Assembly (NCBI RefSeq): GCF_030013595.1 | Contig: NZ_CP122768.1 | DNA from: Escherichia coli | Lineage (GTDB): Bacteria > Pseudomonadota > Gammaproteobacteria > Enterobacterales > Enterobacteriaceae | DNA length: 64,000 nt | Strand: one strand, 5' to 3' | The notes under the pieces: model-generated | Told to the model about the DNA's origin: nothing | The model's input: the letters and a program-made list of their open reading frames with translations, nothing else | Databases searched by the model: none | Translations under genes and position numbers: made by a program | Shown: positions 1-64,000 of the stretch, piece by piece | How positions within the stretch are numbered: position 1 is the stretch's first letter | Layout: the number at the start of each line of letters is the position of its first letter

Positions 1-390
<390 letters not shown>

Positions 391-403
391 GCCTCAAAAC
401 AGT

Positions 404-430
404 GCCGGATGGCGATGCTGTCCGGCCTGC
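404..430 (+). terminator. GC-rich hairpin after purB (gccggatggcgatgctgtccggc), candidate terminator or REP-like element
   Basis: Inverted repeat gccgga/tccggc directly after the purB stop; no strong T-run, so weak. Confidence 0.3.
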
Positions 431-480
431 TTATTAAGATTATCCACTTTTTCTTTTTTCACTTTACCTCCCCTCCCCGC

Positions 481-499
481 TGGTTTATTTAATGTTTAC
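481..499 (+). promoter_or_regulatory. PhoP box (direct repeat GGTTTA-5nt-TGTTTA) upstream of phoP
   Basis: tGGTTTAtttaaTGTTTAc about 60 bp upstream of the phoP start, matching the PhoP-box hexamer repeat consensus. Confidence 0.7.
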
Positions 500-558
500 C
501 CCCATAACCACATAATCGCGTTACACTATTTTAATAATTAAGACAGGGAGAAATAAAA

Positions 559-1230
559 ATGCGCGTACTGGTTGTTGAAGACAATGCGTTGTTACGTCAC
601 CACCTTAAAGTTCAGATTCAGGATGCTGGTCATCAGGTCGATGACGCAGAAGATGCCAAAGAAGCCGATTATTATCTCAATGAACATTTACCGGATATTG
701 CGATTGTCGATCTGGGATTGCCAGACGAGGACGGTCTGTCACTGATTCGCCGCTGGCGTAGCAATGATGTTTCACTGCCGATTCTGGTATTAACCGCCCG
801 TGAAAGCTGGCAGGACAAAGTCGAAGTATTAAGTGCTGGCGCTGATGATTACGTGACTAAACCATTTCATATTGAAGAGGTGATGGCGCGAATGCAGGCA
901 TTAATGCGGCGTAATAGCGGTCTGGCTTCACAGGTCATTTCGCTACCCCCGTTTCAGGTTGATCTCTCTCGCCGTGAATTATCTATTAATGACGAAGTGA
1001 TCAAACTGACCGCGTTCGAATACACCATTATGGAAACGTTGATACGCAATAATGGCAAAGTGGTGAGCAAAGATTCGTTAATGCTCCAACTCTATCCGGA
1101 TGCGGAGCTGCGGGAAAGCCATACCATTGATGTACTGATGGGACGTCTGCGCAAAAAAATTCAGGCACAATATCCGCAAGAAGTGATTACCACCGTTCGC
1201 GGCCAGGGCTATCTGTTCGAATTGCGCTGA
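559..1230 (+). CDS. phoP: two-component response regulator PhoP
   Basis: 223-aa ORF with receiver domain and OmpR-type winged helix; overlaps phoQ start (ATGA); synteny. Confidence 0.95.
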
Positions 1231-2690
1231 TGAAAAAATTACTGCGTCTTTTTTTCCCGCTCTCGCTGCGGGTACGTTTTCTGTTAGCAACGGCAGCAGT
1301 AGTATTGGTGCTTTCGCTTGCCTACGGAATGGTTGCGCTGATCGGTTATAGCGTCAGTTTCGATAAAACCACGTTTCGGCTGTTACGTGGCGAGAGCAAT
1401 CTGTTCTATACCCTTGCGAAGTGGGAAAACAATAAGTTGCATGTCGAGTTACCCGAAAATATCGACAAGCAAAGCCCCACTATGACGCTAATTTATGATG
1501 AGAACGGGCAGCTTTTATGGGCGCAACGTGACGTGCCCTGGCTGATGAAGATGATCCAGCCTGACTGGCTGAAATCGAATGGTTTTCATGAAATTGAAGC
1601 GGATGTTAACGATACCAGCCTCTTGCTGAGTGGAGATCATTCGATACAGCAACAGTTGCAGGAAGTGCGGGAAGATGATGACGACGCGGAGATGACCCAC
1701 TCGGTGGCGGTAAACGTCTACCCGGCAACATCGCGGATGCCAAAGTTGACCATTGTGGTGGTGGATACCATTCCGGTGGAGCTAAAAAGTTCCTATATGG
1801 TCTGGAGCTGGTTTATCTATGTGCTCTCAGCCAATCTGCTGTTAGTGATCCCGCTGCTGTGGGTCGCCGCCTGGTGGAGTTTACGCCCCATCGAAGCCCT
1901 GGCAAAAGAAGTCCGCGAACTGGAAGAACATAACCGCGAATTGCTCAATCCAGCCACAACGCGAGAACTGACCAGTCTGGTACGAAACCTGAACCGATTG
2001 TTAAAAAGTGAACGCGAACGTTACGACAAATATCGTACGACGCTCACCGACCTGACCCATAGTCTGAAAACGCCACTGGCGGTGCTGCAAAGTACGCTGC
2101 GTTCTCTGCGTAGTGAGAAGATGAGCGTCAGTGATGCTGAACCGGTAATGCTGGAGCAAATCAGCCGCATTTCACAGCAAATTGGCTACTACCTGCATCG
2201 TGCCAGTATGCGCGGCGGGACATTGCTCAGCCGCGAGCTGCATCCGGTCGCCCCACTGCTGGACAATCTCACCTCGGCGCTGAACAAAGTGTATCAACGC
2301 AAAGGGGTCAATATCTCTCTCGATATTTCGCCAGAGATCAGCTTTGTCGGTGAGCAGAACGATTTTGTCGAGGTGATAGGCAACGTGCTGGATAATGCCT
2401 GTAAATATTGCCTCGAGTTTGTCGAAATATCTGCAAGGCAAACAGACGAGCATCTCTATATTGTGGTCGAGGATGATGGCCCCGGTATTCCATTAAGCAA
2501 GCGAGAGGTCATTTTCGACCGTGGTCAACGGGTTGATACTTTACGCCCTGGGCAAGGTGTAGGGCTGGCGGTAGCCCGCGAAATCACCGAGCAATATGAG
2601 GGTAAAATCGTCGCCGGAGAGAGCATGCTGGGCGGTGCGCGGATGGAGGTGATTTTTGGTCGCCAGCATTCTGCGCCGAAAGATGAATAA
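1230..2690 (+). CDS. phoQ: sensor histidine kinase PhoQ
   Basis: 486-aa ORF with two TM segments, periplasmic acidic patch (EDDDDAE), H-box and ATPase motifs. Confidence 0.95.
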
Positions 2691-2765
2691 ATATGTCCAT
2701 ACTTCACGCATTACGTTAAGCATCCGTTATAATCGGTTGCAGATACCAGCCTGTGGATGCTTAAC

Positions 2766-3887
2766 ATGGAATACCAACTCACTCTTAACTGGCCCGATTT
2801 TCTTGAACGTCACTGGCAGAAACGCCCGGTGGTGTTAAAACGCGGCTTTAATAATTTTATTGACCCAATCTCTCCAGACGAGTTGGCGGGTCTGGCGATG
2901 GAAAGCGAAGTCGACAGTCGACTGGTCAGTCATCAGGATGACAAATGGCAGGTCAGCCACGGTCCATTCGAAAGCTACGATCATCTCGGTGAAACTAACT
3001 GGTCATTGTTAGTGCAAGCAGTGAACCACTGGCATGAGCCGACCGCCGCGCTGATGCGACCGTTCCGTGAACTACCGGACTGGCGTATTGATGATCTGAT
3101 GATCTCTTTTTCCGTACCTGGCGGCGGCGTCGGCCCGCATCTCGATCAGTACGACGTGTTTATCATTCAGGGTACCGGACGTCGTCGCTGGCGAGTGGGC
3201 GAAAAGCTGCAAATGAAACAGCACTGCCCGCACCCGGATCTGTTACAGGTTGATCCGTTCGAAGCCATCATTGATGAAGAACTGGAGCCAGGCGATATTC
3301 TTTATATTCCGCCAGGATTCCCCCATGAAGGCTACGCGCTGGAAAATGCGATGAACTATTCCGTCGGTTTTCGCGCACCAAATACGCGGGAACTGATTAG
3401 CGGATTTGCCGATTATGTGCTGCAACGTGAACTGGGCGGCAACTACTACAGCGATCCGGATGTCCCACCTCGCGCTCATCCTGCGGACGTTCTACCGCAA
3501 GAAATGGATAAACTGCGTGAGATGATGCTTGAATTGATCAACCAGCCGGAACACTTTAAACAGTGGTTTGGCGAGTTTATATCCCAGTCACGTCATGAAC
3601 TGGATATCGCGCCACCAGAGCCGCCTTATCAGCCGGATGAAATCTACGATGCGCTAAAACAAGGTGATGTGCTGGTGCGCCTGGGTGGTCTGCGCGTATT
3701 GCGCATTGGCGACGACGTGTATGCCAATGGTGAGAAGATCGATTCCCCGCACCGTCCGGCACTGGATGCGCTCGCCAGCAACATTGCGCTGACCGCGGAG
3801 AATTTTGGTGATGCATTGGAAGATCCGTCATTCCTCGCGATGCTCGCAGCGCTGGTCAATAGCGGGTATTGGTTCTTCGAAGGGTAA
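2766..3887 (+). CDS. roxA: ribosomal protein-arginine oxygenase (JmjC/cupin family, YcfD/RoxA)
   Basis: ORF 2757-3887; start placed at the internal Met of MEYQLTLNW; synteny between phoQ and pepT. Confidence 0.85.
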   Translation: MEYQLTLNWPDFLERHWQKRPVVLKRGFNNFIDPISPDELAGLAMESEVDSRLVSHQDDKWQVSHGPFESYDHLGETNWSLLVQAVNHWHEPTAALMRPFRELPDWRIDDLMISFSVPGGGVGPHLDQYDVFIIQGTGRRRWRVGEKLQMKQHCPHPDLLQVDPFEAIIDEELEPGDILYIPPGFPHEGYALENAMNYSVGFRAPNTRELISGFADYVLQRELGGNYYSDPDVPPRAHPADVLPQEMDKLREMMLELINQPEHFKQWFGEFISQSRHELDIAPPEPPYQPDEIYDALKQGDVLVRLGGLRVLRIGDDVYANGEKIDSPHRPALDALASNIALTAENFGDALEDPSFLAMLAALVNSGYWFFEG

Positions 3888-3935
3888 GTTTGGATTTAAG
3901 CCGGATGCGGCATCACATGCCGCATCCCTTTTCGC

Positions 3936-5162
3936 TTACTTCCGTTGCGCCGTCAACTCGGCAATACGGACGATCACCTGCACCGCTTTTTCCATACCTT
4001 CCAGAGTCACAAACTCATGCTTACCATGATAGTTGTAACCGCCAGTGAACAGGTTCGGGCACGGTAATCCCATAAACGACAACTGCGCGCCGTCGGTACC
4101 GCCGCGGATCGGTTTCAGTTCCGGTTCAATATCGCAGTCACGCATCGCCTGCTGGGCGATATCGAGAATATGCGGATGCTCAACCACTTTCTCGCGCATA
4201 TTGTAGTAACTGTCTTCAATCACCAGTTCAATGTAGCAATCAGGGTGTAACCCTTTGCCCACTTTTTTGGCGATCTCCATCATTTTGCGTTTACGCGCTT
4301 CAAACTGCTTACGATCAAAATCACGAATGATGTAGTGCATATCGGCCCGTTCAACGGTGCCTTTCATGCTCGCCAGGTGATAGAAACCTTCATAGCCTTC
4401 TGTCATTTCCGGGCTTTCATTTGCCGGAACTTCCGCATGAATACGTGCCGCCAGCGAAAGCGCATTTACCATCACTCCTTTCGCCGTGCCCGGGTGAACA
4501 TTGTTACCGACAATTTTGATATTGACCGACGCGGCGTTGAAGTTTTCAAACTCCAGTTCGCCTACGCCACCACCATCAACGGTGTAAGCCCAGCGGGCAT
4601 CGAAGGCGTCAACATCAAAATGTTTCGCCCCTTTGCCCACTTCTTCATCCGGGGTAAAGGCGACGCGAATATCACCATGCGGAATGTTTTTTTGTTGTAA
4701 TACCGCCAGCGCGGTCATGATTTCTGCAATACCTGCTTTGTCATCGGCACCTAACAAGGTTTTACCATCGGTGGTAATCAGCGTCTGACCCAGTAGCTGA
4801 TGCAGCACCGGGAACATAACCGGTGATAAAACTTCATCGCCGATACCCAGCGCAATATCGCCACCGCGATAGTTTTCAACAATTTGCGGATTCACATTTT
4901 TGCCGCTGCAATCCGGTGAGGTATCCACATGAGAAATAAAGCCAATCGCCGGGATATCGCCAGGGACGTTAGCCGGTAACGTCGCCATCAAAGTGCCCTT
5001 CTCACTTAAGGTCACATTGATAAGCCCCATCTCTTCGAGCTGCTCTTTCAGCAGATGCAATAACTTCCATTGGCCTTCCGTGCTGGGAACCTGTCTCACC
5101 CCTGCCTTTGATTGGGTATCCAGAGACACGTAGTTCAAAAATCGCTCAAGTAGTTTATCCAT
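3936..5162 (-). CDS. pepT: peptidase T (tripeptide aminopeptidase, M20 family)
   Basis: ORF 3936-5204; start placed at MDKLLERFL; M20 metal-binding motifs; synteny. Confidence 0.9.
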
Positions 5163-5411
5163 GTAGTCACCCTCACTTTTTGTGACAACATTATTAAGAA
5201 GCAAGAAAAGACAAACATTGCGTCAGGTCACTTTTACCCCTGCAAGCGGGAATATTTATCAGCATTACCTTAATGAATATAAAGCTAAGCCAGTAATTCA
5301 CAACAAAGATTGGCGATTCAAGCGGTTTGCCGTAGAATTACCGCCCTCATTAAGAGTCACCAAGGTGGTTAACCACAAACCCCGCATCGGTAAGCCATCC
5401 GTTGCGTTTAC

Positions 5412-6548
5412 ATGGGACAGAGTAAAAAATTGAATAAACAACCGAGTTCGCTTTCACCGCTGGTGCAATTGGCGGGAATTCGCAAATGCTTTGATGGTAA
5501 AGAGGTCATTCCCCAGCTGGATCTGACTATCAACAATGGCGAGTTCCTCACGCTGCTTGGCCCTTCTGGCTGCGGTAAAACAACCGTTCTTCGCCTGATT
5601 GCAGGTCTGGAAACTGTTGATTCCGGACGCATCATGCTGGATAACGAGGACATCACCCACGTTCCGGCGGAAAACCGCTATGTGAACACTGTTTTCCAAA
5701 GCTACGCACTTTTCCCCCACATGACCGTGTTCGAAAATGTGGCCTTTGGGTTACGCATGCAAAAAACCCCCGCTGCTGAAATTACGCCCCGCGTGATGGA
5801 AGCCCTGCGGATGGTGCAGCTGGAAACCTTCGCTCAACGCAAACCGCATCAGCTCTCTGGTGGTCAACAGCAACGCGTCGCCATTGCCCGCGCGGTGGTT
5901 AACAAGCCTCGTCTGTTGTTGCTGGATGAGTCGCTCTCAGCGCTGGATTACAAACTGCGCAAGCAAATGCAGAACGAGCTGAAAGCGTTACAGCGTAAGC
6001 TTGGCATTACATTCGTCTTCGTGACTCACGACCAGGAAGAAGCACTCACCATGTCGGACAGGATTGTGGTGATGCGCGATGGTCGCATTGAGCAAGACGG
6101 CACGCCGCGTGAAATCTATGAAGAGCCGAAAAACCTGTTTGTTGCTGGGTTTATTGGCGAAATCAATATGTTTAACGCCACTGTCATCGAACGTCTAGAC
6201 GAGCAGCGCGTACGCGCCAACGTTGAAGGCCGCGAATGTAATATCTACGTTAACTTCGCCGTTGAACCGGGGCAAAAACTGCATGTTCTGCTGCGCCCGG
6301 AAGACTTACGTGTTGAAGAGATTAACGACGACAACCACGCTGAAGGGCTGATTGGTTACGTTCGCGAGCGTAACTACAAAGGCATGACGCTGGAGTCGGT
6401 TGTTGAACTGGAAAATGGCAAGATGGTGATGGTCAGCGAATTCTTCAATGAAGACGATCCTGACTTTGACCACTCTCTCGACCAAAAAATGGCCATTAAT
6501 TGGGTAGAAAGCTGGGAGGTCGTACTGGCTGATGAAGAACACAAGTAA
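5412..6548 (+). CDS. potA: spermidine/putrescine ABC transporter ATP-binding protein
   Basis: 378-aa ORF with Walker [10 protein letters not shown] and ABC signature LSGGQQQR. Confidence 0.95.
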
Positions 6549-7395
6549 GTTCCAGAATGTAGTGATTGTCACTATTGTCGGTTGGCTTGTGTTGTTTGTC
6601 TTTCTGCCCAACCTGATGATCATTGGCACCAGCTTTTTGACCCGCGACGACGCCAGTTTCGTCAAAATGGTCTTTACGCTGGATAACTACACGCGTCTGC
6701 TCGATCCGCTCTATTTTGAAGTGCTATTGCACTCGCTGAATATGGCGCTGATCGCCACCCTCGCCTGCCTGGTGCTGGGCTATCCTTTTGCCTGCTTTCT
6801 GGCGAAGCTGCCACACAAGGTGCGTCCGCTGCTGCTGTTTCTGCTGATTGTTCCGTTCTGGACCAACTCATTGATTCGTATCTACGGGCTGAAAATTTTC
6901 CTCAGCACCAAAGGCTATCTCAACGAGTTTTTGCTCTGGCTGGGCGTTATTGATACACCAATTCGCATCATGTTCACGCCCAGTGCGGTGATTATCGGTC
7001 TGGTTTACATTCTGCTACCGTTTATGGTGATGCCGCTGTACTCCAGTATCGAAAAACTGGATAAGCCGTTGCTGGAGGCGGCGCGCGATCTCGGTGCCAG
7101 CAAGTTGCAGACCTTTATCCGCATCATTATCCCACTGACGATGCCGGGAATTATTGCCGGATGTTTGCTGGTGATGCTGCCAGCGATGGGCCTGTTCTAT
7201 GTGTCCGACCTGATGGGCGGTGCGAAAAACCTGCTGATCGGTAACGTCATCAAAGTACAGTTCCTCAATATTCGTGACTGGCCGTTTGGTGCAGCCACCA
7301 GCATTACGCTGACTATCGTAATGGGCCTGATGTTGCTGGTTTACTGGCGCGCTTCTCGTTTGCTGAATAAGAAGGTGAGCGATATAGATAATTAA
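6532..7395 (+). CDS. potB: spermidine/putrescine ABC transporter permease with a prophage-derived altered C-terminus
   Basis: Polytopic permease ORF; the last codons (…KKVSDIDN) lie inside the prophage junction, whereas the native end (…KKVELE-stop, overlapping the potC start) is found at attR near 48670-48690. Confidence 0.85.
7364..7377. repeat. attL core: 14-bp direct repeat tgaataagaaggtg
   Basis: Identical 14-mer at 48665-48678 next to the integrase; lies within potB 3' codons. Confidence 0.75.
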
Positions 7396-7622
7396 TCCTT
7401 TATATTCAATGAAATAAGTTGGTTTTTAAAGGGTTTTATTGTTGAAGGCAACCGCGTTGTGTCTTTCACCAAAATCAATCAGTTGCGTTCTGGTTTTGGA
7501 GAATGTTTTTTGAGGCTTTTTGTTAAAGCCTGTTATGCATTGCCTCAATTAATAACCGTTTCCCCAGCCCTCCCAACCTTCAAAAGTCGGGAGGGTTCTA
7601 AACACCAGTTGCGATTGATTTA

Positions 7623-8195
7623 TTAGCCAATACCAAACGCTCGGATTGAACCCAAATCCTCCAGATTGTTCAGATCCTCTTTCATTTCACGCTGACGGCG
7701 ATAAATCTCGTCATTGCGATCGACCTGAGCCTGCGCCATTGCTGCCGCCAGCTCCTGAAGCTGTGCCATTGTCAGAGTGACAAGGTTATTTGCTGCATCC
7801 CCCCATCCCAGCGTTGACCGCGTACCTGCAACCTTTGTCGCCATTGCCACGGGCGCAATACGACTTATTGAGTCTGCACCACCATTCCAGGTACGACCGT
7901 TCCATTCGAACGTGAACGGCTGCGCCTCCTGTTCTGTGCGCCATGCTTCGATTTCCTGGCGTTTGGCGGCTTTTGCTGCTTCCAGCATTTCAGGTGATAC
8001 AGTGAACGGGGCTATATCCCCCCATTTACCGCTTTGCAGCTCCTGCCAAATTTGCTGGCCTGTTGTTGCTGTGTCTTCTGGTGTAGATGTGTAGGGGATG
8101 AAATCTTTCATCCCCTCAAATAACACTTCACAGTCAATTGCGCCATTCTCCAGCCTGCGGGCGTTTTTGATTTCTTTTATTTTTATCCCATTCAT
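7623..8195 (-). CDS. tail fibre assembly protein (Tfa)
   Basis: 190-aa ORF directly downstream of a fibre gene; Tfa/gpG-like architecture. Confidence 0.7.
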   Translation of the reverse strand: MNGIKIKEIKNARRLENGAIDCEVLFEGMKDFIPYTSTPEDTATTGQQIWQELQSGKWGDIAPFTVSPEMLEAAKAAKRQEIEAWRTEQEAQPFTFEWNGRTWNGGADSISRIAPVAMATKVAGTRSTLGWGDAANNLVTLTMAQLQELAAAMAQAQVDRNDEIYRRQREMKEDLNNLEDLGSIRAFGIG

Positions 8196-9598
8196 CAGGA
8201 AACTCTCACAAACAGACCGAAAATAAAATCGCTGGTCGCCTGAGTGCTGTTGCCCAGAGAGACATAGGCTCCCGAAAAGTGGCGTCCAGTATCCAGCACA
8301 TACCGTGGTGCTCCGTCATTCGACACTATAACAGCGCAGGGAATCAGAGTGCTGCCGCTTACGCTGTCACCACGTTTTATCGTATATTCATCAGTATTTG
8401 CTGCACGGTACGCGGCCTGAGTTAAGCCGCCAACTGCCACATCTCTGAATGGTACGTCGTACCACGGGCCAGCTATGTTATACAGCCATCTCGCACCATC
8501 TATCGCGGTTAAGTTTTGACTCAGGCATGTCCAGCGTATGTTCGTACTGTCCGCCCTGACCTCACAACAATACACGTCCTGATTAACCCCGTTAAAAATG
8601 ACAAACTTATCGCGCCTGTTTTGATTTTCATGCGTTGCTGTTTCCAGCATTTTTATCTCTACCTCTCCGCTAAAAACAACCCCTTCTATAATGTCCTTGG
8701 AATATGGGCCACCATATTGAACGACAAGATAGCGCCCCGGGGGAGTGGTCTGTACCCAAGAAGCAAATGTTGCTGATGTCGCGTATTTATCAAACTCCTT
8801 ACGTTGTGTGGGATACGCGCCATAACCGAAAGCTCCCGGAAGTGCCACACAACCTTCAGTTCGGTTGTAAATGTCTGTTTGTACATCCATCGTTGCAGCA
8901 CTTTTCAACCCCAGATTGTCTCGGGATTCCTGCTGAGCATCTTCCCCCTCTGCTGCAATTTCTGACAGGTGATTCGCCGTTTTCAGCGTTGCAGATAACG
9001 CAACATCAATATCATCTCTGGCCTGCTCTGCATCGGATGCGGCCTGTTTGGCGGCTTCAGCATCCTGCCTGACTTCTTCGGCGGTATCCTCAACCTGCGA
9101 GGCCAGCTGTTCAACGCGCTGCGTGTTTTCCTCCACAGCATTTGTATTCTGCTGAACATTATCTGCCAGCGTTTCAACCTGCTCTTTTATCAGAGCTGCC
9201 GCTTCAGCATGTTGCCCTGCCTGTCGTTCGCTTTCCGCTGCCGCTTCCGCGCTCTGCTGCGCCTGCACCACCAGTTCTTCGAACCGCTTAACAACATCTG
9301 GCTTCAGGTCGCCTTCATCGAGAGCGGTCAGGAAGTCGTTCAGCGTGCCGTGCTTTGAATCGTCGTAAACCGAAATATCACCGACACAATATTCTCTTTC
9401 AATACATGACCGAAGATAAACGTCATATCTTCCGGTCTGAGCCTCAAATGCATATTCTCCTGCCGGCCCCGTCACCACTGTTGCCACCGTTCTCATGACC
9501 ACTGCGGATGTATTCTGTCGGGCTTTCAGAATAATATGGTATCCGGACATGGGGAGTCCCGCACCATCCGTCAGCACACCCGAAATTAATACAGACAT
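8195..9598 (-). CDS. side tail fibre protein, lambda Stf-like N-terminus
   Basis: N-terminus (ISGVL.DG.G.P…LKAR.N.S…VY.DS.HGTLNDFL) resembles the lambda Stf N-terminal domain; acidic coiled-coil middle; followed by Tfa. Confidence 0.75.
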   Translation of the reverse strand: MSVLISGVLTDGAGLPMSGYHIILKARQNTSAVVMRTVATVVTGPAGEYAFEAQTGRYDVYLRSCIEREYCVGDISVYDDSKHGTLNDFLTALDEGDLKPDVVKRFEELVVQAQQSAEAAAESERQAGQHAEAAALIKEQVETLADNVQQNTNAVEENTQRVEQLASQVEDTAEEVRQDAEAAKQAASDAEQARDDIDVALSATLKTANHLSEIAAEGEDAQQESRDNLGLKSAATMDVQTDIYNRTEGCVALPGAFGYGAYPTQRKEFDKYATSATFASWVQTTPPGRYLVVQYGGPYSKDIIEGVVFSGEVEIKMLETATHENQNRRDKFVIFNGVNQDVYCCEVRADSTNIRWTCLSQNLTAIDGARWLYNIAGPWYDVPFRDVAVGGLTQAAYRAANTDEYTIKRGDSVSGSTLIPCAVIVSNDGAPRYVLDTGRHFSGAYVSLGNSTQATSDFIFGLFVRVS

Positions 9599-9622
9599 GT
9601 TTATTTCCTGATTCAGAAAACA

Positions 9623-10711
9623 TTAACCAAAATAATTGACGCCTTTTTTCTTGCCACTGGCTTTCCCCTTTGCAGAAATATCCGTGGTCAGTGACAGATT
9701 CAGCGTAAATCCCTGTCCCGGTACCAGTGAAAACTCCACAGACTCAGCCTGCCAGTGATGGTCCTCACGCACACCAAATCCCTGCGTGACAAAACGCATC
9801 TCCGCCCCTGCTTTCAGCAGTTCCGGCCTGCAGGGCAACGTTATCGTCATCTGGCGTCCGACTTTCTGCACACGTTTAACCTTCGACTCTGCACAGTGTT
9901 TTGCGGTGCCCTGGTCAGGCTGGGTAAACGGATGCCGCTTATCTGTTGACTCCACGTCAACTTTAACTTCACGTGTGCGTCCGTCACGGGCATCAAAATA
10001 CCGGACCCCAACTTTCCCGCTCTTTTTATCCCCCTTCGCACCACCCGCAGCGCCCTGTCGCTCACCTTCACGATAATCCCAGTCTGATACCATACCCGGT
10101 GTAATGGTTATCTCAGGCGCATTTCTGCCCCCCGTACTCTGTGATGCCCCGTATTCCAGAAATAACCAGTAGCCATTGGTCGGTTTACTGGTGGCGCCGT
10201 ACATACCTGCAATGCGGGACAAGAGGGCAGCATCAGATTCTGATGACTGCATCACCCACGGGATATGAATATCAGCAAGCACCGATGAGACGCGCGCCAC
10301 CAGATTATTTTCAGTGGCGATGGTGTTCACCAGGTCGCCCAGTGTGATATCGCTGAAAGCCCGGGTTTTCAGTGCGGTCACGTCTGCGCCATGTTTTGAC
10401 GCATTCATGGGGGCTGCGGTGGCATAAATGGTGAGCCGGCGGGGAGGACCACCGCTTGCCACCTGACAGACGGTAAAACTGCCTTTATTGACCAGATTTC
10501 CGTTGAACCCCAGTCCCAGCGTTAGCACCGCGCCTTTCGGTGGTAACGCCAGCGTCTCGCTGAACAGCGTTATCATCAGTTCATCGGACCGCTTTGTGGC
10601 TGCACCATTATCGGTATATCGCAGTTCAGCCAGCCCCCGTTTCAGGGCCTTCGTGATATCCTGGCCTTCCGCTGTCAGGCTGAAATCCGGCTGATATTCA
10701 TTCAGTCCCAT
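9623..10711 (-). CDS. tail protein D-like (P2 gpD / late control D family)
   Basis: 362-aa ORF in the P2 gene-order position after U and X. Confidence 0.6.
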   Translation of the reverse strand: MGLNEYQPDFSLTAEGQDITKALKRGLAELRYTDNGAATKRSDELMITLFSETLALPPKGAVLTLGLGFNGNLVNKGSFTVCQVASGGPPRRLTIYATAAPMNASKHGADVTALKTRAFSDITLGDLVNTIATENNLVARVSSVLADIHIPWVMQSSESDAALLSRIAGMYGATSKPTNGYWLFLEYGASQSTGGRNAPEITITPGMVSDWDYREGERQGAAGGAKGDKKSGKVGVRYFDARDGRTREVKVDVESTDKRHPFTQPDQGTAKHCAESKVKRVQKVGRQMTITLPCRPELLKAGAEMRFVTQGFGVREDHHWQAESVEFSLVPGQGFTLNLSLTTDISAKGKASGKKKGVNYFG

Positions 10712-10920
10712 AACTGAAACGTCTCCTTCACTTCCGGTTCATATACCCAGTCCGGCAACACGATTTCCACTCCCGACGGATAGACCGGACCAAGGTCAGC
10801 CAGCCCGGGATTGGCTTCCAGTACCGCCGCCAGTGACTGGTTAAGCCCGGCACTGCCATAGTGTCTCTGACAGATGTCATCCAGCATATCGCCGTCAGTG
10901 GTCCGCCAGTTTTTCGCCAT
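10702..10920 (-). CDS. tail protein X-like (LysM-like)
   Basis: 72-aa ORF between U-like and D-like genes; size and position. Confidence 0.6.
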   Translation of the reverse strand: MAKNWRTTDGDMLDDICQRHYGSAGLNQSLAAVLEANPGLADLGPVYPSGVEIVLPDWVYEPEVKETFQLWD

Positions 10921-11389
10921 AGTATTTCAGCTCCAGTGTGAACGTTTTGTTCTTTGGCGCCCCGCCGGGAAGAAAGGACGTGGTGTTATCTGAATAGGCG
11001 GTTGCCACGAAATACCCCATCACATCGCCTGTACTTGAGACCAGTAACTGCGGGGCCGGATTGTCATCCACCATCTGAACCAGCGTATCAAGGGCATCCA
11101 TTCCCACACCGTCACGAAATCCCGCATGCACCATGCCTTCAAGGGTTATTGTTCTGGCCCCCTTACCGGTATACTGCAGCAGGTCGTTTTTTCCGATAAG
11201 CTGCTGTTCATCCCATCGCCATTCCATAGTGCGCTTCATGGCGTTATAGGCTGCCGTATCAATACTGAATTCAAACTCACCAAACGACAGCATGACGCGG
11301 GAGGCGACATCCGTTAATGAACCCACCGCATCCCATGCTTCACGTTCAAGCCGGTTTACGCCCCAGCCCAGCAAATCCACCATGTTCAC
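10895..11389 (-). CDS. tail protein U-like
   Basis: 164-aa ORF immediately downstream of the tape measure gene, as in P2. Confidence 0.6.
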   Translation of the reverse strand: MNMVDLLGWGVNRLEREAWDAVGSLTDVASRVMLSFGEFEFSIDTAAYNAMKRTMEWRWDEQQLIGKNDLLQYTGKGARTITLEGMVHAGFRDGVGMDALDTLVQMVDDNPAPQLLVSSTGDVMGYFVATAYSDNTTSFLPGGAPKNKTFTLELKYYGEKLADH

Positions 11390-13044
11390 CCCCAGAATGC
11401 ATCACCATCGGTCATGCGGGAACGCTGACCAAAATTAATATCTCCCAGATTTTTCGTTACCCTGTCTGCCAGTTGTCCGGCATCCTCGCCGGGCTTCTGG
11501 GTGATGTTAAATTCCGCCCGTATCTGATACGTGGGTTTTACTTCCACCCGGCTGATACTGCCGGGGGTATGCTGAAGCGCTGAAAGGCGGTCAGCCTCCC
11601 CCGATGCGGGTTCCTGACGAGTTTTCTGTAGTTGATCGCGGGCAGCGCGAACACGCTCCCTCGCCCCATCAAAATCAGGTTCTTCCTTCGGTCCCAGCAA
11701 AGGATCGAGAAATGCATCAAACTTTTTATCGTCATGGTTCCAGGGGAGATAACCGCGGGTGTCTTTATAAGCCTGTACAACCTGTTTCGTCAGCTCCGGA
11801 TTTTTCCTGAGCAGTTCATCAAACCATTCACCCTGACCGTTTTTCTGCGCCACCGCTCTCGCCAGCTCAGGCGAACCCATTTTTGCCAGATATTCCAGCA
11901 CCTCTCGCCGGTCCTCCCGCGAATCATCCGCCAGCCCCCACTCAATGGCTTTCTGCGTTATTCCTGCAAGAACTTTTCCGAATTTCCACATCCACTCGGA
12001 CAAATCGATCAACGCCGGCAGGGCATCATCAAGGATAAATGCCTGAATCTTCTCAAGGCCACCCTCCTTAAACCAAGCCGCAAGATCATCCGTCACCTGT
12101 TGGATACGTGGCGCAAGCTCATTACCCAGTTGTCCGCTGATTTCATCAATGGAAGAACTCAAAACATTACGGAGATTTGACAGCGCCACATGCCCCTGAA
12201 CTGCGCCATCAGCCCCTTCTTTTGTCACCAGGTTATAGCGTTTCTGCTCACTGATAAGCTCCCGGAAGGTTTTTCCTGACAGACGCATCCAGGTCAGAAT
12301 TTTATTGGCCTCCCCCCCAAACAGCGCATCTGCCATCCCCGCCGCCTGCTGCTCATTCTCCACCTGCAGTAAGCGATCAAACAAAAATTCGACCTGTTCC
12401 TGGTTGTTTTTTCCGGCCATTACGCCCGCTTTCAGCCCCAGTTTACCGAATACCTCCTGAATGGCTCCTTTGTCCGTGGCACCATTATCATCGTCAAAAA
12501 CCTTGTTCCGGTATTCCTCAAACAGATCACCAATGTTTTCGCCGTTTAACCCCATCTGACGGCCCAGTGAATCCCACGCCGCATAGGTTTCGTAATCCAC
12601 CCCATAACTCCGGGCTATCCCTGCCCGCTCTGCCGTTTCCGAATTCCGGTTCAGTACCGCGCTGGCACCTGCTGCCAGCGTCAGCCCGGAACCAACAGAG
12701 AGCCCGAGTCCGGTTTTAAGAAATGTCCCTGCCCGTCCTTTCCAGCGTTCCAGGCGCTCTGCCCGTTCAAGCTGGCGATTAAATCGCTCCTGCTCCGCTG
12801 CAGCATCATTGATTTTCCGTTTCAGCTTTTCATACTGCTTTCGCAGATCGGTAATATCCTGCCCTGCCAGTACGCCAGCCTGAATTTTTCGCTTCAGTAC
12901 ATCCTGCTGACGCGTCAGGCGTGCCACTTCCTGTGTCGCACCAGCCAGACCTCGCTTCAGCCCCTCTGTCGATTTTTTCCACGACGGGTCAATAGTGCCG
13001 CCGATCCGGATATTCGCTCTGAGGTTATCGCCCACCGTTGCCAT
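11386..13044 (-). CDS. tail tape measure protein
   Basis: 552-aa ORF, coiled-coil-rich, positioned after the E/E' chaperone. Confidence 0.8.
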   Translation of the reverse strand: MATVGDNLRANIRIGGTIDPSWKKSTEGLKRGLAGATQEVARLTRQQDVLKRKIQAGVLAGQDITDLRKQYEKLKRKINDAAAEQERFNRQLERAERLERWKGRAGTFLKTGLGLSVGSGLTLAAGASAVLNRNSETAERAGIARSYGVDYETYAAWDSLGRQMGLNGENIGDLFEEYRNKVFDDDNGATDKGAIQEVFGKLGLKAGVMAGKNNQEQVEFLFDRLLQVENEQQAAGMADALFGGEANKILTWMRLSGKTFRELISEQKRYNLVTKEGADGAVQGHVALSNLRNVLSSSIDEISGQLGNELAPRIQQVTDDLAAWFKEGGLEKIQAFILDDALPALIDLSEWMWKFGKVLAGITQKAIEWGLADDSREDRREVLEYLAKMGSPELARAVAQKNGQGEWFDELLRKNPELTKQVVQAYKDTRGYLPWNHDDKKFDAFLDPLLGPKEEPDFDGARERVRAARDQLQKTRQEPASGEADRLSALQHTPGSISRVEVKPTYQIRAEFNITQKPGEDAGQLADRVTKNLGDINFGQRSRMTDGDAFWG

Positions 13045-13470
13045 AACACTGCTTCCTCTCTTCCGCCTCTGCCAGCATTATTGCCACAAAATCCTCATAC
13101 GGCAGTGCCATCACATCTCCGGGTGACCACCCGAACCATACTCCGGCACGCCGTATCGCCATCAGGATGTTTTCTTCTTCCGCCGGACCGGCGGCAGCAA
13201 AAAAACATTAAACTGCCGCTCCAGGGCCAGGTAATCACACGCTTCCATGTTCATCATGTCTGCCGCGTCCATCCCGCACAGACCGGCAATCATATCCAGA
13301 TCAGCCTCTGCTTCCGGTTTGGTACTCCGGCGATGCAACAGACGATCGCGGACGGTGGGCGCACGCATGGTGACGTGCGTGATCGTCTGTCCTGATGCGG
13401 TGACATACGGCACGGATAACACAATTTCCACGCAGCTGGCAGGAACACTGTTTTTTTCCGACATAAGCAT
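13025..13470 (-). CDS. predicted E+E' tail chaperone fusion via programmed -1 frameshift
   Basis: Minus-strand heptamer t-ttt-ttg at about 13198-13204; the -1 frame stays open for ~57 codons to a stop at about 13025, overlapping the tape-measure start as in P2 E/E'. Confidence 0.45.
13162..13470 (-). CDS. tail assembly chaperone E-like
   Basis: 102-aa ORF between tube and tape measure genes; contains slippery T_TTT_TTG near its 3' end. Confidence 0.65.
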   Translation of the reverse strand: MLMSEKNSVPASCVEIVLSVPYVTASGQTITHVTMRAPTVRDRLLHRRSTKPEAEADLDMIAGLCGMDAADMMNMEACDYLALERQFNVFLLPPVRRKKKTS

Positions 13471-13522
13471 CTCCTAAAAAAAGAAAAGGCGGCCTGAGCC
13501 GCCTGAATGGCAGATCCCCGGA

Positions 13523-14041
13523 TTAAACCCGGATGATTTTTTTCAGATCCGACAGAACATTAACGCCGTTAATACGACGTACAAATTCCTCCGGAATAAT
13601 GCAGATGGTTTCCAGGCCATCGACAGCCTGACGGTAATAACTCAGTGACATTTCCACTGTCACCGAAGCCTCTGCCTGTGATGTTGCCGGACGTGCATCC
13701 GGCGTGATACTGGTGATCATCCCCTGCAGGGTTTCCACCTGTCCGCTGGTCGCATTTCCCACCCGATAAGCCTGGCGCACAACAATCTCCGGCGAATAAA
13801 GCCCGGCCTGCAATCCCAGCAGCGTAAGCATGGCAACATCATAACCATAAATCTTAAACGAACAGGTCAGCGCTTCCATGCCGTCATCCACTGCCACCGG
13901 TGCATCCATTGCGCCGGTTTTGATATCCACTGTCGTGATATTAATGGCAGGCGGCGTGTATTCATGCGCACCCTGAAGGCGGATCCCGCCAGGAAGAAAT
14001 AACGCCCATGCACGCAACAGTTTTTTTTCACCCGTAATCAT
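13523..14041 (-). CDS. tail tube protein (FII-like)
   Basis: 172-aa ORF directly downstream of the sheath gene. Confidence 0.75.
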   Translation of the reverse strand: MITGEKKLLRAWALFLPGGIRLQGAHEYTPPAINITTVDIKTGAMDAPVAVDDGMEALTCSFKIYGYDVAMLTLLGLQAGLYSPEIVVRQAYRVGNATSGQVETLQGMITSITPDARPATSQAEASVTVEMSLSYYRQAVDGLETICIIPEEFVRRINGVNVLSDLKKIIRV

Positions 14042-15513
14042 ACCGTCAGTTCCTCCAGCGCCAGTTTATTGTTAATCATTGCCCGCAGTGTCAGGCGCTC
14101 CAGTGGTGACTTCGGCCCAAAGTCATAATCGATATACAACTGCCCTGCCGCCAGGGTTTCTGCTGTATTCAGTTCATCATTCAGCCAGGCGCTGCCACCG
14201 TGGATCGCACCCAGATTTTTAAGCTGACGCATATAGGCATTAATGCTGCCAAGAATGTCGTCTGCCACATCCCGATCAAGCGGGCGATCGACATAAGGCA
14301 ACATGGCCTCCTGGATACTGTCCTCAATCACATCTGCAGTGCGACGTACCGGTTCAAAGCGCCACTGACTGTGGGATGTGCACAGACGGTTACCCCAGTG
14401 TTTAAAACCGTCATGGCGAATAATGGTGGAGATATTTTCCATGTTCAGCAGGTTTGCCGTGCAGTTCTGCTCCCCGAGAATAAACGTATCCACCTGCTCC
14501 AGACCGGTGATATTCATCACGTCCTGGTTTGATTTGGACCACCACCACCCTTTTTCATAATCAATACGGGCACGCAGCCCGGCAGCACGAGCCGAATATG
14601 GACGAAATACCGTTTGCCCGCTGTCATCCGTCACTGACACGCGCGGACGCAGCAGCTCCACACGTCCGCCAAATGACGCGCGCCGCTGAACCACATCCTG
14701 CGGCGTTGCCATTGAGGGCGAGTCAATATAGGCCACAGCCCGCAACTTCGCGGCATACGTTTCCAGCGCCTTTGCCACGCCATCATCCTCACTGTACCCC
14801 GTGGCAATGAGGATGCGCGGTTGATAGCCTGTCACGCCCTTACTTTCTGTCAGCGCCTCCATGGCCTGAATCACCGCCGCACGCTGTTCGGCCTCTTTCG
14901 CCTTTGCTTTACTTTCTGCGCGCACCACAATCACCAGCGCACCAGTCTGGTCAAAAATATCACGCAGGGCCGGGTATAATGTTCCGGCTGTGCCCAGTTT
15001 CCCCGCCTGAGTAATGGCCCCTGCCACCACCACCGGTGTGTTGACCGGGAACGCCTCATCTTCCCCGCCGGATAACGTCAGGCTGAACGGCGACACCACT
15101 TTATTTTCAGCGCCTCCTGCATTCAGGGTGCTGGCAGCCGCCGTCACAGGCGAATCCCCCAGCGCATTCACCACTTCAGTCACACAATCCACCGTGGCGT
15201 TAACCTGGCTGTGTTCGTCCGTCCCCAGTGTTATCGTCAGGGTCGTACCTTTCAGCGAGGCCACTGTCTGCGCGTTTTGTTCCGTGGCAGCCACGGCAAC
15301 AACCGAAATCTTATTACCGACCCGACCTTCCTGTTTCGCCGTGAAATCCAGCGCCGTTCCCAGCAGCCAGGAACCGGCTGTGCCGGAAGCGCACACACCA
15401 CCAGAGGCGTCCGGCGCTGTCCCCACCAGGCCAATCACTGCCGTGGAGATGGTTTGCACGGCAACCGTGCCTGTCGTCAGTTCAATGGTTTCAACACCAT
15501 GTAATCCGGACAT
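14038..15513 (-). CDS. contractile tail sheath protein (FI-like)
   Basis: 491-aa ORF preceding the tube gene; sheath size class. Confidence 0.8.
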   Translation of the reverse strand: MSGLHGVETIELTTGTVAVQTISTAVIGLVGTAPDASGGVCASGTAGSWLLGTALDFTAKQEGRVGNKISVVAVAATEQNAQTVASLKGTTLTITLGTDEHSQVNATVDCVTEVVNALGDSPVTAAASTLNAGGAENKVVSPFSLTLSGGEDEAFPVNTPVVVAGAITQAGKLGTAGTLYPALRDIFDQTGALVIVVRAESKAKAKEAEQRAAVIQAMEALTESKGVTGYQPRILIATGYSEDDGVAKALETYAAKLRAVAYIDSPSMATPQDVVQRRASFGGRVELLRPRVSVTDDSGQTVFRPYSARAAGLRARIDYEKGWWWSKSNQDVMNITGLEQVDTFILGEQNCTANLLNMENISTIIRHDGFKHWGNRLCTSHSQWRFEPVRRTADVIEDSIQEAMLPYVDRPLDRDVADDILGSINAYMRQLKNLGAIHGGSAWLNDELNTAETLAAGQLYIDYDFGPKSPLERLTLRAMINNKLALEELTV

Positions 15514-15567
15514 ACATTTCTCCCATAAAAAAACCGCCCTCAGGCGGTCAGATGATTAACTTCTTTT

Positions 15568-16113
15568 TCAGGTATTTTGTGGCTGCTCAGGCCAGCTAAT
15601 ATTGTTGTAAGTGGTCTTATCCGTAATAGCGCTGAAATCCATCGCCTGCAGCGATTTCGCGTAAATGCGGTACGCTTTGAGCTTTTCCCTGTCTTCGTCA
15701 CTGATTAATCCCAGCAGCAGGTCTTTTTCCCATTCGCTGGTCATGATGCTGACCTGTTTTAACAGTGCATCACGCTCATCTTCCGCTTTAAGTTTGTAGT
15801 CAAAAACAAATTCATCATTGCGGTAGAACCAGTATCCCGACGCCTCAATGCGACGATTAGCGGTAATATCCGGCAACTCAATCACACTTTTATTTTCCGG
15901 GCAGATTGAGGTGATGTCTTTTCCGACCCAGACCACTTCGCCAGTTTCAACATAAATAACTTTCAGAGTGTCTGGCTGAAATTTTTCCTGGGCTTCGTGC
16001 CATTCCTGACCATCATCGGAGAACAGCCACAATAAAAATTTATGCTGTCGTGCCAGCTGGTATTGCTCAATTGTTTTAGGGTTTTGTGCCGTAAGATTTT
16101 TTAAGTGCATCAT
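15568..16113 (-). CDS. tail fibre assembly protein (gpG-like)
   Basis: 181-aa ORF downstream of fibre gene H. Confidence 0.65.
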   Translation of the reverse strand: MMHLKNLTAQNPKTIEQYQLARQHKFLLWLFSDDGQEWHEAQEKFQPDTLKVIYVETGEVVWVGKDITSICPENKSVIELPDITANRRIEASGYWFYRNDEFVFDYKLKAEDERDALLKQVSIMTSEWEKDLLLGLISDEDREKLKAYRIYAKSLQAMDFSAITDKTTYNNISWPEQPQNT

Positions 16114-16115
16114 GA

Positions 16116-17465
16116 TTACAAACTCGCTACATTTCGCCAGACACCATTAATCAGAACCTGCACCGGGCGTGCATTGGCCCAGTCCACACTTTCACCGCCA
16201 TCAACACCACTCAGTAAATGACCTGATGGCGCATTTCCTCCGCGTCCAATACCAATGGCACCTCCCAGACGCACATCCTGCACACCACCTGTTCTGGTCT
16301 GGTAACGGGCATCAAAATTTCCGTAGTTTGATGGAACCATCTGCCCGTTTACGGCAAACGTTATGCTGTTATCCGTATTCCTCTGACTGTAAAAATGCCA
16401 GCCAGAATCATCACCAAGCTCTGCAACAACAGGCCTTGAGGAATTTCCCCATAGACTAAATCTTGCACTCTTCGTGGAAGAACTGTCACACGACAGCGTG
16501 AACTTTCTTAAATTGCCGGTCGAGAGATTTTCTAATGCCAGCACACCGTTTTTTGTAAAACGAAAGGCGTTGTGTCCCTCTGCAAACACATTAATAACAC
16601 CGCGTCCGCCCCACTTAAAACCGGTATTGCTATCACAGAGCGTGAGTGATTTTTCACCCAGATTGTTCTCATTACCGATGCCAATCCTGTCACCAATAAC
16701 CACATCGCCCTGGCGCAGGTTAATGGAAATGGGCCGCAGTGGGCCAATATCACCATTTTCTCCATGGTCTTCCTGCGTGGGAATGAAGTGCAGGTAATCT
16801 TCTGAACGACGAAAAATCAGGCCAAAAGCCTCGTTGAAAATCCTCAGCGCATTAACACCACGGATTTTCAGTTCCCCGGTCATGGTGTCACCATCACGCT
16901 GAACGGCATTTTTTGCCTTGTCCACCGTGGGTTTTAATCCGAGGTTTTCAACAGCCTCATCCTTGTCTTCCACATCCGAAAGATTCTTTTTTCGTTGCAG
17001 ATAGCGTCTGTCTCCGATTTCCTGAGTAATAATGGCCCTGTCCGGATCAACTTCCAGCACCACGTTTTGTGCGTGCGTCAACCCAAGAACCAGCGTCAGA
17101 ATAACTTCCTTGATAACGGAGTCCGTCTGGTCTGGTAAAAAGGTGTCGGGATAACGTCCGTACGCGATAAGCGTACCTCTGTCGCTGATCATCCCCAGTT
17201 CACGAAGGGTTTTACCGGGGTATGATTTACAGTCAATCACAATATCCCCGCTGATGAAGCCCTCCTCCACCGCACCGTCGGAAAAGGGTTCCTGCCCGAA
17301 TTCGCCGTACAACGATGTCATTGCTGCCATTTCATCCGGCGTGGATGGCAATGCACGCCCGCCCCCGTCACCAAGCAGAACATGCCGGACGGTCACGGTT
17401 TGCCCGTTCTGATATGCTGCTTCAATTTCTGCAGCGCCGGACGTTGTCAGAATCAGTCCATTCAT
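16116..17465 (-). CDS. tail fibre protein (gpH-like)
   Basis: 449-aa ORF after baseplate I, Gly-rich C-terminal region. Confidence 0.7.
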   Translation of the reverse strand: MNGLILTTSGAAEIEAAYQNGQTVTVRHVLLGDGGGRALPSTPDEMAAMTSLYGEFGQEPFSDGAVEEGFISGDIVIDCKSYPGKTLRELGMISDRGTLIAYGRYPDTFLPDQTDSVIKEVILTLVLGLTHAQNVVLEVDPDRAIITQEIGDRRYLQRKKNLSDVEDKDEAVENLGLKPTVDKAKNAVQRDGDTMTGELKIRGVNALRIFNEAFGLIFRRSEDYLHFIPTQEDHGENGDIGPLRPISINLRQGDVVIGDRIGIGNENNLGEKSLTLCDSNTGFKWGGRGVINVFAEGHNAFRFTKNGVLALENLSTGNLRKFTLSCDSSSTKSARFSLWGNSSRPVVAELGDDSGWHFYSQRNTDNSITFAVNGQMVPSNYGNFDARYQTRTGGVQDVRLGGAIGIGRGGNAPSGHLLSGVDGGESVDWANARPVQVLINGVWRNVASL

Positions 17466-18052
17466 ACACCTGCCTCACTCTGCCCGCCTGTGGGCACTGT
17501 CTTTGTTGTCACACCGGTACTTCTGATTTTTTCTGTCGCCATCACATAGCCGTAACCAAATCCACGCCCTGTGCTGTTCCCGTAAACGTGAATACTGAAC
17601 CAGCTGCGCAGATTTTTGGCACGGAGCACCGCATGCTTCAGATCCTGATGATCATTCATCAGCACCGGTAAATCTTTCTGCTCCACGTTCAGACGGAAGG
17701 TATACGGCTCCCCGGGTGGGGTCTGCTCATACCACTCAACAATCTGCGACCGGAAGGGACTGTCAGCCAGCGATGCCATCAGCGCCGCTTTAGTCCCTCT
17801 GTGGCGGTGGATGTATGCAGCACGTTTTATCGCAGACCGTTTTTCCGCCTCCGTCCAGTGTTCATTCCAGGTGTCCACCGCCATTTCCCAGGCCAGCCAT
17901 GGCAGCAATTCAGCAGGACATAAATCGGGATTTTTGACATAGCGGATCAGACATACTGCGATTTCCGCCAGCATATCACCGGCGGTACTGTCCACCACCC
18001 GCTCTGCCCGGCTGGCACTGACCGGCAGTATGCTCCTGATATCGTCATTCAT
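17462..18052 (-). CDS. baseplate protein I-like
   Basis: 196-aa ORF in P2 V-W-J-I order. Confidence 0.65.
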   Translation of the reverse strand: MNDDIRSILPVSASRAERVVDSTAGDMLAEIAVCLIRYVKNPDLCPAELLPWLAWEMAVDTWNEHWTEAEKRSAIKRAAYIHRHRGTKAALMASLADSPFRSQIVEWYEQTPPGEPYTFRLNVEQKDLPVLMNDHQDLKHAVLRAKNLRSWFSIHVYGNSTGRGFGYGYVMATEKIRSTGVTTKTVPTGGQSEAGV

Positions 18053-18959
18053 CAGTTGTCTCCACCTTATTCAGCGTTACCTTGCGGCACCACGGTGCCT
18101 GCCCCATCGCAGGAACGATATCACTGCCCGGAGAGGTCAGATTCACCGTAATCACCCCGGTCTGGTGAAGGGCACCATCCATGCCAGAACGGGATGCCAC
18201 CGAGCCAATCAGGTGGACGCTGTCAGTGTATGACTGCAGCGCCTTGCGGGCATTTGCCATAACCAGTTCACCATCCAGTCCGTAGGGAATATGAATATCC
18301 GCCACCACATCGTAGGGAATAATTTCTGCCGTCCGGACACTGACAAAATCCGTCAGGGGACGGGTTTCATCATCACAGACTGATGCTGCCACCTTATCCA
18401 GCAGGGGTTGTGATGCAGTGCCATTTCCGGACCGGGATAACACATAAAGAAAAACACGCCCTTCCTGTGAATGCGTTTCCGGCCCGTAAGCCTTCACATC
18501 CAGCACATCAGGATCAGCACTTTGCGCAAAATAGTGGTACGCATTTTTCGCGCCGGCGGTGCTCAGCCGTGCCCATGACAACTGGATACGTTCGCGAAAA
18601 GCGTCATCATCTTCATACACCGCAGGCGTGGGCGGAATGGTGCTGTCATCTGCCGGGGTAATCACCAGACGCTGCACCTGAAAATTCGCACCAATCTGAT
18701 CCAGGTCGTTCCTCCGGGCACTCGCAAGCAATACACCCCGGACAGCATCATTGACCTGCTGGCGCATCAGCGCCACGCGAAAAGCCAGCGCCTCTGCCCA
18801 TTTATACGCCGGATCGGATTCCACCAGGGCCGAAAACAACGTGTCCAGCTCCTGATACTTCGTCACTATCTGAGTGACCAGCACAGCAGTGTCCGGCACC
18901 TCCACCGCATCCGGTACCGGTATCGCAGACAGATCAATAATTGCCTGAGACGTTGCCAA
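18045..18959 (-). CDS. baseplate J-like protein
   Basis: 304-aa ORF, position between W and I. Confidence 0.7.
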   Translation of the reverse strand: MATSQAIIDLSAIPVPDAVEVPDTAVLVTQIVTKYQELDTLFSALVESDPAYKWAEALAFRVALMRQQVNDAVRGVLLASARRNDLDQIGANFQVQRLVITPADDSTIPPTPAVYEDDDAFRERIQLSWARLSTAGAKNAYHYFAQSADPDVLDVKAYGPETHSQEGRVFLYVLSRSGNGTASQPLLDKVAASVCDDETRPLTDFVSVRTAEIIPYDVVADIHIPYGLDGELVMANARKALQSYTDSVHLIGSVASRSGMDGALHQTGVITVNLTSPGSDIVPAMGQAPWCRKVTLNKVETTDE

Positions 18960-19290
18960 TTTTTATCTCCTCGAGTCGAATCGTATCCTGAGTTTCGTTA
19001 TTCACCCCGACAAGCGTCAGCCACGCGCTTCCTTCTCCTGTCCACGTCACTTCCACCCGCCGGAGAGTCAGGCGGGGTTCCCAGCGTTCAAGGGCGGTTA
19101 CCGTTTCGCGAACAATTCTCACCCGCGTGAAATCATCCTGTGGGTTATCAAGCAGACTGAAAAGTCTGCTGCCGTATTCCCTGAGCAGGACCCGGCTGCC
19201 GGCCGGTGTTGACAAAATATCAGTGACGGACTGGCGCAGATGTTCGTTACCGTGCAGATATCTGCCGGTGGCTGAATCAATACCAATCAT
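18934..19290 (-). CDS. baseplate wedge W-like (GPW/gp25 family)
   Basis: 118-aa ORF, position between V and J. Confidence 0.65.
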   Translation of the reverse strand: MIGIDSATGRYLHGNEHLRQSVTDILSTPAGSRVLLREYGSRLFSLLDNPQDDFTRVRIVRETVTALERWEPRLTLRRVEVTWTGEGSAWLTLVGVNNETQDTIRLEEIKIGNVSGNY

Positions 19291-19323
19291 GTTGTTTATT
19301 CCGGAAAAAGAACTGAAAGGAGA

Positions 19324-19947
19324 TTACATTTGCTGACCAGGCTGTCCGGTGCTGCCACCACTGTCGCCCCGGTGATTGTGACCGTTATAGACAATTCTGA
19401 TTTGACTCATCGTTCCGTGATAATCAGAAACCTCACCACCGACCATCAGATCCGCCTTAACCACCGCCTCAGCATTCATGGTTGCTTTACCCTGTACGGT
19501 CAGGGTATCTGTGATTTCTACCGGACCGTCCAGGGTTCCCCTGCCGGTAATTTTATAGCTGCCGCCTTCAGCCAGCGTGATGGACAGGGCATTAGCCTGA
19601 CGGTCGTAACGGATTTCCGTTCCGGTATCAAACAAAATAACATGTTCGTATTCACTGCCCTCAGGGACAGGAATGGCGTCAATATTGGCCCCCGGATACA
19701 CCCGACCGTTACGCAAATCGCCCGCCTCCGATATCACTGTAACGGCATCTCCGGGAGCCGGGTAATTACTGACCTGCATGTAGCGCCCGGACTGTACCTG
19801 AATCCAGGGCAACGGAGGCGAAAGCACATCCCCGATATCCACCCGAACCATCACCGGGCTACCCGGGATCACCTCGTCCACCACGCCGCGACGGACCATG
19901 TCCGCCACCCTGCGGCGTAACTCTGCCACTTCATCTGCCAGACTCAT
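19324..19947 (-). CDS. baseplate spike / assembly protein V-like
   Basis: Track ORF 19324-20241 trimmed to the internal Met (MSLADEV…), giving ~207 aa like P2 gpV. Confidence 0.6.
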   Translation of the reverse strand: MSLADEVAELRRRVADMVRRGVVDEVIPGSPVMVRVDIGDVLSPPLPWIQVQSGRYMQVSNYPAPGDAVTVISEAGDLRNGRVYPGANIDAIPVPEGSEYEHVILFDTGTEIRYDRQANALSITLAEGGSYKITGRGTLDGPVEITDTLTVQGKATMNAEAVVKADLMVGGEVSDYHGTMSQIRIVYNGHNHRGDSGGSTGQPGQQM

Positions 19948-20497
19948 CACCGGTGCCCTCTGTTTTCCAGATAAGACGATAATCCCGCTCATGTTTCTTG
20001 CCGGTTTCCGGAGCTTTCCCCAGCCAGACTTCCTGTAAAGGCGCACCAGCCGGAACCTCGAACGGATCTTCTCCGACAGGAATATCCTGTTCAAAAGAAA
20101 CGCGGAAAACGATGTAGTCATCCAGAAGCCGGTCGAAGGTATCCACCTCAGCATCAATAAAAACAGCCGGATCAACGTTATCCAGCCCGAACGTGGCCCC
20201 CTCAATCCAGTCAGATAAATCCATCGCCAGACAACGGGCAAAAATCTGCGGTTTTGGCACGTTTTCCGTCTTCCCGGCCCGGTCTGTCACCACAAACAGA
20301 TCACATTTCAGCGTGACCCGCGTCTGCCCGTCGGCAAACTGAGCCTTGTCCCAGCCCGGTACATCCACAAACACGGCAGGCGTCACCAGTTGCGTCACTT
20401 TTTCCGGATACTCATCGGCATCTTCCACCCAGGGAATTTGTTTCAGACTGTCAATCACCGCCTGATGCCAGGCGCCCATCATCAATGGCTCCATCAC
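19931..20497 (-). CDS. virion morphogenesis / head-tail joining protein (unassigned)
   Basis: 188-aa ORF between head and baseplate modules. Confidence 0.4.
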   Translation of the reverse strand: MMEPLMMGAWHQAVIDSLKQIPWVEDADEYPEKVTQLVTPAVFVDVPGWDKAQFADGQTRVTLKCDLFVVTDRAGKTENVPKPQIFARCLAMDLSDWIEGATFGLDNVDPAVFIDAEVDTFDRLLDDYIVFRVSFEQDIPVGEDPFEVPAGAPLQEVWLGKAPETGKKHERDYRLIWKTEGTGDESGR

Positions 20498-21216
20498 TCC
20501 AGCCCCTTAAATACCCGGAATTTCAGTTCATGCTCAAAATTTTTCAGGATCAGTGCTTCCGCATCCGGAAAAACAAAATCCTCTATACGGTTCAGCATGG
20601 CTTCATAAATATCAATTTCCGCTTCACGCACCCTCCGTCGTCCGGATGCCTGTCGGATCAGTATCGTTTTCCTTTTTGATATACGTCCGTTACGATTTTC
20701 CGCTTCGAACTGGTTGATAAAGGCATCATCCGTTGACCAGGTGGTGACAGGCAGGGATTCCCCGGCAGGTTTAAAACTGATCTCCCGAGCCTTCCTGCGG
20801 CTGGAAGCTGGTGCAAAACGCCCCCGCTCATCGCGCAACTGATGGCGTTCGCCGCGTCGTCCCCCACTGATGCGTCCGCGCAGATCGCGTACTTTGATGG
20901 CGTTCAGACCGAACCATACCTTCGCCTCATCAAACTCATCACCGTTACGACGAATGATAAAATTATGCAGAACACGCTTTTTGATCATTTTCTGACTGCG
21001 TGGCGCAACCTGTTTTTTAAACTCTGCCAGGGCCTTCATCCGCAGTGCAGACGCGGCTCTTTTCAGCGCCACGCCCCAGGCTTTACGGATCTGACTTTTT
21101 GACCCACCCAGTTTAGCGATAATTTTCAGCACCTCATCTTCATCAATATCGACAACGAGGTTTCGTGCCAGCCGTCGCTGCCGGGCACTGCTTCGTTCAT
21201 GCTCTCTGACTGCCAT
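20494..21216 (-). CDS. virion morphogenesis protein (unassigned)
   Basis: Track ORF 20494-21276; start placed at internal Met MAVREHER; basic, Arg-rich. Confidence 0.4.
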   Translation of the reverse strand: MAVREHERSSARQRRLARNLVVDIDEDEVLKIIAKLGGSKSQIRKAWGVALKRAASALRMKALAEFKKQVAPRSQKMIKKRVLHNFIIRRNGDEFDEAKVWFGLNAIKVRDLRGRISGGRRGERHQLRDERGRFAPASSRRKAREISFKPAGESLPVTTWSTDDAFINQFEAENRNGRISKRKTILIRQASGRRRVREAEIDIYEAMLNRIEDFVFPDAEALILKNFEHELKFRVFKGLE

Positions 21217-21604
21217 AACGTTTACTCGGTCGTTCCGGTGCAGCAGGTGTATTTCTCCCGGGCTCTCCACGCGCAAGGGTGATGGTAATCACCCCCTGAC
21301 CCGCAGCGCCTGACTCATCCCAGCCGGGATCGACTACCTGATAGGGTTCGCCGTGGATCATGACCCTGTCATATTTTTTCAGACCGGCGGCCCATGCGCT
21401 CCGGGTAAATAACACGGGCGCAGTATCACGAATTTCGCCGCTGCCAGTGTTCATCCCGGTGTTATCTGCCGGGGCATCAAAAACGGCACGGATTTTTCTT
21501 TCCGTGCCGCCCGGATATATGCTGATTTCCGTCCCCATCGTATCCAGGATGATGTCATCCGCATCACTCATGGCCTGATCGAACAGATTATCGAACATCA
21601 TCAC
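21197..21604 (-). CDS. head-tail adaptor / head completion protein (unassigned)
   Basis: 135-aa ORF in the head-tail joining block. Confidence 0.4.
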   Translation of the reverse strand: MMMFDNLFDQAMSDADDIILDTMGTEISIYPGGTERKIRAVFDAPADNTGMNTGSGEIRDTAPVLFTRSAWAAGLKKYDRVMIHGEPYQVVDPGWDESGAAGQGVITITLARGEPGRNTPAAPERPSKRYGSQRA

Positions 21605-21966
21605 TCCCGGATTTTTTCTGCCAGACCGTCTGCCAGCAACGCGGGAACTGTGGCTTCATTAACCAGCACAACACTGGAGGCCCGGGCAAACATCAACATT
21701 TTTCCCGTCACAGCATCACAGGCTGGCATATGCGCCGTTTTCAGCATACGCACCCGGGCGAGTCCCTGCTCAGAATGCATTCCGTCGCCGGATGCATCGT
21801 TGCCCACCTCTTCCTTCCCCGTCTCCTCCCCATCGAATCCAGCGGCCTCCTCCTCCCATTCCGCCAGACGCTGCTCAAGATCGGCTTTTGAACCTGAAAT
21901 ATCTGCTTCACGCCCCAGAATCACTGCCAGTTCCTGCAAACGTTCAGTCATCTGCTCTTTTGTCAT
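21601..21966 (-). CDS. hypothetical head-associated protein
   Basis: Track ORF 21601-22098 trimmed to internal Met MTKEQM to avoid overlap with the capsid gene; acidic. Confidence 0.35.
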   Translation of the reverse strand: MTKEQMTERLQELAVILGREADISGSKADLEQRLAEWEEEAAGFDGEETGKEEVGNDASGDGMHSEQGLARVRMLKTAHMPACDAVTGKMLMFARASSVVLVNEATVPALLADGLAEKIRE

Positions 21967-22016
21967 CACATCTCTCCCGTGCGCTAAAGAAAAAGGCGGG
22001 AATATCCCGCCCTGTC

Positions 22017-23045
22017 TTATTTCACCTGAACCACCACAAACGCATCCGGATCCGGCAGCACCATCAACGGCGCAGACTGCGTCATTGTATATTCGCAACC
22101 AGGATCCCCCACTTCCTCCCAGTGTTTCGGATAACGAATCGCAGAGGTGATCCCTTCACTCAGCGCCTGATTATCCTGGATTGCGCCATAGCAACGGACG
22201 CCCTCCGCCTGAGTGTTTCCCAGAATCAGTGTACCTTCCGGCAGATAACGCTGTTCATCCCCGTTTTCGTCAACATACGTTGTCTTCGCCACCACGACAG
22301 CCAGATCGCCGTACCAGCCCTTAAAGGAAACCACGGAACCCAGGTCTTTCAGTGCGGTTTCCAGCTCAGATTTGGAGCCACGGCGGGTATCCAGTTTTTC
22401 ACGGAACAGTTTAAAACCGTTCAGCATACGCCAGACCGTGCCGTCCATAATCGCGATATTGATGGTACCGGAAGCAAAATCGCAGTACGCATCAAGATCA
22501 TGCGTCGGATCAAAGGTGTCAGCATTCTGCTTTGACCATTCGCGTCCGCCAGCCTGCGTAATGTTATTGGCGGCAGAACGCCCAAAATCCACTTCCACCG
22601 TCTCAAACTGCTCGCCGCTCATAGTGTATTTACCCTGCAGAACAGCACTGACTGCCTGCATTTCTTCCACCTGCACAATCGCCTGCTCTTCCTGTTTCAG
22701 GTTGTCCGTCAGAATACGCAGACGGCGGTAAGCCGGGTCATTAAGGCGGGCCGGATCTTCCCCCGGAAGACGTTCTACAGCCTGCTGATAATCAAAGCGG
22801 TGTTTTGGTTTTACATAACCGGGACGTAACACGCGGGTTTCACCACCACGGCTGCGCAGCACTTTGCCTGACACCACCGGAGACACATACGCCGCAACCG
22901 GTGTTTTGCCGGTAATTTTATCCAGCATGACTTCCTGAGTATGGAAAGTGATCGTGCGACGAAAGAACAGCTCAAGAAACAGCGCACGAAATTTCACTTT
23001 CTGCTCGGTGTACCCGAGTAACTGACGCGTGGTAAATAACCCCAT
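22017..23045 (-). CDS. major capsid protein (lambda gpE family)
   Basis: 342-aa ORF following the decoration gene; size and position as lambda E. Confidence 0.8.
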   Translation of the reverse strand: MGLFTTRQLLGYTEQKVKFRALFLELFFRRTITFHTQEVMLDKITGKTPVAAYVSPVVSGKVLRSRGGETRVLRPGYVKPKHRFDYQQAVERLPGEDPARLNDPAYRRLRILTDNLKQEEQAIVQVEEMQAVSAVLQGKYTMSGEQFETVEVDFGRSAANNITQAGGREWSKQNADTFDPTHDLDAYCDFASGTINIAIMDGTVWRMLNGFKLFREKLDTRRGSKSELETALKDLGSVVSFKGWYGDLAVVVAKTTYVDENGDEQRYLPEGTLILGNTQAEGVRCYGAIQDNQALSEGITSAIRYPKHWEEVGDPGCEYTMTQSAPLMVLPDPDAFVVVQVK

Positions 23046-23114
23046 AATTTATATTCCTTCAGAAACACAAACGGGCCGCATCGCGACCCGTTTTTTCAGT
23101 TAATCACTTCACCA

Positions 23115-23450
23115 TCAGGCGTGGCTGATGGCACTTCCCACAAATGCGTTGGCTTTTTTCACCGCATCCACCGAACCAGGCCAGACCAGCGACTCAGTGG
23201 CAAACGTACCGCTTTTGTAGTACGTCAGCATGGGCTCGGTCCCGGCAAGCGCCAGAGCCAGCACACCCACAGCCGTTCCGGCTTTCTGACCATCCCAGAC
23301 AACCAGTTTTCCGGTGGCGTCATCCACCATCAGTGGCGTCAGTGCAGGTGTGGCAGCACTGATACCACTGGTGGCTGTTGCGGTATGCGCCGGATCGCTT
23401 CCGGCAAAAATGCGCGCATCTGCACGCTTTTCCGTGGTGGTTTTAATCAT
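23115..23450 (-). CDS. head decoration protein (lambda gpD-like)
   Basis: 111-aa ORF between protease/scaffold and capsid genes. Confidence 0.7.
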   Translation of the reverse strand: MIKTTTEKRADARIFAGSDPAHTATATSGISAATPALTPLMVDDATGKLVVWDGQKAGTAVGVLALALAGTEPMLTYYKSGTFATESLVWPGSVDAVKKANAFVGSAISHA

Positions 23451-23488
23451 TTTTCAGCCTCCTGATTTATCTGAATTCCGGATATCGC

Positions 23489-25105
23489 TTACGGCATACT
23501 CATCAGCAGGTCTTCCTCACCGCGCCCGGCAGTTCCGCCACCGGAAACCGCACTGGCAGCATGCTGTGCCATAAAGCGATCAAAAAGTGTTTCCTGTGAC
23601 GGTTGCGATGCCGCCGGCGCGGCTGCCAGCAGCGTTTTCGCCTGCGCCACCGTCATTCCCGGTTGTTCTGTCAGTGCCTGTGCAAGTTGCTCGCGCCCTT
23701 TTGCCTCCGGCAGCGCCATAATCTGATCGCCGACACTTGCAGAACCAGCAACCGGTGCCGCCGCCAGTAACGTTTTGGCCTGGTCAACGGTCATTCCCGG
23801 CTGTTCAGCCAGCGCCTGCGCGAGTTGTTCACGCCCTTTTGCTTCCGGTAACGCCATAATCTGATCGCCTGTGCCTGCAGCACCAGCAGCAGGGGCTGCC
23901 GCCAGAAACGCTTTCGCCTGCTCCACCGTCATCCCCGGCTGACCTGCCAGCATCTGTGCCAGTTGCTCACGCCCCTTTGCTTCCGGCAGCCCCATAATCT
24001 GATCGCCCGTGCTGTCAGTACCGGCAACCGGCGCAGCTGCAAGCAACGTTTTCGCCTGCTCAACCGTCATTCCTGGCTGACCTGCCAGCATTTGCGCCAG
24101 TTGCTCGCGCCCTTTCGCCTCCTGACAATTCAGGATCCCCATCACGCGCTGATTTTCCTGGGCCACCGCTTCAGCAACGGTGAGATTTTTAACAGTCATT
24201 GCATTCTCCTTCGTAACAGAGTCATTCAGTACAGAAACCATCACTTCAACGGCATCTGCAGCATTAATCAGTTGATCAGCCAGGCCTGCATCAATGCCTG
24301 CCTGACCGTCATAAACGGCAGCCTCGGTATTCATCACCGCCTCTGAACTCAGCCCCGTATAAAGCGCCACCTTGTCGACAAACATCCGGCGGGCCTCATC
24401 AATACGGCGCTGAAAATCTGCACGCACACCTGCCGGCAATGCCTGAATACTGTTGCCGTCAACCTTATGCTGCCCGGAGTAAATCAGCGTGATGTCCACC
24501 CCTTCCTGTGCCAGTTGTTTCTCGTAACTGGTGTGCGCCATCATCACGCCAATCGAACCAATTTTTGCCGTCTGCGTGACCAGCCGACGGGTACAGGCTG
24601 CCGCCAGCAACATGGCGGCTGAACAGGCCATGTCATTACACAGCGCCCACACGGGCTTCTGTTCCCGCAGACGGTAAATCATGTCAGCACAGTCAAACGC
24701 CCCGGCAGCCTGACCGCCCGGGCTGTCGATATCCAGCAAAATGCCGCGCACATCCGGATCATTCACCGCCATCTGAAGGCGGGCCGTCAGGCCGTCATAG
24801 CCAGTCATGCCGGAGTAAGGCCGCAGGGTACCCAGTTTATGCACCAGCGTGCCGCTCACCGGAAGAATGGCGATGCCATTCTTCACCTGGTAACTCTTTG
24901 CCGGACGCTGACCGCCCGCCATATAGTCAGTCACAGCCAGTTGCATACCATCAGCATCAAGCTGAACAGCCTGCTGAGGAACGGCAAGGCTGCCGGCACC
25001 CATCTCTTTACCCAGCGCGCAAAAGAAAACCCGCGCATAGGCGGGTTCCAGTAAAAGCGGCTCATTAAATGCCATGGCGGCAATATGCGATAAATTACGA
25101 CGCAT
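23489..25105 (-). CDS. prohead protease fused to scaffold (lambda C/Nu3-like, S49 peptidase) with C-terminal ~46-aa repeats
   Basis: N-terminus MRRNLSHIAAMAFNEPLLLEPAYARVFF resembles lambda C; C-terminal repeats PEAKGREQLAQ.LA.QPGMTV.QAK.LLAAAP occur about 3.5 times. Confidence 0.85.
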   Translation of the reverse strand: MRRNLSHIAAMAFNEPLLLEPAYARVFFCALGKEMGAGSLAVPQQAVQLDADGMQLAVTDYMAGGQRPAKSYQVKNGIAILPVSGTLVHKLGTLRPYSGMTGYDGLTARLQMAVNDPDVRGILLDIDSPGGQAAGAFDCADMIYRLREQKPVWALCNDMACSAAMLLAAACTRRLVTQTAKIGSIGVMMAHTSYEKQLAQEGVDITLIYSGQHKVDGNSIQALPAGVRADFQRRIDEARRMFVDKVALYTGLSSEAVMNTEAAVYDGQAGIDAGLADQLINAADAVEVMVSVLNDSVTKENAMTVKNLTVAEAVAQENQRVMGILNCQEAKGREQLAQMLAGQPGMTVEQAKTLLAAAPVAGTDSTGDQIMGLPEAKGREQLAQMLAGQPGMTVEQAKAFLAAAPAAGAAGTGDQIMALPEAKGREQLAQALAEQPGMTVDQAKTLLAAAPVAGSASVGDQIMALPEAKGREQLAQALTEQPGMTVAQAKTLLAAAPAASQPSQETLFDRFMAQHAASAVSGGGTAGRGEEDLLMSMP

Positions 25106-26666
25106 CGACTTTTTCTCCCGTTGTCTGTCGGATCTGCTGCTGAAACGTGTCCTTTATCCAGATGGGGCGGGGAAGACCCGCTGCCTGTCGCTCCTGGCTT
25201 TCACGCAGTTGCTGGCGGAAAATCTCCTGATAGTCATCGCCCATCAGGGCCAGCTCTTTCTCATACGTGCTTAAACCACCTTCAATACGCATCACCGCTT
25301 CCTGCACTTCCTTAAGGCCATCAATCGCCATGCGACCGGCACCAATCCACTCGGCACGACACCATCCGGAACGGGCCTCCCAGAATGAAAAACGGGATTT
25401 CGGCGGGCGGATCACACCGCGAATAAGTGCTTCCTCCAGCCAGCAGGCAAACATCTGTGATGCCAGTCGACTGGCCACAAATTTTCGTTTGCCCATAAAA
25501 TACCGCCACGACTCATTGGCGGATGCCCTGGCACTGGAATAACTGACCTGTGAATAATCACGGGAAAGCTGTTCATAGGACACCCCCAGTCCGGCAGCGA
25601 TGTAACGTAACAGCGCCTTTTCCAGTTCAGAGAAACCATTATCTGCATTCTGCGCTGTCTGCAGATTCAGTGAATCCCCCGGATAAAGATGCGGAATACG
25701 GACCCCGCCCAGCTTTACCGTATTGGTGGCGTAATAACGCGCGTAGCCTTTCATGATGGTGTTCAGGGGATTTTTACCGCCATCTCCCACCCCGGCGATA
25801 TATTCAAATGCTTTTTCCGAATCCAGCGTGGATTCAATCGTCGCGGCATACATCGCCCGCACCACCGCCGACTGCAGTTGCGTGGCCTGCAGTGTGTCGA
25901 GCATCTTGAGGCGCTCCATGACAGAATAAAACTGGTTGGCCCCGCGCGTCTGTCCGTCCTCCTGCGGCTGAAACACATGGATCATTCCCGGTCGCCCGGA
26001 GGGCAGCGTCGCCGCAATCCGCGTCCAGTTGCTGACACCGTAACCGGGCCAGTCATCTTCCTGAACATGGTAGGCCAGTGCTTTTCCGTACCGGTTGATT
26101 TCCACCCCGGCACGCATAAAACGATCGCCGGTACCATAACCGGGTGTACTGACACGTTTCGGGCTGATGGTTTTGAATTTCGTCCGGAATAATGACGTGG
26201 ATTCCGTATCCCATACGGGCTGGACAAAAATTTCACCGTTAAATGTATGAACGCCCACCCCTTCACGAATAAATTCGGTAAACGAGCGACGCCCCTCCAC
26301 ATCCATCGAACCAAACACCGGATCGCAGAATTCCATCCACGCCGCCTCCACATCTTCAATAAAGGCATGTGAATCGGCTTCCGACATCCCCAGCCAGCGC
26401 CAGTTGGGCCGGTAACTCAGACGAAACATGTGTCCGACGATATGGTCTTTATGAATTTCAACGGCGTTTGCGGCAATACCGTTATTGCGGACCAGATCAT
26501 CCGCACGGGCGTTACCCAGCTGAATGGAAGGTAAGAGCGCCACGTCGGCACTTTCCGGTGCAGGCAGCCATTCCGCAAGCTGCCCGCCAAATCCGGTACC
26601 CCCTCCGGAATACCCCATACTCTGCCGCAGTGGCTGCCCGTGAAGATCCACCAGTTCCCCGTTCAC
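25095..26666 (-). CDS. portal protein (lambda gpB-like)
   Basis: 523-aa ORF between W and C homologues. Confidence 0.85.
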   Translation of the reverse strand: MNGELVDLHGQPLRQSMGYSGGGTGFGGQLAEWLPAPESADVALLPSIQLGNARADDLVRNNGIAANAVEIHKDHIVGHMFRLSYRPNWRWLGMSEADSHAFIEDVEAAWMEFCDPVFGSMDVEGRRSFTEFIREGVGVHTFNGEIFVQPVWDTESTSLFRTKFKTISPKRVSTPGYGTGDRFMRAGVEINRYGKALAYHVQEDDWPGYGVSNWTRIAATLPSGRPGMIHVFQPQEDGQTRGANQFYSVMERLKMLDTLQATQLQSAVVRAMYAATIESTLDSEKAFEYIAGVGDGGKNPLNTIMKGYARYYATNTVKLGGVRIPHLYPGDSLNLQTAQNADNGFSELEKALLRYIAAGLGVSYEQLSRDYSQVSYSSARASANESWRYFMGKRKFVASRLASQMFACWLEEALIRGVIRPPKSRFSFWEARSGWCRAEWIGAGRMAIDGLKEVQEAVMRIEGGLSTYEKELALMGDDYQEIFRQQLRESQERQAAGLPRPIWIKDTFQQQIRQTTGEKVDAS

Positions 26667-26872
26667 AGCCCCACTCCTGCCGGGCCGCGACGCCGTCCGG
26701 ATACGCCCAGCGCACTTTCCAGCTCTTCAATATACTGACGCAGTTCACCAATCGTCGCCCGCGAATACTGAACCTGACGCCCGTCCTTGCTGACGGAAAC
26801 CACAGCACGTCCGATCATCAGTTCATGTAATGCCCGGCGGGCATCACAAAGCATTTCATGCGTATAAACCAT
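26663..26872 (-). CDS. head-tail joining protein W (lambda gpW-like)
   Basis: 69-aa ORF; …RRRGPAG C-terminus like lambda W. Confidence 0.8.
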   Translation of the reverse strand: MVYTHEMLCDARRALHELMIGRAVVSVSKDGRQVQYSRATIGELRQYIEELESALGVSGRRRGPAGVGL

Positions 26873-26875
26873 TCT

Positions 26876-28792
26876 TTATCCTCCACTCAGTGCAGCCGCG
26901 ATTTCTTCCAGACTCATCTCATCGTCGTCCTGCTCATCTCTTCTGGCACGGGCCAGTGCTTCAAGATCCAGCTGCCACCGCTGAACTGAAATACGCAGGG
27001 CAGCATAGGCATATACCAGGCAGTCGAGGGCTTCGTTGCGTCGCCCTTTTTTATCCCACAGCAGTTTCACCCTGCCATTAACCACCTTCTCCACCAGCTC
27101 TTCCGCCACGATCTGACGCGCCTCTTCTTCCGAAAAAATGTCGGGGTTATCAGGAAAACGGAAGGTGTACGGGGCGGCTTCACTGGCAGAGACCACTGGC
27201 AGGGCAAAACGGGCGTACAGCATTTCCTTGACGGTATCGGAGCCCACCTCACACAAAAACACACCACGCTGGTTGCGCTTTTTGGGCATGGTGATCACCG
27301 GCTTGCCGTACACCGATGCCCCTTTTATGGGAAGCACAAAAAAAGTGCCGTGTTTCCTTGAACGCTGATACACAATGTCCTGGTCGATACCACCGGTATC
27401 CCAGCAGACACGGGAAATGGAAATTTCAGTACCGTCAGCATGACGATATTTTTTCCGGATCACCGTATCAACACGTTTAAGGGTGTCCTCGTCTTCCGGT
27501 CGCCCCATGATAATTTGCTTATCAATCAGAAAGGCTTCTTCGCCGGGAGCCCAGCCCCAGACATAAATTTCATAGCGATCTTTCTGGGAGTCGATCCCGG
27601 CGGTCAGGTAAACCACCCGCAGGGGAACCTGCGCACCATAGTGGCAGACCTTTTCCAGTAACAACTCAAAACTCAGCTTTTCTGCCACAGCCTCTTCATA
27701 GGGCTCCCCGAGCGTGGTGTTAATAAACGTCTTGACGCCGTTCGGATCCTTCAGCGCATCCAGCCAGTCATAAACAATCTGTACCCAGGTGGTGAACGGA
27801 CTATACGCCGTCCAGATGTGGAAAGTGACGGAGCGCGGCGGTGGCATCTCCTCATCGCCGGCGCTGTAAAATGCCAGGCCGTCGCGCGTCCACATCCCGG
27901 TATTGTCACAAATCCAGCGCCCGTCGGTCTGGTCAAGTTCCGACTGCCGGATCACACAGCCATTATGTTCACACAGGTAATACACCGTTTCCGGTTTACC
28001 CTTCTCCCATTTCAGGCCAAATGGCGTCGCATCATCGCCAAACTTCAGATACTGGGCCTCCCCGCAATGAGGGCAAGGGACATAAAACCGCATGAAATGC
28101 GCTGATTCATTTGCGGCTTTCTCAATCTGGCAGGAGCCTTTAATTTTTGGCGTTGAGCCACGTATGGATTTAGGCCATACCGAGCCTTCGATACGCTTAT
28201 CGCCAAGCAGCGTCGGCGAACCTTCTTTTTCCACATCCGGTTCAAACGAGGAGAGTTCGTCATAGCAGACCACATCCACAGATTTTTCACGGTAGTTTTT
28301 AGCAGCGGCGCCGCCAAGGCACCAGAAACCCACACCGGAGGAAAAACGCTTCAGGGTGAGTGTATTATCGCGGTGCTTTCTTCCGAACCATGGAGCCAGC
28401 TCCAGCAATGCAGGAACATCCCTGATCGTTGGCTCAACATGAGATTTCATGAAATCTTCTGCAGCAGAATCTGTTGGCTGAAAAAGCAGACTGTTACGGG
28501 ATTTATGCTCAATAAAATAAGCCTCCACCCCCAACAGCATTTTGGTGTAACCAACGCGCGCCGATTTAATCAGATTAACGGTGCGGATCCGGTCATTTCC
28601 CATGCTGTTCATAATGGCAACCTGAAACGGCAGGGTTTCCCATTGTCCGGGAGTGTATGAAGATTCTTTCGGCAGATAATAATGTTGATCAGCCCACTGA
28701 ACCGTCGTCAGTGGAACCGGAATATTGAGAGATAAAAGCCCTGTAGCTATCGCACCGGCTGCATTAGCTGCCTTCTGTGCGTCTGAAATCAT
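26876..28792 (-). CDS. terminase large subunit (lambda gpA-like)
   Basis: Track ORF 26876-28834; strong resemblance to lambda A (YYLPKES, KSARVGY.KMLLGV.AYFIEHK, Walker-like motifs); start placed at MISDAQ. Confidence 0.9.
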
Positions 28793-29312
28793 CAATCCAC
28801 CTGCCCACGTTTTCACCGGCTTTAGCTGCAACATTGGAGGCTTTCGCGATTTCAGTTTTCACCACATCAAGGTGTGACGGTGAAATATCCGGATATTTAC
28901 GCTGTAATGTCAGCGGCACACGTACAAGTATCCCCGAAATCTCCTGTGCCACACGTTGCAGAATGAAGGTAAACAATTCTGTTTCCAGCACCAGCCCTTC
29001 TTCACGGGCATTTTTCAGCTCCTGTGCGTCAGCCTGTGCTTTGGTTAACCGGTAGCGTTCATAGTCAATGGTGCCGGGTTGTAAATCTGATTCTGCAGTC
29101 GCACGCAAATCTTCCAGTTCTTTGCGGAGCTTTTCGTTTTCGATATCTTTTTCCCGCTGCGCATACCACTCAATGGCTTCTGCAGTATTGAACATGGCTT
29201 CGATACCTTTGCCTCCCCCCGACAAAACTCTCAGCCCCTGACTTTGCCAGCCAGTGATTGTTCTGACATCGCACTCAAAAATTTCCGCCAGTTTCTTTTT
29301 GTTAACCTTCAC
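28764..29312 (-). CDS. terminase small subunit (lambda Nu1-like)
   Basis: 182-aa ORF; N-terminus [12 protein letters not shown]…GGGKG resembles lambda Nu1 HTH and ATP-reactive region. Confidence 0.85.
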
Positions 29313-29612
29313 GGCACATATTCCTCACAAAAAGAAGAAAGGATCTCAAAACGCTTTTTTCAGCGAAAAATCACCGCTGCCAGATCCTTTCTTTTTTTAA
29401 GAAAACTCTATTAAACAACAGGTTAGCCAGAAGAAGAACGGATCTGCTTTTTCCCTGAAAATTTTCATAAATAGCGCGTTTTTGCGCGTCCCCAGACCCT
29501 CGGTGTTTCAGGTTCCAGAAAGGACCCGTTGAAATGGGAGTAATTATCATTTACACGCTCTAACACCTGCATTATCGCAACCCCTCACACAGAAGGGCTG
29601 CTGTAATGCCTG

Positions 29613-30011
29613 TTACTCACGAATCAGGCGAGCACTCTTACCATTCATTTCAATACGCGAATACTGCGGTTTACCATCAATGATGTCTGTCATCACGAAC
29701 ATCTCACCCGGCTGCAGTTCAACTACTGCGCCTTCCGGCAATTTCATGCAGGCAAATACCGGACAACCAGGATGACGATCATCTTCTGTTGCTTCCAGCA
29801 TTGACTCACCAAACCACTCCGTCGTGGCGCGACCATCAGCTGCTTTGTAGTGGATCAAGTACTGGTTTTCGCCATCCGCATACTGCGCGCGGGCTTTAAC
29901 CTCACCCCATTCATCACTGATGCGCATCTCCACCAGTTGAGACAACTCAAACTTAAACGGAGCAGCATCAGCACCAATTACAATCGGTTTGCTTTCTGTT
30001 TTTTCCATCAT
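29613..30011 (-). CDS. hypothetical protein (moron between cos region and lysis genes)
   Basis: 132-aa ORF with no family assignable by eye. Confidence 0.4.
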   Translation of the reverse strand: MMEKTESKPIVIGADAAPFKFELSQLVEMRISDEWGEVKARAQYADGENQYLIHYKAADGRATTEWFGESMLEATEDDRHPGCPVFACMKLPEGAVVELQPGEMFVMTDIIDGKPQYSRIEMNGKSARLIRE

Positions 30012-30180
30012 CGTCTCCTGATATCAAAGCCCGTCGCCGCACCGGGCACTGATCAACATTTGAGTATTCGCGGCGACAGAAAGAATTTATTTTATTGAGT
30101 AGCCACAAACACAGAATTTCATGCTTTCCGGACGCTGGCGCACTCTTCATTTTTCAGCAAAATATTCTGCTCTTACAGGC

Positions 30181-30360
30181 GATCAGTTCTGCAGACACTG
30201 CCGAACACCGTCGACAATTTCACAGACCAGAGAAGCGGTATCGAAAAGCTGGCGCGCTTTATCCAGGCTGACGCATCCCACCAATAAAAAAGGCACCAGT
30301 ATCGCTACCCATTTCGCCGCCGTTCGCGGCATTCTGTGTGTCCAGTGTTTTCGCGTCATA
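30181..30360 (-). CDS. putative small lipoprotein (59 aa; lipobox LVGC), not on the ORF track
   Basis: Hand translation of the minus strand: MTRKHWTHRMPRTAAKWVAILVPFLLVGCVSLDK…; ATG overlaps the stop of an upstream 37-codon ORF. Confidence 0.3.
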
Positions 30361-30605
30361 TCACCACCAACGCACAGCCCAAATCAGAACAGCGACCGCC
30401 ACAAGGCGAATTGCAAAGGCCGCAGCCCTTGTCAAATCAAGGCTCGCGGGAGTTTCCACTTCAATACCTTTCATAATGGACAACCTCAAAAAGAATCTTT
30501 TATACTTTCCCACGAGGATTTTCTCCGTACTCACTACTCACAATTTCCTCTCTGACGTGAAAACTCAAAACCCCGGACTGTTCCAGCAGCCGGGGTTTTG
30601 TTTTT

Positions 30606-30956
30606 TTATTTACTGCCCTGGGTGCGGCATCTGGCTATTTCACCCCTGGCTTTACTGTCACCGCGACAGATACAACGCACCGTGTCTCCGGTCAACGTGG
30701 TAATGTAAGCCTCATCCTCTTTTTCTACCGGAATACATGGAATATCCCCGCCCCGGCAATACTCAATTTTTGCTGCAAGATGAGTGTCACGCGGATAGAA
30801 CTCCAGACGATACATATCTCCCAGGACATGCACTTCCTCAACCTGGCGACCATCCTCAGTTACGGTAATTTTTTTCAGTGCGTACATACGTACCTCCGTT
30901 CTTTCGTTTTTTGAGCAATAAAAAAGCCGCTCATGGCGGCCCTGTATGTTTTGCAA
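30606..30956 (-). CDS. hypothetical Cys-rich protein downstream of the endolysin
   Basis: Track ORF 116 aa (true start may be the internal MYALKK); no TM segment, so not a canonical spanin. Confidence 0.4.
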   Translation of the reverse strand: MQNIQGRHERLFYCSKNERTEVRMYALKKITVTEDGRQVEEVHVLGDMYRLEFYPRDTHLAAKIEYCRGGDIPCIPVEKEDEAYITTLTGDTVRCICRGDSKARGEIARCRTQGSK

Positions 30957-30957
30957 G

Positions 30958-31341
30958 CTATCGCTTCAATTGAAAATGAGGCCCGTCTTTCAGTGTTTTC
31001 CAGTCCCCGCCCCATTCGATGGCAGTTCCCAGCTCTGCGGCAGCCTGCTTAAATGCCTGCGCGATTTTCTCGTACAGAGGCCAGTCCCATGACACCTGGC
31101 TGCCAACCCAGGCCACAACATCCACCGCATCACCGGTCAGGTGGCGGCTGTTCATGGTCTGGCTCTTACCTTCTGCAACCAGCTGTTTCTGGCGTTCTTT
31201 CGTGCGCAGGCCCTCCGTAATACCGAAATCAACCTCCGACAGTTCAAGGGCGCGGCGAACTACAGCAACCAGCTGTGGTTTGACGCCTTCCAGATTTTTC
31301 TCGCTCCGGCGGCTGAATCTGAATTTACCCGACATATTCAC
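30958..31341 (-). CDS. endolysin, peptidase M15 family (L-alanyl-D-glutamate peptidase type)
   Basis: 127-aa ORF with H…D…H zinc-peptidase-like spacing (SRHLTGDAVDV…) as in T5-type endolysins. Confidence 0.7.
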   Translation of the reverse strand: MNMSGKFRFSRRSEKNLEGVKPQLVAVVRRALELSEVDFGITEGLRTKERQKQLVAEGKSQTMNSRHLTGDAVDVVAWVGSQVSWDWPLYEKIAQAFKQAAAELGTAIEWGGDWKTLKDGPHFQLKR

Positions 31342-31574
31342 CTCAACAATGGAAAGATTCTTGTGACGTTCCCGCGTGCGCGTATCACCAGCACGCAGAA
31401 CAGCAGATTAAAAAACACATCCAGCCAGCCCGTTGCTAACGGGCGACCACACAGATAGCTGAGAGGCGAAAAGGCATACAGCAGCGTCAGCAGCCAGGCC
31501 AGCCATGACATCAGCGGTTTATGCCTGGAATCGCGACGACGATAAAAAAGAGCGTCAGCACGATAACCGTGCAT
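31338..31574 (-). CDS. small membrane protein in the lysis cassette (holin/antiholin-like)
   Basis: 78-aa hydrophobic ORF overlapping the endolysin start. Confidence 0.45.
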   Translation of the reverse strand: MHGYRADALFYRRRDSRHKPLMSWLAWLLTLLYAFSPLSYLCGRPLATGWLDVFFNLLFCVLVIRARGNVTRIFPLLR

Positions 31575-31601
31575 AACGCCACATTCAGTAATCCGGGAAG
31601 G

Positions 31602-31994
31602 TTACTTAACATTACCGCCTCCTCCGCCTCGCAGGCGGGAGAACCGTCCTGACACCAGCGATGCGATATCCTGCTGGTGGATGAACGACAGAATCTTCAC
31701 CGACACCACAGACACCAGCACTGCACACAGCGCGTCGACAGATTTACTGTGAAGCCCCAGTTTTTCGACCAGATAAGACGCCATCACATCCGCCCCCAGT
31801 ACGCCGATAATAAACGACACCAGAAAATGCGCCGCCACCCGCCAGACAGAAAGCGCCTGCGGCATCGTTGCCACAAACAACGCCCCCGCGAACGCACCAA
31901 ACACAATCCCGAAATCCGTTCCGGTGAACAGCCCGAATACCGTCGCCCCTCCGAGCGCAGCCGCCGTGCCGGAACCGGATAAGGGTTCAGACAT
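31602..31994 (-). CDS. putative holin
   Basis: Track ORF 31602-32027 trimmed to MSEPLSG; multiple Gly/Ala-rich TM segments, first gene of the late lysis block. Confidence 0.55.
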   Translation of the reverse strand: MSEPLSGSGTAAALGGATVFGLFTGTDFGIVFGAFAGALFVATMPQALSVWRVAAHFLVSFIIGVLGADVMASYLVEKLGLHSKSVDALCAVLVSVVSVKILSFIHQQDIASLVSGRFSRLRGGGGGNVK

Positions 31995-32015
31995 ACTTTT
32001 TTTCTCCTGTAAATA

Positions 32016-32045
32016 AAAAAGGGCCACCAGCGGCCCGTAAAAAAC
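32016..32045 (-). terminator. intrinsic terminator-like hairpin (gggccgctggtggccc + T-run on the minus strand)
   Basis: Perfect GC stem followed by ttttttattt on the minus strand just upstream of the holin; candidate tR'-like site. Confidence 0.5.
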
Positions 32046-32159
32046 AACACCCCGTCAAAGGCACCCGCAGATACCTTTTGTGTGGTGTATTCAGATTTGA
32101 CATACGCTGAGCAGGGCGAAGAAATGAAAAAGGCCCGCAGTAGCGAGCCATGAAGAAAC

Positions 32160-32195
32160 TGAATAAAAAAAAACCGCCTGGTACGGCGGTTAAGA
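32160..32195 (-). terminator. intrinsic terminator-like hairpin (ccgccgtaccaggcgg + T9 on the minus strand)
   Basis: Stem-loop followed by nine T residues on the minus strand, downstream of the tRNA cluster. Confidence 0.55.
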
Positions 32196-32453
32196 TGAAT
32201 TTCCAGGTTTTGCTTAATACGTGATTAATCTCAACGTTTTTTATAGATGTTAACAACATCGGAATGATGCATCACCGGCCCTGTCAGGAAATACAACATC
32301 TCCACCGATAATGCACCATTACGCTGTTGTAAAAAGACAGCACTGGGCTGTAACCGATATCACGTATTACAGAACAGGATGTGGATAAAGATTCAGGAAA
32401 ACATCCCACATATAATATGTCAGTGCCCAAAACAACCTGGTATCGTCTACTGC

Positions 32454-32528
<75 letters not shown>

Positions 32529-32531
32529 ATA

Positions 32532-32607
<76 letters not shown>

Positions 32608-32609
32608 AC

Positions 32610-32686
32610 TGGACCGCCACCGGGGACTCGAACCTCGCACACTCAACTTAAAGGGTTGACGCTCTTTCCCGATGAGCTAGTGGCGG
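32610..32686 (-). tRNA. tRNA with nominal anticodon UUU (Lys) but atypical anticodon loop (C at position 33)
   Basis: Acceptor ccgccac/gtggcgg, GGTTCGAGTCC T-loop, anticodon arm tcaac-CCTTTAA-gttga; one mismatch in the T-stem. Confidence 0.45.
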
Positions 32687-32687
32687 T

Positions 32688-32763
32688 TGGTGGCCCTTGC
32701 TGGATTTGAACCAGCGACCTGGCGATTATGAGTCGCTCGCTCTCACCACTGAGCTAAAGGGCC
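32688..32763 (-). tRNA. tRNA-Ile2 (anticodon CAU, ileX/ileZ-like)
   Basis: Sequence closely resembles E. coli minor tRNA-Ile (GGCCC.TTAGCTCAGTGGT.AGAGC…GACTCATAATCGC…GGTTCAA.TCC…GGGCCACCA). Confidence 0.7.
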
Positions 32764-32973
32764 GGGCGCAGGATAATAACGTTACAAAATCAATGTTGCA
32801 AGCATTCAAAAATCACCTGGTTAAAAATCACCCTTACTTCCTCCACCAGCGCATTCACCATGTCTATCCGAGATAAGTGGCACAAAAAAAACCACATTTG
32901 GGCGGGTTTTGTTTGCTTTTGCCATCACGTACAAAATCGGCAAAATATCAGATTTGCATAAAATATATGCCTT

Positions 32974-33669
32974 TCAATCTACTTTTGCAACACTTTGCTT
33001 TGAAAATGCCGCCTTTTGTTTTGAACGCGTTCTCATTACAAACAATAAAGCCCCACTATCCAGTCGGTAAAAAATGTGTTTCATTGCAACCCAGTGACGA
33101 GTAAATGTTTTGGACCAGTTTTTAGTTGTCACTCCCGCCAGTAATGCCAGCTCCTGGTATTCATAACCTTCCCCACCAAAAAGTTCTGCTTTTACTGCCT
33201 GCGCCGCCAGCCAGATTAATTTTTTCAGGCGTTCCTGCGTTTTCCCTGCAATTTTTCTGGTACCGGATTGAGTATTAAATTCGTTCCACGCCCACTGTGT
33301 TATCGCGATCTGATGCTCCCAGCAAATGTTTCCGCCGTAACACCACAACAACCAGGCTTTATGATGCTCTTCAAGAGACAGCACAGCCCGCCGCCATGAT
33401 GATGTCGAAAACTCAACCGGGCTGACCAGGGCAATTGATGAGCCTTTCGCCAGTGATTGTTTTCCCGGGATTGGTGGATTATCCCGCGTTATCATTTTTC
33501 CAGTCACTTCATCGCGGTACCGGATTTTTTTACGCCTGTAACGCCCTGTATCAAACATGGCATTCTCCTGCCAGGCTTCAAGCTGACCTTTTGTTGCCCC
33601 ACTCAAATCAGCGGTGGCGATAATGAGCTGCTCGCGCACAAACTGTAAATACTGGTTATTCATGCGCAC
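32974..33669 (-). CDS. putative late-gene antiterminator (Q-like)
   Basis: 231-aa ORF immediately upstream of the tRNA/lysis block and downstream of rusA. Confidence 0.5.
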   Translation of the reverse strand: MRMNNQYLQFVREQLIIATADLSGATKGQLEAWQENAMFDTGRYRRKKIRYRDEVTGKMITRDNPPIPGKQSLAKGSSIALVSPVEFSTSSWRRAVLSLEEHHKAWLLWCYGGNICWEHQIAITQWAWNEFNTQSGTRKIAGKTQERLKKLIWLAAQAVKAELFGGEGYEYQELALLAGVTTKNWSKTFTRHWVAMKHIFYRLDSGALLFVMRTRSKQKAAFSKQSVAKVD

Positions 33670-34025
33670 TCCAATTCTGTGATTTTTATCCCCAGCCGCC
33701 CACCAGGAACGAGCTGACCGCGCACAATATTGATTTCATCAAGCTGCTCGTCGTCTATGAGTAGTCCGGCATGCGTCAGCGCATCCAGTGGTGCTTTCAG
33801 GATATTGTCCAGGTCACGACGACGTTTATCCGGTGGCTCTGCAATCACCTTTATCGCCAGCCTTCCGGACAGGTTTAATTTCAGTCGCTGCTGGCGAACA
33901 ATTAGCGCCACATCCCGGCGATAACGCTCGCCGGCTTTTGATACAAAATATGTGCTGCCACGACGTCGCCAGTAGGTGTTCACCGTCGGCGGGTAAGGCA
34001 AAACAAATTCTATGCGTTCAGTCAT
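33660..34025 (-). CDS. rusA: Holliday junction resolvase RusA
   Basis: 121-aa ORF with RusA motifs (PPTVNTYW…, DLDNILKAPLDALT, GRL.I.I.E). Confidence 0.85.
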   Translation of the reverse strand: MTERIEFVLPYPPTVNTYWRRRGSTYFVSKAGERYRRDVALIVRQQRLKLNLSGRLAIKVIAEPPDKRRRDLDNILKAPLDALTHAGLLIDDEQLDEINIVRGQLVPGGRLGIKITELECA

Positions 34026-34026
34026 T

Positions 34027-35085
34027 TCATGCTTTCCACTTCAGGACACCCGAATTTTTCGCGTGCATTAAAAAACGAATCAGCAACAACAGCTGGCTGC
34101 CGTGTTTTTCTTCAAAATCTTTTACCCCAGCATGCAGTTCGTTATGGCATTTGCGGCACAGCGGAATAACAAACAAATCGTCAGCCTTTGTTCCCATCCC
34201 TCCCAGCCCATGACCAATGATGTGGTGCGGATCATCTGCCTGATTGCCACACGTCACGCATTTCTGCGTTTTTACCCAGCGCGTGTATACGGGCATCTCT
34301 TCCCGTTGTGGTTTCTGGCGCTGGAGATACTGAGCCGGAGACTCCGGATCAACGGCAATGCTGACCACCGTCTTTTCCTGTGGCAGGCTCTGTTGCTGGT
34401 GGACGTGAGGCGGTAGCACAATATTTTTTGTGCGCTGCTTCAGTATGCTGGTGGCTGTCTGCTCTCCAGGTACGATGTCGCTGTCGCGGTACACTGAGAG
34501 GATTTTTTCCGTACGTAATCCCAACGAACGACGTAATACTGCCTCCGGTAGCGCGTCCGCCACCTGATTGCAGACCGCCCACCAGGATAACTCAGCCAGC
34601 GATAATTCCCGCTCCTGCGCACCGCTTATTGCGTGACGGATGACGTCAATCATCCATGCTGTCAGGTTTTGTTGAGCAAGTTGCTCAAGTGATTCTGAGG
34701 TCTGGTCACGCAGCTGGTTGTCGCAGTGCCAGCACAACACCATCGCGCCGGTGCCGTAACGATGTATGACGGTTTCGCTGTGGTGATAGTCACCATGAGG
34801 CCACTGGCAGGATTTAACATGACGCAGGAGCCAGTCAGACAGTGCACCAGCGCCGCCGGCAGCACGAATCACCCGTTCGTCGCTGAAAAATGGCAGTAAT
34901 GATTTATCTTCCGCCAGCGGCTGGCGAACGGCAGGAACAACTCCGGACGGCAGACCACGCATGCTTTTCGGTTCCGGCTCCACCAGCACTCGAGGGTTAT
35001 GAAATACCTGCATGGATTCACGGCCCGGCTTTAGCACCACCAGCCCAAGTTCCGGTACCGGAACAGGTCGAAGCAATACCCGCAC
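34027..35085 (-). CDS. DUF968-family phage protein (YdfU-like) with C-terminal HNH-like Cys/His cluster
   Basis: 352-aa ORF (start may be the internal MQVFHN); C-terminus CVTCGN…HHIIGHG…CRKCHNELH. Confidence 0.6.
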   Translation of the reverse strand: MRVLLRPVPVPELGLVVLKPGRESMQVFHNPRVLVEPEPKSMRGLPSGVVPAVRQPLAEDKSLLPFFSDERVIRAAGGAGALSDWLLRHVKSCQWPHGDYHHSETVIHRYGTGAMVLCWHCDNQLRDQTSESLEQLAQQNLTAWMIDVIRHAISGAQERELSLAELSWWAVCNQVADALPEAVLRRSLGLRTEKILSVYRDSDIVPGEQTATSILKQRTKNIVLPPHVHQQQSLPQEKTVVSIAVDPESPAQYLQRQKPQREEMPVYTRWVKTQKCVTCGNQADDPHHIIGHGLGGMGTKADDLFVIPLCRKCHNELHAGVKDFEEKHGSQLLLLIRFLMHAKNSGVLKWKA

Positions 35086-35086
35086 G

Positions 35087-35365
35087 TTACCTCCAGATGC
35101 GTTGCTGGAATGTGCGGGACGGACGCGGTGGGCGTTCGGAATAAGGGAGTCTGACGTAGATTATCCAGTGACGATAATCGAGGCTGAGGGCTTTCCTAAA
35201 CTCATACCCACGTCTGCGGTAGTTCTGAATCAGCCATTCGGCCTGTTCTTCAGTGCAGGGGTCATGCTGATGCCAGTCATATTTGAATGTGTGAGAACAC
35301 CGCCCGTGCCTGCTGGCAAGGTCGGTTGAATCATCAGAATTGTGATGTTGGGTATAGCGTGCCAT
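35087..35365 (-). CDS. hypothetical protein
   Basis: 92-aa ORF in the nin-like region. Confidence 0.4.
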   Translation of the reverse strand: MARYTQHHNSDDSTDLASRHGRCSHTFKYDWHQHDPCTEEQAEWLIQNYRRRGYEFRKALSLDYRHWIIYVRLPYSERPPRPSRTFQQRIWR

Positions 35366-35431
35366 CGGTTTTCTCCGGTGGCACGGTGTTACTCAGCAGG
35401 AGTTCAATCCTGTTCTGGATTGTAGATGAGT

Positions 35432-35692
35432 TTATTCTTCTGCAAAAGCAGAAAATCCAGCCTTAAGACCAATCTCTTTCAGAACCTGTAATGATGTTAC
35501 AAATTCATCTTCACGCAAAATAAAACCGTCCGTCATAAGCTCATCAACAAAATAAATTAACACAGCTCCGCTCTTCCTTTGTTGAGATTGCAAACATTTA
35601 ATTCGGCAGTGACTGGCTATAACTCCATTCTCAACGCGTACAGCATAGAGGCCATTTTCACTAAAAATTTCACAAAATTCTTCGATTTTCAT
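35432..35692 (-). CDS. hypothetical protein
   Basis: 86-aa ORF; no recognisable motif. Confidence 0.35.
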   Translation of the reverse strand: MKIEEFCEIFSENGLYAVRVENGVIASHCRIKCLQSQQRKSGAVLIYFVDELMTDGFILREDEFVTSLQVLKEIGLKAGFSAFAEE

Positions 35693-35834
35693 CTTCAGAA
35701 TCCTTCCAGATAAATAGCTCTCCCCTTCTCAGGGTCCATCCCTCTTGTCCCTGCGCGCTACTCAAAACAGGAGGATTCTAATTAATCTTTATTTCTAAGC
35801 AACGCAAAAAACAAACCAAAAAAAAGACAAAACC

Positions 35835-35933
35835 ACAAACAATACAAACAATACAAACAATACAAACAATACAAACAATACAAACAATACAAACAATACA
35901 AACAATACAAACAATACAAACAATACAAACAAT
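35835..35933. repeat. tandem repeat, 11 perfect copies of the 9-mer acaaacaat
   Basis: Read directly from the sequence; intergenic, about 170 bp from the hok 3' end. Confidence 0.95.
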
Positions 35934-36015
35934 ACAGGCGCATCGATAATTAATTAACTTATCGGGTTACAAGGTAATATAACTTCAGTTAAAATTATTA
36001 ATCTCTTATTCGTGA

Positions 36016-36044
36016 AAAACAAAACCCGCCGAAGCGGGTTAAGT
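36016..36044 (-). terminator. intrinsic terminator of the hok transcript (aacccgcttcggcgggtttt on the minus strand)
   Basis: GC hairpin with tetraloop and T-run downstream of the hok stop. Confidence 0.6.
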
Positions 36045-36108
36045 GCGGGTGCTTTGAGGATGCCTGACACATCAGAGGTGGCGAGGGATTTCTCCCTCGC
36101 CTGGTCTC

Positions 36109-36264
36109 TTACTCCTCAGGTTCGTAAGCTGTGAAGACAGCGACCTCCGTCTGGCCGGTTCGGATTCGTACCTCGCAGAGGTCTTTCCTCGTTACCAGTG
36201 CCGTCACTATGACGGTTAAACAGATGACGATCAGGGCGATTAACATCGCCTTTTGCTGCTTCAT
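36109..36264 (-). CDS. hok: Hok/Gef-family type I toxin (51 aa), absent from the ORF track
   Basis: Hand translation: MKQQKAMLIALIVICLTVIVTALVTRKDLCEVRIRTGQTEVAVFTAYEPEE; SD aggag upstream; overlapping short mok-like frame; hallmark Hok TM domain and conserved Cys. Confidence 0.85.
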   Translation of the reverse strand: MKQQKAMLIALIVICLTVIVTALVTRKDLCEVRIRTGQTEVAVFTAYEPEE

Positions 36265-36554
36265 AGCCTGCTTCTCCTTGACCTTTCGGTCCGTAAGAGG
36301 CTAATCTCTATGTGTCGCATAGATATGGCCTCAGATTAATGTTAAGCGTCTTGCAGGACGCGTAATGTTAACTGGGGCTTTTCTCTATCTGCCTTTTGGT
36401 GTTCATGCCTGAGGCAGATAGCCTCAAGCACCCGCAGCAATTCTACTTAACTCTCCTTTTCCCGCAAACCGTTTTTATCCCCATCGGCAAATCGAATACA
36501 CCACCAACGCCACCGCCATCGCAATTCCTACTGTAGTGAATGCCTCAGGCCAGG

Positions 36555-36950
36555 TCATCGATTCACCTCCTGCTCAATATTTTTAAGGTCATTTTCCGCA
36601 TACAGTATTGCTGTCCTGGCTGCTCGTAACCGGGCTTTGGCGTTTTTCTCTTCACGTTCAAGTTTTGCCACAGCTTCACGAAGAGCATCCCGCTTTGCAT
36701 AGAGTGATTTTATCTCAGACACTATGTTTTCACCGTTTCTCGCACGCTCGAGAACAAGCTCGAACGGATCTAAAGCCAATCCGCATCGGTTACAGGTAAT
36801 CGTACGATTCACTTCTGAAATTGTTGTACGGATATGCTGACAGCATTTTTGCTCGCCGCTTTTTCTGTCGGTTATCACAACGTTGAGGAGTCCTTCCTCC
36901 TCTGATTTTGGCTGTACCAGGGTGATAACATTGTCGACTTCATTTTTCAT
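36555..36950 (-). CDS. hypothetical protein with Cys cluster and C-terminal coiled coil
   Basis: 131-aa ORF; CCQH…CNRCG motif. Confidence 0.4.
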   Translation of the reverse strand: MKNEVDNVITLVQPKSEEEGLLNVVITDRKSGEQKCCQHIRTTISEVNRTITCNRCGLALDPFELVLERARNGENIVSEIKSLYAKRDALREAVAKLEREEKNAKARLRAARTAILYAENDLKNIEQEVNR

Positions 36951-37483
36951 CAGTTCACCTCCTGCGGTGGTTCTGGTAGCGGCATCCAGTGAGTTGCCTG
37001 CTCAATATCATTACCCGGCTTAATCGTTGCATCCCCTCTCCGGAATGTACTTCCGGTATAGCGTGCGGAGCATATTAGCGGTTCAACCAGAGAGCTATCG
37101 AAATTCACCGAAATGATCACGTTCTGATTCTTCTCAGGCATTCGCTCACTACAGCTTATCCAGTCATTTTTAATGCCACTATCCTGACTCTGAAGCATAG
37201 TGGCGCGGTGACACCAGATAATCCAGCCAAGCGCCATATCCCATGCCATGTATTCGCTATCGCCATTTTTTGCCCTGCGACGATCTACAGATTCCCCGAA
37301 ACGCTTCTCCATAAATAATTCATAGGCTGCCCGTTCATCCGATACTGCTTCCAGCGATGCCAGTGCGATACGAAACACATCAGCAAGTAGGCTGTTTGAA
37401 GATTGGTTATCGTGCGCCGGATCGCTCAGGAAACCAGTGATGAATGATTTAATCTCCGCGTTTTCTCTGGTAATAGTGGTCAT
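36950..37483 (-). CDS. DUF551-domain phage protein
   Basis: Track ORF trimmed to MTTITREN; C-terminal HWMPLPEPP typical of DUF551. Confidence 0.55.
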   Translation of the reverse strand: MTTITRENAEIKSFITGFLSDPAHDNQSSNSLLADVFRIALASLEAVSDERAAYELFMEKRFGESVDRRRAKNGDSEYMAWDMALGWIIWCHRATMLQSQDSGIKNDWISCSERMPEKNQNVIISVNFDSSLVEPLICSARYTGSTFRRGDATIKPGNDIEQATHWMPLPEPPQEVN

Positions 37484-37484
37484 A

Positions 37485-37703
37485 TCAGTTCTCCTTATAC
37501 GGATTAATTTTATTGTGCAGTGTGTTGAACGACGCCCATACCACGTCGTTATACAATTCAATAACGGGCTCAATTACTTTTCCGATTATCCAGGCCAGTA
37601 ATAGCGGGAATATCGGTATCATCAATACGATAAACAGAATGAGAAACAGAAATTCTGTCGCTCTACTTTTTCGCGGATATTCTTTTCTGAATAATGTAGT
37701 CAT
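37485..37703 (-). CDS. small membrane protein
   Basis: 72-aa ORF with one hydrophobic helix. Confidence 0.35.
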   Translation of the reverse strand: MTTLFRKEYPRKSRATEFLFLILFIVLMIPIFPLLLAWIIGKVIEPVIELYNDVVWASFNTLHNKINPYKEN

Positions 37704-37830
37704 TTCTTACCGCCCTTTCGGGCGGCCTCCGGATGATTTGAGGGTGCAGGAATCCCTCCGGTTAAGGATTTAATAAAAACCACTTCTGATTTAAATTTTC
37801 AGTGTTTTGTTGTCAGGTGGTTTATCGCCT

Positions 37831-38412
37831 TTATGCTTCAGCCTTATTTCTCAGCCATACACAAACAGGGCCGTCTTCGGTGTCATGTATTGAACCAATA
37901 AACCAACCATCGCCCTCTGGTCGTTCCGGTTCCCATGCAGAAATATCAGCATCACACGCATCAAGGTCAGCACATCCTTCGTCTCTGAAGCAGAGGACGT
38001 ATTGAAGATTATTTTCCTCCATCCAGGCGTTAAACTCTTCCGTTGAAATATACTCCCGACCACCACAGAATTTTTCATATTCAGGATGCGTCCAGCAGCC
38101 ATATTCATCACGCATTACTGGTATTTCTTTAATTACGTTCATCAGTATCACTCCTAATGCTTTGTTAATTGCAGAATGGGCCATTTCGAATTCATCAGTT
38201 TTTCTGTCAGCAACACGAACCACCGCTTGCAGGGCTTCAAGTAATTCTGGTGCTGCCGCTAAAAGCTGAAAATTAGCTTTCTGCATCTGCCAGTCATTGT
38301 TGTATTTTGTCACCTTAGCAATTGCCTTATCGCGTTCACTATCCACTACCCAGCAATTAGCTGAACCGTGGAAACTTACATGCCATGGACCTGGTGTTCC
38401 TTTAAATTTCAT
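37831..38412 (-). CDS. Ead/Ea22-like early-region protein
   Basis: Track ORF trimmed to MKFKGTPGPW; GTPGPW motif common in lambdoid ead-region proteins. Confidence 0.45.
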   Translation of the reverse strand: MKFKGTPGPWHVSFHGSANCWVVDSERDKAIAKVTKYNNDWQMQKANFQLLAAAPELLEALQAVVRVADRKTDEFEMAHSAINKALGVILMNVIKEIPVMRDEYGCWTHPEYEKFCGGREYISTEEFNAWMEENNLQYVLCFRDEGCADLDACDADISAWEPERPEGDGWFIGSIHDTEDGPVCVWLRNKAEA

Positions 38413-38683
38413 GCCATGATTTTTTGTATTGCTCACTCGCTTCCTCCCACGTTTTAATGCTTTCACCACAGAACGGGCAAAATGAAACCCGAACTGGTAA
38501 TTTAGAAAATTCACCGGATCGCAACATCACCAAATCAGGGCCGCGAGTTAAACTCTCATTCCAGATTTTGTATATCAGCAGGCCTTTTCGCGTCGTGTAT
38601 TCAGCATCATGCTCAAGGGATTTTGTCAGTGCCGTACACGGTTCTATCTGATTGCCCTTAACCTGGCATTTTGATTCACTCAC
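38402..38683 (-). CDS. hypothetical protein
   Basis: 93-aa ORF with C-terminal CPFCG motif. Confidence 0.35.
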   Translation of the reverse strand: MSESKCQVKGNQIEPCTALTKSLEHDAEYTTRKGLLIYKIWNESLTRGPDLVMLRSGEFSKLPVRVSFCPFCGESIKTWEEASEQYKKSWHEI

Positions 38684-38957
38684 TGGTTGCTGTCTCCTGT
38701 CGGAACATCACGATCATCAGGCCATCTTTTGTTGCTACCCTGGCTGTTGTACCAGGCTCTATGCTGCTAAGGTCAAATGCATCACAGAACTCCTCTAACA
38801 CTTTCTGGCGTCTCTCCTGTTTGCGGCGCTTTTCCCACTGCTTCAGAAAAACAGAGGTCACCCACTTCCCCGCGCTGAACATGATGTAAAACCAACCAAG
38901 CAGAGCCAACCCCGTGTTGAGGGCTGTATCAATCGTTATTGTTGTGTCGATATTCAC
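38676..38957 (-). CDS. hypothetical membrane protein
   Basis: 93-aa ORF with N-terminal TM helix. Confidence 0.35.
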   Translation of the reverse strand: MNIDTTITIDTALNTGLALLGWFYIMFSAGKWVTSVFLKQWEKRRKQERRQKVLEEFCDAFDLSSIEPGTTARVATKDGLMIVMFRQETATSE

Positions 38958-39250
38958 TGTGTCTTCTCCTGGAAAATAACCGCATGCCCCAGTTTCTCCG
39001 CCAGTGCCAATTCTGCCTTAGCACCTGCTGACCGCTGCCAGCCTTTCAGCATGTAAATCGCATCCACACAACGAATCATTGCCATGCAAATATCCATGTA
39101 GTGTGGCTGTGTCAGCCCGTCTGGAAGTACTGCCGGGTTTAAGACTGTATGCCCTTCCCGTTTCAGTTCCTCTTCCGCCTTGTGGAACGCCTCACGGTTG
39201 AAATTTTTATACCCGGTCATCGGACCAGCGATATAAACCCTCACCCTCAC
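38954..39250 (-). CDS. DUF4406-like protein (nucleoside deoxyribosyltransferase-like fold)
   Basis: 98-aa ORF; VYIAGPM…G N-terminal motif. Confidence 0.45.
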   Translation of the reverse strand: MRVRVYIAGPMTGYKNFNREAFHKAEEELKREGHTVLNPAVLPDGLTQPHYMDICMAMIRCVDAIYMLKGWQRSAGAKAELALAEKLGHAVIFQEKTQ

Positions 39251-39642
39251 GCCATCACCTCCTGAAAATTACCCTGATAAAACGCCAGCACTCGCTGCAT
39301 AACCTCACTCTTCCGGCACTCGCGGCAGATTATGTTCTGGCTCCTGTCGTAGCGGCGTATCTCTCCGTCTGGTAACTTTCGAATCAGCGTCTGGTCAGTT
39401 GTTTTCTCCGGCGTCTTACGCCATTCGCGATACGTCTGCTCTGACGTAAAAACACCGTATTTACCGGACATGTATAAATCGCCACAAGCCAGTACATCCA
39501 CAAGGCAGCGTCGGACCGAATGCCAGCCTGCTCCCGTCGCTCTCTCCAGTTGCGACATCGTCATGCGTCCATTTTTGCGTACCAATCCGATAATTCGTGC
39601 CTTCAGCTCTTCCCGCTGTTCGGGTGTAAAAGGTTTCGCCAT
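39247..39642 (-). CDS. hypothetical protein
   Basis: 131-aa ORF upstream of the replication genes. Confidence 0.35.
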   Translation of the reverse strand: MAKPFTPEQREELKARIIGLVRKNGRMTMSQLERATGAGWHSVRRCLVDVLACGDLYMSGKYGVFTSEQTYREWRKTPEKTTDQTLIRKLPDGEIRRYDRSQNIICRECRKSEVMQRVLAFYQGNFQEVMA

Positions 39643-39671
39643 AAACCCTCCCGGTAAAATTACTTATCAAC

Positions 39672-40337
39672 TCAAACAAAACCTGCCGCTTTCCTGCGTT
39701 CATATTCCTGTTTCAGCAACTCAATTGGAGTTGGCCCCGACGGGCGTTCTGGTGCTGCCAGTTGCCTACGGACGGGTGGAACACTCAGTCCGTTACCAAC
39801 ATGCTTTGCCCATTTCGCTAGTTGCCGTTCTGCAAGCCGTTTTAACTCCCCTTCGGTCATCTGGCGCTCAATCCCCTTTGAACGCAGCTCGAGACAAATG
39901 TGATACAGCACAGGCTGAGACCACGGGTATTTATCGCTTCCGTCGTATCGCCAGGACTCGTTGCGCCAGCGTCGGTACTCCTCCATCACGTTATCCACCG
40001 TCAGACCAAATGGATTTGCCCCGCTCTCCGAAATCAGCGCCACAAACTCAGCCAGGTCCGGAGGCCATGTTTCACCCGCCCGGCAGCGGTCCATGCACTG
40101 GCGGCAGACCTGCCGGATTTGCTGCTCAGTCATCGCGCCAATCTGTGCAATCCAGAGCTTCGAAGGTGCGGCCCCGTTCTTCTGGGTCCAGCGGTTCGAA
40201 TAAACCTCCCCCATGAGTTCCCACAGCTTCCAGGCCGTTTCCGTCGCTGATAAATCCGTTTTCACGTTCCCACTGCTCACGTGCTGCCCGAATTTCCTGA
40301 ACTGCCCGTGATGCGGTGCCACCTGGTGCTGCTGCAT
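39672..40337 (-). CDS. replication protein P-like (helicase loader)
   Basis: Central and C-terminal region resembles lambda P (FVA…, YPWS…, RINRGE-like region); start uncertain because of overlap with the O ORF. Confidence 0.65.
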   Translation of the reverse strand: MQQHQVAPHHGQFRKFGQHVSSGNVKTDLSATETAWKLWELMGEVYSNRWTQKNGAAPSKLWIAQIGAMTEQQIRQVCRQCMDRCRAGETWPPDLAEFVALISESGANPFGLTVDNVMEEYRRWRNESWRYDGSDKYPWSQPVLYHICLELRSKGIERQMTEGELKRLAERQLAKWAKHVGNGLSVPPVRRQLAAPERPSGPTPIELLKQEYERRKAAGFV

Positions 40338-41166
40338 GGTTTACCCCCTTGCTGACTGGTTTAACCTGTGCCCTGACGTGATTTACGTGACGGGCGAATT
40401 TCTGCTCCCACTGAACCTGCGTGAACACTTTGCCCTCATCGCTCCAGTAATCCCGGAATGCGGCAAGTTCAGCAGGTGTAAATTCCGGCTCCGGCAAAGC
40501 CATCCCCCACAACGCAGCCCGTCGTCGAAAATCCCGTGACGGATGCCAGCTATCGGTCATCGGAAATTTTCCGATGGGTTCGCTCAGGCCATCCAGGAAT
40601 ACGGGTGGCACTGCCTGTAACGACAAAACTTCCTGCTCACTGGTCGGAGCACTCTCGCGTGCGTTATGTGTGGGGTTTAGATCTTTGGGTTCCTTTGGGT
40701 TCCGTGATCCGTTTTTGGGTGTCTTTGATGGAAAATTTGGGTGTCTTTGGTTATTTTCCATGCAGCTAAGAGTTCCGTTTTTGGGTCTGTTTTGTGCTGA
40801 AACATAACCATTTTCGGTACTGTTTTTATTAACAGTACCAATTTTACCCACCTTTAAAGACTCCCGTTTTTGGGTGTATTCAGGCTCGGCAACACTTTCT
40901 TCTACACCGATAAGTCGGTACACCACAATTTGCTTTGTTCTGCCTTTTCTCTCACCGGTATCAACAATTAACCCAATCTCCATCAGGTGTCGTAAGCTGT
41001 CCTGCACAGTCTTTTTGTTCAGTTCCGTTACTTCTGCCAGTGCAGATACAGACGGGTATGCACACAAATCGGCACCGCACATATCAGCAAGCCAGGTCAA
41101 TACTGACTTACTGGATGAACTGCCGGTTTTCACCTTTTTAGCCCATCGTAGTGCATCGATACTCAT
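40126..41166 (-). CDS. replication initiator O-like (N-terminal HTH origin-binding domain)
   Basis: Track ORF 40126-41241; start placed at MSIDALRWAKK; iteron array lies inside the gene. Confidence 0.65.
   Translation of the reverse strand: MSIDALRWAKKVKTGSSSSKSVLTWLADMCGADLCAYPSVSALAEVTELNKKTVQDSLRHLMEIGLIVDTGERKGRTKQIVVYRLIGVEESVAEPEYTQKRESLKVGKIGTVNKNSTENGYVSAQNRPKNGTLSCMENNQRHPNFPSKTPKNGSRNPKEPKDLNPTHNARESAPTSEQEVLSLQAVPPVFLDGLSEPIGKFPMTDSWHPSRDFRRRAALWGMALPEPEFTPAELAAFRDYWSDEGKVFTQVQWEQKFARHVNHVRAQVKPVSKGVNHAAAPGGTASRAVQEIRAAREQWERENGFISDGNGLEAVGTHGGGLFEPLDPEERGRTFEALDCTDWRDD
40670..40880. repeat. candidate replication origin: iterons (tttgggt-type repeats) plus AT-rich inverted repeat inside the O-like gene
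   Basis: Repeated …ctttgggttcc/gtttttgggtgtc… motifs and palindrome ggtactgtttttattaacagtacc; lambda ori lies inside O in the same manner. Confidence 0.55.
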
Positions 41167-41689
41167 ACGAACCCCTGGCAGACATTTGTTTATCTGCAAA
41201 GTAATATTGGTATTGCTGACGATACGCGTGCTTGAAAGCAATAGCTTTTTCTATAAGCTCGTCAGTCTCACGTTCCACAACAGCTGGATCCGCAAAAAGC
41301 AGCCCGGACTCCACCACATCGCCATATTCTTTGTTTAACCCGGCGATCATGTACGTAATGCTTTTTCCGTCAGTAATTTCACAATACAACCTGAAATCGC
41401 TGATCCGGATAGCCTCCATAATTGCCGGAATCAGCGCCGTGAATTTTTCCCGCTTATCCCTGGTGTCGATAGCTTTCCAGCGTTCGAATATCTTCACCCG
41501 GTTAACGCCCAGCGCCCGTTGATCAACCGCGCCATCATCAAACGTGACGCGTTGAACATCGATGTTCGGGCGTTCTTTCAGAGCCCAGAAGGCTTCCGTG
41601 ATTAATATCGTCGCCTGCTCCTGTGTCATTCCTGGTCGGCACACCCAGGCATCCAGAGCCTCACAAACCTGTTCAGGGGTGATTTTCAT
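41138..41689 (-). CDS. hypothetical early protein (YdaT/cII-position)
   Basis: 183-aa ORF between the cro-like and O-like genes. Confidence 0.4.
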   Translation of the reverse strand: MKITPEQVCEALDAWVCRPGMTQEQATILITEAFWALKERPNIDVQRVTFDDGAVDQRALGVNRVKIFERWKAIDTRDKREKFTALIPAIMEAIRISDFRLYCEITDGKSITYMIAGLNKEYGDVVESGLLFADPAVVERETDELIEKAIAFKHAYRQQYQYYFADKQMSARGSYEYRCTTMG

Positions 41690-41900
41690 TGTTCAACCGC
41701 CCCGCCCGCTTTGCCTTACGATATTCGTCATAAACTTTGGGGTCGTACTGAAGTTCCCCGCCGGATGCCTCTTGCAGGCGCATCGCGCGACCTTCAGGAA
41801 CCAGTTCCCCCCATGCAGCAATGCTTGCCAGCCTAACTCCTGCGGCATTGGCAAGCTTTGTTTTGCTGCCAAAAAACGCTATAGCATCAATTTTCAACAT
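41673..41900 (-). CDS. Cro/YdaS-like HTH regulator
   Basis: 75-aa ORF divergent from the repressor gene. Confidence 0.6.
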   Translation of the reverse strand: MLKIDAIAFFGSKTKLANAAGVRLASIAAWGELVPEGRAMRLQEASGGELQYDPKVYDEYRKAKRAGRLNNENHP

Positions 41901-41976
41901 ATCGAGCTCCTTAGATTTTCCTAAGGAAACTAGATCGTAGAGAAACCTAAGTCAAGAAAAATTAGAATTCCCTAAT
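41901..41976. promoter_or_regulatory. divergent promoter/operator region with cttagg/cctaag palindromes
   Basis: ccttagATTTTCctaagg palindrome and a further aacctaag half-site between the divergent repressor and cro-like genes. Confidence 0.55.
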
Positions 41977-42384
41977 ATGAAAAACGAAACCTTCGGTGCT
42001 CGCCTCTTACATAGGCGTAAAAAATTAAAACTGTCTCAGGCCGCATTAGGTAAGCTGGTCAAAGTGGCTCACGTAACAATTTCTCAATGGGAAAGAGATG
42101 AAACACAGCCGGCGGGGAAAAGATTATTCGCACTGAGCCAAGCGCTTCAGTGCTCACCGACTTGGCTTCTTTTTGGGGATGAAGATAAACAACCAGGCGA
42201 ACCGATCCCGGATAATCAGCCAGCCATTCTGACAGAAGATCAAAAAGAGTTACTTCAACTGTTCGACGCACTGCCTGAGTCAGAGCAAAAGGCCCTGTTG
42301 TCAGAGATGCGTGCTCGAGTTGAAAATTTCAACAAACTTTTTGAAGAACTACTCAAAGCTCGCAAAAGAAGCGCAAACAAATAA
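41977..42384 (+). CDS. prophage repressor (XRE-family HTH, cI/DicA-like)
   Basis: 135-aa ORF with N-terminal HTH (LSQAALGKLVKVAHVTISQWER); flanked by related operator motifs. Confidence 0.75.
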   Translation: MKNETFGARLLHRRKKLKLSQAALGKLVKVAHVTISQWERDETQPAGKRLFALSQALQCSPTWLLFGDEDKQPGEPIPDNQPAILTEDQKELLQLFDALPESEQKALLSEMRARVENFNKLFEELLKARKRSANK

Positions 42385-42429
42385 TCCCCTTTTTTCTCCA
42401 CACCCTGTAATAAAAAGCACAAACTTTCA

Positions 42430-42520
42430 AACACTTGTGTTTTTTACATCAAAAAACTTAGGTTTTTCTACATAAAAATCTTGACCACCAGCCTTAGGTT
42501 ATTCTAAATTTCATTCATCA
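42430..42520 (+). promoter_or_regulatory. candidate repressor-controlled early-left promoter (TTGACC -35) with two cttaggtt operator half-sites
   Basis: aacttaggttttt and gccttaggttatt flank ttgacc; same half-site as in 41901-41976. Confidence 0.5.
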
Positions 42521-42586
42521 AGACACCGCACGGTGTTCTCAGCAAACAGTTCCGCCACCCCGGCGTTAAGGGGAAATGAGGTCAAC

Positions 42587-42739
42587 ATGGATACTATCGA
42601 TCTTGGCAACAACGAATCTCTGGTATACGGCGTGTTTCCCAACCAGGACGGCACATTCACCGCGATGACGTATACCAAAAGCAAAACGTTTAAAACCGAA
42701 ACTGGCGCTCGTCGCTGGTTAGCCAGAAACACTGACTGA
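42587..42739 (+). CDS. YdfA-like small protein (DUF1391-like)
   Basis: Internal Met of track ORF 42533-42739 gives MDTIDLGNNESLVYGVFPNQDGTF… (~50 aa), first gene of the early-left operon. Confidence 0.5.
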   Translation: MDTIDLGNNESLVYGVFPNQDGTFTAMTYTKSKTFKTETGARRWLARNTD

Positions 42740-43389
42740 TGAGGCTGACGATGGAATTTAAAGATTTACCAATATCAATACAGGAAATGGCCGCTGATGT
42801 GATTCGCTCGCAACTGGCGCGGAACCCAATGATATTAGTAGATAAAGTGTTCATCAGAAATTTATCAAATCATGTCCGCAATTCTTTTACCGGACTGTAT
42901 TCATATTCGTTCACAAACAATCATTGTGTAGAAAATAAAGCAAAGCCCATTGCAGAAACGATAACGCAAAACATCAATACGAAACAAACCGAAGAAGAAA
43001 TTGACCAGTTTACCCGTGATGCTGGCTTAAAATGCAGGAAAGAAAAATCGCCATATGCGGGAAATATGTTTGTTTATGACAACCTTATCCGAATTCGTGG
43101 CGAAATTCCGACTGAATACCTGGCAAGAATTCACCAGGCATTACTTAAAAATCTGGAAACGGAAGTATTTGATGGCAATACCAACGGCTCCTTCGTGGTG
43201 TCAACTCTCGCAAAAGAGTGGGATACAGATAATCGCTGGAATGTTGCTACATGGTTATTCAGCAACAAAGCTGCTGCCCTGGAAGCTGCGGCCTGTATTT
43301 GCGACCTGCTAAGGACAGACCGCAAATACAACCTGGATGTGTATAGCTATATTTATGCTGAACACTATCCGCTATGGATTAACTGGTAA
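42739..43389 (+). CDS. hypothetical protein (moron, no recognisable family)
   Basis: 216-aa ORF; start may be 42751 (MEFKDL). Confidence 0.45.
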   Translation: MRLTMEFKDLPISIQEMAADVIRSQLARNPMILVDKVFIRNLSNHVRNSFTGLYSYSFTNNHCVENKAKPIAETITQNINTKQTEEEIDQFTRDAGLKCRKEKSPYAGNMFVYDNLIRIRGEIPTEYLARIHQALLKNLETEVFDGNTNGSFVVSTLAKEWDTDNRWNVATWLFSNKAAALEAAACICDLLRTDRKYNLDVYSYIYAEHYPLWINW

Positions 43390-43671
43390 TTACAAAGCTG
43401 TACCAGCAGGGCCACGGCGACCAGCGCCACGATTGTAATCAATGATGCCATTATAAAGCGCATTATTTAATTTATCGTCGAATGCCGATTCTGTGAGCCC
43501 TAGATCTGAATGAGTTTTTAATAACCCTGATTGCCTGAGTTGATTAACCAGGCATTCAATCTGTTTTTCAATAAGCGGATGTATTGGCTTGTTTGGCATT
43601 TTATCCTCCATTGAAGTTACTGGTTGAGAATGGAGACCACACGTGACAGCGTGTTGTCGTGCACCGGACAC
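43390..43671 (-). CDS. hypothetical small protein, convergent with the upstream gene
   Basis: Track ORF 93 aa; probable start at internal MEDKMPNK (~73 aa). Confidence 0.4.
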   Translation of the reverse strand: MSGARQHAVTCGLHSQPVTSMEDKMPNKPIHPLIEKQIECLVNQLRQSGLLKTHSDLGLTESAFDDKLNNALYNGIIDYNRGAGRRGPAGTAL

Positions 43672-43929
43672 GGATAAGAATCCGGCACTGACAGTTTACT
43701 GAAAGGATATATCCCTGAAAAGTCAGGGCATAACGCGAAAGCGCACGGCGGAGGTGTCTTTTCCTTAGAAGGCTTGTCGTTAGATTTCTTCGATTGTGCG
43801 CTTCCGGTTGTAGCACTCCGCGAAATGGCGCGGCGGTAAGTATGGCGGGGTTATTCCTTCCCCGTTGAGGACACCGGGTTGTCAGGTTGACCATACGCTT
43901 AAGTGACAACCCCGCTGCAACAACCCATG

Positions 43930-43988
43930 TTGATTACCTTTTGGTGGGTATCCGTTTTTTGTTTTCCCTTGTGATACCCGCCCTTTTT
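43930..43988 (+). ncRNA. DicF-like small RNA (terminator-ended)
   Basis: Hairpin ggtgggtatc…gatacccgcc plus T5 at 43943-43988, about 185 bp upstream of the DicB homologue; Qin-like gene order. Confidence 0.45.
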
Positions 43989-44173
43989 AAAGTGAATTTT
44001 GTGATGCGGTGAATGCGGCTCAGCGCACGCGGAACAGTTAAAAAAGTGATCGGTACTCTGTATTTGTTTTATGGAGTTGGTTTCCCTGTATTCCGGCGTT
44101 AATTGTTAACTGGTTAACGTCACCTGGAGGCACCAGGCACCGCATCACAAAATTCATTGTTGAGGACGCGATA

Positions 44174-44362
44174 ATGGAAACGTTATTACCAAACGTCAAT
44201 ACGTCTGAAGGTTGTTTTGAAATTGGTGTCAGAATCAGTAACCCTGTATTTACTGAAGATGCCATTAATAAGAGAAAACACGAACGGGAGCTATTAAATC
44301 AAATATGCATTGTTTCAATGCTGGCCCGTTTACGCCTGATGCAAAAAGGACGCTGCCAATGA
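44174..44362 (+). CDS. dicB: cell division inhibitor DicB homologue
   Basis: 62-aa ORF METLLPNVNTSEGCFEIGV.ISNPVFTEDAINKRK…ICIVSMLARLRLM, matching my recollection of Qin DicB. Confidence 0.75.
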   Translation: METLLPNVNTSEGCFEIGVRISNPVFTEDAINKRKHERELLNQICIVSMLARLRLMQKGRCQ

Positions 44363-44562
44363 ATACAGCATTTGCACTCGTTCTGACAGTTTTTCTTAAT
44401 ACAGGCGAACCAGTCGATCTTGTTATTGGTATACATGACTCAATGAAAGAATGCATGGCTGCCGCAGCGGAACAGAAAATTCCCGGCAACTGTTATCCGG
44501 TTGATAAAGTTATTCGCATGGACAATAACGAAATCCCGGCAGGACTTAAAACAGCACCGTAA
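44359..44562 (+). CDS. YdfD-like small protein
   Basis: Internal Met of track ORF 44305-44562 (MNTAFALVLTVFLNTGEPVD…), ~67 aa, immediately after dicB as in Qin. Confidence 0.5.
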   Translation: MNTAFALVLTVFLNTGEPVDLVIGIHDSMKECMAAAAEQKIPGNCYPVDKVIRMDNNEIPAGLKTAP

Positions 44563-44639
44563 TTAATATCCGGTTTCATTTTTATATGCCAGCAATGGCA
44601 GGGATTTGTTCACCCTAAAAATAGTTACGAGGTTTATCA

Positions 44640-47102
44640 ATGAGCGCTGATAAAGAAGAAATTGCACTATATTACGAAGCCAAAAATGACAAAGTCAGAA
44701 AACGCCTTGGGATTAAAGGCGGTTTTTACTGGCGCACAGCAAAAAAATTATCGATTGCAATATCACGCGGTGTTGTCGCAATGGACGATGCCGGATTTGA
44801 CGAAGAGGATTTTAAAAAACCTGTTCGCGTCCATTTACCCGTTGTGAATGACCTTCCTCCGGAAGGCGTGTTTGATACCGAATTCTGCAACCGATACGAA
44901 AAAGGCGGGGAAGATGGTATCACAATGGTACTTATCGCGCCCTCTGTTCAGGACAAACCAGCCAGCACTGACAATACCAACGTCAACGGTGAAGACATGA
45001 CTGAGATTGAGGAGAATATGCTCCTGCCAGTTTCAGGTCAGATTCTGCCTGTTCGATGGCTGGCGCAACACAACAGCGAAAAACCGATCACGCACGTTTC
45101 GCGGGACGAACTGCGCGCATTACATAACGCACAGGATGAAAAACTTCCCGCCGTTACCGCGCTGGCCATCTCAAATAAAGCAGCGCAACTCGAACCACTG
45201 GAAATTCGCGATCTCCACAAACTGGTACGCGACACTGACAAAGTTTTCCCTAATCCTGGTAATTCAGACCTGGGACTGATGACCGCTTTTTTCGAAGCAT
45301 ACCTGGGCGCTAACTACACCGATCGCGGTCTGCTTACAAAAGAGTGGATGAAGGGAAATCGTGTTTCACGTATCACCCGCACGGCTTCCGGCGCTAATGC
45401 TGGCGGCGGGAACAAAACCGATCGCAATCCGAATTTAGTACACACCTTCGATACGCTGGATGTGGAGATTGCAGCAGCCACACTTCCGATGGATTTTAAT
45501 ATTTATGAAATTCCGGGCAGCGTTTATCGTCGCGCAAAAGAAGTCGTCCGGAAGAAAGAAAGTCCGTTCAAAGAATGGTCCGCAGCACTTCGCGCAATCC
45601 CGGGTATCCTGGATTATTCCCGTGCCGCTATTTTTGCACTTATCCGGAGCGCCCACCCTGAACTTTACCTCTACAGGGTACGCCTTCAGGTGTATATCAA
45701 CGCCCACTTAACGGAGACTGATCACGAGAATCCTACCGAGGAAACTCTCGCTGCTGCACGACATACACCGGAAAAAGATATCCTGGAAGAAGTTAACCGC
45801 GAACTGGCTGCTGCTAAACACGAAACAGAAGAAGAAAAAAATAATGAGGAAAAATCACAACCGTCTGACGCAATGGCAGATGAACAGGCAACGACTGAAA
45901 CAATGGAGCCGGATACAACTGAACATCGCCAGGACACGCAATCGCTGGATACTCAGGCGCAGATAGATCCGGTTAATCAGGTAAAAGTTACCGCTGACGA
46001 AGTAAACAAAATTATGCAGGCAGCCAATATCAACCAGCCTGACGCCAATCAGTTGCTTGCTGTATCACGTGGTGAATTTGTTGCAGGGATTAGCGACCCG
46101 AATGATCCGAAATGGGTGAAGGGGATTGAAACCCGCGATTCAGTGAATCAGAACCAGCAAGAAATGGAACAGAACGACCAGAAAGCGGAAAAAAACAGCC
46201 CAAATGCGTTACAAAACGAGCCAGAAACGAAACAACCTGAGCCAGTAGCGCAACAGGAATCGGAAAAAGTCTGCACCGCCTGCGGTCAGAGCGGTGGCGG
46301 CAGCTGCCCTGATTGTGGCGCGGTGATGGGCGACGCAACATACCAGGAAACATTCGATGAAGAGAATCAGGTTGAAGTTCAGGAAAATGATCCGGAGGAA
46401 ATGGAAGGCGCTGAACATCCACACAAGGAGAATGCTGGCAGCGCTCAGGACCACGCCAGCGATAATGAAACTGGCGAGACGGCAGATCCCTTAATTGCGG
46501 TGAACGGTCATCACGTTATCACATCCACCAGCAGAGTGTGGTACCACCTGATGATCGACCTTGAAACAATGGGAACCAACACCAATGCGCCCATCGTGGT
46601 TATTGGTGCGGTTTTCTTCGACCCACAAACAGGGGAAATCGGGCCAGTATTTTATATCGTTATCAGTCTGACTGACGCAATGAATACAGGGGCTGTTCCT
46701 GACGGTGGAACCATCGAATGGTGGCTGAAGCAGTCCAGTGAAGCCAGAGCTGCCATTTTAACAGACCAGGTAAAACTGAAGGATGCCCTTTCGCGGTTTC
46801 GGGAGTTCATCAACGAATACTCAGATGAAAAATTCGTTCAGGTATGGGGTAATGGTGCAACTTTCGATAACGCAATTTTGCGCACCTCATACGAACGTCT
46901 GGACATCCCCTGCCCGTGGCGCTACTACAACGATCGCGATGTACGCACAATCGTTGAGCTGGGAAAAACCATCGGTTTTGATGCCAGAACAGCTATCCCG
47001 TTCGAAGGTGTACCCCACAATGCACTGGATGATGCCCGTCACCAGGCGAAATACGTTTCAGTAATCTGGCAAAAACTGATCCCGAGTCAGGCTGATTTTT
47101 AA
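44640..47102 (+). CDS. large multidomain protein: N-terminal domain of unknown function, acidic linker, CxxC-x-CxxC zinc ribbon, C-terminal DnaQ-like (DEDDh) 3'-5' exonuclease domain
   Basis: 820-aa ORF; C-terminus has DLET…, FDNAIL and HNALDDA motifs in exonuclease order; zinc ribbon CTACGQSGGGSCPDCG; long E/Q/D-rich linker. Confidence 0.6.
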   Translation: MSADKEEIALYYEAKNDKVRKRLGIKGGFYWRTAKKLSIAISRGVVAMDDAGFDEEDFKKPVRVHLPVVNDLPPEGVFDTEFCNRYEKGGEDGITMVLIAPSVQDKPASTDNTNVNGEDMTEIEENMLLPVSGQILPVRWLAQHNSEKPITHVSRDELRALHNAQDEKLPAVTALAISNKAAQLEPLEIRDLHKLVRDTDKVFPNPGNSDLGLMTAFFEAYLGANYTDRGLLTKEWMKGNRVSRITRTASGANAGGGNKTDRNPNLVHTFDTLDVEIAAATLPMDFNIYEIPGSVYRRAKEVVRKKESPFKEWSAALRAIPGILDYSRAAIFALIRSAHPELYLYRVRLQVYINAHLTETDHENPTEETLAAARHTPEKDILEEVNRELAAAKHETEEEKNNEEKSQPSDAMADEQATTETMEPDTTEHRQDTQSLDTQAQIDPVNQVKVTADEVNKIMQAANINQPDANQLLAVSRGEFVAGISDPNDPKWVKGIETRDSVNQNQQEMEQNDQKAEKNSPNALQNEPETKQPEPVAQQESEKVCTACGQSGGGSCPDCGAVMGDATYQETFDEENQVEVQENDPEEMEGAEHPHKENAGSAQDHASDNETGETADPLIAVNGHHVITSTSRVWYHLMIDLETMGTNTNAPIVVIGAVFFDPQTGEIGPVFYIVISLTDAMNTGAVPDGGTIEWWLKQSSEARAAILTDQVKLKDALSRFREFINEYSDEKFVQVWGNGATFDNAILRTSYERLDIPCPWRYYNDRDVRTIVELGKTIGFDARTAIPFEGVPHNALDDARHQAKYVSVIWQKLIPSQADF

Positions 47103-47163
47103 TGTTCAACCGTCGCCAGTTGTCGTTGGTATTCTGCAACTGGCGCGTTCCGGAGTGATAACC

Positions 47164-47433
47164 ATGAGCGAACAGTACCTGATAACGCTCGACGAGTGGA
47201 AACCAAAACGGTTCAGTCTCCCAATAACAAACACCACCCTGGTGAAATACGGAAAACTAGGATACATCGTTCCAAGACCACAAAAAATTCGTGGGCGTTG
47301 GCTGATAGATCGCCGGGCAGTATTTGTTGGACCTGGTGAAACAGGAATTGCGCCGGAAATTCATACTGGCGATGATGATGCACTGAAGGAGATTTTAACT
47401 CATGTCACCGAGGCCACGAAAAAACAGCACTGA
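47164..47433 (+). CDS. xis: excisionase (Xis-like)
   Basis: Small ORF just upstream of int, overlapping its start; winged-helix-like segment resembling lambda Xis. Confidence 0.6.
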   Translation: MSEQYLITLDEWKPKRFSLPITNTTLVKYGKLGYIVPRPQKIRGRWLIDRRAVFVGPGETGIAPEIHTGDDDALKEILTHVTEATKKQH

Positions 47434-48520
47434 CGTAGCCGGTCTTTACGAAAAGTTTGATCGCAGAACTGGCAGGGTTTACTACCAGTATAAAAACCCT
47501 GTGACTGGAAAATTTCACGGACTCGGAACAGACAAAGGTAAGGCAGAAAAAATCGCTTCCACAGCCAATCAGCGAATAGCTGCAGCAGAGGCTGAATATT
47601 TCATGCGCAAAATTGATGAAAGTCCGTCAGCAACAAAACGTCGGGGTATCAGATTAAAGGCATGGGTTGATCGATATCTGAAAATACAGGACGCGCGACT
47701 GAAAAATGGAGATATTGCAGCTACAACTCACAAAGAAAAAGCCCGAATGGCTGCATACCTGGTTTCCCGTCTGGGAAACCACCCATTGAAAGAACTGGAA
47801 GTAAGAGACTTTGCATTAATACTGGATGAGTGGCTGGATAAAGACATGGTCAGCACAGCGAGAGTAAATCGCGGATTATGGGTTGATATTTATAAAGAAG
47901 CACAGCATGCAGGGGAAGTTCCTCCTGGATGGAATCCTCCGGAGGCTACCCGTAAACCGATCCCTAAAGTAACCAGAGCCAGGCTCACCATGGAAGACTG
48001 GCAAAAAATTTACAATGCAACGCCTGAAAAACACTTTATCCGTAACGCAATGCTTCTTGCGATTGTTACTGGTCAGCGCCGTGATGACATTTGCCACATG
48101 CGTTTTTCAGATGTGTGGAACGAACACTTGCATATCACCCAGGGAAAAACCGGAATGCGTCTGGCGTTACCGCTTACACTACGCTGTGATGCCATTGGGA
48201 TAACGTTAAAAGAAGTTATTGATGGGTGCCGAGACAGAATATTAAGTCCATATCTAATCCATAGTCGGCACCAGAAACAACCGAAGCCGATGAGTAAAGA
48301 CAACCTGAGCGACTACTTTGCCAAAGCACGGGATCTGGCTGGGATAATTCCACCAGCAGGAAAAACTCCGCCAACATTTCATGAACAACGCTCTCTATCA
48401 GAACGGCTGTACCGTGCACAGGGTATCGATACAAAAACATTACTAGGACATAAAGTCCAGGCAACCACCGATCGCTATAACGATACTCGAGGTCAGGAAT
48501 GGGTTAAGTTGGTTATTTGA
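47402..48520 (+). CDS. int: tyrosine integrase (lambda Int family)
   Basis: 372-aa ORF with catalytic-domain motifs (R…, HxxR-like LLGH, C-terminal Y in TDRYND) next to attR. Confidence 0.9.
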   Translation: MSPRPRKNSTDVAGLYEKFDRRTGRVYYQYKNPVTGKFHGLGTDKGKAEKIASTANQRIAAAEAEYFMRKIDESPSATKRRGIRLKAWVDRYLKIQDARLKNGDIAATTHKEKARMAAYLVSRLGNHPLKELEVRDFALILDEWLDKDMVSTARVNRGLWVDIYKEAQHAGEVPPGWNPPEATRKPIPKVTRARLTMEDWQKIYNATPEKHFIRNAMLLAIVTGQRRDDICHMRFSDVWNEHLHITQGKTGMRLALPLTLRCDAIGITLKEVIDGCRDRILSPYLIHSRHQKQPKPMSKDNLSDYFAKARDLAGIIPPAGKTPPTFHEQRSLSERLYRAQGIDTKTLLGHKVQATTDRYNDTRGQEWVKLVI

Positions 48521-48559
48521 CAAACACCATATGGAATATCCGTCACCATCTCAGGAAAA

Positions 48560-48620
48560 AAGTGTTGTAAAATGCGTGGCCTAGTTTTGGGGAAACGTTT
48601 TGGAGAGATTTTGGAGAAAG
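48560..48620. promoter_or_regulatory. candidate integrase arm-type binding repeats (ttttggRga x3)
   Basis: gttttggggaaac gttttggagagat tttggagaaagg between int and attR; similar ggttttggagaat on the attL arm near 7470-7500. Confidence 0.4.
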
Positions 48621-48664
48621 GAAAAAATTGAATAAATTCAAAATCCTGAAAGTGTCCCGCCTTA

Positions 48665-48678
48665 TGAATAAGAAGGTG
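48665..48678. repeat. attR core: 14-bp direct repeat tgaataagaaggtg
   Basis: Identical to 7364-7377; followed by the native potB 3' end (gtggaactcgaatga). Confidence 0.75.
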
Positions 48679-48686
48679 GAACTCGA

Positions 48687-49481
48687 ATGATCGGTCGACT
48701 GCTTCGCGGCGGTTTTATGACCGCTATCTACGCGTACCTGTATATTCCAATCATTATTTTGATTGTGAACTCTTTCAACAGCTCGCGCTTTGGCATCAAC
48801 TGGCAGGGTTTTACCACTAAATGGTATAGCCTGCTGATGAACAACGACAGTCTGTTGCAGGCAGCTCAGCATTCATTGACGATGGCGGTGTTTTCAGCGA
48901 CGTTTGCTACGCTTATCGGTTCACTGACGGCAGTTGCGCTGTACCGTTATCGCTTTCGCGGTAAACCGTTCGTTAGCGGAATGCTGTTCGTGGTGATGAT
49001 GTCGCCAGATATTGTGATGGCGATTTCTCTGCTGGTGCTGTTTATGCTGCTGGGTATTCAGCTTGGCTTCTGGTCGCTGCTGTTCTCGCATATCACCTTC
49101 TGCCTGCCGTTTGTGGTGGTGACGGTGTATTCGCGCCTGAAAGGTTTTGACGTGCGAATGCTGGAAGCGGCGAAAGATCTCGGTGCCAGCGAATTTACCA
49201 TTCTGCGAAAAATCATTCTGCCACTGGCAATGCCAGCGGTAGCGGCGGGCTGGGTGTTAAGCTTTACCCTGTCGATGGACGATGTAGTAGTTTCTTCGTT
49301 CGTCACCGGACCAAGCTATGAAATTCTGCCGTTAAAAATTTATTCGATGGTCAAAGTCGGCGTATCGCCGGAAGTTAACGCGCTGGCAACCATATTACTG
49401 GTGCTGTCGCTGGTGATGGTAATTGCCAGCCAGCTTATTGCTCGTGATAAAACGAAAGGTAACACAGGGGACGTTAAATGA
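48687..49481 (+). CDS. potC: spermidine/putrescine ABC transporter permease
   Basis: 264-aa polytopic permease ORF; start overlaps the native potB stop. Confidence 0.95.
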   Translation: MIGRLLRGGFMTAIYAYLYIPIIILIVNSFNSSRFGINWQGFTTKWYSLLMNNDSLLQAAQHSLTMAVFSATFATLIGSLTAVALYRYRFRGKPFVSGMLFVVMMSPDIVMAISLLVLFMLLGIQLGFWSLLFSHITFCLPFVVVTVYSRLKGFDVRMLEAAKDLGASEFTILRKIILPLAMPAVAAGWVLSFTLSMDDVVVSSFVTGPSYEILPLKIYSMVKVGVSPEVNALATILLVLSLVMVIASQLIARDKTKGNTGDVK

Positions 49482-50524
49482 AAAAATGGTCACGCCACCT
49501 GCTCGCGGCGGGTGCTCTGGCACTGGGCATGAGCGCCGCTCACGCCGATGACAACAACACGCTGTATTTCTACAACTGGACCGAGTACGTGCCGCCAGGA
49601 CTGCTTGAACAGTTCACCAAAGAAACCGGTATTAAGGTTATCTATTCGACTTACGAGTCGAACGAAACCATGTACGCGAAGCTGAAAACGTACAAAGACG
49701 GTGCCTATGACCTGGTGGTTCCTTCAACCTATTACGTCGATAAAATGCGTAAAGAAGGGATGATCCAGAAGATCGACAAGTCGAAGTTAAGCAATTTCAG
49801 CAACCTCGATCCAGACATGCTCAACAAGCCGTTTGACCCGAATAACGACTATTCCATTCCGTATATCTGGGGTGCGACGGCGATTGGCGTTAACGGTGAT
49901 GCGGTAGATCCGAAATCCGTTACCAGCTGGGCCGATCTGTGGAAGCCTGAGTACAAAGGCAGCCTGCTGCTGACCGACGATGCCCGTGAAGTGTTCCAGA
50001 TGGCGCTGCGCAAACTGGGCTACTCCGGTAACACTACCGATCCGAAAGAGATTGAAGCTGCATATAACGAGCTAAAAAAACTGATGCCAAACGTAGCAGC
50101 GTTTAACTCCGATAACCCGGCTAACCCGTACATGGAAGGCGAAGTTAACCTCGGCATGATCTGGAACGGTTCTGCTTTCGTTGCACGCCAGGCGGGTACG
50201 CCTATTGACGTGGTGTGGCCGAAAGAAGGCGGTATTTTCTGGATGGACAGCCTGGCGATCCCAGCAAATGCCAAAAACAAAGAAGGCGCGCTGAAATTGA
50301 TCAACTTCCTGCTGCGCCCAGATGTGGCAAAACAGGTTGCAGAAACTATCGGTTATCCAACGCCAAACCTTGCGGCGCGTAAGCTGTTAAGTCCGGAAGT
50401 GGCGAACGATAAAACGCTCTACCCGGATGCTGAAACCATTAAAAATGGTGAATGGCAGAATGACGTTGGCGCAGCCAGCAGCATTTATGAAGAGTATTAT
50501 CAGAAGCTGAAAGCAGGACGTTAA
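49478..50524 (+). CDS. potD: spermidine/putrescine periplasmic binding protein
   Basis: 348-aa ORF with signal peptide, solute-binding fold. Confidence 0.95.
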   Translation: MKKWSRHLLAAGALALGMSAAHADDNNTLYFYNWTEYVPPGLLEQFTKETGIKVIYSTYESNETMYAKLKTYKDGAYDLVVPSTYYVDKMRKEGMIQKIDKSKLSNFSNLDPDMLNKPFDPNNDYSIPYIWGATAIGVNGDAVDPKSVTSWADLWKPEYKGSLLLTDDAREVFQMALRKLGYSGNTTDPKEIEAAYNELKKLMPNVAAFNSDNPANPYMEGEVNLGMIWNGSAFVARQAGTPIDVVWPKEGGIFWMDSLAIPANAKNKEGALKLINFLLRPDVAKQVAETIGYPTPNLAARKLLSPEVANDKTLYPDAETIKNGEWQNDVGAASSIYEEYYQKLKAGR

Positions 50525-50530
50525 TTCAGC

Positions 50531-50560
50531 AAGCGGGCGGTGGTATTACCGCCCGTTTTT
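50531..50560 (+). terminator. intrinsic terminator after potD (gcgggcggtggtattaccgcccg + T-run)
   Basis: GC stem-loop followed by tttttt. Confidence 0.75.
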
Positions 50561-50581
50561 TATTTAGCAAGGATGTGGCTA

Positions 50582-51043
50582 ATGAGTCAGGACAGTAGAG
50601 TTTTCTTTCATATATTCCTCGGTATCGGTCTGGTACTGATCCTCATTTCTGTTGTTGTCTTTTATAACCAGTTCACCTATAGCAAAGATGCGATTCATAC
50701 TGAAGGCGTCATTGTTGATACCGTCTGGCACTCCAGTCATTCTCATCGCACGGGTAAAAATGGTTCGTGGTATCCCGTCGTTGCCTTTCGACCGACGCCT
50801 GATTACACGCTAATTTTCAATTCGAGTATTGGCAGCGATTTTTATGAAGACAGCGAAGGCGATAAAGTTAATGTTTATTATTCTCCAGGACATCCTGAAA
50901 AGGCTGAGATAAATAACCCGTGGGTTAATTTTTTTAAATGGGGGTTTATCGGCATTATGGGCGTTATTTTTATCTCCGTCGGTTTATTAATCAGTATGCC
51001 CTCCTCTAAAAAGACACGCAGGAAACGGAAGTCCCGCCCATGA
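50582..51043 (+). CDS. ymfA: inner membrane protein YmfA
   Basis: Track ORF 50540-51043 trimmed to MSQDSRVFF (~153 aa); two TM helices; synteny. Confidence 0.8.
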
Positions 51044-51825
51044 AAAAAATCATAATATTGCTCAGTTTACTGATACTCCTGCCTCTGACGGCAACCAGTA
51101 ATCCATTGATTCCAATAATGAAGACTCTTTTTACAGATGTTACAGGTACTGTACCGGATGCTGAAGAGATCGCGCATAAAGCCGAGCTTTTTCGCCAACA
51201 AACCGGGATTGCGCCGTTTATCGTGGTTGTACCTGGCGTTAATGAAGCAAGCTTCAGGCAAAATGGCAAAGCGATGCTGGCGCATGCGTCATCTTCATTG
51301 AGTGATGTAAAAGGCAGCGTCCTGTTACTTTTTACCACCCGCGAGCCACGGTTAATTATGATAACCAACGGCCAGGTTGAAAGCGGTCTGGACGATAAAC
51401 ATCTCGGCCTTCTGGTAGAAAATCACACTCAGGCTTATTTACATGCGGACCTCTGGTATCAGGGAATCAATAATGCATTGGCTGTTTTACAAGCACAGAT
51501 ATTAAAACAACCGACGCCGCCACTGACATATTATCCGCATCCCGGACAACAGCAGGAGAATGATCCTCCCGGCAGTACCACGATATTAGGTCTTTTTGCC
51601 TGGGCAGTTGCATTCATCGTCTTTACTGCATTTTTTTACTACACGACGCGCCTTAATTATGCATTAAAGTTTGCAGTGGCGATGACTATTGCCAATATGG
51701 GTTATCAGGCTTTATGTTTGTACATCGATAATAGCTTGGCGATTACCAGAATATCGCCGCTCTGGGCAGGGCTGATTGGTGTCTGTACGTTTATTGCCGC
51801 GTTGTTATTGACGAGTAAACGGTAA
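51040..51825 (+). CDS. ycfZ: inner membrane protein YcfZ
   Basis: 261-aa ORF with signal/TM segments; synteny. Confidence 0.8.
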
Positions 51826-51849
51826 AAGAGGCAGTAAAGTGTGCGTTTA

Positions 51850-51950
51850 TTATGCCGGATGCGGCGCGAACGCCTTATCTGGCCCACAAAACCCGCAAAT
51901 TCAATTAATTGCGTCCCCTTGTAGGCCTGATAAGCGTAGCACATCAGGCA
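51850..51950. repeat. REP-type extragenic palindromes
   Basis: gccggatgcggcgcgaacgccttatc and taggcctgataagcgtagc motifs between ycfZ and cobB. Confidence 0.6.
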
Positions 51951-51962
51951 ATGCTTCCTGCT

Positions 51963-52784
51963 TTATAAGCCCTTCAGCAACTTTTCAACAAACTCTGGCA
52001 CCACCTGGCTTGCCGGGCCGTAATATTTCTCGGCAAATTCATTACCGACCTGGCTTGGTTCAAGATTCAGTTCCACGGTGTGTGCGCCATGCAGTTTCGC
52101 TTCGTGAACAAACCCAGCCGCCGGATAAACATGCCCTGATGTACCAATGGCAATGAAAATATCGGCCATTGACAACGCCATATAAATTTCATCCATGCCG
52201 AGTGGCATTTCGCCAAACCAAACGACGTGCGGGCGCAAGGGTGCCGGGAACTGGCAACAATGGCATTTATCTTCTGGCGTAACGTCTTCGGTCCAGTCGA
52301 GAACCTGACCACTTTGCGAACAACGAACTTTTAGCAGTTCCCCATGCATATGAATGACATTGGTATTACCTGCGCGTTCATGCAGGTTGTCTATATTCTG
52401 CGTTACCAGCAAAAAGCGATCGCCGAGGGCGTCTTGCAGTTTAGCCAGCGCAAGATGCGCGGCGTTAGGCTGAATTTCTGGCTGCTGCAGCTGTCGGCGA
52501 CGGGCGTTATAAAACGCTTGCACCAGTTCAGGATCGCGATCGAAACCTTCCGGCGTTGCCACATCTTCAACCCGATGTTCTTCCCACAGGCCATCTGCGG
52601 CGCGAAAGGTACGAATACCTGATTCCGCAGAAATACCTGCCCCTGTCAGTACGAGTACTCTTGGTTTTTCCATTGCTTCCGGCACCACTTTATCTCTGAA
52701 AAAAATACGCTGACGCAAACGCTCGCGCAGACGGCGTTTATTTTTACGAAAACGACTTAACCGATGACCCCGACGCGACAGCAT
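51963..52784 (-). CDS. cobB: NAD-dependent protein deacylase (sirtuin), long isoform
   Basis: 273-aa ORF with Rossmann GAGISAESG motif and Zn-binding Cys pairs. Confidence 0.9.
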
Positions 52785-52799
52785 AGCAACCTCTGTTGT

Positions 52800-53711
52800 T
52801 TAATCGGTTAGATGTAGGAAGGCCGCACCACGCATTCCTCCCGCATCACCGTGGCGCGCGCGTTCAATGCGCGGAACACGAGCTACAGGTAAGAGATGAC
52901 GAGGCAGCCTGTCCGCCAGTTGCGTTGTGATTGCCGGGAAATTCGATAAGCCACCACCAATGACGACCAGGTCAGGGTCAACAATGGTCAGGATATTTCC
53001 CAGACAAACCGCTAATAAATCCAGATAACGCTCAACGTGCGCCCTTGCCTGCTCATCACCTTGATCATAAAGCGCAATAATTTCGGGAGCCTGCAACGGT
53101 TGATGATAATAGTGTTGATACAGCCACGCAAAACCGCGACCAGACAGATAATTTTCAATGCAGCCATGCTGACCACAGCCGCAGCGGCGTAACGGGAAAT
53201 CCAGCCCCATCATGGTTAACGCATCAACCGGCAGACGCATATGGCCAAACTCGCCGGTAATATAGCTTTTACCGGTAATTGGTTTACCGTTGAAAATCAG
53301 CCCGCCGCCAACGCCGGTGCCGAGAATCAACCCCATCACCAGTGGATATTGAGTAAATTCATCATCCCAGGCTTCTGAAAGGGCAAAACAGTTGGCATCG
53401 TTATCAAGGCGGACATCGCGATCAAGACGTGCGCTCAGGTCGGCACGCAGCGGTTTACCGCTGGCAGCGGGGACATTGGCGGCATACAGCGTACCATCTT
53501 CTGTTTCCGGCATTCCCGGAATACCGATGCCGACAGAGCCTTTACAGCCAAAACGTTGGTCAGCTTCAGCTACCAGCTCACACACTGCATCTAAAAATGC
53601 GTCATAGCTGTCACGCGGTGTCGGCACCCGCTTTTCCCACTGCAACTGCCGACCGCTATCAAACACGCCAAGCGCAATTTTTGTTCCACCAATATCAAAC
53701 CCGTAATACAT
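52800..53711 (-). CDS. nagK: N-acetyl-D-glucosamine kinase
   Basis: Track ORF trimmed to [11 protein letters not shown] (ROK-family ATP-binding start). Confidence 0.9.
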
Positions 53712-53739
53712 TGCCGCTCCTTGTTTTAATGTACTGCCT

Positions 53740-56988
<3,249 letters not shown>

Positions 56989-57137
56989 TCAATCGGCTAA
57001 AGGGCCTCATTTTCTCATCGGCCTTGTAGCCTGATCTTTATCTGAAAAATAACCAAATACAGACAGATACGCATTACACCACGCGACTGGCCCCTCAGGA
57101 TCAACAGCATGTTAAATAAAAAGAGCGTGTTGTCCTG

Positions 57138-58211
57138 ATGAAACAAAAAGAGCTATGGATTAACCAGATCAAAGGGTTATGTATTTGTCTGGTGGTGATT
57201 TATCACTCGGTTATTACCTTTTATCCGCATCTGACCACTTTCCAGCATCAGTTATCGGAAGTCCTGAGCAAATGCTGGATCTATTTCAATCTTTACCTTG
57301 CACCCTTTCGTATGCCGGTTTTTTTCTTTATATCCGGCTATTTGATTCGCCGCTATATCGACAGCGTACCGTGGGGAAATTGTCTCGATAAACGGATCTG
57401 GAACATCTTCTGGGTGCTGGCGCTTTGGGGCGTGGTGCAGTGGCTGGCGTTAAGTGCGCTGAACCAGTGGCTGGCACCTGAGCGCGATTTAAGCAATGCC
57501 TCCAATGCCGCTTATGCCGATTCCACCGGTGAGTTCCTGCACGGGATGATCACCGCCAGCACCAGCTTGTGGTATCTGTATGCGTTAATTGTCTATTTCG
57601 TGGTATGTAAAATTTTTAGCCGTCTGGCGCTGCCACTATTCGCCTTGTTTGTACTGCTGAGTGTGGCGGTTAATTTCGTTCCCACGCCGTGGTGGGGATT
57701 GAACAGTGTGATCCGCAATTTGCCTTATTACAGCCTTGGCGCATGGTTTGGCGCAACATTAATGACCTGTGTTAAAGAGGTGCCGTTGCGCCGCCATCTG
57801 CTGATGGCTTCTTTGCTGGCTGTTCTGGCGGTCGGTGCCTGGTTGTTTACTATCTCGCTGCTGTTGTCGCTGGTATCGATTGTGGTGATCATGAAACTGT
57901 TTTATCAGTACGAGCAACGTTTCGGTATGCGCTCCACCAGCCTGCTGAATGTGATTGGCTCCAACACCATTGCTATCTACACCACCCATCGCATTCTGGT
58001 AGAAATATTCAGCTTAACTCTGCTTGCGCAAATGAACGCGGCACACTGGTCGCCGCAAGTCGAACTGACACTCCTGCTGGTTTATCCCTTTGTCAGTTTG
58101 TTCATCTGTACTGTTGCGGGCTTGCTGGTAAGAAAACTTTCACAGCGTGCATTCAGCGATCTGTTGTTCTCCCCGCCTTCACTGCCCGCTGCCGTCAGTT
58201 ACTCCCGCTAA
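57138..58211 (+). CDS. ycfT: inner membrane acyltransferase-family protein YcfT
   Basis: 357-aa polytopic ORF; synteny between lolC and mfd. Confidence 0.8.
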   Translation: MKQKELWINQIKGLCICLVVIYHSVITFYPHLTTFQHQLSEVLSKCWIYFNLYLAPFRMPVFFFISGYLIRRYIDSVPWGNCLDKRIWNIFWVLALWGVVQWLALSALNQWLAPERDLSNASNAAYADSTGEFLHGMITASTSLWYLYALIVYFVVCKIFSRLALPLFALFVLLSVAVNFVPTPWWGLNSVIRNLPYYSLGAWFGATLMTCVKEVPLRRHLLMASLLAVLAVGAWLFTISLLLSLVSIVVIMKLFYQYEQRFGMRSTSLLNVIGSNTIAIYTTHRILVEIFSLTLLAQMNAAHWSPQVELTLLLVYPFVSLFICTVAGLLVRKLSQRAFSDLLFSPPSLPAAVSYSR

Positions 58212-58338
58212 GCCATCGCCCCAGCCGGGGCGATTCAATTTGCTAAACCATGTCGATTACGGATAATGAACAGCATTGCTTATCAGAGATATGCCCCCAT
58301 ATGTTGAGGCATATCCTAACGAGAATCTGACAACCGTT

Positions 58339-61300
58339 ATGCCTGAACAATATCGTTATACGCTGCCCGTCAAAGCGGGTGAGCAGCGTCTGCTGGGCGA
58401 GTTAACCGGCGCTGCCTGCGCGACGCTGGTAGCGGAAATTGCCGAACGTCACGCCGGTCCGGTGGTACTCATTGCACCAGATATGCAAAATGCTCTGCGT
58501 TTGCATGATGAAATCAGCCAGTTTACCGATCAAATGGTGATGAATCTGGCGGACTGGGAAACTCTTCCCTACGACAGTTTTTCGCCTCATCAGGACATTA
58601 TCTCCTCGCGCCTTTCCACCCTTTACCAGCTACCGACGATGCAGCGTGGCGTACTGATTGTTCCGGTGAATACGCTTATGCAGCGCGTTTGCCCGCACAG
58701 TTTTCTCCACGGTCATGCGCTGGTGATGAAAAAAGGTCAGCGCCTGTCACGAGATGCATTACGAACCCAACTGGACAGCGCCGGTTATCGCCATGTTGAC
58801 CAGGTGATGGAGCACGGCGAATACGCCACGCGCGGCGCGTTGCTGGATCTCTTCCCGATGGGGAGTGAGCTGCCTTATCGTCTTGATTTCTTTGATGATG
58901 AAATCGACAGCCTGCGGGTGTTTGACGTCGATAGCCAGCGCACGCTGGAGGAAGTAGAAGAGATCAATCTGCTGCCCGCGCACGAATTTCCGACCGATAA
59001 AGCGGCAATTGAACTGTTCCGCAGCCAGTGGCGTGATACCTTCGAAGTGAAGCGCGATCCAGAACATATTTATCAGCAAGTGAGTAAAGGCACATTACCT
59101 GCCGGGATCGAGTACTGGCAGCCATTGTTCTTCAGCGAACCACTGCCGCCGCTGTTCAGTTATTTCCCTGCCAATACCTTGCTGGTGAATACTGGCGATC
59201 TGGAAAACAGTGCCGAACGTTTCCAGGCTGACACGCTGGCGCGTTTTGAGAATCGCGGCGTCGATCCGATGCGTCCACTGTTGCCACCACAATCGCTCTG
59301 GCTGCGGGTAGACGAGCTCTTTTCAGAGCTGAAAAACTGGCCGCGTGTGCAGCTAAAAACTGAACATTTACCGACAAAAGCCGCGAATGCCAATTTAGGT
59401 TTCCAGAAACTGCCAGACCTGGCCGTTCAGGCACAACAAAAAGCGCCGCTGGATGCGCTACGTAAGTTCCTCGAGACTTTCGACGGTCCGGTGGTGTTCT
59501 CGGTAGAAAGTGAAGGTCGCCGTGAAGCGCTGGGTGAACTGCTCGCACGAATTAAAATTGCTCCGCAACGCATTATGCGTCTTGATGAAGCCAGCGACCG
59601 TGGGCGTTATCTGATGATTGGCGCTGCCGAACATGGTTTTGTCGATAAGGTGCGTAACCTGGCGCTGATTTGCGAAAGCGATCTGCTCGGTGAACGTGTT
59701 GCCCGCCGTCGTCAGGATTCTCGCCGCACCATCAACCCCGATACACTGATCCGCAACCTCGCGGAGCTGCATATTGGCCAGCCGGTGGTCCATCTGGAGC
59801 ACGGCGTCGGTCGCTATGCCGGAATGACCACGCTGGAAGCGGGCGGCATTACTGGCGAGTATTTGATGCTCACCTATGCCAACGACGCCAAACTGTATGT
59901 TCCGGTGTCGTCACTGCATCTGATTAGCCGTTACGCCGGTGGCGCGGAAGAAAACGCCCCGCTGCATAAACTTGGCGGCGATGCGTGGTCACGCGCGCGG
60001 CAGAAAGCGGCGGAAAAAGTGCGTGATGTGGCGGCAGAATTGCTGGATATCTACGCGCAACGCGCCGCCAAAGAGGGCTACGCGTTTAAACACGATCGTG
60101 AGCAGTATCAGTTGTTCTGCGACAGCTTCCCGTTTGAAACCACGCCGGATCAGGCGCAGGCCATTAATGCGGTGCTTAGCGACATGTGTCAGCCGCTGGC
60201 AATGGATCGTCTGGTGTGTGGCGATGTTGGCTTTGGGAAAACTGAAGTCGCGATGCGCGCCGCTTTCCTGGCAGTAGATAACCACAAGCAGGTGGCGGTG
60301 CTGGTGCCTACCACCCTTCTCGCGCAGCAGCATTACGACAACTTCCGCGACCGTTTCGCCAACTGGCCAGTACGCATCGAAATGATCTCCCGTTTCCGCA
60401 GTGCCAAAGAACAGACGCAAATCCTTGCGGAAGTGGCGGAAGGGAAAATCGATATTCTGATCGGTACGCACAAACTGCTGCAAAATGACGTCAAGTTTAA
60501 AGATTTAGGCCTGCTGATTGTCGATGAAGAACACCGCTTCGGGGTACGTCATAAAGAGCGCATTAAAGCGATGCGTGCGAACGTGGATATTCTGACGCTT
60601 ACCGCTACGCCGATCCCACGTACGCTGAATATGGCGATGAGCGGAATGCGCGATCTGTCGATTATTGCCACGCCGCCCGCCCGTCGTCTGGCGGTCAAAA
60701 CGTTTGTCCGCGAGTATGACAGTCTGGTGGTCCGGGAGGCGATCCTGCGTGAAATTTTGCGCGGAGGACAGGTTTATTATCTCTACAATGATGTGGAAAA
60801 CATTCAGAAAGCCGCCGAACGGCTGGCAGAACTGGTGCCAGAAGCGCGGATCGCCATCGGTCACGGGCAGATGCGCGAGCGCGAACTGGAGCGGGTGATG
60901 AATGATTTCCATCATCAACGTTTCAACGTGCTGGTTTGTACAACCATTATCGAAACCGGGATCGACATCCCGACAGCCAACACCATTATTATTGAACGCG
61001 CGGATCACTTCGGTCTGGCGCAGCTGCACCAGTTGCGCGGTCGCGTCGGGCGTTCGCATCATCAGGCATATGCATGGTTGCTGACACCGCATCCAAAAGC
61101 GATGACTACCGATGCACAAAAACGTCTTGAAGCGATTGCCTCGCTGGAAGATCTCGGGGCAGGTTTTGCGCTGGCAACGCACGATCTGGAGATTCGCGGC
61201 GCGGGTGAATTGCTTGGCGAAGAACAAAGCGGCTCAATGGAAACTATCGGTTTCTCGCTGTATATGGAGTTGCTGGAAAACGCCGTCGATGCGCTGAAAG

Positions 61301-61785
61301 CCGGACGCGAGCCGTCGCTGGAAGATCTCACCAGTCAACAAACAGAAGTCGAGCTGCGGATGCCGTCGCTGTTGCCGGATGATTTCATTCCTGACGTGAA
61401 TACGCGTTTGTCGTTCTATAAACGTATTGCCAGCGCCAAAACGGAAAACGAACTGGAAGAGATCAAAGTTGAGCTTATCGATCGCTTCGGCCTGCTGCCG
61501 GATCCGGCGCGTACCCTGCTGGATATTGCCCGTCTGCGCCAGCAAGCGCAGAAACTGGGGATCAGGAAGCTGGAAGGTAATGAGAAAGGCGGCGTGATCG
61601 AATTTGCCGAGAAGAATCACGTTAATCCGGCATGGCTGATTGGTTTGCTGCAAAAACAGCCGCAGCATTACCGCCTTGATGGTCCGACGCGCCTGAAGTT
61701 TATTCAGGATTTGAGTGAGCGGAAAACGCGTATCGAATGGGTACGCCAGTTTATGCGTGAACTGGAAGAGAACGCCATCGCTTGA
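58339..61785 (+). CDS. mfd: transcription-repair coupling factor Mfd
   Basis: Track ORF 58276-61785 trimmed to MPEQYRYTLP; helicase motifs (GDVGFGKTE, DEEHRFG), UvrB-homology N-terminus. Confidence 0.95.
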   Translation: MPEQYRYTLPVKAGEQRLLGELTGAACATLVAEIAERHAGPVVLIAPDMQNALRLHDEISQFTDQMVMNLADWETLPYDSFSPHQDIISSRLSTLYQLPTMQRGVLIVPVNTLMQRVCPHSFLHGHALVMKKGQRLSRDALRTQLDSAGYRHVDQVMEHGEYATRGALLDLFPMGSELPYRLDFFDDEIDSLRVFDVDSQRTLEEVEEINLLPAHEFPTDKAAIELFRSQWRDTFEVKRDPEHIYQQVSKGTLPAGIEYWQPLFFSEPLPPLFSYFPANTLLVNTGDLENSAERFQADTLARFENRGVDPMRPLLPPQSLWLRVDELFSELKNWPRVQLKTEHLPTKAANANLGFQKLPDLAVQAQQKAPLDALRKFLETFDGPVVFSVESEGRREALGELLARIKIAPQRIMRLDEASDRGRYLMIGAAEHGFVDKVRNLALICESDLLGERVARRRQDSRRTINPDTLIRNLAELHIGQPVVHLEHGVGRYAGMTTLEAGGITGEYLMLTYANDAKLYVPVSSLHLISRYAGGAEENAPLHKLGGDAWSRARQKAAEKVRDVAAELLDIYAQRAAKEGYAFKHDREQYQLFCDSFPFETTPDQAQAINAVLSDMCQPLAMDRLVCGDVGFGKTEVAMRAAFLAVDNHKQVAVLVPTTLLAQQHYDNFRDRFANWPVRIEMISRFRSAKEQTQILAEVAEGKIDILIGTHKLLQNDVKFKDLGLLIVDEEHRFGVRHKERIKAMRANVDILTLTATPIPRTLNMAMSGMRDLSIIATPPARRLAVKTFVREYDSLVVREAILREILRGGQVYYLYNDVENIQKAAERLAELVPEARIAIGHGQMRERELERVMNDFHHQRFNVLVCTTIIETGIDIPTANTIIIERADHFGLAQLHQLRGRVGRSHHQAYAWLLTPHPKAMTTDAQKRLEAIASLEDLGAGFALATHDLEIRGAGELLGEEQSGSMETIGFSLYMELLENAVDALKAGREPSLEDLTSQQTEVELRMPSLLPDDFIPDVNTRLSFYKRIASAKTENELEEIKVELIDRFGLLPDPARTLLDIARLRQQAQKLGIRKLEGNEKGGVIEFAEKNHVNPAWLIGLLQKQPQHYRLDGPTRLKFIQDLSERKTRIEWVRQFMRELEENAIA

Positions 61786-61932
61786 TGGTTAGATTGGGGG
61801 CGTTTCTGCGCCCCCATCTGCAACATTTACAAATTCTTTGCACTTCCCTGCACTATCCGACACTGTCACCATCCATAATTCAGGCTTATCTGTTTATTAC
61901 AATAACCTTATATTTATTATGGATTTTTGGTG

Positions 61933-62892
61933 ATGATCAAAACGCGTTTTTCTCGCTGGCTAACGTTTTTTACGTTCGCCGCTGCCGTGGCGCTGGCGCT
62001 ACCGGCAAAAGCCAACACCTGGCCGCTGCCGCCAGCGGGCAGTCGTCTGGTTGGCGAAAACAAATTTCATGTGGTGGAAAATGACGGTGGTTCTCTGGAA
62101 GCCATCGCCAAAAAATATAATGTCGGCTTTCTCGCTCTGTTACAGGCTAACCCCGGCGTTGATCCTTACGTGCCGCGCGCGGGTAGCGTGTTAACGATCC
62201 CGTTGCAAACCCTACTTCCAGATGCGCCGCGCGAAGGCATTGTGATCAATATTGCGGAACTGCGTCTCTATTACTACCCGCCGGGTAAAAATTCGGTAAC
62301 CGTGTATCCCATCGGCATTGGTCAGTTGGGTGGTGACACGCTGACGCCAACGATGGTGACTACCGTTTCGGACAAGCGTGCAAACCCAACCTGGACGCCA
62401 ACAGCGAATATTCGCGCCCGTTATAAAGCTCAGGGGATTGAGCTACCTGCAGTGGTTCCGGCAGGACCGGATAACCCAATGGGGCATCATGCGATTCGTC
62501 TGGCGGCCTATGGTGGCGTTTATTTGCTTCACGGTACGAACGCCGATTTCGGCATCGGCATGCGGGTAAGTTCTGGCTGTATTCGTCTGCGTGATGACGA
62601 TATCAAAACACTCTTTAGCCAGGTCACCCCAGGCACCAAAGTGAATATCATCAACACTCCGATAAAAGTCTCTGCCGAACCAAACGGTGCGCGTCTGGTT
62701 GAAGTACATCAGCCGCTGTCAGAGAAGATTGATGACGATCCGCAGCTGCTGCCAATTACGCTGAATAGCGCAATGCAATCATTTAAAGATGCAGCACAAA
62801 CTGACGCTGAAGTGATGCAACATGTGATGGATGTCCGTTCCGGGATGCCGGTGGATGTCCGCCGTCATCAAGTGAGCCCACAAACTCTGTAA
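61933..62892 (+). CDS. ldtC: L,D-transpeptidase (YcfS/LdtC)
   Basis: ~320-aa ORF with signal peptide, LysM-like segment and YkuD catalytic motif (HGT…SSGCIRL). Confidence 0.85.
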   Translation: MIKTRFSRWLTFFTFAAAVALALPAKANTWPLPPAGSRLVGENKFHVVENDGGSLEAIAKKYNVGFLALLQANPGVDPYVPRAGSVLTIPLQTLLPDAPREGIVINIAELRLYYYPPGKNSVTVYPIGIGQLGGDTLTPTMVTTVSDKRANPTWTPTANIRARYKAQGIELPAVVPAGPDNPMGHHAIRLAAYGGVYLLHGTNADFGIGMRVSSGCIRLRDDDIKTLFSQVTPGTKVNIINTPIKVSAEPNGARLVEVHQPLSEKIDDDPQLLPITLNSAMQSFKDAAQTDAEVMQHVMDVRSGMPVDVRRHQVSPQTL

Positions 62893-62973
62893 ATCCTGGA
62901 TAAAAAAATCCCCGCGACACGGCATGTCGCGGGGAAAAAATCAGCAGTAGCAGGCATTAATGAGGGTTAATGC

Positions 62974-63231
62974 TTATTTATAAATTACTGCTGTTCCATG
63001 GAGGGTATTTGGACCGGTTACAGAAGTAATACGGAATGATTTTGCGCCCATCTCATCCGCTTTTTGCGCCAGCTGCTCTTCCAGCGATCCCAGATTTGTC
63101 CCCGCGTTAGCACTGATAGTACCGACTTTTTGTTGGCCTTCTGGCGTTGACTGAACTTCGACAGCCGCAAAGCTGGCAAATGACATGGAGCTTAAAATCG
63201 CCGCAGCGATGAGGGTTTTTACGTTTTTCAT
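62974..63231 (-). CDS. bhsA: multiple stress resistance protein BhsA (YcfR)
   Basis: 85-aa ORF with signal peptide, YdgH/BhsA/McbA family. Confidence 0.85.
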   Translation of the reverse strand: MKNVKTLIAAAILSSMSFASFAAVEVQSTPEGQQKVGTISANAGTNLGSLEEQLAQKADEMGAKSFRITSVTGPNTLHGTAVIYK

Positions 63232-63471
63232 AATAGTGGCCTTATGCAGATGAATGACGTCGCAAGCAATTACTTAACGATCGATAACTAAATGATAGAT
63301 GTGATCTGGATCACATACAAGATATTTTTTATAACAATCATTAATTAATTTAAAAATCTTTAAATTTCAGTTAAATAGAAAGCAATTATTTTTATGGTTT
63401 GTGGACTGGTGAACGGAGGTGATTATTTTTATAATAACCTTTCAATCACAGTCACCAGGTACAACGGCATC

Positions 63472-64000
63472 ATGGCAACTGACTCAACACAATGTGTAAA
63501 AAAAAGCCGTGGCCGCCCAAAAGTGTTCGACAGGGATGCCGCGCTTGATAAGGCCATGAAATTGTTCTGGCAGCACGGTTATGAAGCGACTTCTCTTGCG
63601 GACCTCGTCGAAGCGACCGGAGCCAAAGCGCCCACGCTATACGCGGAATTTACCAACAAAGAGGGGTTATTTCGCGCCGTACTCGACCGCTATATCGATC
63701 GTTTTGCCGCTAAGCATGAAGCACAGCTGTTTTGTGAAGAGAAAAGCGTGGAGACTGCGCTGGCTGACTATTTTGCTGCCGTCGCCAACTGCTTTACCAG
63801 CAAAGACACCCCGGCTGGCTGCTTTATGATCAACAACTGCACCACCCTCTCCCCGGATTCCGGAGATATCGGCAATACGCTGAAATCACGCCATGCGATG
63901 CAAGAGCGCACTTTGCAGCAGTTTTTATGTCAACGACAAGCGCGCGGGGAAATCCCGACCCACTGTGACGTGACGCATCTGGCAGAATTCCTTAATTGTA
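63472..64000 (+). CDS. comR: TetR-family repressor ComR (YcfQ), 5' portion (runs off the window end)
   Basis: ATG at about 63472; N-terminal TetR HTH (RGRPKVFDRDAALDKAMKLFWQHGYEATSLADL); no stop before the window end. Confidence 0.75.
   Translation, partial: MATDSTQCVKKSRGRPKVFDRDAALDKAMKLFWQHGYEATSLADLVEATGAKAPTLYAEFTNKEGLFRAVLDRYIDRFAAKHEAQLFCEEKSVETALADYFAAVANCFTSKDTPAGCFMINNCTTLSPDSGDIGNTLKSRHAMQERTLQQFLCQRQARGEIPTHCDVTHLAEFLNC

Follow-up and report, generated by a model that had tools for sequence, protein, structure and literature searches.

A repeat array inside a prophage initiator gene of Escherichia coli is a probable lambdoid replication origin

Introduction

A 64-kb stretch of Escherichia coli DNA (64,000 nucleotides; hereafter the window) contains a cluster of short direct repeats inside a gene for a phage-type replication initiator. 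The locus raises the question of whether this cluster is the replication origin of a prophage or whether the repeats have another job, or none at the level of DNA. We estimate a probability of about 80% that the array is the replication origin of a lambdoid prophage, in which repeats bound by the initiator would lie inside the initiator's own gene. A literature search, with the older oriJ and epsilon15 literature lying outside it, found no paper describing the CCCAAAAACGG repeat, mapping this origin or treating iterons in phiV10-like or DnaT-like initiators; for the motif itself, only unrelated papers came up. The papers on the Eru replication types contained no discussion of DnaT-like initiators, iterons or origins. 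The iteron CCCAAAAACGG and its origin are apparently new and undescribed, while the kind of origin is well known; because the concept follows the textbook lambda design, we regard the result as a useful annotation rather than a surprise.

Results and discussion

Repeat array in the linker-coding part of the initiator gene

The heptamer TTTGGGT occurs eight times in the window, both strands counted. Six of these copies, all on the plus strand, fall within the 192 nt from 40684 to 40875 (starts at 40684, 40694, 40714, 40736, 40780 and 40869). With a background rate taken from shuffled sequences, a cluster of six copies in 192 nt has a Poisson P of 2e-14, or about 1e-11 when corrected for all windows. 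The preliminary description of this DNA had noticed multiple TTTGGGT-containing repeats here, and all five strings that it quoted were found in place. On the gene (minus) strand, the repeat unit reads as the 11-mer CCCAAAAACGG, which is the core of an iteron of approximately 18-21 bp. Both the gene and its repeats are on the minus strand, and the array is located in the linker-coding part of the 346-aa initiator gene. The 11-mer (up to one mismatch) and the 14-mer CCGTTTTTGGGTST (up to two mismatches) each occur three times in the 64 kb, in every case within the array.

The 64 kb was scanned with a position matrix that was built from relatives only, the window being excluded, at a threshold of 6 bits. 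The scan revealed exactly four sites at or above the threshold, all of which were in the array and on the gene strand, with scores of 18-31 bits. Overall, the array comprises four strong and about four weak iteron copies at nt 287-484 of the gene, with the strong copies at nt 287-462. In gene order, iteron I1 (AATACACCCAAAAACGGGAGT; 40860-40880, core 40864-40874, minus strand) scored 28.0 bits and is translated as TQKR, and both the copy and its frame are kept in phage EPP-1. The degenerate iteron I2 (GGGTAAAATTGG; 40838-40849, minus strand) is below the matrix threshold and aligns with a full EPP-1 iteron, the peptide being KIG here and KNG in EPP-1. Iteron I3 (AACAGTACCGAAAATGGTTAT; 40804-40824, core 40808-40818, minus strand) scored 18.0 bits, and in several E. 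coli alleles the consensus ACCGAAAACGG stands in its place. Iteron I4 (AACAGACCCAAAAACGGAACT; 40771-40791, core 40775-40785, minus strand), translated as PKNG, showed the highest score of 30.8 bits. The variant iteron I5 (AAAGACACCCAAATTTTCC; 40730-40748, minus strand) is translated as PNF and retains the left half of the unit; its counterpart AAAGACACCCAATTTTGG is kept in EPP-1. Iteron I6 (AAGACACCCAAAAACGGATCA; 40705-40725, core 40709-40719, minus strand) scored 23.5 bits and again encodes PKNG. Finally, sequence comparison revealed two short tandem half-copies, GGAACCCAAAG twice, at 40683-40703 on the minus strand. Two of the weak copies at 40838-40849, 40730-40748 and 40683-40703 have direct counterparts in EPP-1. 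A GATC is present at 40706, at the 3' edge of I6.

The spacing between the strong iterons is irregular (56, 33 and 66 bp). An 11-bp helical period fitted the sites with R = 0.81-0.97 and a nominal P of about 0.01-0.02, values that come from four to seven sites, seven periods tried and spacings constrained by the coding frame. This phasing is not common to phiV10 or Vibrio phage H20, and the spacings in relatives are 18 or 24 bp. We found no DnaA box (TTATCCACA, up to one mismatch) in 40100-41300, no IHF consensus, and nothing over the shuffled expectation in a promoter and terminator scan of 39500-42600. The lambda origin is independent of DnaA boxes, so the absence of a DnaA box is neutral for reading the array as an origin.

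Domain structure and affinities of the initiator

The initiator gene is located at 40126-41166 on the minus strand and encodes 346 aa; PGAP calls the same ORF, and the PHROG replication initiation protein family matched it with E = 2e-89. The protein is laid out as a winged-helix domain (aa 1-90), a disordered linker that carries the iterons (approximately aa 91-195) and a DnaT-like domain of the single-stranded DNA (ssDNA)-binding type (aa 194-270). Pfam matches were obtained to HTH_36 and to the DnaT domain (DnaT, 2e-17). The AlphaFold model gives aa 1-90 a pLDDT of 93-98 and aa 91-200 one of 50-57, and the predicted fold of the N-terminal domain (N-domain) resembles winged-helix regulators, namely DNA binders of the MarR/ArsR/Lrs14 type. 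The C-terminal domain of DnaT (PDB 6AEP and 4OU6) matched the initiator with E = 1e-19. Only DnaT residues 82-166 are aligned, with initiator aa 194-278, and an assignment as a full-length equivalog of DnaT (primosomal protein I) was rejected, the NCBIfam score being 92.6 against a cut-off of 201.

Membership of the lambda O family (PF04492, Phage_rep_O) was also rejected. The Pfam E-value was 0.68, and hhalign gave a probability of 1.9% between the N-domain family and lambda O; the PHROG 'O-like' families matched the initiator only weakly (E = 4e-12 to 1e-7). The gene had previously been called O-like; homology of its N-domain to lambda O is not detectable, and the protein is an analogue of lambda O in function while standing outside the lambda O family.

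Neighbouring genes and state of the prophage

A gene for a P-like helicase loader lies directly downstream of the initiator gene on the minus strand. PGAP places it at 39672-40133 (153 aa) and names it 'replication protein P', and the open frame extends up to 40337; the PHROG P-like helicase loader family matched with E = 1e-62. BLASTP related the protein to phiV10 P (5e-23, 28% identity) and to lambda P (5e-7, 23% identity over 109 aa). The P-like open frame overlaps the 3' end of the initiator gene by 211 nt, and the substitution pattern in the overlap favours neither frame. On the other side are a cII-like/YdaT gene (41138-41689, minus strand) and a cro-like gene (41673-41900, minus strand), both identified from the PHROG and PGAP names, and a divergent repressor gene (41977-42384, plus strand) precedes them. 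The operon order is cro-like, cII-like, initiator and P-like loader, with all four ORFs open. YdaS and YdaT have been argued to be analogues of Cro and CII, with an 'o' gene downstream (PMC8630535). The suggestion in the preliminary description that the replication module is intact agrees with these data, as the initiator and P-like ORFs are both full and the initiator length of 346 aa is kept in 70 of 80 related prophage loci.

Over 40100-41250, the DNA shows 97.9% identity to the PPompW prophages of E. coli O145:H28, which are its closest matches in the phage database. Pseudogenes and deletions are present in these prophages, which are described as defective in both packaging and lysis, yet they excise after mitomycin C (PMC8112680). 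An origin that is correctly built but has become a silent relic of a defective prophage, no longer firing in this strain, has to be weighed on this background. The decay of the PPompW prophages, which are not packaged, agrees with it, as do the truncated initiators (193, 205 or 267 aa) of a few related loci and the frameshifted cro-like gene of strain RM12581. On the other hand, all four ORFs from the cro-like to the P-like gene are open in the window, the full 346-aa gene persists in most related loci, and the N-domain is under strong purifying selection (15 synonymous to 1 non-synonymous substitution). Excision of PPompW after induction (PMC8112680) likewise speaks against a relic, and the related cryptic prophage Rac keeps an active oriJ (PMC3945230). 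Taken together, a silent relic is rather unlikely, though it deserves serious weight, and activity of the prophage origin in this strain is plausible.

The state of the prophage matters beyond this locus. Of 5,426 complete E. coli genomes, 907 contain the N-domain and repeat segment with an identity of at least 95%, among them O157:H7, O145, O111 and O121 strains. Such prophages encode type III effectors, and Stx phages use them as landing pads (PMC8112680). An origin together with its recognition sequence provides a handle on whether 'defective' prophages replicate in situ after induction; such replication, if it occurs, would amplify neighbouring virulence genes.

Conservation of the iteron among homologous initiators

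A tblastn search with the N-terminal 169 aa identified homologues with 32-58% identity in Edwardsiella, Escherichia (phiV10-like), Vibrio, Acinetobacter, Burkholderia and other phages. The core (A/C)CC(A/G)AAAACGG is repeated two to six times in EPP-1, phiV10, Vibrio phage H20 and Acinetobacter phage LZ35, for which the N-domain identity is 35-58%. In these four phages the copies are always on the coding strand, approximately 260-450 nt into the gene. Burkholderia phage Bcep176 contained degenerate copies of the motif only. By this comparison, the iteron core CCCAAAAACGG has been retained in phages of Escherichia, Vibrio and Acinetobacter, and the Burkholderia phage has degenerate forms of it.

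A scan of IMG/VR first returned only N-domains that were 99-100% identical, and a diverse set of 44 distinct N-domains was obtained with a distant member placed first. In this set, the 11-mer occurred 84 times in the genes, almost always at nt 250-450; the flanks contained two copies and the reverse strand none. The preliminary description had made its reading depend on whether the repeats are conserved among homologous initiator genes, and these counts reveal that they are. The exact motif was present with 34 of the 44 N-domains, and the other ten had related CC-N6-GG repeats at the equivalent place, e.g., GTACCAACATTGGAAC. A one-strand CCCAAAAACGG cluster in the linker of an initiator may thus serve as a signature for annotating origins in gammaproteobacterial, and possibly betaproteobacterial, phages.

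The motif appears to follow the N-terminal domain of the initiator. In lambdoid phages, specificity is divided between two units, one made up of the iterons and the N-terminal part of O, the other of P and the C-terminal part of O. The comparison with Rac-SA53 matches this rule: the DNA identity of approximately 90% (40100-40686) takes in the C-terminal half of YdaU and the first part of the loader gene, the YdaU N-domain is unrelated, there is no CCCAAAAACGG array, and the ydaU homology ends precisely where the array ends on its downstream side. Additionally, in one sub-clade with the putative recognition region EDCQINKKTLFKIL, the iteron has CCAAC(A/G)TTGG in place of CCAAAAACGG; this single clade hints that the recognition region and the iteron co-evolve. 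A variant form of the iteron reads CCAACATTGG.

AT-rich tract and its position in the array

Nearest-neighbour stability and composition profiles revealed an AT-rich segment at 40797-40846 (28% GC), which is a candidate DNA-unwinding element. No other 50-bp stretch of the initiator gene is as unstable, and the segment ranks in the top 0.6% of 50-bp windows in the 64 kb. The tract lies inside the array, between I1 and I4; a single strong iteron is found to one side of it and the remainder to the other. The preliminary description had reported an AT-rich segment following the repeats; the segment exists but is embedded among them. In contrast to this arrangement, the least stable segment (40 bp) is just downstream of the array in 25 of 39 iteron-bearing relatives, and the site of unwinding is uncertain because the position of the tract here differs from that in most relatives. 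The DNA downstream of the array is GC-rich in the window and belongs to the C-terminal exchange unit, since the Rac-type homology starts at approximately 40686. The segment at 40797-40846 is the best candidate for an unwinding element, yet it is also the weakest link of the origin model.

This unusual placement would also suit a protein-binding cluster with another job, with the true origin elsewhere: the sites might serve to autoregulate or titrate the initiator, exclude related phages at the level of replication, or bind some host protein or another phage protein. The lambda ori region cloned alone reportedly leads to replicative inhibition of related phages, and the intergenic segments at 41954-41983 and 42405-42484 are even less stable than the tract in the array. 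Nevertheless, the 64 kb contains no second cluster of the motif, and a position in the initiator gene beside the gene for the helicase loader is the canonical layout of a lambdoid origin. A site for a host factor is unlikely because the motif is kept, together with the N-domain, across hosts as different as Vibrio and Acinetobacter. We consider a cluster with a different function improbable, and the array is better read as the origin.

Inverted repeat between two iterons

The AT-rich tract had been described as containing a perfect palindrome. The quoted string is present; it consists of two 9-bp arms (40816-40824 and 40831-40839) around a non-palindromic 6-nt spacer, and the symmetry is not conserved. 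As a single-stranded DNA hairpin, this inverted repeat has a predicted energy of -7.3 kcal/mol (z = -4.8), and inverted repeats of comparable size number about 10 in the window compared with 2.6 in shuffled sequences. Among 82 closely related loci, the common allele is GGTGCTGTT, in which the symmetry is broken, and the perfect form was found in only about nine. In EPP-1, sequence comparison revealed no such inverted repeat at the array.

One arm corresponds to the right flank of I2, the other to the left flank of I3. In the family consensus AGTCCCAAAAACGGGACT, the flanks AGTCCC...GGGACT are complementary to each other, and because of this complementarity an inverted repeat arises automatically wherever two iterons are neighbours. 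The 9-bp inverted repeat is most likely a lineage-specific by-product of adjacent, partly dyad-symmetric iterons and no separate element. A palindrome or cruciform as a functional element of the origin was rejected, as most close alleles break it, EPP-1 lacks it, its arms are iteron flanks and about ten similar repeats exist in the window. Strong dyad symmetry of the iteron itself was likewise rejected, since the symmetry in the family matrix is only weak (best correlation 0.37). A few sub-clades have truly palindromic units, e.g., GTACCAATATTGGTAC.

Selection on the DNA of the linker

The array also encodes protein, and we compared the variation of the two. Translation of the 11-mer takes place in three different frames, with PKNG, QKR and PKT as the resulting peptides. 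In 56 P[KE]NG peptides from 49 distinct genes, Pro is encoded by CCC in all 56, compared with 15% elsewhere in those genes; Lys is AAA in 47 of 47 (65% elsewhere) and Asn is AAC in 52 of 56 (43% elsewhere). The use of three reading frames together with fixed codons indicates that selection acts on the DNA, and the array thereby shows clearly how a coding region can be constrained at the level of its DNA, a single motif being used in three frames.

In 48 E. coli variants, the linker showed 7 synonymous and 21 non-synonymous substitutions without a codon-position bias, compared with 15:1 in the N-domain, a sign that the linker is only weakly constrained as protein. A comparison of 41 near-identical E. 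coli alleles showed no lower variability in the iteron cores than in the remaining linker (5/44 versus 23/154 sites, P = 0.63). The conservation signal comes from the deep comparison, the near-identical alleles being too shallow to inform. That the repeats merely reflect a low-complexity PKNG peptide linker produced by slippage or duplication, in functionless DNA, is very improbable: the linker is indeed disordered in the AlphaFold model, accumulates mostly non-synonymous substitutions and varies in copy number and spacing among relatives, but its three frames give unrelated peptides, its codons are fixed against the genes' own usage, and the motif is confined to one strand, one place and genes with this N-domain.

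Proposed mechanism

The mechanism that we infer for this origin assumes that the initiator binds the iterons, that the DNA unwinds at 40797-40846, that the DnaT-like domain takes part and that the origin is active in this prophage. Early transcription from a promoter on the cro side, of the rightward type, would run through the cro- and cII-like genes into the origin, so that the initiator is made. The N-terminal winged helix would then bind the four strong iterons and the weaker copies, and the resulting nucleoprotein complex would destabilise the 28%-GC stretch between the iterons. Finally, the C-terminal DnaT-like ssDNA-binding domain and the P-like loader encoded downstream would bring the host DnaB helicase onto the opened DNA.

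A broader proposal is put forward tentatively, as possible rather than probable. The array would define the origin of a large family of initiators that have a winged helix and, in the enterobacterial members, a DnaT-like domain. Helicase loading in these phages might copy the host replication-restart primosome: the initiator would bind ssDNA that has just been opened and hand over DnaB from the P-like loader, which would replace the lambda O-P contact. If this is true, lambdoid modules contain a second, mechanistically distinct solution for helicase loading.

Comparison with known origins

We compared the array with ori-lambda and found the general organisation to be similar, although there were clear differences. 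As the preliminary description had proposed from the sequence, the layout is that of ori-lambda inside O: the repeats are in the linker-coding part of the initiator's own gene, an AT-rich tract goes with them, a P-type loader follows directly downstream, and cro and cII analogues lie upstream. The positions are also comparable, as lambda has four iterons at O nt 349-433 and the four strong iterons here are at nt 287-462. The lambda iteron TCCCTCAAAACGAGGGA shares the CCC..AAAAC..GGG pattern, whereas in the core here the CCC and GGG arms stand 3 bp closer together and there is little dyad symmetry. In addition, the initiator here is outside Phage_rep_O and has a DnaT-like C-terminal domain, the repeat spacing is irregular, and the AT-rich tract is inside the array, while in lambda it is downstream of the four iterons. 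Lambdoid and Stx phages such as 933W and P27 fall under the same comparison, and the additional weak iterons found here have a parallel in those of the six-iteron Stx origins (PMC7466680).

Rac (ydaU-ydaV, oriJ) shares with this prophage the initiator's C-terminal half and the beginning of the loader gene, as described above, and both have an immunity context of the dicA/dicC/ydaT type. The oriJ of Rac was reported to be active (PMC3945230). Since the Rac-SA53 YdaU has an unrelated N-domain and no array, the specificity of the Rac origin must differ.

In the N-terminal half of the initiator there is a correspondence to phiV10/epsilon15-like phages, EPP-1, H20 and LZ35/AP22, which have the same family of winged-helix N-domains and the iteron core at an equivalent position in the gene. 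No origin is annotated in the phage records of phiV10, EPP-1, H20 and LZ35. In phiV10, the DnaT-like C-terminal domain and the P-like loader are also present. In contrast, copy number, spacing and C-terminal domains vary across this group, and in LZ35 a DnaB-like helicase gene follows the initiator.

Plasmid iteron origins of the RepA/pi/RepE type have direct repeats of approximately 20 bp in one orientation, a winged-helix initiator and an adjacent AT-rich region. The array shares with them the direct sites of approximately 20 bp in one orientation, the winged-helix initiator and an associated AT-rich stretch. It differs in having no DnaA box and in lying inside a coding sequence. Moreover, the initiator here combines one winged helix with a DnaT-like domain, in contrast to the two-winged-helix Rep fold, and the helicase is presumably loaded via the phage P-like protein.

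Comparison of the iterons with those of lambda and related initiator genes

The iterons of the initiator family (CCCAAAAACGGG; window 40705-40880) and those of lambda (TCCCTCAAAACGAGGGA; positions 1035-1119 of the lambda ori locus L169) were found to have a CCC..AAAAC..GGG pattern in common, although the spacing of the arms differed by 3 bp between the two. The lambda and window-type initiators revealed no detectable similarity at the protein level. Judging from the shared iteron pattern, the two initiator-iteron pairs could have a distant common ancestry.

We also found that the putative recognition region was altered (EDCQINKKTLFKIL) in a sub-clade of the initiator family (loci L120, L139, L149 and L167). 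The repeats of this sub-clade, located at about nt 1790-1950 of each locus, were CCAAC(A/G)TTGG or GTACCAATATTGGTAC, which replaced CCAAAAACGG. The alteration of both the recognition region and the repeats suggests a possible co-evolution of initiator and iterons.

Sequences flanking the iteron array

Two GATC (Dam) sites, at window positions 40680 and 40706, flanked the last iterons, and a GGATC immediately after the last full iteron was common to the window, Edwardsiella phage EPP-1 and Escherichia phage phiV10. Directly downstream of the iterons, phiV10 contained three tandem 12-bp repeats (AACCAGTCATAT; L002 2409-2444), which encode QSYN repeats and resemble the AT-rich 13-mers that recur in unwinding elements; the window contained no counterpart of these tandem repeats.

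The DNA homologous to the Rac-type ydaU gene reached precisely as far as the downstream border of the iteron array and no further (window 40683-40690, with the boundary at about 40686). The N-domain and iterons behave as one unit of recombinational exchange, and the DnaT-like domain and loader as another.

Overlap of the initiator and P-like genes

At its 3' end, the initiator gene shared 211 nt with the long P-like open frame, the two being read in different frames (window 40126-40337). The PGAP start of P was placed at 40133, giving 153 aa, despite homology to phiV10 P from residue 18 onward of the 221-aa frame. Because the substitution patterns among 48 E. coli variants favoured neither frame, the overlap could be either a true dual-coding stretch or the result of an N-terminally shortened P.

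Other genes of the window

Four tRNA genes (Gly-TCC, Thr-TGT, Lys-TTT and Met-CAT) were clustered at 32454-32763 on the minus strand. The sok antitoxin RNA was matched over its full length on the same strand (36262-36433; Rfam RF01794, 108 bits), which indicates a hok/sok-type toxin-antitoxin locus a few kb away from the replication module. On the plus strand, an 820-aa exonuclease ORF, RecE/exonuclease VIII-like by context, was intact (44640-47102), whereas its counterpart in the PPompW prophage of Stx2_14040 was annotated as frameshifted.

Follow-up and report, generated by a model that had tools for sequence, protein, structure and literature searches.

The region around positions 41,900 to 42,520 of a stretch of Escherichia coli DNA of 64 kb (the whole stretch is called the window in the following) carries a repressor gene with the same short sequence, CTTAGG or its complement CCTAAG, on both of its sides. 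This arrangement raises the question whether one repressor controls two promoter regions, namely that of the divergent cro-like gene and that of a rightward early operon containing the cell division inhibitor gene dicB, following the logic of OR and OL of phage lambda as a sequence-only reading of the region had proposed. Based on the comparisons described below, the region very probably represents the immunity switch of a lambdoid prophage of the Qin/Rac type, in which a single DicA protein would control both sides.

The assignment of the two divergent genes as a repressor gene and a cro-like gene was confirmed by NCBIfam scores above the respective cut-offs. The dicC gene (41673..41900, minus strand) encodes a Cro-like repressor of 75 aa (NF007282, 167.9 bits, cut-off 130), and dicA (41977..42384, plus strand) encodes a short CI-like repressor of 135 aa that matched NF007257 over its full length (residues 1-135; 237.3 bits, cut-off 101). 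DicA has an N-terminal HTH domain and no peptidase domain. Over its 135 aa it matched only HTH families, the Pfam domains of near-identical DicA cluster representatives were likewise restricted to HTH domains, and the C-terminal half of the protein is specific to the DicA family. Family and structure matches of the 135-aa protein included neither an S24 peptidase domain with Ala-Gly cleavage site nor a C-terminal oligomerization and RecA-cleavable domain. Downstream of dicA, on the plus strand, lie a ydfA-like first gene of 50 aa (42587..42739), which is annotated as DUF1391 family in a 98%-identical E. coli locus, and further on dicB, encoding a cell division inhibitor of 62 aa (44174..44362; NF049927, 128.8 bits, cut-off 100). 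In the 98%-identical E. coli locus, the gene beyond dicC carries the annotation "toxin YdaT family protein". With at least 80% query coverage, the window allele was found in 748 of 5,426 complete E. coli genomes (about 14%), and close copies are present in prophage Sp9 of strain O157:H7 Sakai and in PPompW prophages of Shiga-toxin-producing strains.

The YdaT-family gene (41138-41689, minus strand) overlaps the end of dicC and is followed by replication genes (DnaT-like or O-like, and P-like; 39672-41241, minus strand), so that the window prophage, unlike Qin of K-12, retains replication genes beside the module. The best phage matches were Escherichia phages vB_EcoS-640R1 and 813R8, which covered 61% of positions 32000-56000 at 93% identity. 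In view of this coverage, the window prophage may be less decayed than Qin.

Repeat finding combined with a weight matrix yielded five predicted operators of 18 bp, none of them assigned to a strand, with three sites on the OR side and two on the OL side. Their symmetrized consensus is (A/C)CTTAG-N6-CTAAG(G/T), and in the symmetrized counts T, T, A, and G occupied half positions 3-6 in 8, 10, 10, and 10 of the 10 half-sites, respectively. O1 (41909-41926, CCTTAGATTTTCCTAAGG) is a perfect 6-6-6 palindrome and the strongest of the three OR-side sites; it spans the predicted dicC start region and its Shine-Dalgarno sequence and is the counterpart, at the same position, of Oc in K-12. O2 (41935-41952, TCGTAGAGAAACCTAAGT) has a single good half-site, sits within the spacer of the predicted dicC promoter, where it overlaps the -35 region, and is kept in 29 distinct sequences of the window class. 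O3 (41960-41977, AATTAGAATTCCCTAATA) overlaps the dicA start codon. These three sites occupy the 76-bp spacer between dicC and dicA and are collinear with Oc, Om, and Oa of K-12. On the other side of dicA, OLa (42456-42473, ACTTAGGTTTTTCTACAT) is located 7 bp upstream of the -35 region of the early promoter and OLb (42492-42509, CCTTAGGTTATTCTAAAT) between its -35 and -10 regions, overlapping the latter. O2, O3, and OLa have only one good half each. A third OL operator was sought with the weight matrix, and between positions 41600 and 42700 no site besides the five scored above 7 bits. The sequences cited in the sequence-only reading were all found in place, i.e., the palindrome CCTTAGATTTTCCTAAGG at 41909-41926, the half-sites AACCTAAG at 41944-41951 and CTTAGGTT at 42457-42464 and 42493-42500, and TTGACC at 42481-42486. 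Its half-sites, however, are the good halves of full 18-bp pseudo-palindromes, the extra one in the dicC-dicA spacer being part of O2, and O3 had been missed.

By homology to K-12, the dicC promoter presumably extends from 41955 to 41927 on the minus strand, with a -35 region (TTGACT, 41955-41950) and a -10 region (TAGTTT, 41932-41927) separated by a 17-nt spacer. The order on the minus strand is O3, 4 nt, TTGACT, the 17 nt holding O2, the -10 region, and finally O1 with AAGGAG, the ribosome-binding site of dicC. K-12 Qin shows an identical spacer geometry, in which an O3-like site is followed by 4 nt, TTGACT, 17 nt, the -10 region TATCTT, and Oc. In front of the dicA ATG no Shine-Dalgarno sequence is present. 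A candidate dicA -10 region, TAGAAT (41963-41968), is located inside O3 and ends 8 nt before the start codon, and the heptamer TTAGAAT was invariant in 29 distinct sequences of the window class. From the position of TAGAAT and the missing Shine-Dalgarno sequence we infer a near-leaderless dicA mRNA originating from a promoter within O3. The cI transcript formed from PRM of lambda is leaderless, and the position of the dicA start codon beside a promoter element suggests a similar situation here.

Behind dicA, a predicted terminator (42411..42446, plus strand) is composed of an A-tract, a 12-bp stem, and a U-run (-9.6 kcal/mol, z = -3.0). Inspection by eye showed that a hairpin and a T-run are kept at this position in diverged alleles despite dissimilar sequence. 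The terminator is followed by OLa, 7 nt, TTGACC, 5 nt, and OLb, the right half of which forms the sequence TAAATT. These elements make up a predicted dicBp-like promoter, the analog of PL (42481..42510, plus strand), in which the -35 region TTGACC (42481-42486) and the -10 region TAAATT (42505-42510) are 18 nt apart. It was one of only three promoter-like matches in the 2.7 kb scanned. The dicBp promoter of K-12 Qin has TTGACC, 17 nt rather than 18 nt, and TAATCT, and is likewise flanked by two operators: the sequence 3' of dicA reads ATGTTAGCTATAGCATACA, TTGACC, and ATGTTAGTCATGGCTAATC, the K-12 Oc being TTGTTAGTCATAACTAACAA. The claim that two downstream sites bracket a TTGACC element thus holds for OLa and OLb, and the layout in K-12 is alike.

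The leader of the early transcript (42515..42586, plus strand), located 5' of the ydfA-like gene, is nearly identical across DicA specificity classes, K-12 Qin included, and recognizable across genera. It could serve as a nutL-like signal or as a processing signal. Two small overlapping hairpins, CGCC-ACCCC-GGCG and CCCC-GGCGTTAA-GGGG, with compensatory changes can be drawn in the leader; the fold of the single sequence is not unusually stable (z = -0.07).

The early operon had been proposed to run from the ydfA-like gene through DicB and DicF. The ydfA-like gene and dicB are indeed present, whereas no Rfam match to DicF was obtained in the window, either at the gathering threshold or at E ≤ 1, and a minus-strand ORF lies inside the proposed unit. 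The gene order (ydaT-like, dicC, dicA, ydfA ... dicF position, dicB) and the DicA length of 135 aa are the same as in K-12 Qin; the two loci carry different cargo between ydfA and the dicF position and diverge in the DicF core. The segment 43936-43990 (plus strand) occupies exactly the place of dicF in K-12, with flanks almost identical to K-12, and can form a hairpin of 10-12 bp with a U-run behind it (-16.6 kcal/mol, z = -4.1). Among 5,426 complete E. coli genomes, 91 carry this diverged variant, in no case with an annotation. It may represent a form of DicF that has another targeting sequence.

Three further observations concern this interval. In place of ydfB and ydfC of K-12, the window contains a 216-aa ORF (42739-43389, plus strand) and a 72-aa ORF (43393-43608, minus strand), both without an NCBIfam match. 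Relative to the presumed early operon, the 72-aa ORF would have an antisense orientation. A sub-threshold match to Rfam STnc100 was obtained 5' of dicB, behind the dicF position (43995-44151, plus strand; 34.5 bits versus a gathering threshold of 47, E = 1.3e-5).

It is conceivable that the early promoter is repressed as proposed, that its transcript stops short of dicB, and that dicB is expressed from internal promoters which are not under control of the immunity repressor. The minus-strand ORF at 43393-43608 and the 1.6 kb of different cargo between ydfA and dicB would be compatible with such a situation, as would the strong hairpin with U-run at 43943-43990, and for K-12 further promoters upstream of dicF and dicB have been reported (PMC11430063). 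On the other hand, the stretch of 570 bp preceding dicB shares about 89% identity with K-12, where RT-PCR and processing data showed a single polycistronic mRNA starting at dicBp, without a further promoter being detected (Ragunathan et al., 2023; PMC10448788). Moreover, the hairpin at the same position in K-12 is the 3' end of DicF and is read through for dicB expression. We consider an early transcript ending before dicB unlikely, and control of dicB from the early promoter plausible by analogy to K-12.

For K-12, DicA was shown to bind Oc in vivo, with a single base change abolishing binding, to repress dicC, and to activate dicA, and the promoter and the start site of dicC were mapped (Yun et al., 2012; PMC3441716). 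Deletion of dicA caused a 22-fold derepression of dicBp, whereas deletion of dicC had no effect; repression of dicBp was relieved by the antirepressor Rem, and bistability was DicC-dependent (Ragunathan et al., 2023; PMC10448788). Autoactivation and bistability of the DicA/DicC system have been reported (PMC3441716, PMC10448788). In the publications consulted, the evidence for an action of DicA at dicBp comes from lacZ-fusion genetics, and operator binding there is given as a sequence-based prediction. A passage of PMC10448788, citing Bejar 1988, describes operator sequences like lambda OR and OL in both intergenic regions of K-12. DicA is unmentioned in the main text of a ChIP compendium (PMC12059191).

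Another explanation for the five sites is that only O1 is a true DicA operator and that the other four are mainly sites for DicC or for a host factor such as YjdC, in which case DicA would repress the early promoter indirectly or only together with a partner. Om and Oa of K-12, when tested alone, showed no DicA binding in vivo (PMC3441716), and O2 and O3 may therefore require cooperativity or be mainly DicC sites. In ChIP-seq experiments with K-12 DicC, the motif TT(A/C/T)G...C(G/A/T)AA was obtained, i.e., the same TTNG...CNAA palindrome, with the top peak at the dicC-dicA promoter and further sites at the dicB-side promoters (PMC11430063), and YjdC binds in the dic operator region (PMC9283627). 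The assumption that DicA itself reads the sites on both sides is addressed by a comparison of repressor alleles with their operators.

The DicA proteins of the window and K-12 are 62% identical and the DicC proteins 84%. In helix 2, DicA of the window has SQAAL and that of K-12 TQRSL, and the half-sites are CTTAG-N6-CTAAG in the window versus GTTAG-N6-CTAAC in K-12 Qin. Further loci were collected from E. coli genomes, phage records, and viral contigs, together with ten loci of other Enterobacterales picked for differing HTH sequences, and 18 alleles of the 18-bp operator type from several Enterobacterales genera were tabulated (10 SQA/SQS, 6 TQR, and 2 TQK). Across these 18 alleles, changes in the half-site next to cro were accompanied by changes in the half-sites of the downstream promoter, and the outer base of the half-site tracked the residue in DicA helix 2, with G accompanying Arg, C accompanying Ala or Ser, and A accompanying Lys. 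The O1 of the 10 SQA/SQS alleles, which include the Pantoea and Erwinia loci, showed C...G, and their OL sites had C or T exclusively. The six TQR alleles are those of K-12, E166, phage BUCT708, and loci assigned by their sources to Serratia, Klebsiella, and Dickeya. Their O1 had G in the five cases matching the search pattern; the O1 of the locus named Dickeya, CTGTTAGATTTAACTGACAA, was read by eye. Likewise read by eye, both OL sites flanking the promoter had G in 6/6 TQR alleles; the pattern search had missed OLa of K-12 and, in other parts of the 200 nt covered, had given three stray matches with a base other than G. In the two TQK...LSDVSISQ alleles, ATTAG...CTAAT was present on both sides. 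Classes with a different operator architecture also repeated their own half-sites on both sides, namely TTGAG-N4-CTCAA in the Z1322 class (SQNG...VSGSSISL) and TAAC-N4-GTTA in the phiES15 class (...FKWE). The helix-2 residue and the outer base are linked here by correlation and not by a demonstrated contact.

In four loci (L003, L174, L178, and L180), the recognition helix ends with (F/Y)KWE instead of SQWE, and the half-sites on both sides of the repressor gene appear reversed, with a shorter spacer (e.g., CTAAC-N4-GTTAG). Among the ten loci picked for differing HTH sequences (L172-L181), whose records name Citrobacter, Serratia, Klebsiella, Dickeya, Pantoea, Erwinia, and metagenomes, a P22_Cro-like gene was divergent to dicA in all ten and a YdaT-like gene was located beyond it in nine. 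Short early genes lie downstream, and those called in five of the ten loci included at least one of KilR, lambda Kil, DUF1482, and GamL; in the window and in K-12, DicB stands at that downstream position. A second scan of viral contigs, with the Z1322 allele as seed, returned only copies of 96-100% identity and no new specificity class.

Several ways of reading the half-sites were discarded. Automatic definition by a search for perfect palindromes failed for several alleles, and template and pattern tables were used instead. A cross-test of C-type and G-type alleles requiring 8 of 10 matches to a template was uninformative, because the templates differ at only 2 of 10 positions, and the discriminating base was used in its place. 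With the exception of K-12, the other TTAG-type alleles also have C in the good half of O2, because this C belongs to the dicC -35 region TTGACT. As it is part of TTGACT in every class, the C-type half of O2 in G-type alleles was ruled out as an indication of a shared DicC specificity.

A second line of evidence comes from conservation at the downstream promoter. In 17 diverged loci of the window class, the columns of OLa and OLb had a mean conservation of 0.90 compared to 0.56-0.64 in the flanks, and the mean pairwise identity of these operator columns was 0.84 compared to 0.52 in the surrounding columns. The covariation together with the conserved operator columns is what would be expected for recognition of both sets of sites by one protein. 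With respect to the assumption of O1 as the only DicA operator, the left half-sites of the OL operators share the discriminating base of O1, which tracks the helix-2 residue of DicA in the 18 alleles. In addition, the HTH sequence of E166 DicC is only one residue off that of the window (V for I), yet O1 and the OL sites of E166 are G-type, following its DicA. The derepression of K-12 dicBp in the absence of dicA, and not of dicC (PMC10448788), points in the same direction. A restriction of DicA to O1 is in our view quite improbable, and the preferred reading of one DicA acting on both sides was retained.

The hexamer CTTAGG/CCTAAG has four copies in the 64-kb window, and 4/4 are located within 580 bp of non-coding DNA around the repressor gene. 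For the whole window, 15.8 copies were expected from dinucleotide shuffles, 6.3 from a second-order Markov model, and 2-3 from third-order and maximal-order models. Because the higher-order models predict 2-6 copies, the total is uninformative, and the plain hexamer count was dropped as evidence for enrichment; it is the clustering and the leave-one-out ranks that carry the weight. In a leave-one-out analysis, a palindromic weight matrix was built from four of the five sites and the fifth was ranked among 63,983 positions. All five sites reached ranks of 3-6 (OLb rank 3, O2 rank 5), so that, with the four training sites set aside, each came first or second. That the repeats are due to chance or are a by-product of AT-rich promoter DNA without operator function is effectively refuted by the comparative sequence data: although the whole-window count of four lies within the higher-order Markov expectation, the right half of OLb doubles as a -10 region, and the good half of O2 overlaps a -35 region, the sites cluster in 580 bp with leave-one-out ranks of 3-6 of 63,983, they co-vary with the repressor in 18 alleles, half-sites of their own kind recur on both sides in three classes of different architecture as well, and conservation is seen in the operator columns but not in the intervening DNA.

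A related structure is that of the C2 repressor of Salmonella phage P22, whose N-terminal domain, with solved structures of its DNA complexes, is homologous to DicA residues 2-69 (E = 1e-21; PDB 1ADR, 2R1J). Val33 of C2 is retained in DicA (alignment vahVtisqwer / vsnVaisqwer). The P22 operators also comprise 18 bp (ATTTAAGATATCTTAAAT), and Val33 packs on the methyl groups of TTAA; TTA at half positions 3-5 is a register shared with the window operators (PMC5175364). The half-sites differ, with TTAAG in P22 and TTAG in the window. The resemblance to P22 extends to the Cro partners in related loci, which match Pfam P22_Cro. C2 is a protein of 216 aa with a peptidase and RecA-cleavage domain, in contrast to the 135-aa DicA lacking it, and the window differs from immC of P22 in that just two OL sites were found.

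The features shared with lambda are a divergent repressor/cro pair with a tripartite operator, the position of the repressor gene, with OR on one side and on the other a second set of operators controlling a leftward-type early operon, and a division inhibitor in this operon, i.e., Kil in lambda and DicB in the window. In contrast, DicA has no sequence homology with lambda CI, the operators have 18 bp instead of 17 bp, lambda has three OL operators and the window two, the distance from OR to OL is, unlike in lambda, only about 0.55 kb, and no counterpart of N follows the early promoter of the window. Whereas the lambda repressor is inactivated by RecA cleavage, an antirepressor or repressor instability is the probable route for DicA, as judged from K-12 (PMC10448788). 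The lambda-like logic originally proposed is thus upheld by the covariation of half-sites on both sides and by the K-12 ortholog, except that OL comprises two sites rather than three.

In the switch that we propose, a DicA dimer would recognize the 18-bp sequence (A/C)CTTAG-N6-CTAAG(G/T) via its P22-C2-like HTH domain. O1 would be occupied over the dicC start region, O2 over the -35 region and spacer of dicC, and O3 over the start codon and the likely -10 region of dicA, while OLa and OLb would bracket the -35 region and cover the -10 region of the rightward early promoter, the dicBp-like PL analog. Occupancy by DicA would shut off dicC and the early unit from ydfA to dicB and sustain the synthesis of DicA itself. 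DicC, as the analog of Cro, would shut off dicA through the same sites. For the window we infer the binding of DicA, the order of operator occupancy, and read-through to dicB. Since this design has been described for K-12 Qin from 1988 onwards (Bejar et al., 1988; PMC3441716, PMC10448788), the interpretation of the sequence-only reading corresponds to the established model there. The lambda-like reading is supported, and the window represents an uncharacterized allele of C-type specificity.

The correlation described above might reflect a specificity code of DicA, in which the residue following [S/T]Q sets the outer base of the half-site (Arg-G, Ala/Ser-C, and Lys-A) and the window prophage is heteroimmune to K-12 Qin; we put this forward tentatively, with rather less than even confidence. 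If correct, the C-type class would obtain its first defined member with the window allele, and co-resident Qin-like prophages could each control their own division inhibitor independently. DicB blocks cell division and phage receptors. The module would control DicB and a DicF-like RNA, and the importance of the finding is modest, as no new regulatory principle is involved. Knowledge of the exact operators and promoters would allow the prediction of cross-repression among cryptic prophages residing in the same cell, and the G, C, and A types would form a natural series for specificity change in P22-C2-like HTH domains.

Follow-up and report, generated by a model that had tools for sequence, protein, structure and literature searches.

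Convergent genes A and B form a co-inherited cassette, and probably a cognate protein pair, in a hypervariable slot of Rac/Qin-type prophages of Escherichia coli

Introduction

Between ydfA and a DicF-like/dicB module, a Rac/Qin-type prophage of Escherichia coli carries two convergent genes, referred to here as gene A (plus strand) and gene B (minus strand). They lie in a stretch of 64,000 nucleotides (contig NZ_CP122768.1), which was analyzed as a whole and is called the window below. A preliminary description of the window saw in them inserted cargo and the best candidate for an undescribed accessory (defense or exclusion) function. The locus raises the questions of whether both are genuine genes, whether they belong together as a pair, and what such a pair could do for the prophage that carries it.

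Results

Gene models and flanks

As shown in Table 1, the two genes are flanked by parts of the early-left operon. Their stop codons abut at 43389/43390, and the stop-to-stop arrangement given in the preliminary description is borne out by the ORF list and the sequence. ORFs of 216 and 93 aa exist as the longest forms, but the likely starts give proteins of 212 and 69 aa. The ATG at 42751 is the likely start of gene A because GAGG precedes it at 42741-42744, the 212-aa homologues begin with MEFKDLP, and the PHROG match starts from ORF residue 5. Gene B likely starts at ATG 43599, which lies behind GGAGG at 43605-43609; the in-frame ATG and GTG codons upstream of this position are not conserved in frame among the relatives.

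Table 1. Coordinates of the convergent pair and its neighbors in the window
Feature	Coordinates	Strand	Basis
Candidate early-left (dicB-operon type) promoter, TTGACC-18-TAAATT	42481..42510	+	Consensus scan only
ydfA, DUF1391 family, 50 aa, conserved left flank of the slot	42587..42739	+	phrog_751, E 7.9e-36
ORF A, 216 aa, longest form	42739-43389	+	
Gene A, 212 aa, phrog_2151	42751..43389	+	ORF; E 3.4e-97
Gene A N-terminal domain, aa 1-50	42751..42900	+	Sequence relatives and AF2 model
Gene A linker, aa 51-99	42901..43047	+	pLDDT, gravy
Gene A C-terminal domain, aa 100-212	43048..43386	+	AF2 model and conservation
ORF B, 93 aa, longest form	43390-43671	-	
Gene B, 69 aa, phrog_4274	43390..43599	-	ORF; E 2e-41
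Structured 5' leader of the minus-strand gene	43600..43688	-	Conservation and folding
Candidate gene B promoter	43693..43721	-	Read from sequence, 8/12 consensus
DicF-like locus, divergent core, terminator hairpin and U-run	43925..43990	+	Alignment with K-12 and O157
dicB, 62 aa, early-left operon, downstream of gene A	44174..44362	+	ORF; dicB in near-identical records

The annotation ydfA/DUF1391 is found in a 99.4%-identical genome record. A promoter-like site between the dicA-like repressor gene and ydfA matches in position the DicA-repressed promoter described upstream of ydfA in Qin (PMC5069750) and is a candidate driver of ydfA and gene A. The right-hand neighbor, which is outside the pair, had been called a DicF/DicB module; dicB is present, but the DicF-like locus has a core of divergent sequence between flanks that are homologous to K-12 and O157. 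Its hairpin has a z-score of -3.5, and the DicF sRNA (RF00039) gave no Rfam match at the gathering score across the whole window, nor at E up to 1 in 41500-45000. A scan of the A/B junction found no terminator (folding z +0.3 to +0.6), and the transcription of one gene should therefore oppose that of the other. In K-12 Qin, the same interval between ydfA and dicF contains only ydfB and ydfC, as the preliminary description had noted. The proteins encoded there are unrelated to A and B. Coexistence is possible, since some prophages have the pair in addition to ydfB and a ydfC-like gene. A relationship of the N-domain of gene A to YdfC was compared and rejected.

Both genes encode conserved proteins

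Gene A matches the phrog_2151 HMM over its full length (ORF residues 5-216 on profile positions 1-212 of 212, E 3.4e-97). This is a phage protein family without known function, which is named 'Ybl81' in some records, and the 132 homologues of gene A are all from Escherichia or Salmonella. The N-terminal domain is a predicted helical hairpin (AF2 helices 8-24 and 32-51) with 14 invariant residues (M1, K4, L6, P7, Q11, A14, L22, K32, N37, V42, R43, F46, G48, and L49); it also matches phrog_1363, 6937, and 9419, and approximately 20 representative proteins carry it with other C-termini. The linker is charged and predicted to be disordered (pLDDT <50 for residues 49-99; gravy -1.2). The C-terminal domain is strongly conserved and is predicted to take an acidic alpha/beta fold with the order b-b-a-b-b-a-b (pLDDT 74-89). 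P0167 and P0170 are its remote relatives, and the structure search with this domain gave only generic ferredoxin/ACT-like fold matches. Those Cys and His residues of gene A that are conserved in the E. coli alleles are absent from the distant alleles.

Gene B has 35 homologues and matches a single PHROG family, phrog_4274, which is also a phage protein family without known function (1-69 of 69, full-length, E 2e-41). Distant gene B partners match the same HMM (L010, E 1.5e-20; L007, E 5.4e-09). The AF2 model (pLDDT 73) contains two helices, 8-24 and 37-61, and predicts a soluble two-helix hairpin. The C-terminal tail, RRGPAG..L, is invariant. A Fis-type HTH, which the sequence had suggested, was rejected for gene B, since the model has two long helices instead of three and no HTH family was matched. 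Gene B is hydrophilic (gravy -0.46) and basic, with a pI of 7.9-9.9, versus a pI of 4.6-5.0 in all lineages for the C-terminal domain of A; the charges of the two are thus complementary across lineages.

Gene A and gene B are real genes, and both are under purifying selection. The dN/dS ratio is 0.28 for full-length gene A. For its C-terminal domain, the ratio is 0.16 between the window and O157:H7 alleles and 0.17 between two distant alleles, and the corresponding values for gene B are 0.27 and 0.15. Given this selection, the strong Shine-Dalgarno (SD) sequences, and hundreds of intact copies, both genes are more than chance ORFs. It might still be argued that one or both are chance ORFs or decaying remnants, as two near-identical records carry a PGAP pseudogene label ('missing N-terminus') for gene A. 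Both of these records have an intact ORF, so the label reflects the variable N-domain, and the intact ORF and the purifying selection refute this explanation, which we regard as extremely improbable.

Distribution of the pair

Among 5426 complete E. coli genomes, the C-terminal domain of A was found in 575 and gene B in 596 (approximately 11%), at 725 and 743 places, respectively. The carriers of the pair include O157:H7, O26, O103, O111, and O145 STEC, sometimes with several copies. No relatives turned up when a single genome from each GTDB species was scanned. With phmmer, 1.84 billion representative proteins yielded just two distant relatives for the C-terminal domain of A, and a profile search gave no further ones outside Escherichia and Salmonella. 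In tblastn searches against 50,697 phage records, gene B gave no match, and gene A gave matches through its N-domain only. The word 'undescribed' in the preliminary description is apt insofar as no paper was found that mentions these proteins or their PHROG identifiers, and the papers on dicBF and on cell-division screens do not cover them; however, the pair is common and is already catalogued as hypothetical proteins, O157:H7 included.

The pair is one allele of a hypervariable slot

The two genes are accessory relative to Qin, but they are not a one-off insertion; the pair represents one of the alleles that occupy a hypervariable two-gene slot. This slot belongs to the early-left operon of Rac/Qin-type prophages, directly after ydfA, and many E. 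coli prophages have it. Its left border is inside gene A, after the N-domain, and its right border coincides with the minus-strand start codon. The plus-strand gene keeps the 50-aa N-domain, which is common to all plus-strand slot genes with any C-terminus, and exchanges its C-terminal domain; the minus-strand gene is exchanged whole. All alleles therefore inherit the same N-domain and the same leader. Six C-terminal classes of the plus-strand gene are present, each with its own minus-strand gene family (phrog_4274, 10348, 10133, 7249, 8894, and others), where the minus-strand partners were assigned by anchoring on the leader and SD. Homology of gene B to the other minus-strand partners was compared and rejected. 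With its fixed site, conserved flanks, and many unrelated cargo alleles, the slot resembles the P2/P4 defense hotspots and phage 'accessory regions' (PMC9122126; bioRxiv 10.1101/2023.04.06.535777), although its borders inside gene A and at an antisense start codon are different from those of such hotspots. The cargo seen in the slot gave no match to any known defense system.

Within this slot, gene A and gene B are a two-gene accessory cassette inherited as a unit. The C-terminal domain, which is the allele-specific part of A, is convergent beside gene B in 63 of the 63 IMG/VR loci that contain gene B; the preliminary description had proposed such a co-occurrence check across prophages. The identities of the C-terminal domain and gene B track each other (99/99, 85/90, 83/84, and 36-41/47-54%), whereas the identity of the N-domain is uncoupled from that of the C-terminal domain (e.g., 49% versus 100% in L018). 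A recombination breakpoint is located between the two domains of A and not at the boundary of the C-terminal domain with B. In Salmonella-type prophages, in which A has a different N-terminal part, the pair is still present at 36-54% identity, and gene B homologues are convergent to relatives of the A C-terminal domain in L007, L010, and L077. Prophages of the int-repressor-Cox type keep the pair, with 3' ends that overlap by 11-53 nt, another left flank, and another N-terminal part of A; one A relative of this type has an inserted XRE HTH. Because the leader, at least, is common to the Cox-type and Qin-type loci, these contexts are only partly independent of each other.

Block exchange via conserved flanks would also yield one-to-one pairing of alleles without a functional link. 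In that case, A would be a variable early accessory protein (e.g., for counter-defense), and B would be an unrelated antisense moron. The segment is flanked by conserved sequence on both sides, with ydfA and the N-domain to its left and the leader to its right, and variable genes between conserved flanks are common in phage accessory regions (bioRxiv 10.1101/2023.04.06.535777). Moreover, plus-strand genes of class 1 are found with two different minus-strand partner types or with none. We nevertheless consider functionally independent neighbors unlikely, given the co-occurrence in all 63 loci, the position of the breakpoint, and the fact that the pair, still with its 3' ends overlapping, persists even at 36-54% identity beside another left flank and another N-terminus of A.

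Gene B is frameshifted in 7 loci, of which one (L070) also has a truncated A and the other six have an intact A; in L019, gene A is truncated and gene B is intact. As these loci show, each gene can stay intact when its partner is disrupted; in a repressed prophage, there is no strict dependence of one on the other.

Leader and candidate promoter of the minus-strand gene

The leader contains three stem-loops, SL1 (43688-43661), SL2 (43658-43635), and SL3 (43634-43607), and has a folding z-score of -2.4. The anti-SD CUCCAU of SL3 is base-paired with AUGGAG; this segment overlaps the Shine-Dalgarno sequence GGAGG (43609-43605), and the folding predicts that SL3 masks the ribosome-binding site of the minus-strand gene. 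The three-hairpin leader is conserved ahead of unrelated minus-strand genes and is duplicated in tandem in L077. The RNAalifold consensus holds SL1 and SL3, including one U.G pair that is valid on the minus strand only. The stem sequence of SL2 varies; of seven variants that were folded, six form this stem-loop in the MFE structure, and L077a takes another fold. The leader gave no Rfam match. K-12 Qin keeps the antisense leader without an antisense gene.

Since gene B runs antisense to the early-left operon, the preliminary description expected a separate promoter in the gap at 43672-43800. A putative one is present inside this gap, comprising TTTTCA (43721-43716), a 17-nt spacer, and TAAACT (43698-43693), and its sequence is invariant among the window, K-12, and O157. 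The predicted start is near G43686, where the GCCGGA stem of SL1 begins; two K-12 transcription-start supplements have no entry at or near this site. The promoter has 8/12 consensus positions, which is under the scan threshold. Both this and the missing start-site entries count against the reading favored below.

This face-to-face arrangement of transcription units without a terminator, with toxic dicF/dicB downstream (PMC5069750), would also suit a regulator. Gene B could be a brake that damps read-through of the early-left operon into DicF/dicB in the lysogen, with A being controlled by B or titrating it. The basic character of gene B and its conserved Arg-Gly-Pro tail fit this explanation, as the AT-hook-like RRGPAG sequence perhaps binds DNA, and so does the XRE HTH domain of one A-type relative. 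However, transcriptional interference alone needs neither a conserved protein (dN/dS 0.15-0.27) nor allele-specific partners, the searches of gene B detected neither an HTH nor another kind of DNA-binding domain, and K-12 Qin has kept the leader and lost the gene. A braking role is thus quite improbable.

Searches for a known function

The view that neither protein has a motif that can be placed holds after the remote-homology and structure searches on both. Pfam, NCBIfam, and PDB sequence searches gave no informative match for A or B, known toxin/antitoxin families included. In PADLOC-DB v2.0.0 (2023), neither A nor B, nor the long form of B, matched any family at E up to 1, and the structure searches of A and B gave generic folds only.

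These results bear on a toxin-antidote reading with reverse polarity, in which the C-terminal domain of A would be an early effector for host takeover or growth inhibition, like DicB and DicF, and B would be its constitutive cognate inhibitor. Here, B would guard the lysogen from leaky early-left transcription, and convergent transcription and decay of B would free A on induction; the invariant C-terminal tail of B could, speculatively, be a degradation tag. The co-inheritance and the cognate alleles fit this reading as well as the one that we favor, and toxic inhibitors of cell division are known from the early-left operon (PMC5069750). The conserved N-terminal part, the swappable C-terminal domain, and the changing small partner resemble polymorphic toxin-immunity cassettes, and two adjacent, tightly co-inherited small genes are reminiscent of type II toxin-antitoxin systems. 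On the other hand, A and B are convergent (stop-to-stop or with a 3' overlap) instead of forming a co-directional, autoregulated bicistronic operon, the partner in class 1 is of two types or absent, and gene A, unlike the genes of both kinds of pairs, sits in a repressed phage early operon. For gene A, no toxin domain and no N-terminal domain for secretion or trafficking was matched in Pfam, only generic folds were found, and no catalytic motif is apparent, the Cys and His residues being lost in distant alleles. Gene A is also intact in the six loci with a frameshifted B noted above. A toxin-antidote function is therefore not likely.

Discussion

Gene A and gene B are probably a cognate protein pair. 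Counted for this reading are the constraint on both genes, the 63/63 co-inheritance, the paired alleles, the complementary charge, the leader, the missing terminator, the position of sieB in Rac, and the precedent of BstA. As to roles, we tentatively favor the possibility that the two proteins are expressed in opposite states of the prophage, with A as an early neutralizer and gene B as an exclusion or lysogeny-protecting factor of the lysogen. Because gene A is in the DicA-repressed early-left operon (ydfA, A, DicF-like, dicB), its production should be confined to the derepressed prophage. Gene B, which is read in the opposite direction and has its own leader with a predicted masked ribosome-binding site, is probably the part expressed in the lysogen, at a low, controlled level. 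Transcription of the two would be opposed and expression mutually exclusive. Upon induction, the C-terminal domain of A would interact with B as its cognate partner, the resident phage would escape its own factor (self-immunity), and the convergent early transcription would shut gene B off at the same time.

The exclusion role draws its support from two analogies, i.e., the position of sieB in Rac and the general tendency for prophage genes with an antisense orientation and independent transcription to be accessory loci (PMC7067206, in which the sas RNA switch of P22 SieB is cited). In Rac, sieB(+) is at the same backbone position and in the same orientation, antisense to the early-left operon, and is convergent to the ydfA homologue ydaF(-) with a 3' overlap of 4 nt. 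SieB is a membrane protein of 162 aa; in P22, it is accompanied by a function that lets the resident phage escape, and the SieB proteins of lambda and P22 have Esc for self-protection. In contrast, gene B is convergent to gene A and not directly to ydfA, whereas Rac has no A-type partner. The sequences are unrelated (hhalign probability 0.25%), and gene B was rejected as a SieB homologue, as was a 155-aa neighbor with two TM segments in L077. Gene B, with 69 aa and a soluble model, is tiny compared with SieB-type membrane exclusion proteins, which counts against the favored reading. The one-to-one pairing expected from block exchange and the loci in which one gene is disrupted count against it as well.

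Prophage defense with built-in self-immunity is known from BstA (bioRxiv 10.1101/2020.07.13.199331). The likeness of BstA-aba to the favored reading is in concept only, i.e., a factor that harms lytic growth of its own phage and an element of the locus that spares the resident phage; BstA itself is one large protein with a DNA immunity element, whereas two small proteins are present here.

Extended to all alleles, the slot would be a family of polymorphic two-protein modules in Rac/Qin-type and related Cox-type prophages, each consisting of an early-operon protein and a cognate small protein encoded antisense from a shared riboregulated leader. Such modules would represent an unrecognized exclusion/self-immunity or toxin/antidote class, in which the convergent layout enforces mutually exclusive lysogenic and lytic expression; we regard this generalization as doubtful.

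The pair is present in about one in nine complete E. coli genomes, and its SD-masking leader is a candidate regulatory RNA element absent from Rfam. If the exclusion/self-immunity or the toxin/antidote interpretation is true, the alleles of the slot would be new, small, and experimentally tractable systems of phage-phage or phage-host conflict. They would also be a clear example of gene-internal cassette exchange, each allele receiving a common protein domain at its left border and a common mRNA leader at its right one, and would help to account for the retention of 'cryptic' Rac/Qin-type prophages.

Gene order and boundaries of the convergent pair

The window holds the immunity and early-left region of a Rac/Qin-type lambdoid prophage, and in the closest genome record (99.4% identity) the prophage element adjoins ompW. 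The ORF listing and the sequence place genes A and B as in the preliminary description, with stop codons abutting at 43389/43390; the observation of a convergent pair is confirmed, and its reading as accessory cargo is supported in part.

Features of the gene A/gene B locus and of compared loci
Feature	Locus	Position	Strand	Remark
Four-tRNA gene cluster	window	32457-32763	-	same prophage
sok antitoxin RNA	window	36262-36433	-	same prophage; hok/sok-type locus, 108 bits
Cro/YdaS-like gene	window	41673-41900	-	
dicA-like repressor	window	41977-42384	+	
Promoter-like site	window	42481-42510		between dicA-like repressor and ydfA
ydfA	window	42587-42739		upstream of gene A
Gene A	window	42751-43389	+	most likely start
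Gene B	window	43390-43599	-	most likely start
Gene B leader	window	43600-43688	-	
Candidate gene B promoter	window	43721-43693	-	TTTTCA-17-TAAACT; weak consensus match
Conserved non-coding stretch	window			between gene B and dicB; includes DicF-like element
DicF-like element	window	43925-43990	+	
STnc100 match	window	43995-44151	+	sub-threshold
dicB	window	44174-44362		
DUF1482 gene, RecE-like exonuclease	window			after dicB
Leader	L002	about 2590-2640		
Leader	L010	about 5821-5905		
Leader	L077			two copies
Intact gene A copy	L001	6371-6886		RefSeq/PGAP-labelled
Intact gene A copy	L003	3755-4270		RefSeq/PGAP-labelled
Run of seven A in gene B	L006	about 5180-5198		O157-type allele
155-aa protein gene	L077	3429-3896		same strand as and upstream of B homologue
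HigB-toxin/HTH antitoxin pair	L014	1897-2561		

The most likely start of gene A is ATG 42751, giving 212 aa: GAGG lies six bases upstream, homologues have this length and the N-terminus MEFKDLP, and the alignment to the PHROG profile opens at the same residue. Gene B most likely starts at ATG 43599 (69 aa), with GGAGG upstream; the 73- and 93-aa versions need upstream codons, for which in-frame conservation is absent in relatives. Both genes are real. The dN/dS between the window and the O157:H7 allele is 0.16 for the C-terminal domain of gene A (CTD) and 0.27 for B, and the values between two distant alleles are 0.17 and 0.15. PGAP labels A in two records as a pseudogene "missing N-terminus", where the ORF is intact; the label is likely an artefact of a variable N-terminal domain that differs from the reference protein. 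In the O157-type B allele, codons 4-6 contain a run of seven A, at which a -1 frameshift (product MPNKKEIRLLKNRLNAW*) occurs in 7 of 63 viral-contig loci (IMG/VR L070-L076); it could reflect sequencing error, decay or slippage-prone expression.

In place of the 53-nt DicF core of Qin, the window carries a divergent sequence of about 46 nt, with flanks near-identical to those of K-12 and O157. This element keeps a terminator hairpin and U-run (z -3.5), is not detected by the Rfam DicF model, and may represent a DicF allele whose target-pairing sequence differs. The match to STnc100, a Salmonella sRNA family, lies in the conserved dicF-dicB spacer and scores 34.5 bits versus a gathering score of 47 (E 4.5e-05).

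Protein families and predicted structure

A and B belong to PHROG families of unknown function (phrog_2151 and phrog_4274, respectively) and have no sequence match in Pfam, NCBIfam, PADLOC or PDB; the literature search found no paper mentioning either protein. Homologues are restricted to Escherichia and Salmonella prophages, and none turned up when one genome of each bacterial species was scanned. AlphaFold models A (overall pLDDT 62.5) as an N-terminal helical hairpin (residues 8-51), a charged, disordered linker (residues 49-99) and an alpha/beta CTD (residues 100-200, pLDDT 74-89) with the order strand-strand-helix-strand-strand-helix-strand.

Co-inheritance of the CTD and B

The CTD and B form a conserved two-gene module. 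Among 5426 complete E. coli genomes, the CTD occurs in 575 (725 places) and B in 596 (743 places), and the two are neighbours wherever inspected, O157:H7 included; in IMG/VR, all 63 loci with B have a convergent CTD beside it. B identity correlates with CTD identity and not with that of the N-domain (residues 1-50 of A), which indicates that recombination separates the CTD from the N-domain but leaves it joined to B.

A search of 1.84 billion proteins gave P0167 and P0170 as the sole distant CTD relatives, and a third distant allele was found with B in locus L077. All three are in int-repressor-Cox prophages, where the CTD relative sits after cox, its N-terminal part differs (an XRE HTH is inserted in one of them) and a convergent B homologue (41-54% identity) follows, the 3' ends overlapping by 11-53 nt. 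These loci and the Qin type have the B leader in common, so the two contexts are related, although they separated long ago. By eye, residues 1-70 of P0170 and P0167 show strand-strand-helix and the motif I.I...IP..S.F of their own CTDs, which hints at one fold having been duplicated in tandem. The 155-aa two-transmembrane protein of L077 has its own leader copy, was rejected as SieB and has no Pfam match; class 1 slots can have the related phrog_6315 (148 aa) as their antisense partner instead.

That the CTD and B are direct protein partners is suggested by how tightly they are co-inherited, by their allele-specific pairing and by their conserved opposite charges. Block exchange could link A and B without any functional tie, a reading that we consider rather unlikely.

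A hypervariable slot with a shared leader

The slot that the CTD/B module occupies is structured, convergent and hypervariable, and the module is one of its alleles. The first 50 residues of A recur in many proteins whose C-termini are unrelated (phrog_1363, 6937, 9419 and others); most of these occupy the same position after ydfA, and one the early region of Stx phages. The plus-strand gene has six C-terminal classes, each with its own minus-strand gene family, as assigned by anchoring on the conserved leader; class 1 either goes with one of two partner types or lacks a partner. No homology was detected between B and the other partner families. The shared N-domain, shared leader and class-specific partners place the left border of the variable segment inside gene A, and its right border is the start codon of the minus-strand gene. 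L014 has a second variable site directly adjoining the slot, where the HigB-toxin/HTH antitoxin pair interrupts the interval from the repressor gene to ydfA.

All minus-strand genes of the slot share a leader of about 87 nt with three hairpins and a masked Shine-Dalgarno sequence (SD). The first hairpin, SL1, is invariant and contains a U.G pair valid on the minus strand only. SL2 varies in sequence (ACACG/CGUGU, CUCCAC/GUGGAG, CCCAAC/GUUGGG, UCCCGA/UCGGGA), with a hairpin at its position in the minimum-free-energy fold of 6 of 7 variants, the L077a variant folding otherwise. In the predicted SL3, an anti-SD CUCCAU pairs with AUGGAG, overlapping the SD. L077 has two tandem leaders, each followed by a different gene, and K-12 Qin keeps SL1, SL2 and the anti-SD and has lost the minus-strand gene. 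Found in many prophages ahead of unrelated antisense genes, the leader has no Rfam match and might serve as a portable regulatory element or as an anchor for recombination. From the candidate B promoter, transcription would begin with the first base of the GCCGGA stem of SL1; two K-12 transcription-start supplements have no entry at this predicted start.

Proposed working and comparison with known systems

The DicA-repressed early-left operon has a promoter upstream of ydfA (PMC5069750), and A, lying in this operon, would be made on derepression. B, with its own leader, faces the operon, and no terminator was found between the genes; this arrangement suggests that the two transcription units interfere, so that the lysogen would express B, and A would be expressed early in lytic growth. 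Our tentatively favoured reading is that B is a lysogen-expressed exclusion or lysogeny-protecting factor and that A, expressed early, neutralises it and so spares the resident phage. Almost as good, though still improbable on its own, is the opposite arrangement, in which A is a toxic early effector and B the antidote to it. Both kinds of half-broken locus occur in nature, A disrupted beside an intact B and B disrupted beside an intact A, which means that neither is strictly addictive while the prophage is repressed. The least probable of these readings is that B acts mainly as a regulator.

The superinfection-exclusion gene sieB offers a parallel: in Rac, sieB comes after ydaF (a ydfA homologue) on the other strand, their 3' ends overlapping by 4 nt, the same antisense position as the minus-strand gene of the slot. 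Profile comparison ruled out B as a SieB homologue, and the pair has no homology to any characterised family. In layout, it resembles the Rac sieB slot, the prophage defences with self-immunity SieB/Esc and BstA/aba, toxin-antitoxin cassettes, polymorphic toxin-immunity cassettes and phage accessory hotspots; three features set it apart from all of these: convergent genes, cassette borders placed within a gene and at a start codon, and the lack of a known effector domain.

The pair is common and already catalogued with function unknown, and the genes themselves are not new. Added by this analysis are the CTD and B as a two-gene module, its place as one allele of the slot, and the masked-SD leader shared by the antisense genes; the literature search found neither the module, the hypervariable convergent slot nor the leader. 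Not yet a discovery, the A/B pair is a good experimental candidate.

Follow-up and report, generated by a model that had tools for sequence, protein, structure and literature searches.

A putative small RNA other than DicF at the dicF position upstream of dicB in an Escherichia coli prophage

DicF is among the oldest known bacterial small RNAs (sRNAs), and evolutionary surveys have made use of whether it is present or absent. The gene that follows it in the Qin prophage of E. coli K-12, dicB, encodes an inhibitor of cell division whose action depends on MinC and ZipA. A U-rich run, a Rho-independent terminator hairpin and a U-tail together reportedly form the Hfq-binding module of such RNAs, as described by Ishikawa et al. 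in 2012. DicF base pairs with xylR mRNA through its 5′ end and with ftsZ and pykA mRNAs through its 3′ part (loop and 3′ stem), and an RNase III-dependent 72-nt form ends 19 nt past the 53-nt form (PMC5069750). A 190-nt species, also found in K-12, has a 5′ end made by an RNase III cut (PMC10448788). DicB itself inhibits ManYZ-dependent phage entry (PMC6832061).

Two other groups of prophage sRNAs are relevant. KilS was predicted from RIL-seq, verified by Northern blotting and assigned RIL-seq partners (Bar et al. 2021, PMC8175672); its reported partner, yncL, is not a division gene, and the KilS paper makes no mention of DicF. The variants PasA/PasC and PasD/STnc100 (Zhu, Shabalina and Storz 2026 preprint, doi 10.64898/2026.05.13.724894) are prophage-borne Hfq sRNAs whose seeds differ between variants and which spread by recombination. 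Here we compare these systems with a locus in a 64,000-nt stretch of E. coli DNA (the window), which an earlier note, made from the letters alone, had described as a DicF-like sRNA followed by DicB and YdfD.

Prophage context and the dicB-ydfD pair

The window carries a lambdoid prophage (~7.6 to 48.5 kb) inserted between potB and potC, with potC/potD on the far side; the flanking host genes potB, potC and potD are 95 to 99% identical to those of E. coli. Structural, lysis, replication and int/xis genes are present, along with four tRNA genes and a hok/sok locus, and the prophage looks complete, unlike Qin. Its closest relative is integrated at ompW, not at potC. The dicB module is the PL-type operon of this Qin/Rac-like prophage, and its features are collected in Table 1.

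Table 1. Features of the dicB operon and its surroundings, in window coordinates
Feature	Position	Strand	Basis
DicA-family repressor gene, 135 aa, heteroimmune relative of Qin DicA	41977-42384	+	NCBIfam NF007257
dicBp-like promoter, TTGACC / 18 nt / TAAATT, flanked by operator-like repeats	42481-42510	+	consensus scan
ydfA homologue, DUF1391-type, 50 aa	42587-42739	+	phrog_751, E 8e-36
216-aa ORF in place of ydfB/ydfC	42739-43389	+	phrog_2151, E 3e-97
69-aa ORF, antisense to the operon	43390-43599	-	phrog_4274, E 2e-41
Long conserved precursor stem	43736-43806	+	inverted repeat I3; long helix in MFE and centroid folds
Replaced cassette, "allele C"	43922-43977	+	identity loss versus K-12; allele series in IMG/VR loci
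Hairpin + C + T5, intrinsic terminator, predicted sRNA 3′ end	43943-43988	+	inverted repeat, folding
Structured dicB leader, 19-bp stem enclosing three hairpins	43993-44156	+	inverted repeat
Second allelic island within the dicB leader	44043-44092	+	sequence versions among loci
dicB, 62 aa, cell-division inhibitor	44174-44362	+	Pfam DicB, K-12 identity; E. coli relatives annotated dicB
ydfD homologue, DUF1482, 67 aa	44359-44562	+	Pfam match, K-12 YdfD identity
820-aa exonuclease gene, next operon gene after ydfD	44640-47102	+	domain matches
Integrase-like ORF	47402-48520		

The repressor matched the NCBIfam model "transcriptional repressor DicA" with 237 bits against a cut-off of 101, and its gene has the position and strand of K-12 dicA. 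In an alignment with K-12 dicBp, the -35 element TTGACC and the transcribed leader were conserved and the operator-like repeats were divergent, which suggests an immunity different from that of Qin. The start and leader of the ydfA homologue are near-identical to those of K-12 ydfA. The repressor-controlled early promoter that had been proposed upstream of the module thus has a counterpart in a same-strand DicA-family repressor gene and a conserved promoter and leader before ydfA, with repression predicted by sequence. An NCBIfam search with the 216-aa ORF gave no match, and the 69-aa antisense ORF is a hypothetical gene in the annotation of the closest E. coli relative. In the 820-aa exonuclease, an Exonuc_VIII N-terminal part is fused to an Rv2179c-like 3′-5′ exoribonuclease domain, and the NCBIfam exoVIII score falls under its cut-off.

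The two small genes downstream of the slot are what the earlier note took them for, with one correction of degree. The product of the 62-aa ORF, said there to match DicB almost residue for residue, is identical to K-12 DicB at 55 of 62 positions (89%) without gaps, and Pfam DicB (PF05358) covers positions 1 to 62 of 62 (E 5e-38). The YdfD-like product is identical to K-12 YdfD at 46 of 63 positions (73%) and matches DUF1482 (PF07358; E 7e-23); K-12 YdfD is annotated as a "lysis protein". The stop of dicB and the start of ydfD overlap as ATGA (44359-44362). Full-length homology, this overlap and gene order all agree with the pair in Qin, which differs in residing in a cryptic prophage, whereas the host prophage here is apparently complete and has a heteroimmune repressor. 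As a division-inhibition module, DicB-YdfD is genuine and intact, with nothing unusual about it. Because both genes are intact and a DicA-family repressor and a promoter-like site are present, derepression should block division through DicB, and not via repression of ftsZ by the RNA from the slot. At 89% identity, the window DicB would be expected to act through MinC and ZipA and to inhibit ManYZ-dependent phage entry.

The dicF position and its flanks

We aligned the window with K-12 Qin, using the reference annotation of K-12 dicF (L001:3383-3435). About 130 nt before and ~65 nt after the dicF position were near-identical, and between these flanks ~56 nt of the dicF segment were replaced, with sharp borders. 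The replaced cassette comprises a new 5′ tail (43922-43942) that ends U-rich, the 5′ arm of a hairpin, its loop and the inner part of its 3′ arm. The location is that of dicF in every respect: between ydfA-type genes and dicB, 175 to 185 nt before the latter, flanked by both predicted RNase III stems and within the same operon and repressor/promoter layout. What DicF and the slot RNA have in common within the segment itself is a stem base (GG.GG/CCGCC) below a large loop, a U-rich stretch leading into the stem and a CUUUUU tail.

A search with the DicF covariance model, the check suggested in the earlier note, came back empty. The Rfam model RF00039 had no match in the whole window at its gathering score (48 bits) and none at an E value of ≤10 with lax filters over 43500-44700 (1.2 kb). 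As a positive control, K-12 dicF scored 76.7 bits; KilS from Rac scored 39.1 bits, below the gathering score. An Rfam scan at the gathering threshold and at an E value of ≤10 placed no known family over the slot hairpin. That the closest RefSeq relative has no dicF annotated was not counted as evidence, as canonical dicF is also unannotated in RefSeq rows.

The segments with which DicF contacts its targets are gone from the window RNA. The xylR-pairing 5′ tail, UUUCUGGUGACGUUU, is absent, and CGUUUUUUGUUUUCCCUUGUG stands where DicF has the loop and 3′ stem that pair with ftsZ and pykA. Because RF00039 finds no match and this seed content is lost, we regard the slot RNA as not being DicF; by sequence it is a positional homologue, another allele of the dicF slot. 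The description "DicF-like sRNA" therefore stands as far as the exact slot and the conserved flanks are concerned. It does not extend to the DicF pairing segments, which are replaced, or to pairing with the DicF targets, which is at background (see below).

The hairpin with five T's, reported ~185 bp upstream of dicB, is present where it had been placed. In its 10-bp stem, GGTGGGTATC (43943-43952) pairs with GATACCCGCC (43973-43982) around a U/C-rich loop of ~20 nt, and a C and TTTTT (43984-43988) follow; the dicB ATG lies 185 nt downstream. The folding energy is -16.6 kcal/mol (z = -5.5), and none of 200 dinucleotide shuffles folded as well. A simple terminator scan omits this hairpin because its loop exceeds the 8-nt limit of the scan. 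Read as RNA, ACCUUUU runs into the 10-bp stem and then into CUUUUU, the arrangement of the Hfq-type module, and the same architecture is seen in DicF and KilS. The single-stranded 5′ region of the slot RNA is very short. There was almost no covariation in the hairpin (the sole change is G-U to G-C), because the loci are too closely related.

Both structures that would release the RNA are in place. The long upstream helix (~43736-43806) was found in folds of both the window and K-12. It is the predicted equivalent of the RNase III site of 190-nt DicF; mapping the K-12 species through the window/K-12 alignment puts the predicted cut near 43801. Downstream, the dicB leader is closed by a perfect 19-bp stem (43993-44011/44138-44156), preserved in 38 distinct sequences in which changes are almost only G-C to G-U, with one double change. 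We presume that this stem is the RNase III site that gives 72-nt DicF in K-12: its 5′ arm starts just after the U-tract and the 72-nt end lies 19 nt on, so that the cut would fall inside the stem. With both processing stems preserved, release of the window RNA would be expected to proceed as it does for DicF.

The leader also has a partial likeness to STnc100 (RF02076; 34.5 bits, model positions 21-154, window 43995-44151), which stays below the gathering score of 47 and does not make it a member of that family. A related prophage does carry a true STnc100 (99.6 bits), at another place. Genes for Pas and STnc100 RNAs are found in the late or structural part of prophages, close to Q, lysis or tail genes and away from the dicF slot, and are unrelated in sequence to the slot hairpin; on the ground of location, a reading of the slot RNA as a Pas sRNA of enteropathogenic E. 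coli was rejected. Within the leader is a second allelic island, with at least five unrelated sequence versions among the loci. Tested among the loci, this island and the slot cassette showed no co-evolution and reassort independently.

Alleles of the slot in Qin, Rac and other prophages

IMG/VR was scanned twice, once with the conserved upstream anchor and once with the window-type tail. Since the loci were collected by exact anchors, the position-wise conservation profile is biased and was used qualitatively only. The scans yielded a series of cassettes between common flanks. Allele A is canonical DicF. Allele B combines the DicF tail with another hairpin. Allele C is the window type, found on 40-odd IMG/VR contigs; the stem GGCGGGUAUC/GAUACCCGCC and a loop based on CGUUUU..UUUUCCC are common to all of its sub-alleles. 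Allele D joins the window-type tail to the hairpin GGCGGCAUCAG-UUUCAUUGCUGG-CUGAUGUCCGCC. Allele E (L066, L200) consists of a minimal hairpin, evidence that decay of the slot can leave nothing but a terminator. All alleles except E have loops of 12 to 20 nt on conserved stems, and a U-rich run before the stem and a U-tail are present in every allele. The stem GGCGGCAUCAG/CUGAUGUCCGCC bears three unrelated loops, those of B, D and KilS.

Among 5426 complete E. coli genomes, allele A was present in 3972 (6699 places), allele C in 91 (~1.7%, single copy; these include O55:H7, O121:H19 STEC and porcine ETEC) and allele D in 94. Some genomes, e.g., LR778141 and K_EC180, carry C and D together. In a genome scan at the species level, Escherichia was the sole genus with the slot (E. 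coli and E. albertii). Matches also came from metagenome-assembled genomes assigned to other taxa, on contigs that resemble those of E. coli. In E. coli SE11, allele D lies within an otherwise Qin-like ydfA-ydfB...dicB-ydfD operon. This strain was counted as a case of dicF loss by Skippington and Ragan (PMC3318445); to judge by the operon, the loss is a replacement by another allele. Taken at the level of sequence, the dicF position is allelic.

The series extends to Rac. In K-12, the annotated sRNA KilS (b4833, 98 nt) occupies the homologous place upstream of kilR, in its 5′ UTR, and its 3′ hairpin, GGCGGCAUCAG-UUUUUUUCUUGAAGUUCGG-CUGAUGUCCGCC followed by CUUUUU, runs into a leader that starts with AAAGUGAAUUUUGUGAUG. 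When the window is aligned with Qin, Rac, SE11 and phage pPE4, the five sequences have in common a hairpin with a GGCGG/CCGCC base and CUUUUU, with AAAGUGAAUUUUGUGAUG and the structured dicB or kilR leader immediately after it. With the window allele KilS thus shares the slot before a small division-inhibitor gene, the hairpin base, the U-tail and a structured leader with the 19-bp stem and a CCUGGAGGCACCAGG hairpin. It differs in its upstream flank, inner stem (GGCGGCAUCAG) and loop, in its length of 98 nt and possibly its own promoter, in the gene downstream (kilR there, dicB here) and in its score on the DicF model, which the window allele does not match at all. By these comparisons KilS is a sister allele of the dicF slot, which means that for two alleles, DicF and KilS, an Hfq-linked sRNA has been detected by experiment. 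In phage vB_Apl-pPE4 a C-type unit is present as a perfect 93-nt tandem duplicate, and the same structured leader there precedes a kilR-type gene, not dicB.

Pairing potential and possible functions of the slot RNA

Pairing was scored as hybridization energy combined with ViennaRNA opening energies against translation initiation regions (TIRs; -70 to +40 around the start codon), with 51 TIRs of the window as background. The scan is a crude stand-in for IntaRNA and gave the known DicF-ftsZ pair no better than rank 9 of 52 TIRs. In the control, canonical DicF paired with xylR (-14.6) and pykA (-11.7) better than with any of the 51 background TIRs, and with ftsZ at the published site (-7.2), where 8 of 51 background TIRs did equally well or better. 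For the window RNA, the ftsZ score was -0.6, equalled or bettered by 39 of 51 background TIRs, and the accessibility-corrected scores for xylR (-3.1), pykA (-5.0) and manX (-4.1) were likewise within background. Unrestricted duplex folding against ftsZ was discarded, as it returned meaninglessly long duplexes for every RNA.

No target stood out for the slot RNA among the window TIRs, the dcw cluster, ftsZ, xylR, pykA and manX. The best TIR in the window was that of potD (-12.8 kcal/mol; 22 bp spanning the Shine-Dalgarno sequence and the AUG), a score equalled by 1 of 1161 other random windows. The potD gene lies just downstream of the integration site of the prophage. Among 19 TIRs of the dcw cluster, ftsA was best (-11.2 kcal/mol in total, +4 to +25), with a 9-bp and a 5-bp helix just past the start codon and a score in the ~0.5% tail of random windows. 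Scores in the 0.1 to 0.5% tail, where both genes fall, imply several equally good chance matches per genome. Because such matches are expected, because the C sub-alleles do not preserve either pairing and because the closest relative of the prophage is integrated at ompW, we keep potD and ftsA as weak leads only.

We favor, with a probability of roughly 0.55, the reading that the slot hairpin is both an attenuator of dicB and the 3′ end of an Hfq-dependent sRNA with targets other than those of DicF. An sRNA with its own regulon appears most likely because the Hfq-type module is kept while the loop is different and the DicF 5′ seed is gone. Relief of the DicA-family repressor would let transcription start at the dicBp-like promoter and run through ydfA and the 216-aa ORF into the structured noncoding stretch. 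RNase III would then cut in the two conserved long stems (~43801 and 43993-44011), and termination or processing at the hairpin and U-tract would leave RNAs of ~50, ~70 and ~185 nt; read-through transcripts would give YdfD and DicB, the latter blocking division through MinC and ZipA. The slot RNA would retain the U-rich run, terminator hairpin and U-tail and would expose the U/C-rich loop CGUUUUUUGUUUUCCCUUGUG in place of a DicF 5′ seed. It may then act in trans as an Hfq-dependent base-pairing sRNA whose regulon excludes ftsZ, xylR, pykA and manX, and its hairpin would at the same time limit expression of the toxic dicB gene. We counted in favor of an sRNA the slot synteny, the conserved scaffold, the detected sister alleles, the large loops, the maintenance of allele C (91 genomes), the tandem duplicate in pPE4 and the pairing control. 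Counted against it were the missing covariation, the lack of a standout target, the short 5′ region and the minimal allele E.

The main rival explanation is one in which the hairpin works purely in cis, as a terminator or attenuator and processing landmark for dicB and ydfD, the sequence differences are neutral and the released RNA has no function in trans. A stable hairpin with U5 directly before a toxic gene is what such a device would look like; the K-12 ydfABC-dicF transcript ends here, with a minority reading through (PMC10448788). Allele E, a bare short hairpin, fits the same picture, as do the near-absence of covariation and the pairing scans, which found no convincing target. However, terminators are best served by small loops, and every allele but E has one of 12 to 20 nt; every loop type recurs, conserved, at many loci, and the Hfq module is found in every allele. 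The sister alleles DicF and KilS are Hfq-associated regulators, and one phage carries the unit as a tandem duplicate. On this balance we consider a purely cis-acting hairpin rather unlikely.

A slot RNA that stands in for DicF functionally, inhibiting division through a different pairing, e.g., with ftsA (+4 to +25) or another division mRNA, is improbable. The slot is always found upstream of a division inhibitor gene, dicB or kilR, and ftsA was the top match in the dcw cluster. But pairing with ftsZ is lost, a match as good as that of ftsA (1 of 19 TIRs tested) would turn up ~0.1 times by chance, and the ftsA pairing needs an exact length of the U-run, which varies among C sub-alleles; the KilS partner yncL, moreover, has no part in division (PMC8175672). 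Finally, the mechanically listed 41-aa ORF that spans the hairpin (43887-44012) was rejected as a gene, and a small protein encoded here is very improbable: the ORF has a TTG start with no evident ribosome binding site, crosses the terminator hairpin and is broken in K-12 (a stop after 27 codons from the same start), and the other alleles also lack the frame.

The favored reading, a trans-acting sRNA whose hairpin also attenuates dicB, can be generalized, more tentatively, to the whole family. The slot that holds dicF or kilS may serve as a swappable "seed cassette", in which allele C has a regulon of its own, with potD and ftsA as candidates. A near-invariant scaffold (two RNase III stems, U-run, stem base and U-tail) would precede the division inhibitor gene, and recombination would insert unrelated loops and tails into it, giving at least six alleles (DicF, KilS, B, C, D and E). 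In this way every lambdoid prophage would deliver its own host-directed sRNA alongside DicB or KilR. We think this doubtful as it stands.

Similarity searches and the Rfam model miss the non-DicF alleles of the slot. The homology of DicF (Qin) and KilS (Rac) as slot RNAs before two unrelated division inhibitors is absent from the KilS paper (PMC8175672). The allele series and the DicF-KilS relationship are the parts of this work worth following up. Were the non-DicF alleles inactive, the locus would be an ordinary dicB module with a variant terminator. If they do work as sRNAs, pathogenic E. coli harbor in their prophages a set of unrecognized host regulators that are coinduced with DicB or KilR. 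And if the seed cassette view is true, strains such as SE11, in which dicF is scored as lost, have instead exchanged it.

Slot RNA relatives in Rac, SE11, and a phage

In the K-12 Rac prophage, the small RNA KilS, which lies upstream of kilR, and the leader of kilR have homologous counterparts in Qin-type operons, namely the dicF slot and the dicB leader (L209:3906-4003, the Rac locus on the minus strand, compared with window 43922-44173). KilS scores 39.1 bits with the Rfam DicF model; DicF goes unmentioned in the paper describing KilS (PMC8175672).

A survey of 27 genomes scored dicF of E. coli SE11 as lost (PMC3318445). We found the slot in SE11 to be occupied by allele D, in which the tail of the window type is joined to another hairpin (NC_011415.1, L207:1761-1822), and the rest of the operon is Qin-like. 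In SE11, dicF has been replaced rather than lost.

The unit of the window type, allele C, is present as a perfect 93-nt tandem duplication in phage vB_Apl-pPE4 (PP818812.1, L208:2531-2716). The duplicated unit runs from the tail through the hairpin and U-tract into the start of the leader, and a kilR-type gene lies downstream of it. This phage is labeled an Actinobacillus phage, but the region bearing the duplication resembles E. coli lambdoid sequence.

Variation and structure of the dicB leader

The otherwise conserved dicB leader contains a second hypervariable island (window 44043-44092), for which at least five unrelated versions were found among the loci; these versions reassort independently of the slot cassette. 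The Rfam STnc100 model gave a partial, subthreshold match to the leader (window 43995-44151; 34.5 bits, gathering score of 47), and the leader and STnc100 share the CCUGGAGGCACCAGG hairpin as well as the outer stem. A full STnc100 (99.6 bits) was observed in a related prophage (L041:801-967), about 10 kb off and on the opposite strand.

Other prophage genes and occurrences

The product of window 44640-47102, a "RecE-like" protein of 820 amino acids, carries an Exonuc_VIII segment at its N terminus and, at its C terminus, an Rv2179c-like 3′-5′ exoribonuclease domain (PF16473; E value of 1e-69) that replaces the usual RecE nuclease domain. Its relatives are variously annotated as "exonuclease," "3′-5′ exonuclease," or "RecE family."

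Additional features of the prophage
Feature	Window position	Strand	Remarks
69-aa ORF	43390-43599	-	phrog_4274; antisense within the plus-strand dicB operon
216-aa ORF	42739-43389	+	phrog_2151; in place of ydfB/ydfC
hok/sok-type toxin-antitoxin RNA locus	36262-36433	-	Rfam sok, 108 bits; within prophage
Four tandem tRNA genes (Gly-tcc, Thr-tgt, Lys-ttt, Met-cat)	32454-32763	-	Prophage late region

Contigs carrying the Escherichia prophage locus also occur in metagenome bins labeled Candidatus Nanosynbacter, Collinsella, and Lachnospiraceae (L204, L205, and L206), where binning contamination is the most likely source.

potD and the integration site

Within the window, the top predicted partner of the slot RNA, albeit with weak statistics, was the translation start of potD (49462-49489), a gene just downstream of the prophage that shares its strand with the dicB operon. 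The predicted pairing comprises 22 bp in three helices over the Shine-Dalgarno sequence and AUG, with predicted energies of -22.2 (hybrid) and -12.8 (total) kcal/mol.

Insertion of the prophage between potB and potC has split the potABCD operon (window 6532-7395 and 47402-49481). Since the integrase-potC junction is present in 1,605 of 5,426 complete E. coli genomes, potB-potC is a common integration site.

Follow-up and report, generated by a model that had tools for sequence, protein, structure and literature searches.

In a 64,000-nucleotide stretch of Escherichia coli DNA (assembly GCF_030013595.1, contig NZ_CP122768.1; hereafter, the window), the cell-division inhibitor gene dicB is preceded by a 19-bp perfect inverted repeat, the arms of which probably pair as an RNase III-cut stalk in the plus-strand read-through transcript of the early-left operon. 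Judged by comparison of related sequences, this stalk (P1) is the closing helix of a pseudoknotted domain of approximately 165 nt, with the order P1-P2-pseudoknot-P3-P4. The left arm, TGAATTTTGTGATGCGGTG (43993-44011), is the exact reverse complement of 44138-44156 across a 126-nt spacer; the coordinates and the complementarity given in the initial annotation, which was made from the letters alone, were thus verified. Two extra pairs beyond the repeat, G43992·U44157 and A43991-U44158, extend the helix to 21 contiguous pairs. The features discussed below are the following.

About 43930-43988, plus strand: divergent allele of the sRNA found at the DicF position, with its own terminator hairpin and U-run.
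43993-44011, plus strand: left arm, the 5' strand of P1, supported by folding and by pairing in relatives; with A43991 and G43992 it forms the 21-bp helix.
44015-44030, plus strand: P2 hairpin, consisting of 3 bp, bulged A44027, 2 bp and the pentaloop UCAGC (family consensus UNNGC).
44035-44041, plus strand: pseudoknot 5' strand, CAGUUAA, complementary to the P3 loop.
44042-44096, plus strand: variable region of one or two hairpins, differing in length and sequence among copies.
44097-44119, plus strand: P3 hairpin, CGUUAA/UUAACG, with the loop at 44103-44113.
44106-44112, plus strand: pseudoknot 3' strand, UUAACUG, inside the P3 loop.
44120-44137, plus strand: invariant UCA followed by the P4 hairpin, CCUGG-AGGCA-CCAGG, directly abutting the P1 3' strand.
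44138-44156, plus strand: right arm, the 3' strand of P1, supported by folding and by pairing in relatives and extending to U44157 and U44158.
44162-44176, plus strand: dicB Shine-Dalgarno sequence GAGGA (44162-44166) and start codon (44174-44176).
44174-44362, plus strand: dicB, cell-division inhibitor of 62 aa, the gene proposed to be gated by this leader.

The dicB start codon lies 17 nt past the right arm, and dicB is followed by a DUF1482/ydfD-like gene and then by an exonuclease gene, an arrangement also seen in annotated E. coli prophages. When arms up to 600 nt apart were considered, this repeat was the longest in the window, and the same scan returned only one other inverted repeat of at least 16 nt. 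That second repeat (29330-29346 and 29382-29398) is A/T-rich, with arms of 17 nt that are 94% complementary and 35 nt apart. The search for additional copies of the 19-mer that the initial annotation had proposed was carried out across the window, and none was found with up to three mismatches allowed; in shuffled sequence, the mean number of matches was 0.04 and never reached two. Elsewhere in the window, there is a sok antitoxin RNA of the hok/sok type (108 bits; 36262-36433, minus strand) and a cluster of four tRNA genes (32457-32763, minus strand), both of which fit a lambdoid prophage with accessory (moron) genes.

The plus-strand RNA spanning 43985-44165 folds with a minimum free energy of -69.2 kcal/mol (z = -5.56), and P1 closes both the minimum free energy structure and the centroid structure. 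Because the repeat is perfect in the window, both strands of this copy fold equally well. Relatives differ in this respect: the K-12 arms (...GAUGUGGUG and CACUGCAUC...) contain two G·U pairs in the plus-strand RNA, each of which is an A×C mismatch on the opposite strand or in DNA. We assembled 41 distinct copies of the dicB subtype from E. coli genomes and viral contigs. MAFFT left a one-base bulge ungapped and placed the 3' arm off register in approximately half of the rows; therefore, the register was rebuilt by hand. Among the 779 cells given by 19 core pairs in 41 copies, there were 29 G·U pairs, 10 mismatches and four doubly compensated cells. In the register-corrected mini-alignment, 98.4% of the P1 cells pair, compared to 32-51% with the partner column shifted by 1-3 positions. 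Compensation on both sides is seen in two pairs, and variation by wobble alone in seven. For example, the compensated changes A-U > G-C and U-A > C-G are found in loci L039 and L059 (G-C at 44004/44145 and C-G at 43993/44156), and loci L038 and L040 represent half-changed intermediates (A×C at 44004/44145 and U·G at 43993/44156). The helix tolerates the one-base bulge, the position of which is fixed. All 41 copies retain pairs 20-21, and all 23 copies outside the dicB context retain pair 22, despite the differences in sequence past the right arm among the dicB, kil, rha and other contexts.

It should be noted that the distinct single-side changes in P1 comprise seven wobble types versus six mismatch types, that both compensated pairs come from a single lineage, and that the sequence of the arms is strongly conserved. 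Scanning a single genome per species yielded eight loci with almost no new arm variants and indicated that, apart from one divergent copy in Enterobacter, the dicB subtype hardly extends beyond Escherichia. Because relatives keep the pairing via G·U wobbles, the repeat appears to act as plus-strand RNA; with copies so closely related, these data make a modest case that P1 pairing is maintained at the RNA level on this strand. The long-range stem in the dicB 5' leader that had been proposed as one possibility for the repeat is supported by the folding (z = -5.6), by pairing in 98% of the cells, and by wobble and compensatory changes. The near-uninterrupted duplex of at least 20 bp (some two helical turns) expected of an RNase III stalk is present as the 21 contiguous pairs, and selection on RNA-level pairing is indicated by the same proportion of paired cells (98.4%).

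The link to RNase III comes from K-12, in which the dicBF transcript comprises ydfABC-dicF-dicB-ydfD and its RNase III processing (Faubladier, Cam and Bouché 1990) is summarised in PMC5069750, PMC9438474 and PMC10448788. The first two, citing the 1990 work, describe the 3' end of the 72-nt DicF species as an RNase III product of the full-length mRNA; the literature search returned no additional detail on this species beyond these two sources, and in Altuvia 2018 and Gordon 2017 DicF was present only as a citation. By arithmetic on secondary sources, the cut is placed at L001:2660-2665 in the K-12 locus, whether one counts 72 nt from the DicF 5' end or 19 nt on from the 3' end of the 53-nt terminated form. 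The K-12 arms occupy L001:2651-2669 and 2780-2798, and the predicted cut falls inside the left arm; transferred from the K-12 coordinates, it corresponds to approximately 44002-44007 in the window. We therefore strongly infer, by arithmetic from secondary sources, that P1 is the published K-12 dicBF RNase III site. The suggestion of the initial annotation that the repeat could be a processing signal gains support in this way, as the RNase III-dependent 72-nt end reported in these papers maps, by the same arithmetic, inside the homologous K-12 arm.

As a check, the same arithmetic was applied to the 190-nt RNase III-dependent DicF species, the 5' end of which was confirmed in 2023, and it places this end on the 3' strand of a stem of approximately 22 bp. 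In the window, this stem lies at 43736-43806 (plus strand) and is conserved with K-12, with the 5' end of the 190-nt precursor at the base of its 3' strand, at about 43805. Because the precursor 5' end maps to this stem, the operon appears to contain a pair of RNase III stalks, one on either side of the sRNA.

The K-12 locus is homologous to that of the window (87% identity over 43850-44400), and its matching arms likewise lie between the sRNA terminator and dicB. The K-12 helix contains two G·U pairs and encloses a shorter variable region, whereas the window helix is a perfect 19-mer. Furthermore, K-12 has DicF upstream, whereas the window has in its place a divergent allele not identified as DicF by Rfam. 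The DicF covariance model (RF00039), which scores 76.7 bits on K-12, gave no match anywhere in the window at the gathering score, and no match between 43300 and 44500 even at E ≤ 10. The allele in this position, UUUUGGUGGGUAUCCGUUUUUUGUUUUCCCUUGUGAUACCCGCCCUUUUU, keeps a DicF-like 5' end and the terminator but differs in the middle; its terminator hairpin is formed by 43943-43952 and 43973-43982, with the U-run at 43984-43988, and the 3' half of this terminator together with the U-run constitutes the outermost extension of P1. An identical allele is found in strain C012 (L002) and in the viral contigs L078 and L087. The earlier placement of the repeat "between dicF and dicB" has to be amended accordingly, as no canonical dicF precedes it (no RF00039 match at E ≤ 10) and the divergent allele stands in its place.

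RNase III sites of a comparable kind include the lambda N-leader site, which activates N translation, the T7 R1.1-type signals, and the 16S/23S stalks. As is proposed for P1, a long duplex between distant segments of a polycistronic transcript is cut in these phage early and rRNA stalks, separating functional RNAs and remodelling the 5' leader of the downstream cistron. These stalks have no sequence relation to P1, and P1 differs from them in enclosing a conserved pseudoknotted domain, which is encoded elsewhere by an sRNA gene standing on its own.

To define this domain, we scanned viral contigs with the invariant motif UCACCNGGAGGCACCNGRCACC and obtained 120 loci representing 106 distinct elements. 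The elements share a common plan: the P1 5' strand, GGUGAAU, P2 (a hairpin with a UNNGC loop and a bulged A), a linker, the variable region, P3, UCA, P4 (CCNGG-AGGCA-CCNGG) and the P1 3' strand, which begins with CACC. In 39 family representatives, P2, which is preceded by the invariant junction GGUG-AAU, is paired in 99% of the cells, and three of its five pairs are flipped (C-G to G-C or the reverse) between STnc100-type and dicB-type copies. P4 is paired in 99.5% of the cells and its middle pair covaries (G-C in 26, U-A in 12), and strong covariation is seen in the inner eight pairs of P1. Pair 9-166, for example, is GC in 25, AU in 12 and GU in two representatives, pair 10-165 is UA in 21, CG in 15 and UG in three, and neither is ever unpaired.

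P3 and the pseudoknot were analyzed sequence by sequence, the P3 alignment columns being out of register. The mean complementarity between the linker after P2 and the P3 loop is 5.3 nt within a copy, compared to 3.5 nt across copies, and the pseudoknot is kept by at least eight different covarying sequence pairs. The pair in the window copy is CAGUUAA/UUAACUG, and those found elsewhere include CCAGUC/GACUGG, CCAGCC/GGCUGG, CUGGUG/CACCAG, AUCAGCA/UGCUGAU and ACUGGAU/AUCCAGU. The Rfam structure line for RF02076 contains no pseudoknot, and the word was not found in a 2026 preprint on the Pas sRNAs. The invariant block UCACC-NGG-AGGCA-CCN-GG-CACC (44120-44141), present in all family members, contains a perfect Shine-Dalgarno-like GGAGG, and each of its three CACC repeats is able to pair with the invariant GGUG, making alternative pairings possible. 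A search for other Rfam families resembling the core (riboswitch, ribozyme or tRNA-like) yielded none. Four candidate identities considered for the domain were dropped as unsupported: an HK022-type put antiterminator RNA, a cobalamin-riboswitch-like GGUGAAAUCC motif, a CsrA site, and a tRNA-like RNase P substrate.

The closest described RNA is STnc100 (RF02076), which matches the window with 34.5 bits (E = 1.5e-5), below the gathering score of 47. The alignment spans exactly 43995-44151 and places the outer helix of the model on the inner part of the arms. The copies of K-12 and C012 score 34.4 and 35.2 bits, respectively. Canonical STnc100 copies, with a CCCCC/GGGG P2, pass the threshold (52-208 bits), and dicB-type copies, with a GCGGC/GCGC P2, fall below it. 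We considered membership in this family in three respects: (i) the structure is shared, given the covariation in the inner part of P1, P2 and P4 and the sequence-by-sequence analysis of P3 and the pseudoknot; (ii) the score of the window copy, 34.5 bits, is below the gathering score of 47; (iii) the window copy does not have the layout of a free-standing gene, having neither its own promoter nor a terminator after the right arm. Like the window copy, STnc100/PasD has the order P1 strand-GGUGAAU-P2 with a bulged A, then P3-UCACCNGGAGGCACCNGGCACC-P1 strand. The differences are in P2 (CCCCC.../...GGGG compared to GCGGC.../...GCGC), in the length of P1 (approximately 8-9 bp compared to 21-22 bp), and in location, STnc100/PasD being found in the late region near stx and the window copy inside the early-left operon. 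As far as sequence and structure comparison can tell, the window domain is a divergent, operon-embedded relative of STnc100/PasD and not a member of the family. In the papers searched, STnc100 and PasD are described as Hfq-dependent prophage sRNAs of the late region; this limited set of papers contained no mention of dicB, DicF or a pseudoknot in that connection.

Only the inner 8 bp or so of P1 are common to the whole family, and the length of the stalk differs with context. Stalk lengths are strict helix-extension counts, as wide-window duplex folding over-predicted interrupted helices in STnc100-type copies. When one bulge or mismatch was allowed, 31 of 36 dicB-type copies had at least 22 P1 pairs, and a sigma-70-like promoter ending 4-28 nt before P1 was found in none of the 36. 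The STnc100-type copies (n = 49) have a median of nine P1 pairs and a maximum of 15, and a promoter-like site TTGAC-N17-TAnnnT ending 4-28 nt before P1 is present in 21 of them. Loci with such a strong sigma-70-like promoter include L010, L018, L025, L030, L031, L037, L046, L051, L058 and L083. With a promoter that stops a few bases short of the P1 5' strand, transcription would start at the closing helix. The exceptions with a short P1 in the dicB type are P1/P7-like phage-plasmids, in which the element lies among tRNA genes in the C1-controlled ban operon. Copies with a long stalk are always located behind a DicF-type terminator in lambdoid early-left operons, and the genes that follow encode DicB, Kil (a septation inhibitor, phrog_294), a regulator of the Rha/anti-repressor type, or small proteins of unknown function. 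Given that P1 is just 8-9 bp or so in self-promoted family members, the long stalk has the appearance of an adaptation for embedding the module in, and cutting it out of, a polycistronic transcript.

Several observations concern the distribution of the family. STnc100-family copies adjoin or sit within tRNA arrays at L095:486-1488, L005:1368-2396 and L127:1705-3435 (phage P7); in L095, four tRNAs are followed by two copies, and the copies in the P7 ban operon and in a phage-plasmid are likewise associated with tRNAs. A tandem array of four copies is found at L048:5313-7117. Copies with 83-84% identity occur in MT713136.1 (Aeromonas phage AP1) and PP818812.1 (Actinobacillus phage vB_Apl-pPE4), and the element is also present in metagenome-assembled contigs labelled Collinsella, Nanosynbacter, Ruminococcus and Proteobacteria (loci L131 and L133-L135 are among these records). 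These odd-host phage and metagenomic records probably reflect contamination or mis-binning and not the true host range.

The following sequence of events is proposed. In the plus-strand read-through RNA of the early-left operon, the arms pair to form the 21-bp stalk P1, and the domain closed by it lies downstream of the DicF-position sRNA terminator and upstream of the ribosome-binding site of dicB. RNase III would then cleave the stalk on both strands, with a stagger. The cut in the left arm would produce an alternative 3' end for the upstream sRNA, separating it from the dicB mRNA, whereas the partner cut in the right arm, expected at approximately 44140-44149, would leave dicB with a leader of 25-34 nt. 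The double cut would free the folded core as a separate RNA of approximately 140 nt, and with the leader shortened, the Shine-Dalgarno sequence would no longer be held in the extended helix.

The last step can be compared with thermodynamic predictions. According to the partition function, the dicB Shine-Dalgarno sequence in the uncut RNA is mostly paired with the U-run and the 3' half of the upstream terminator, and the start codon is predicted to take part in this pairing. The predicted probability that this sequence is unpaired rises from 0.17 in the full transcript to 0.69 after a cut in the middle of P1 in the window, and the corresponding predictions are 0.07 and 0.31 for K-12, 0.02 and 0.49 for rha, and 0.18 and 0.58 for the open reading frame of L032. 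For kilR (0.47 and 0.45) and orf94 (0.34 and 0.33), the prediction is essentially unchanged. Occlusion followed by release is therefore predicted in four of the six contexts. Translational unmasking is plausible for dicB on these predictions; however, because occlusion of the Shine-Dalgarno sequence is not predicted for kilR and orf94, translational gating cannot be the general purpose of the stalk.

The fate of the core allows two further readings. Because cleavage of both strands would release the core, dicBF-type operons might encode a second stable RNA of the STnc100 class, liberated by RNase III; we put this forward tentatively and consider it somewhat doubtful. It is improbable, in our view, that the core is a cis-acting sensor, in which a protein, a ligand, temperature or the ribosome sets the fold and thereby decides whether P1 forms; if this were the case, the sensor would gate RNase III cleavage and the expression of dicB, kil and the genes of the anti-repressor type.

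Among the explanations that dispense with cleavage at P1, the one that survives best, although we judge it unlikely, is that P1 is purely architectural, closing the STnc100-like fold and perhaps masking the dicB ribosome-binding site, with the 72-nt DicF end produced from another structure. A closing P1 is present in every family member and in most of them is too short for RNase III (median of nine pairs), the mapping of the RNase III cut is indirect, and occlusion of the Shine-Dalgarno sequence is predicted even without cleavage. However, the extension of the helix from approximately 8 to 21-22 bp is restricted to operon-embedded copies and has no obvious role in closing the fold, and within 19 ± 5 nt downstream of the DicF terminator there is no alternative long duplex from which the 72-nt end could arise.

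A role of the repeat as DNA, either as a bipartite protein-binding site or as a cruciform, would agree with its perfection in the window DNA and with the good folding of both strands. It is nevertheless very improbable, because K-12 and many other copies are imperfect as DNA while exactly preserving the pairing of the plus-strand RNA, and because a one-base bulge is tolerated at a fixed position. Moreover, a spacing of 126 bp is atypical for operators.

Two readings of the repeat as a DNA element had been offered in the initial annotation, and neither withstands comparison with related loci. In the first, a miniature mobile element (MITE) entered the spacer separating the sRNA from dicB, and the arms are its terminal inverted repeats. 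Perfect 19-bp terminal repeats around a short non-coding segment are what such an element would show; ERIC/IRU and similar enterobacterial repeats are likewise short non-coding segments bounded by inverted repeats, and the module does precede several different genes. Unlike the ERIC/IRU-type elements, however, it is present in a single copy in the window, occupies a fixed syntenic position, has no target-site duplication (the flanks ...CCCTTTTTAAAG and TTGTTGAGGACG... contain no direct repeat), and is conserved at the RNA level. The module always lies behind a DicF-type terminator, in a constant operon slot and orientation, its arms diverge by RNA-compatible wobbles, and its inner segment is a conserved pseudoknotted RNA fold. 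In addition, deletion variants break inside the element and precise empty sites were not found: in L128 (E. coli N1024) and L129 (E. coli MB19), the two partial loci that were inspected, the deletion breakpoints are internal. Taken together, these observations leave a mobile element with hardly any probability. The loci L128 and L129 are decayed prophages, in which the deletion extends from truncated genes of the replication region to midway through the leader element; their dicB genes retain just the right half of the domain, lack the left arm, and thus represent natural stalk-less dicB alleles.

The second reading, in which the repeats are recombination sites of an invertible switch controlling dicB, is suggested by the presence of inverted repeats on both sides of a short segment that immediately precedes a toxic gene, but its probability is negligible: in a BLAST search of 5426 complete E. 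coli genomes, 4622 of which had matches, the natural orientation was matched over at least 80% of its length in 3772 genomes and the flipped allele (inner 126 nt reversed) in none of the 4622; among fetched loci, flank-anchored probes, which were used because with perfect arms the junction of arm and inner segment is identical in either orientation, identified 64 normal and no inverted copies; and no recombinase gene adjoins the element, its neighbours being dicB, the DUF1482 gene and the exonuclease gene.

With the RNase III-cut stalk as the preferred reading, the feature is largely known: it belongs to the RNase III processing of the dicBF transcript, and the window copy is another allele of the K-12 site. 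A conspicuous repeat is thereby accounted for by a recorded mechanism, and a mobile or switching element is unneeded. The family link, the pseudoknot and the recurrence of the module before dicB and kil appear to be unstated in the limited literature searched, and the 1994 paper of Faubladier and Bouché on dicF-like sequences may overlap with part of these points. What is modestly new is that the dicF-dicB spacer, found in most E. coli genomes including K-12, is a sub-threshold relative of STnc100/PasD, and that the same module precedes two unrelated septation inhibitors, DicB and Kil. None of these points would upset present views. Should the excised core prove stable, the dicBF operon would have an overlooked third RNA or protein product. 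The comparison also suggests a way in which a free-standing sRNA gene can become operon-embedded, through lengthening of its closing helix into an RNase III stalk.
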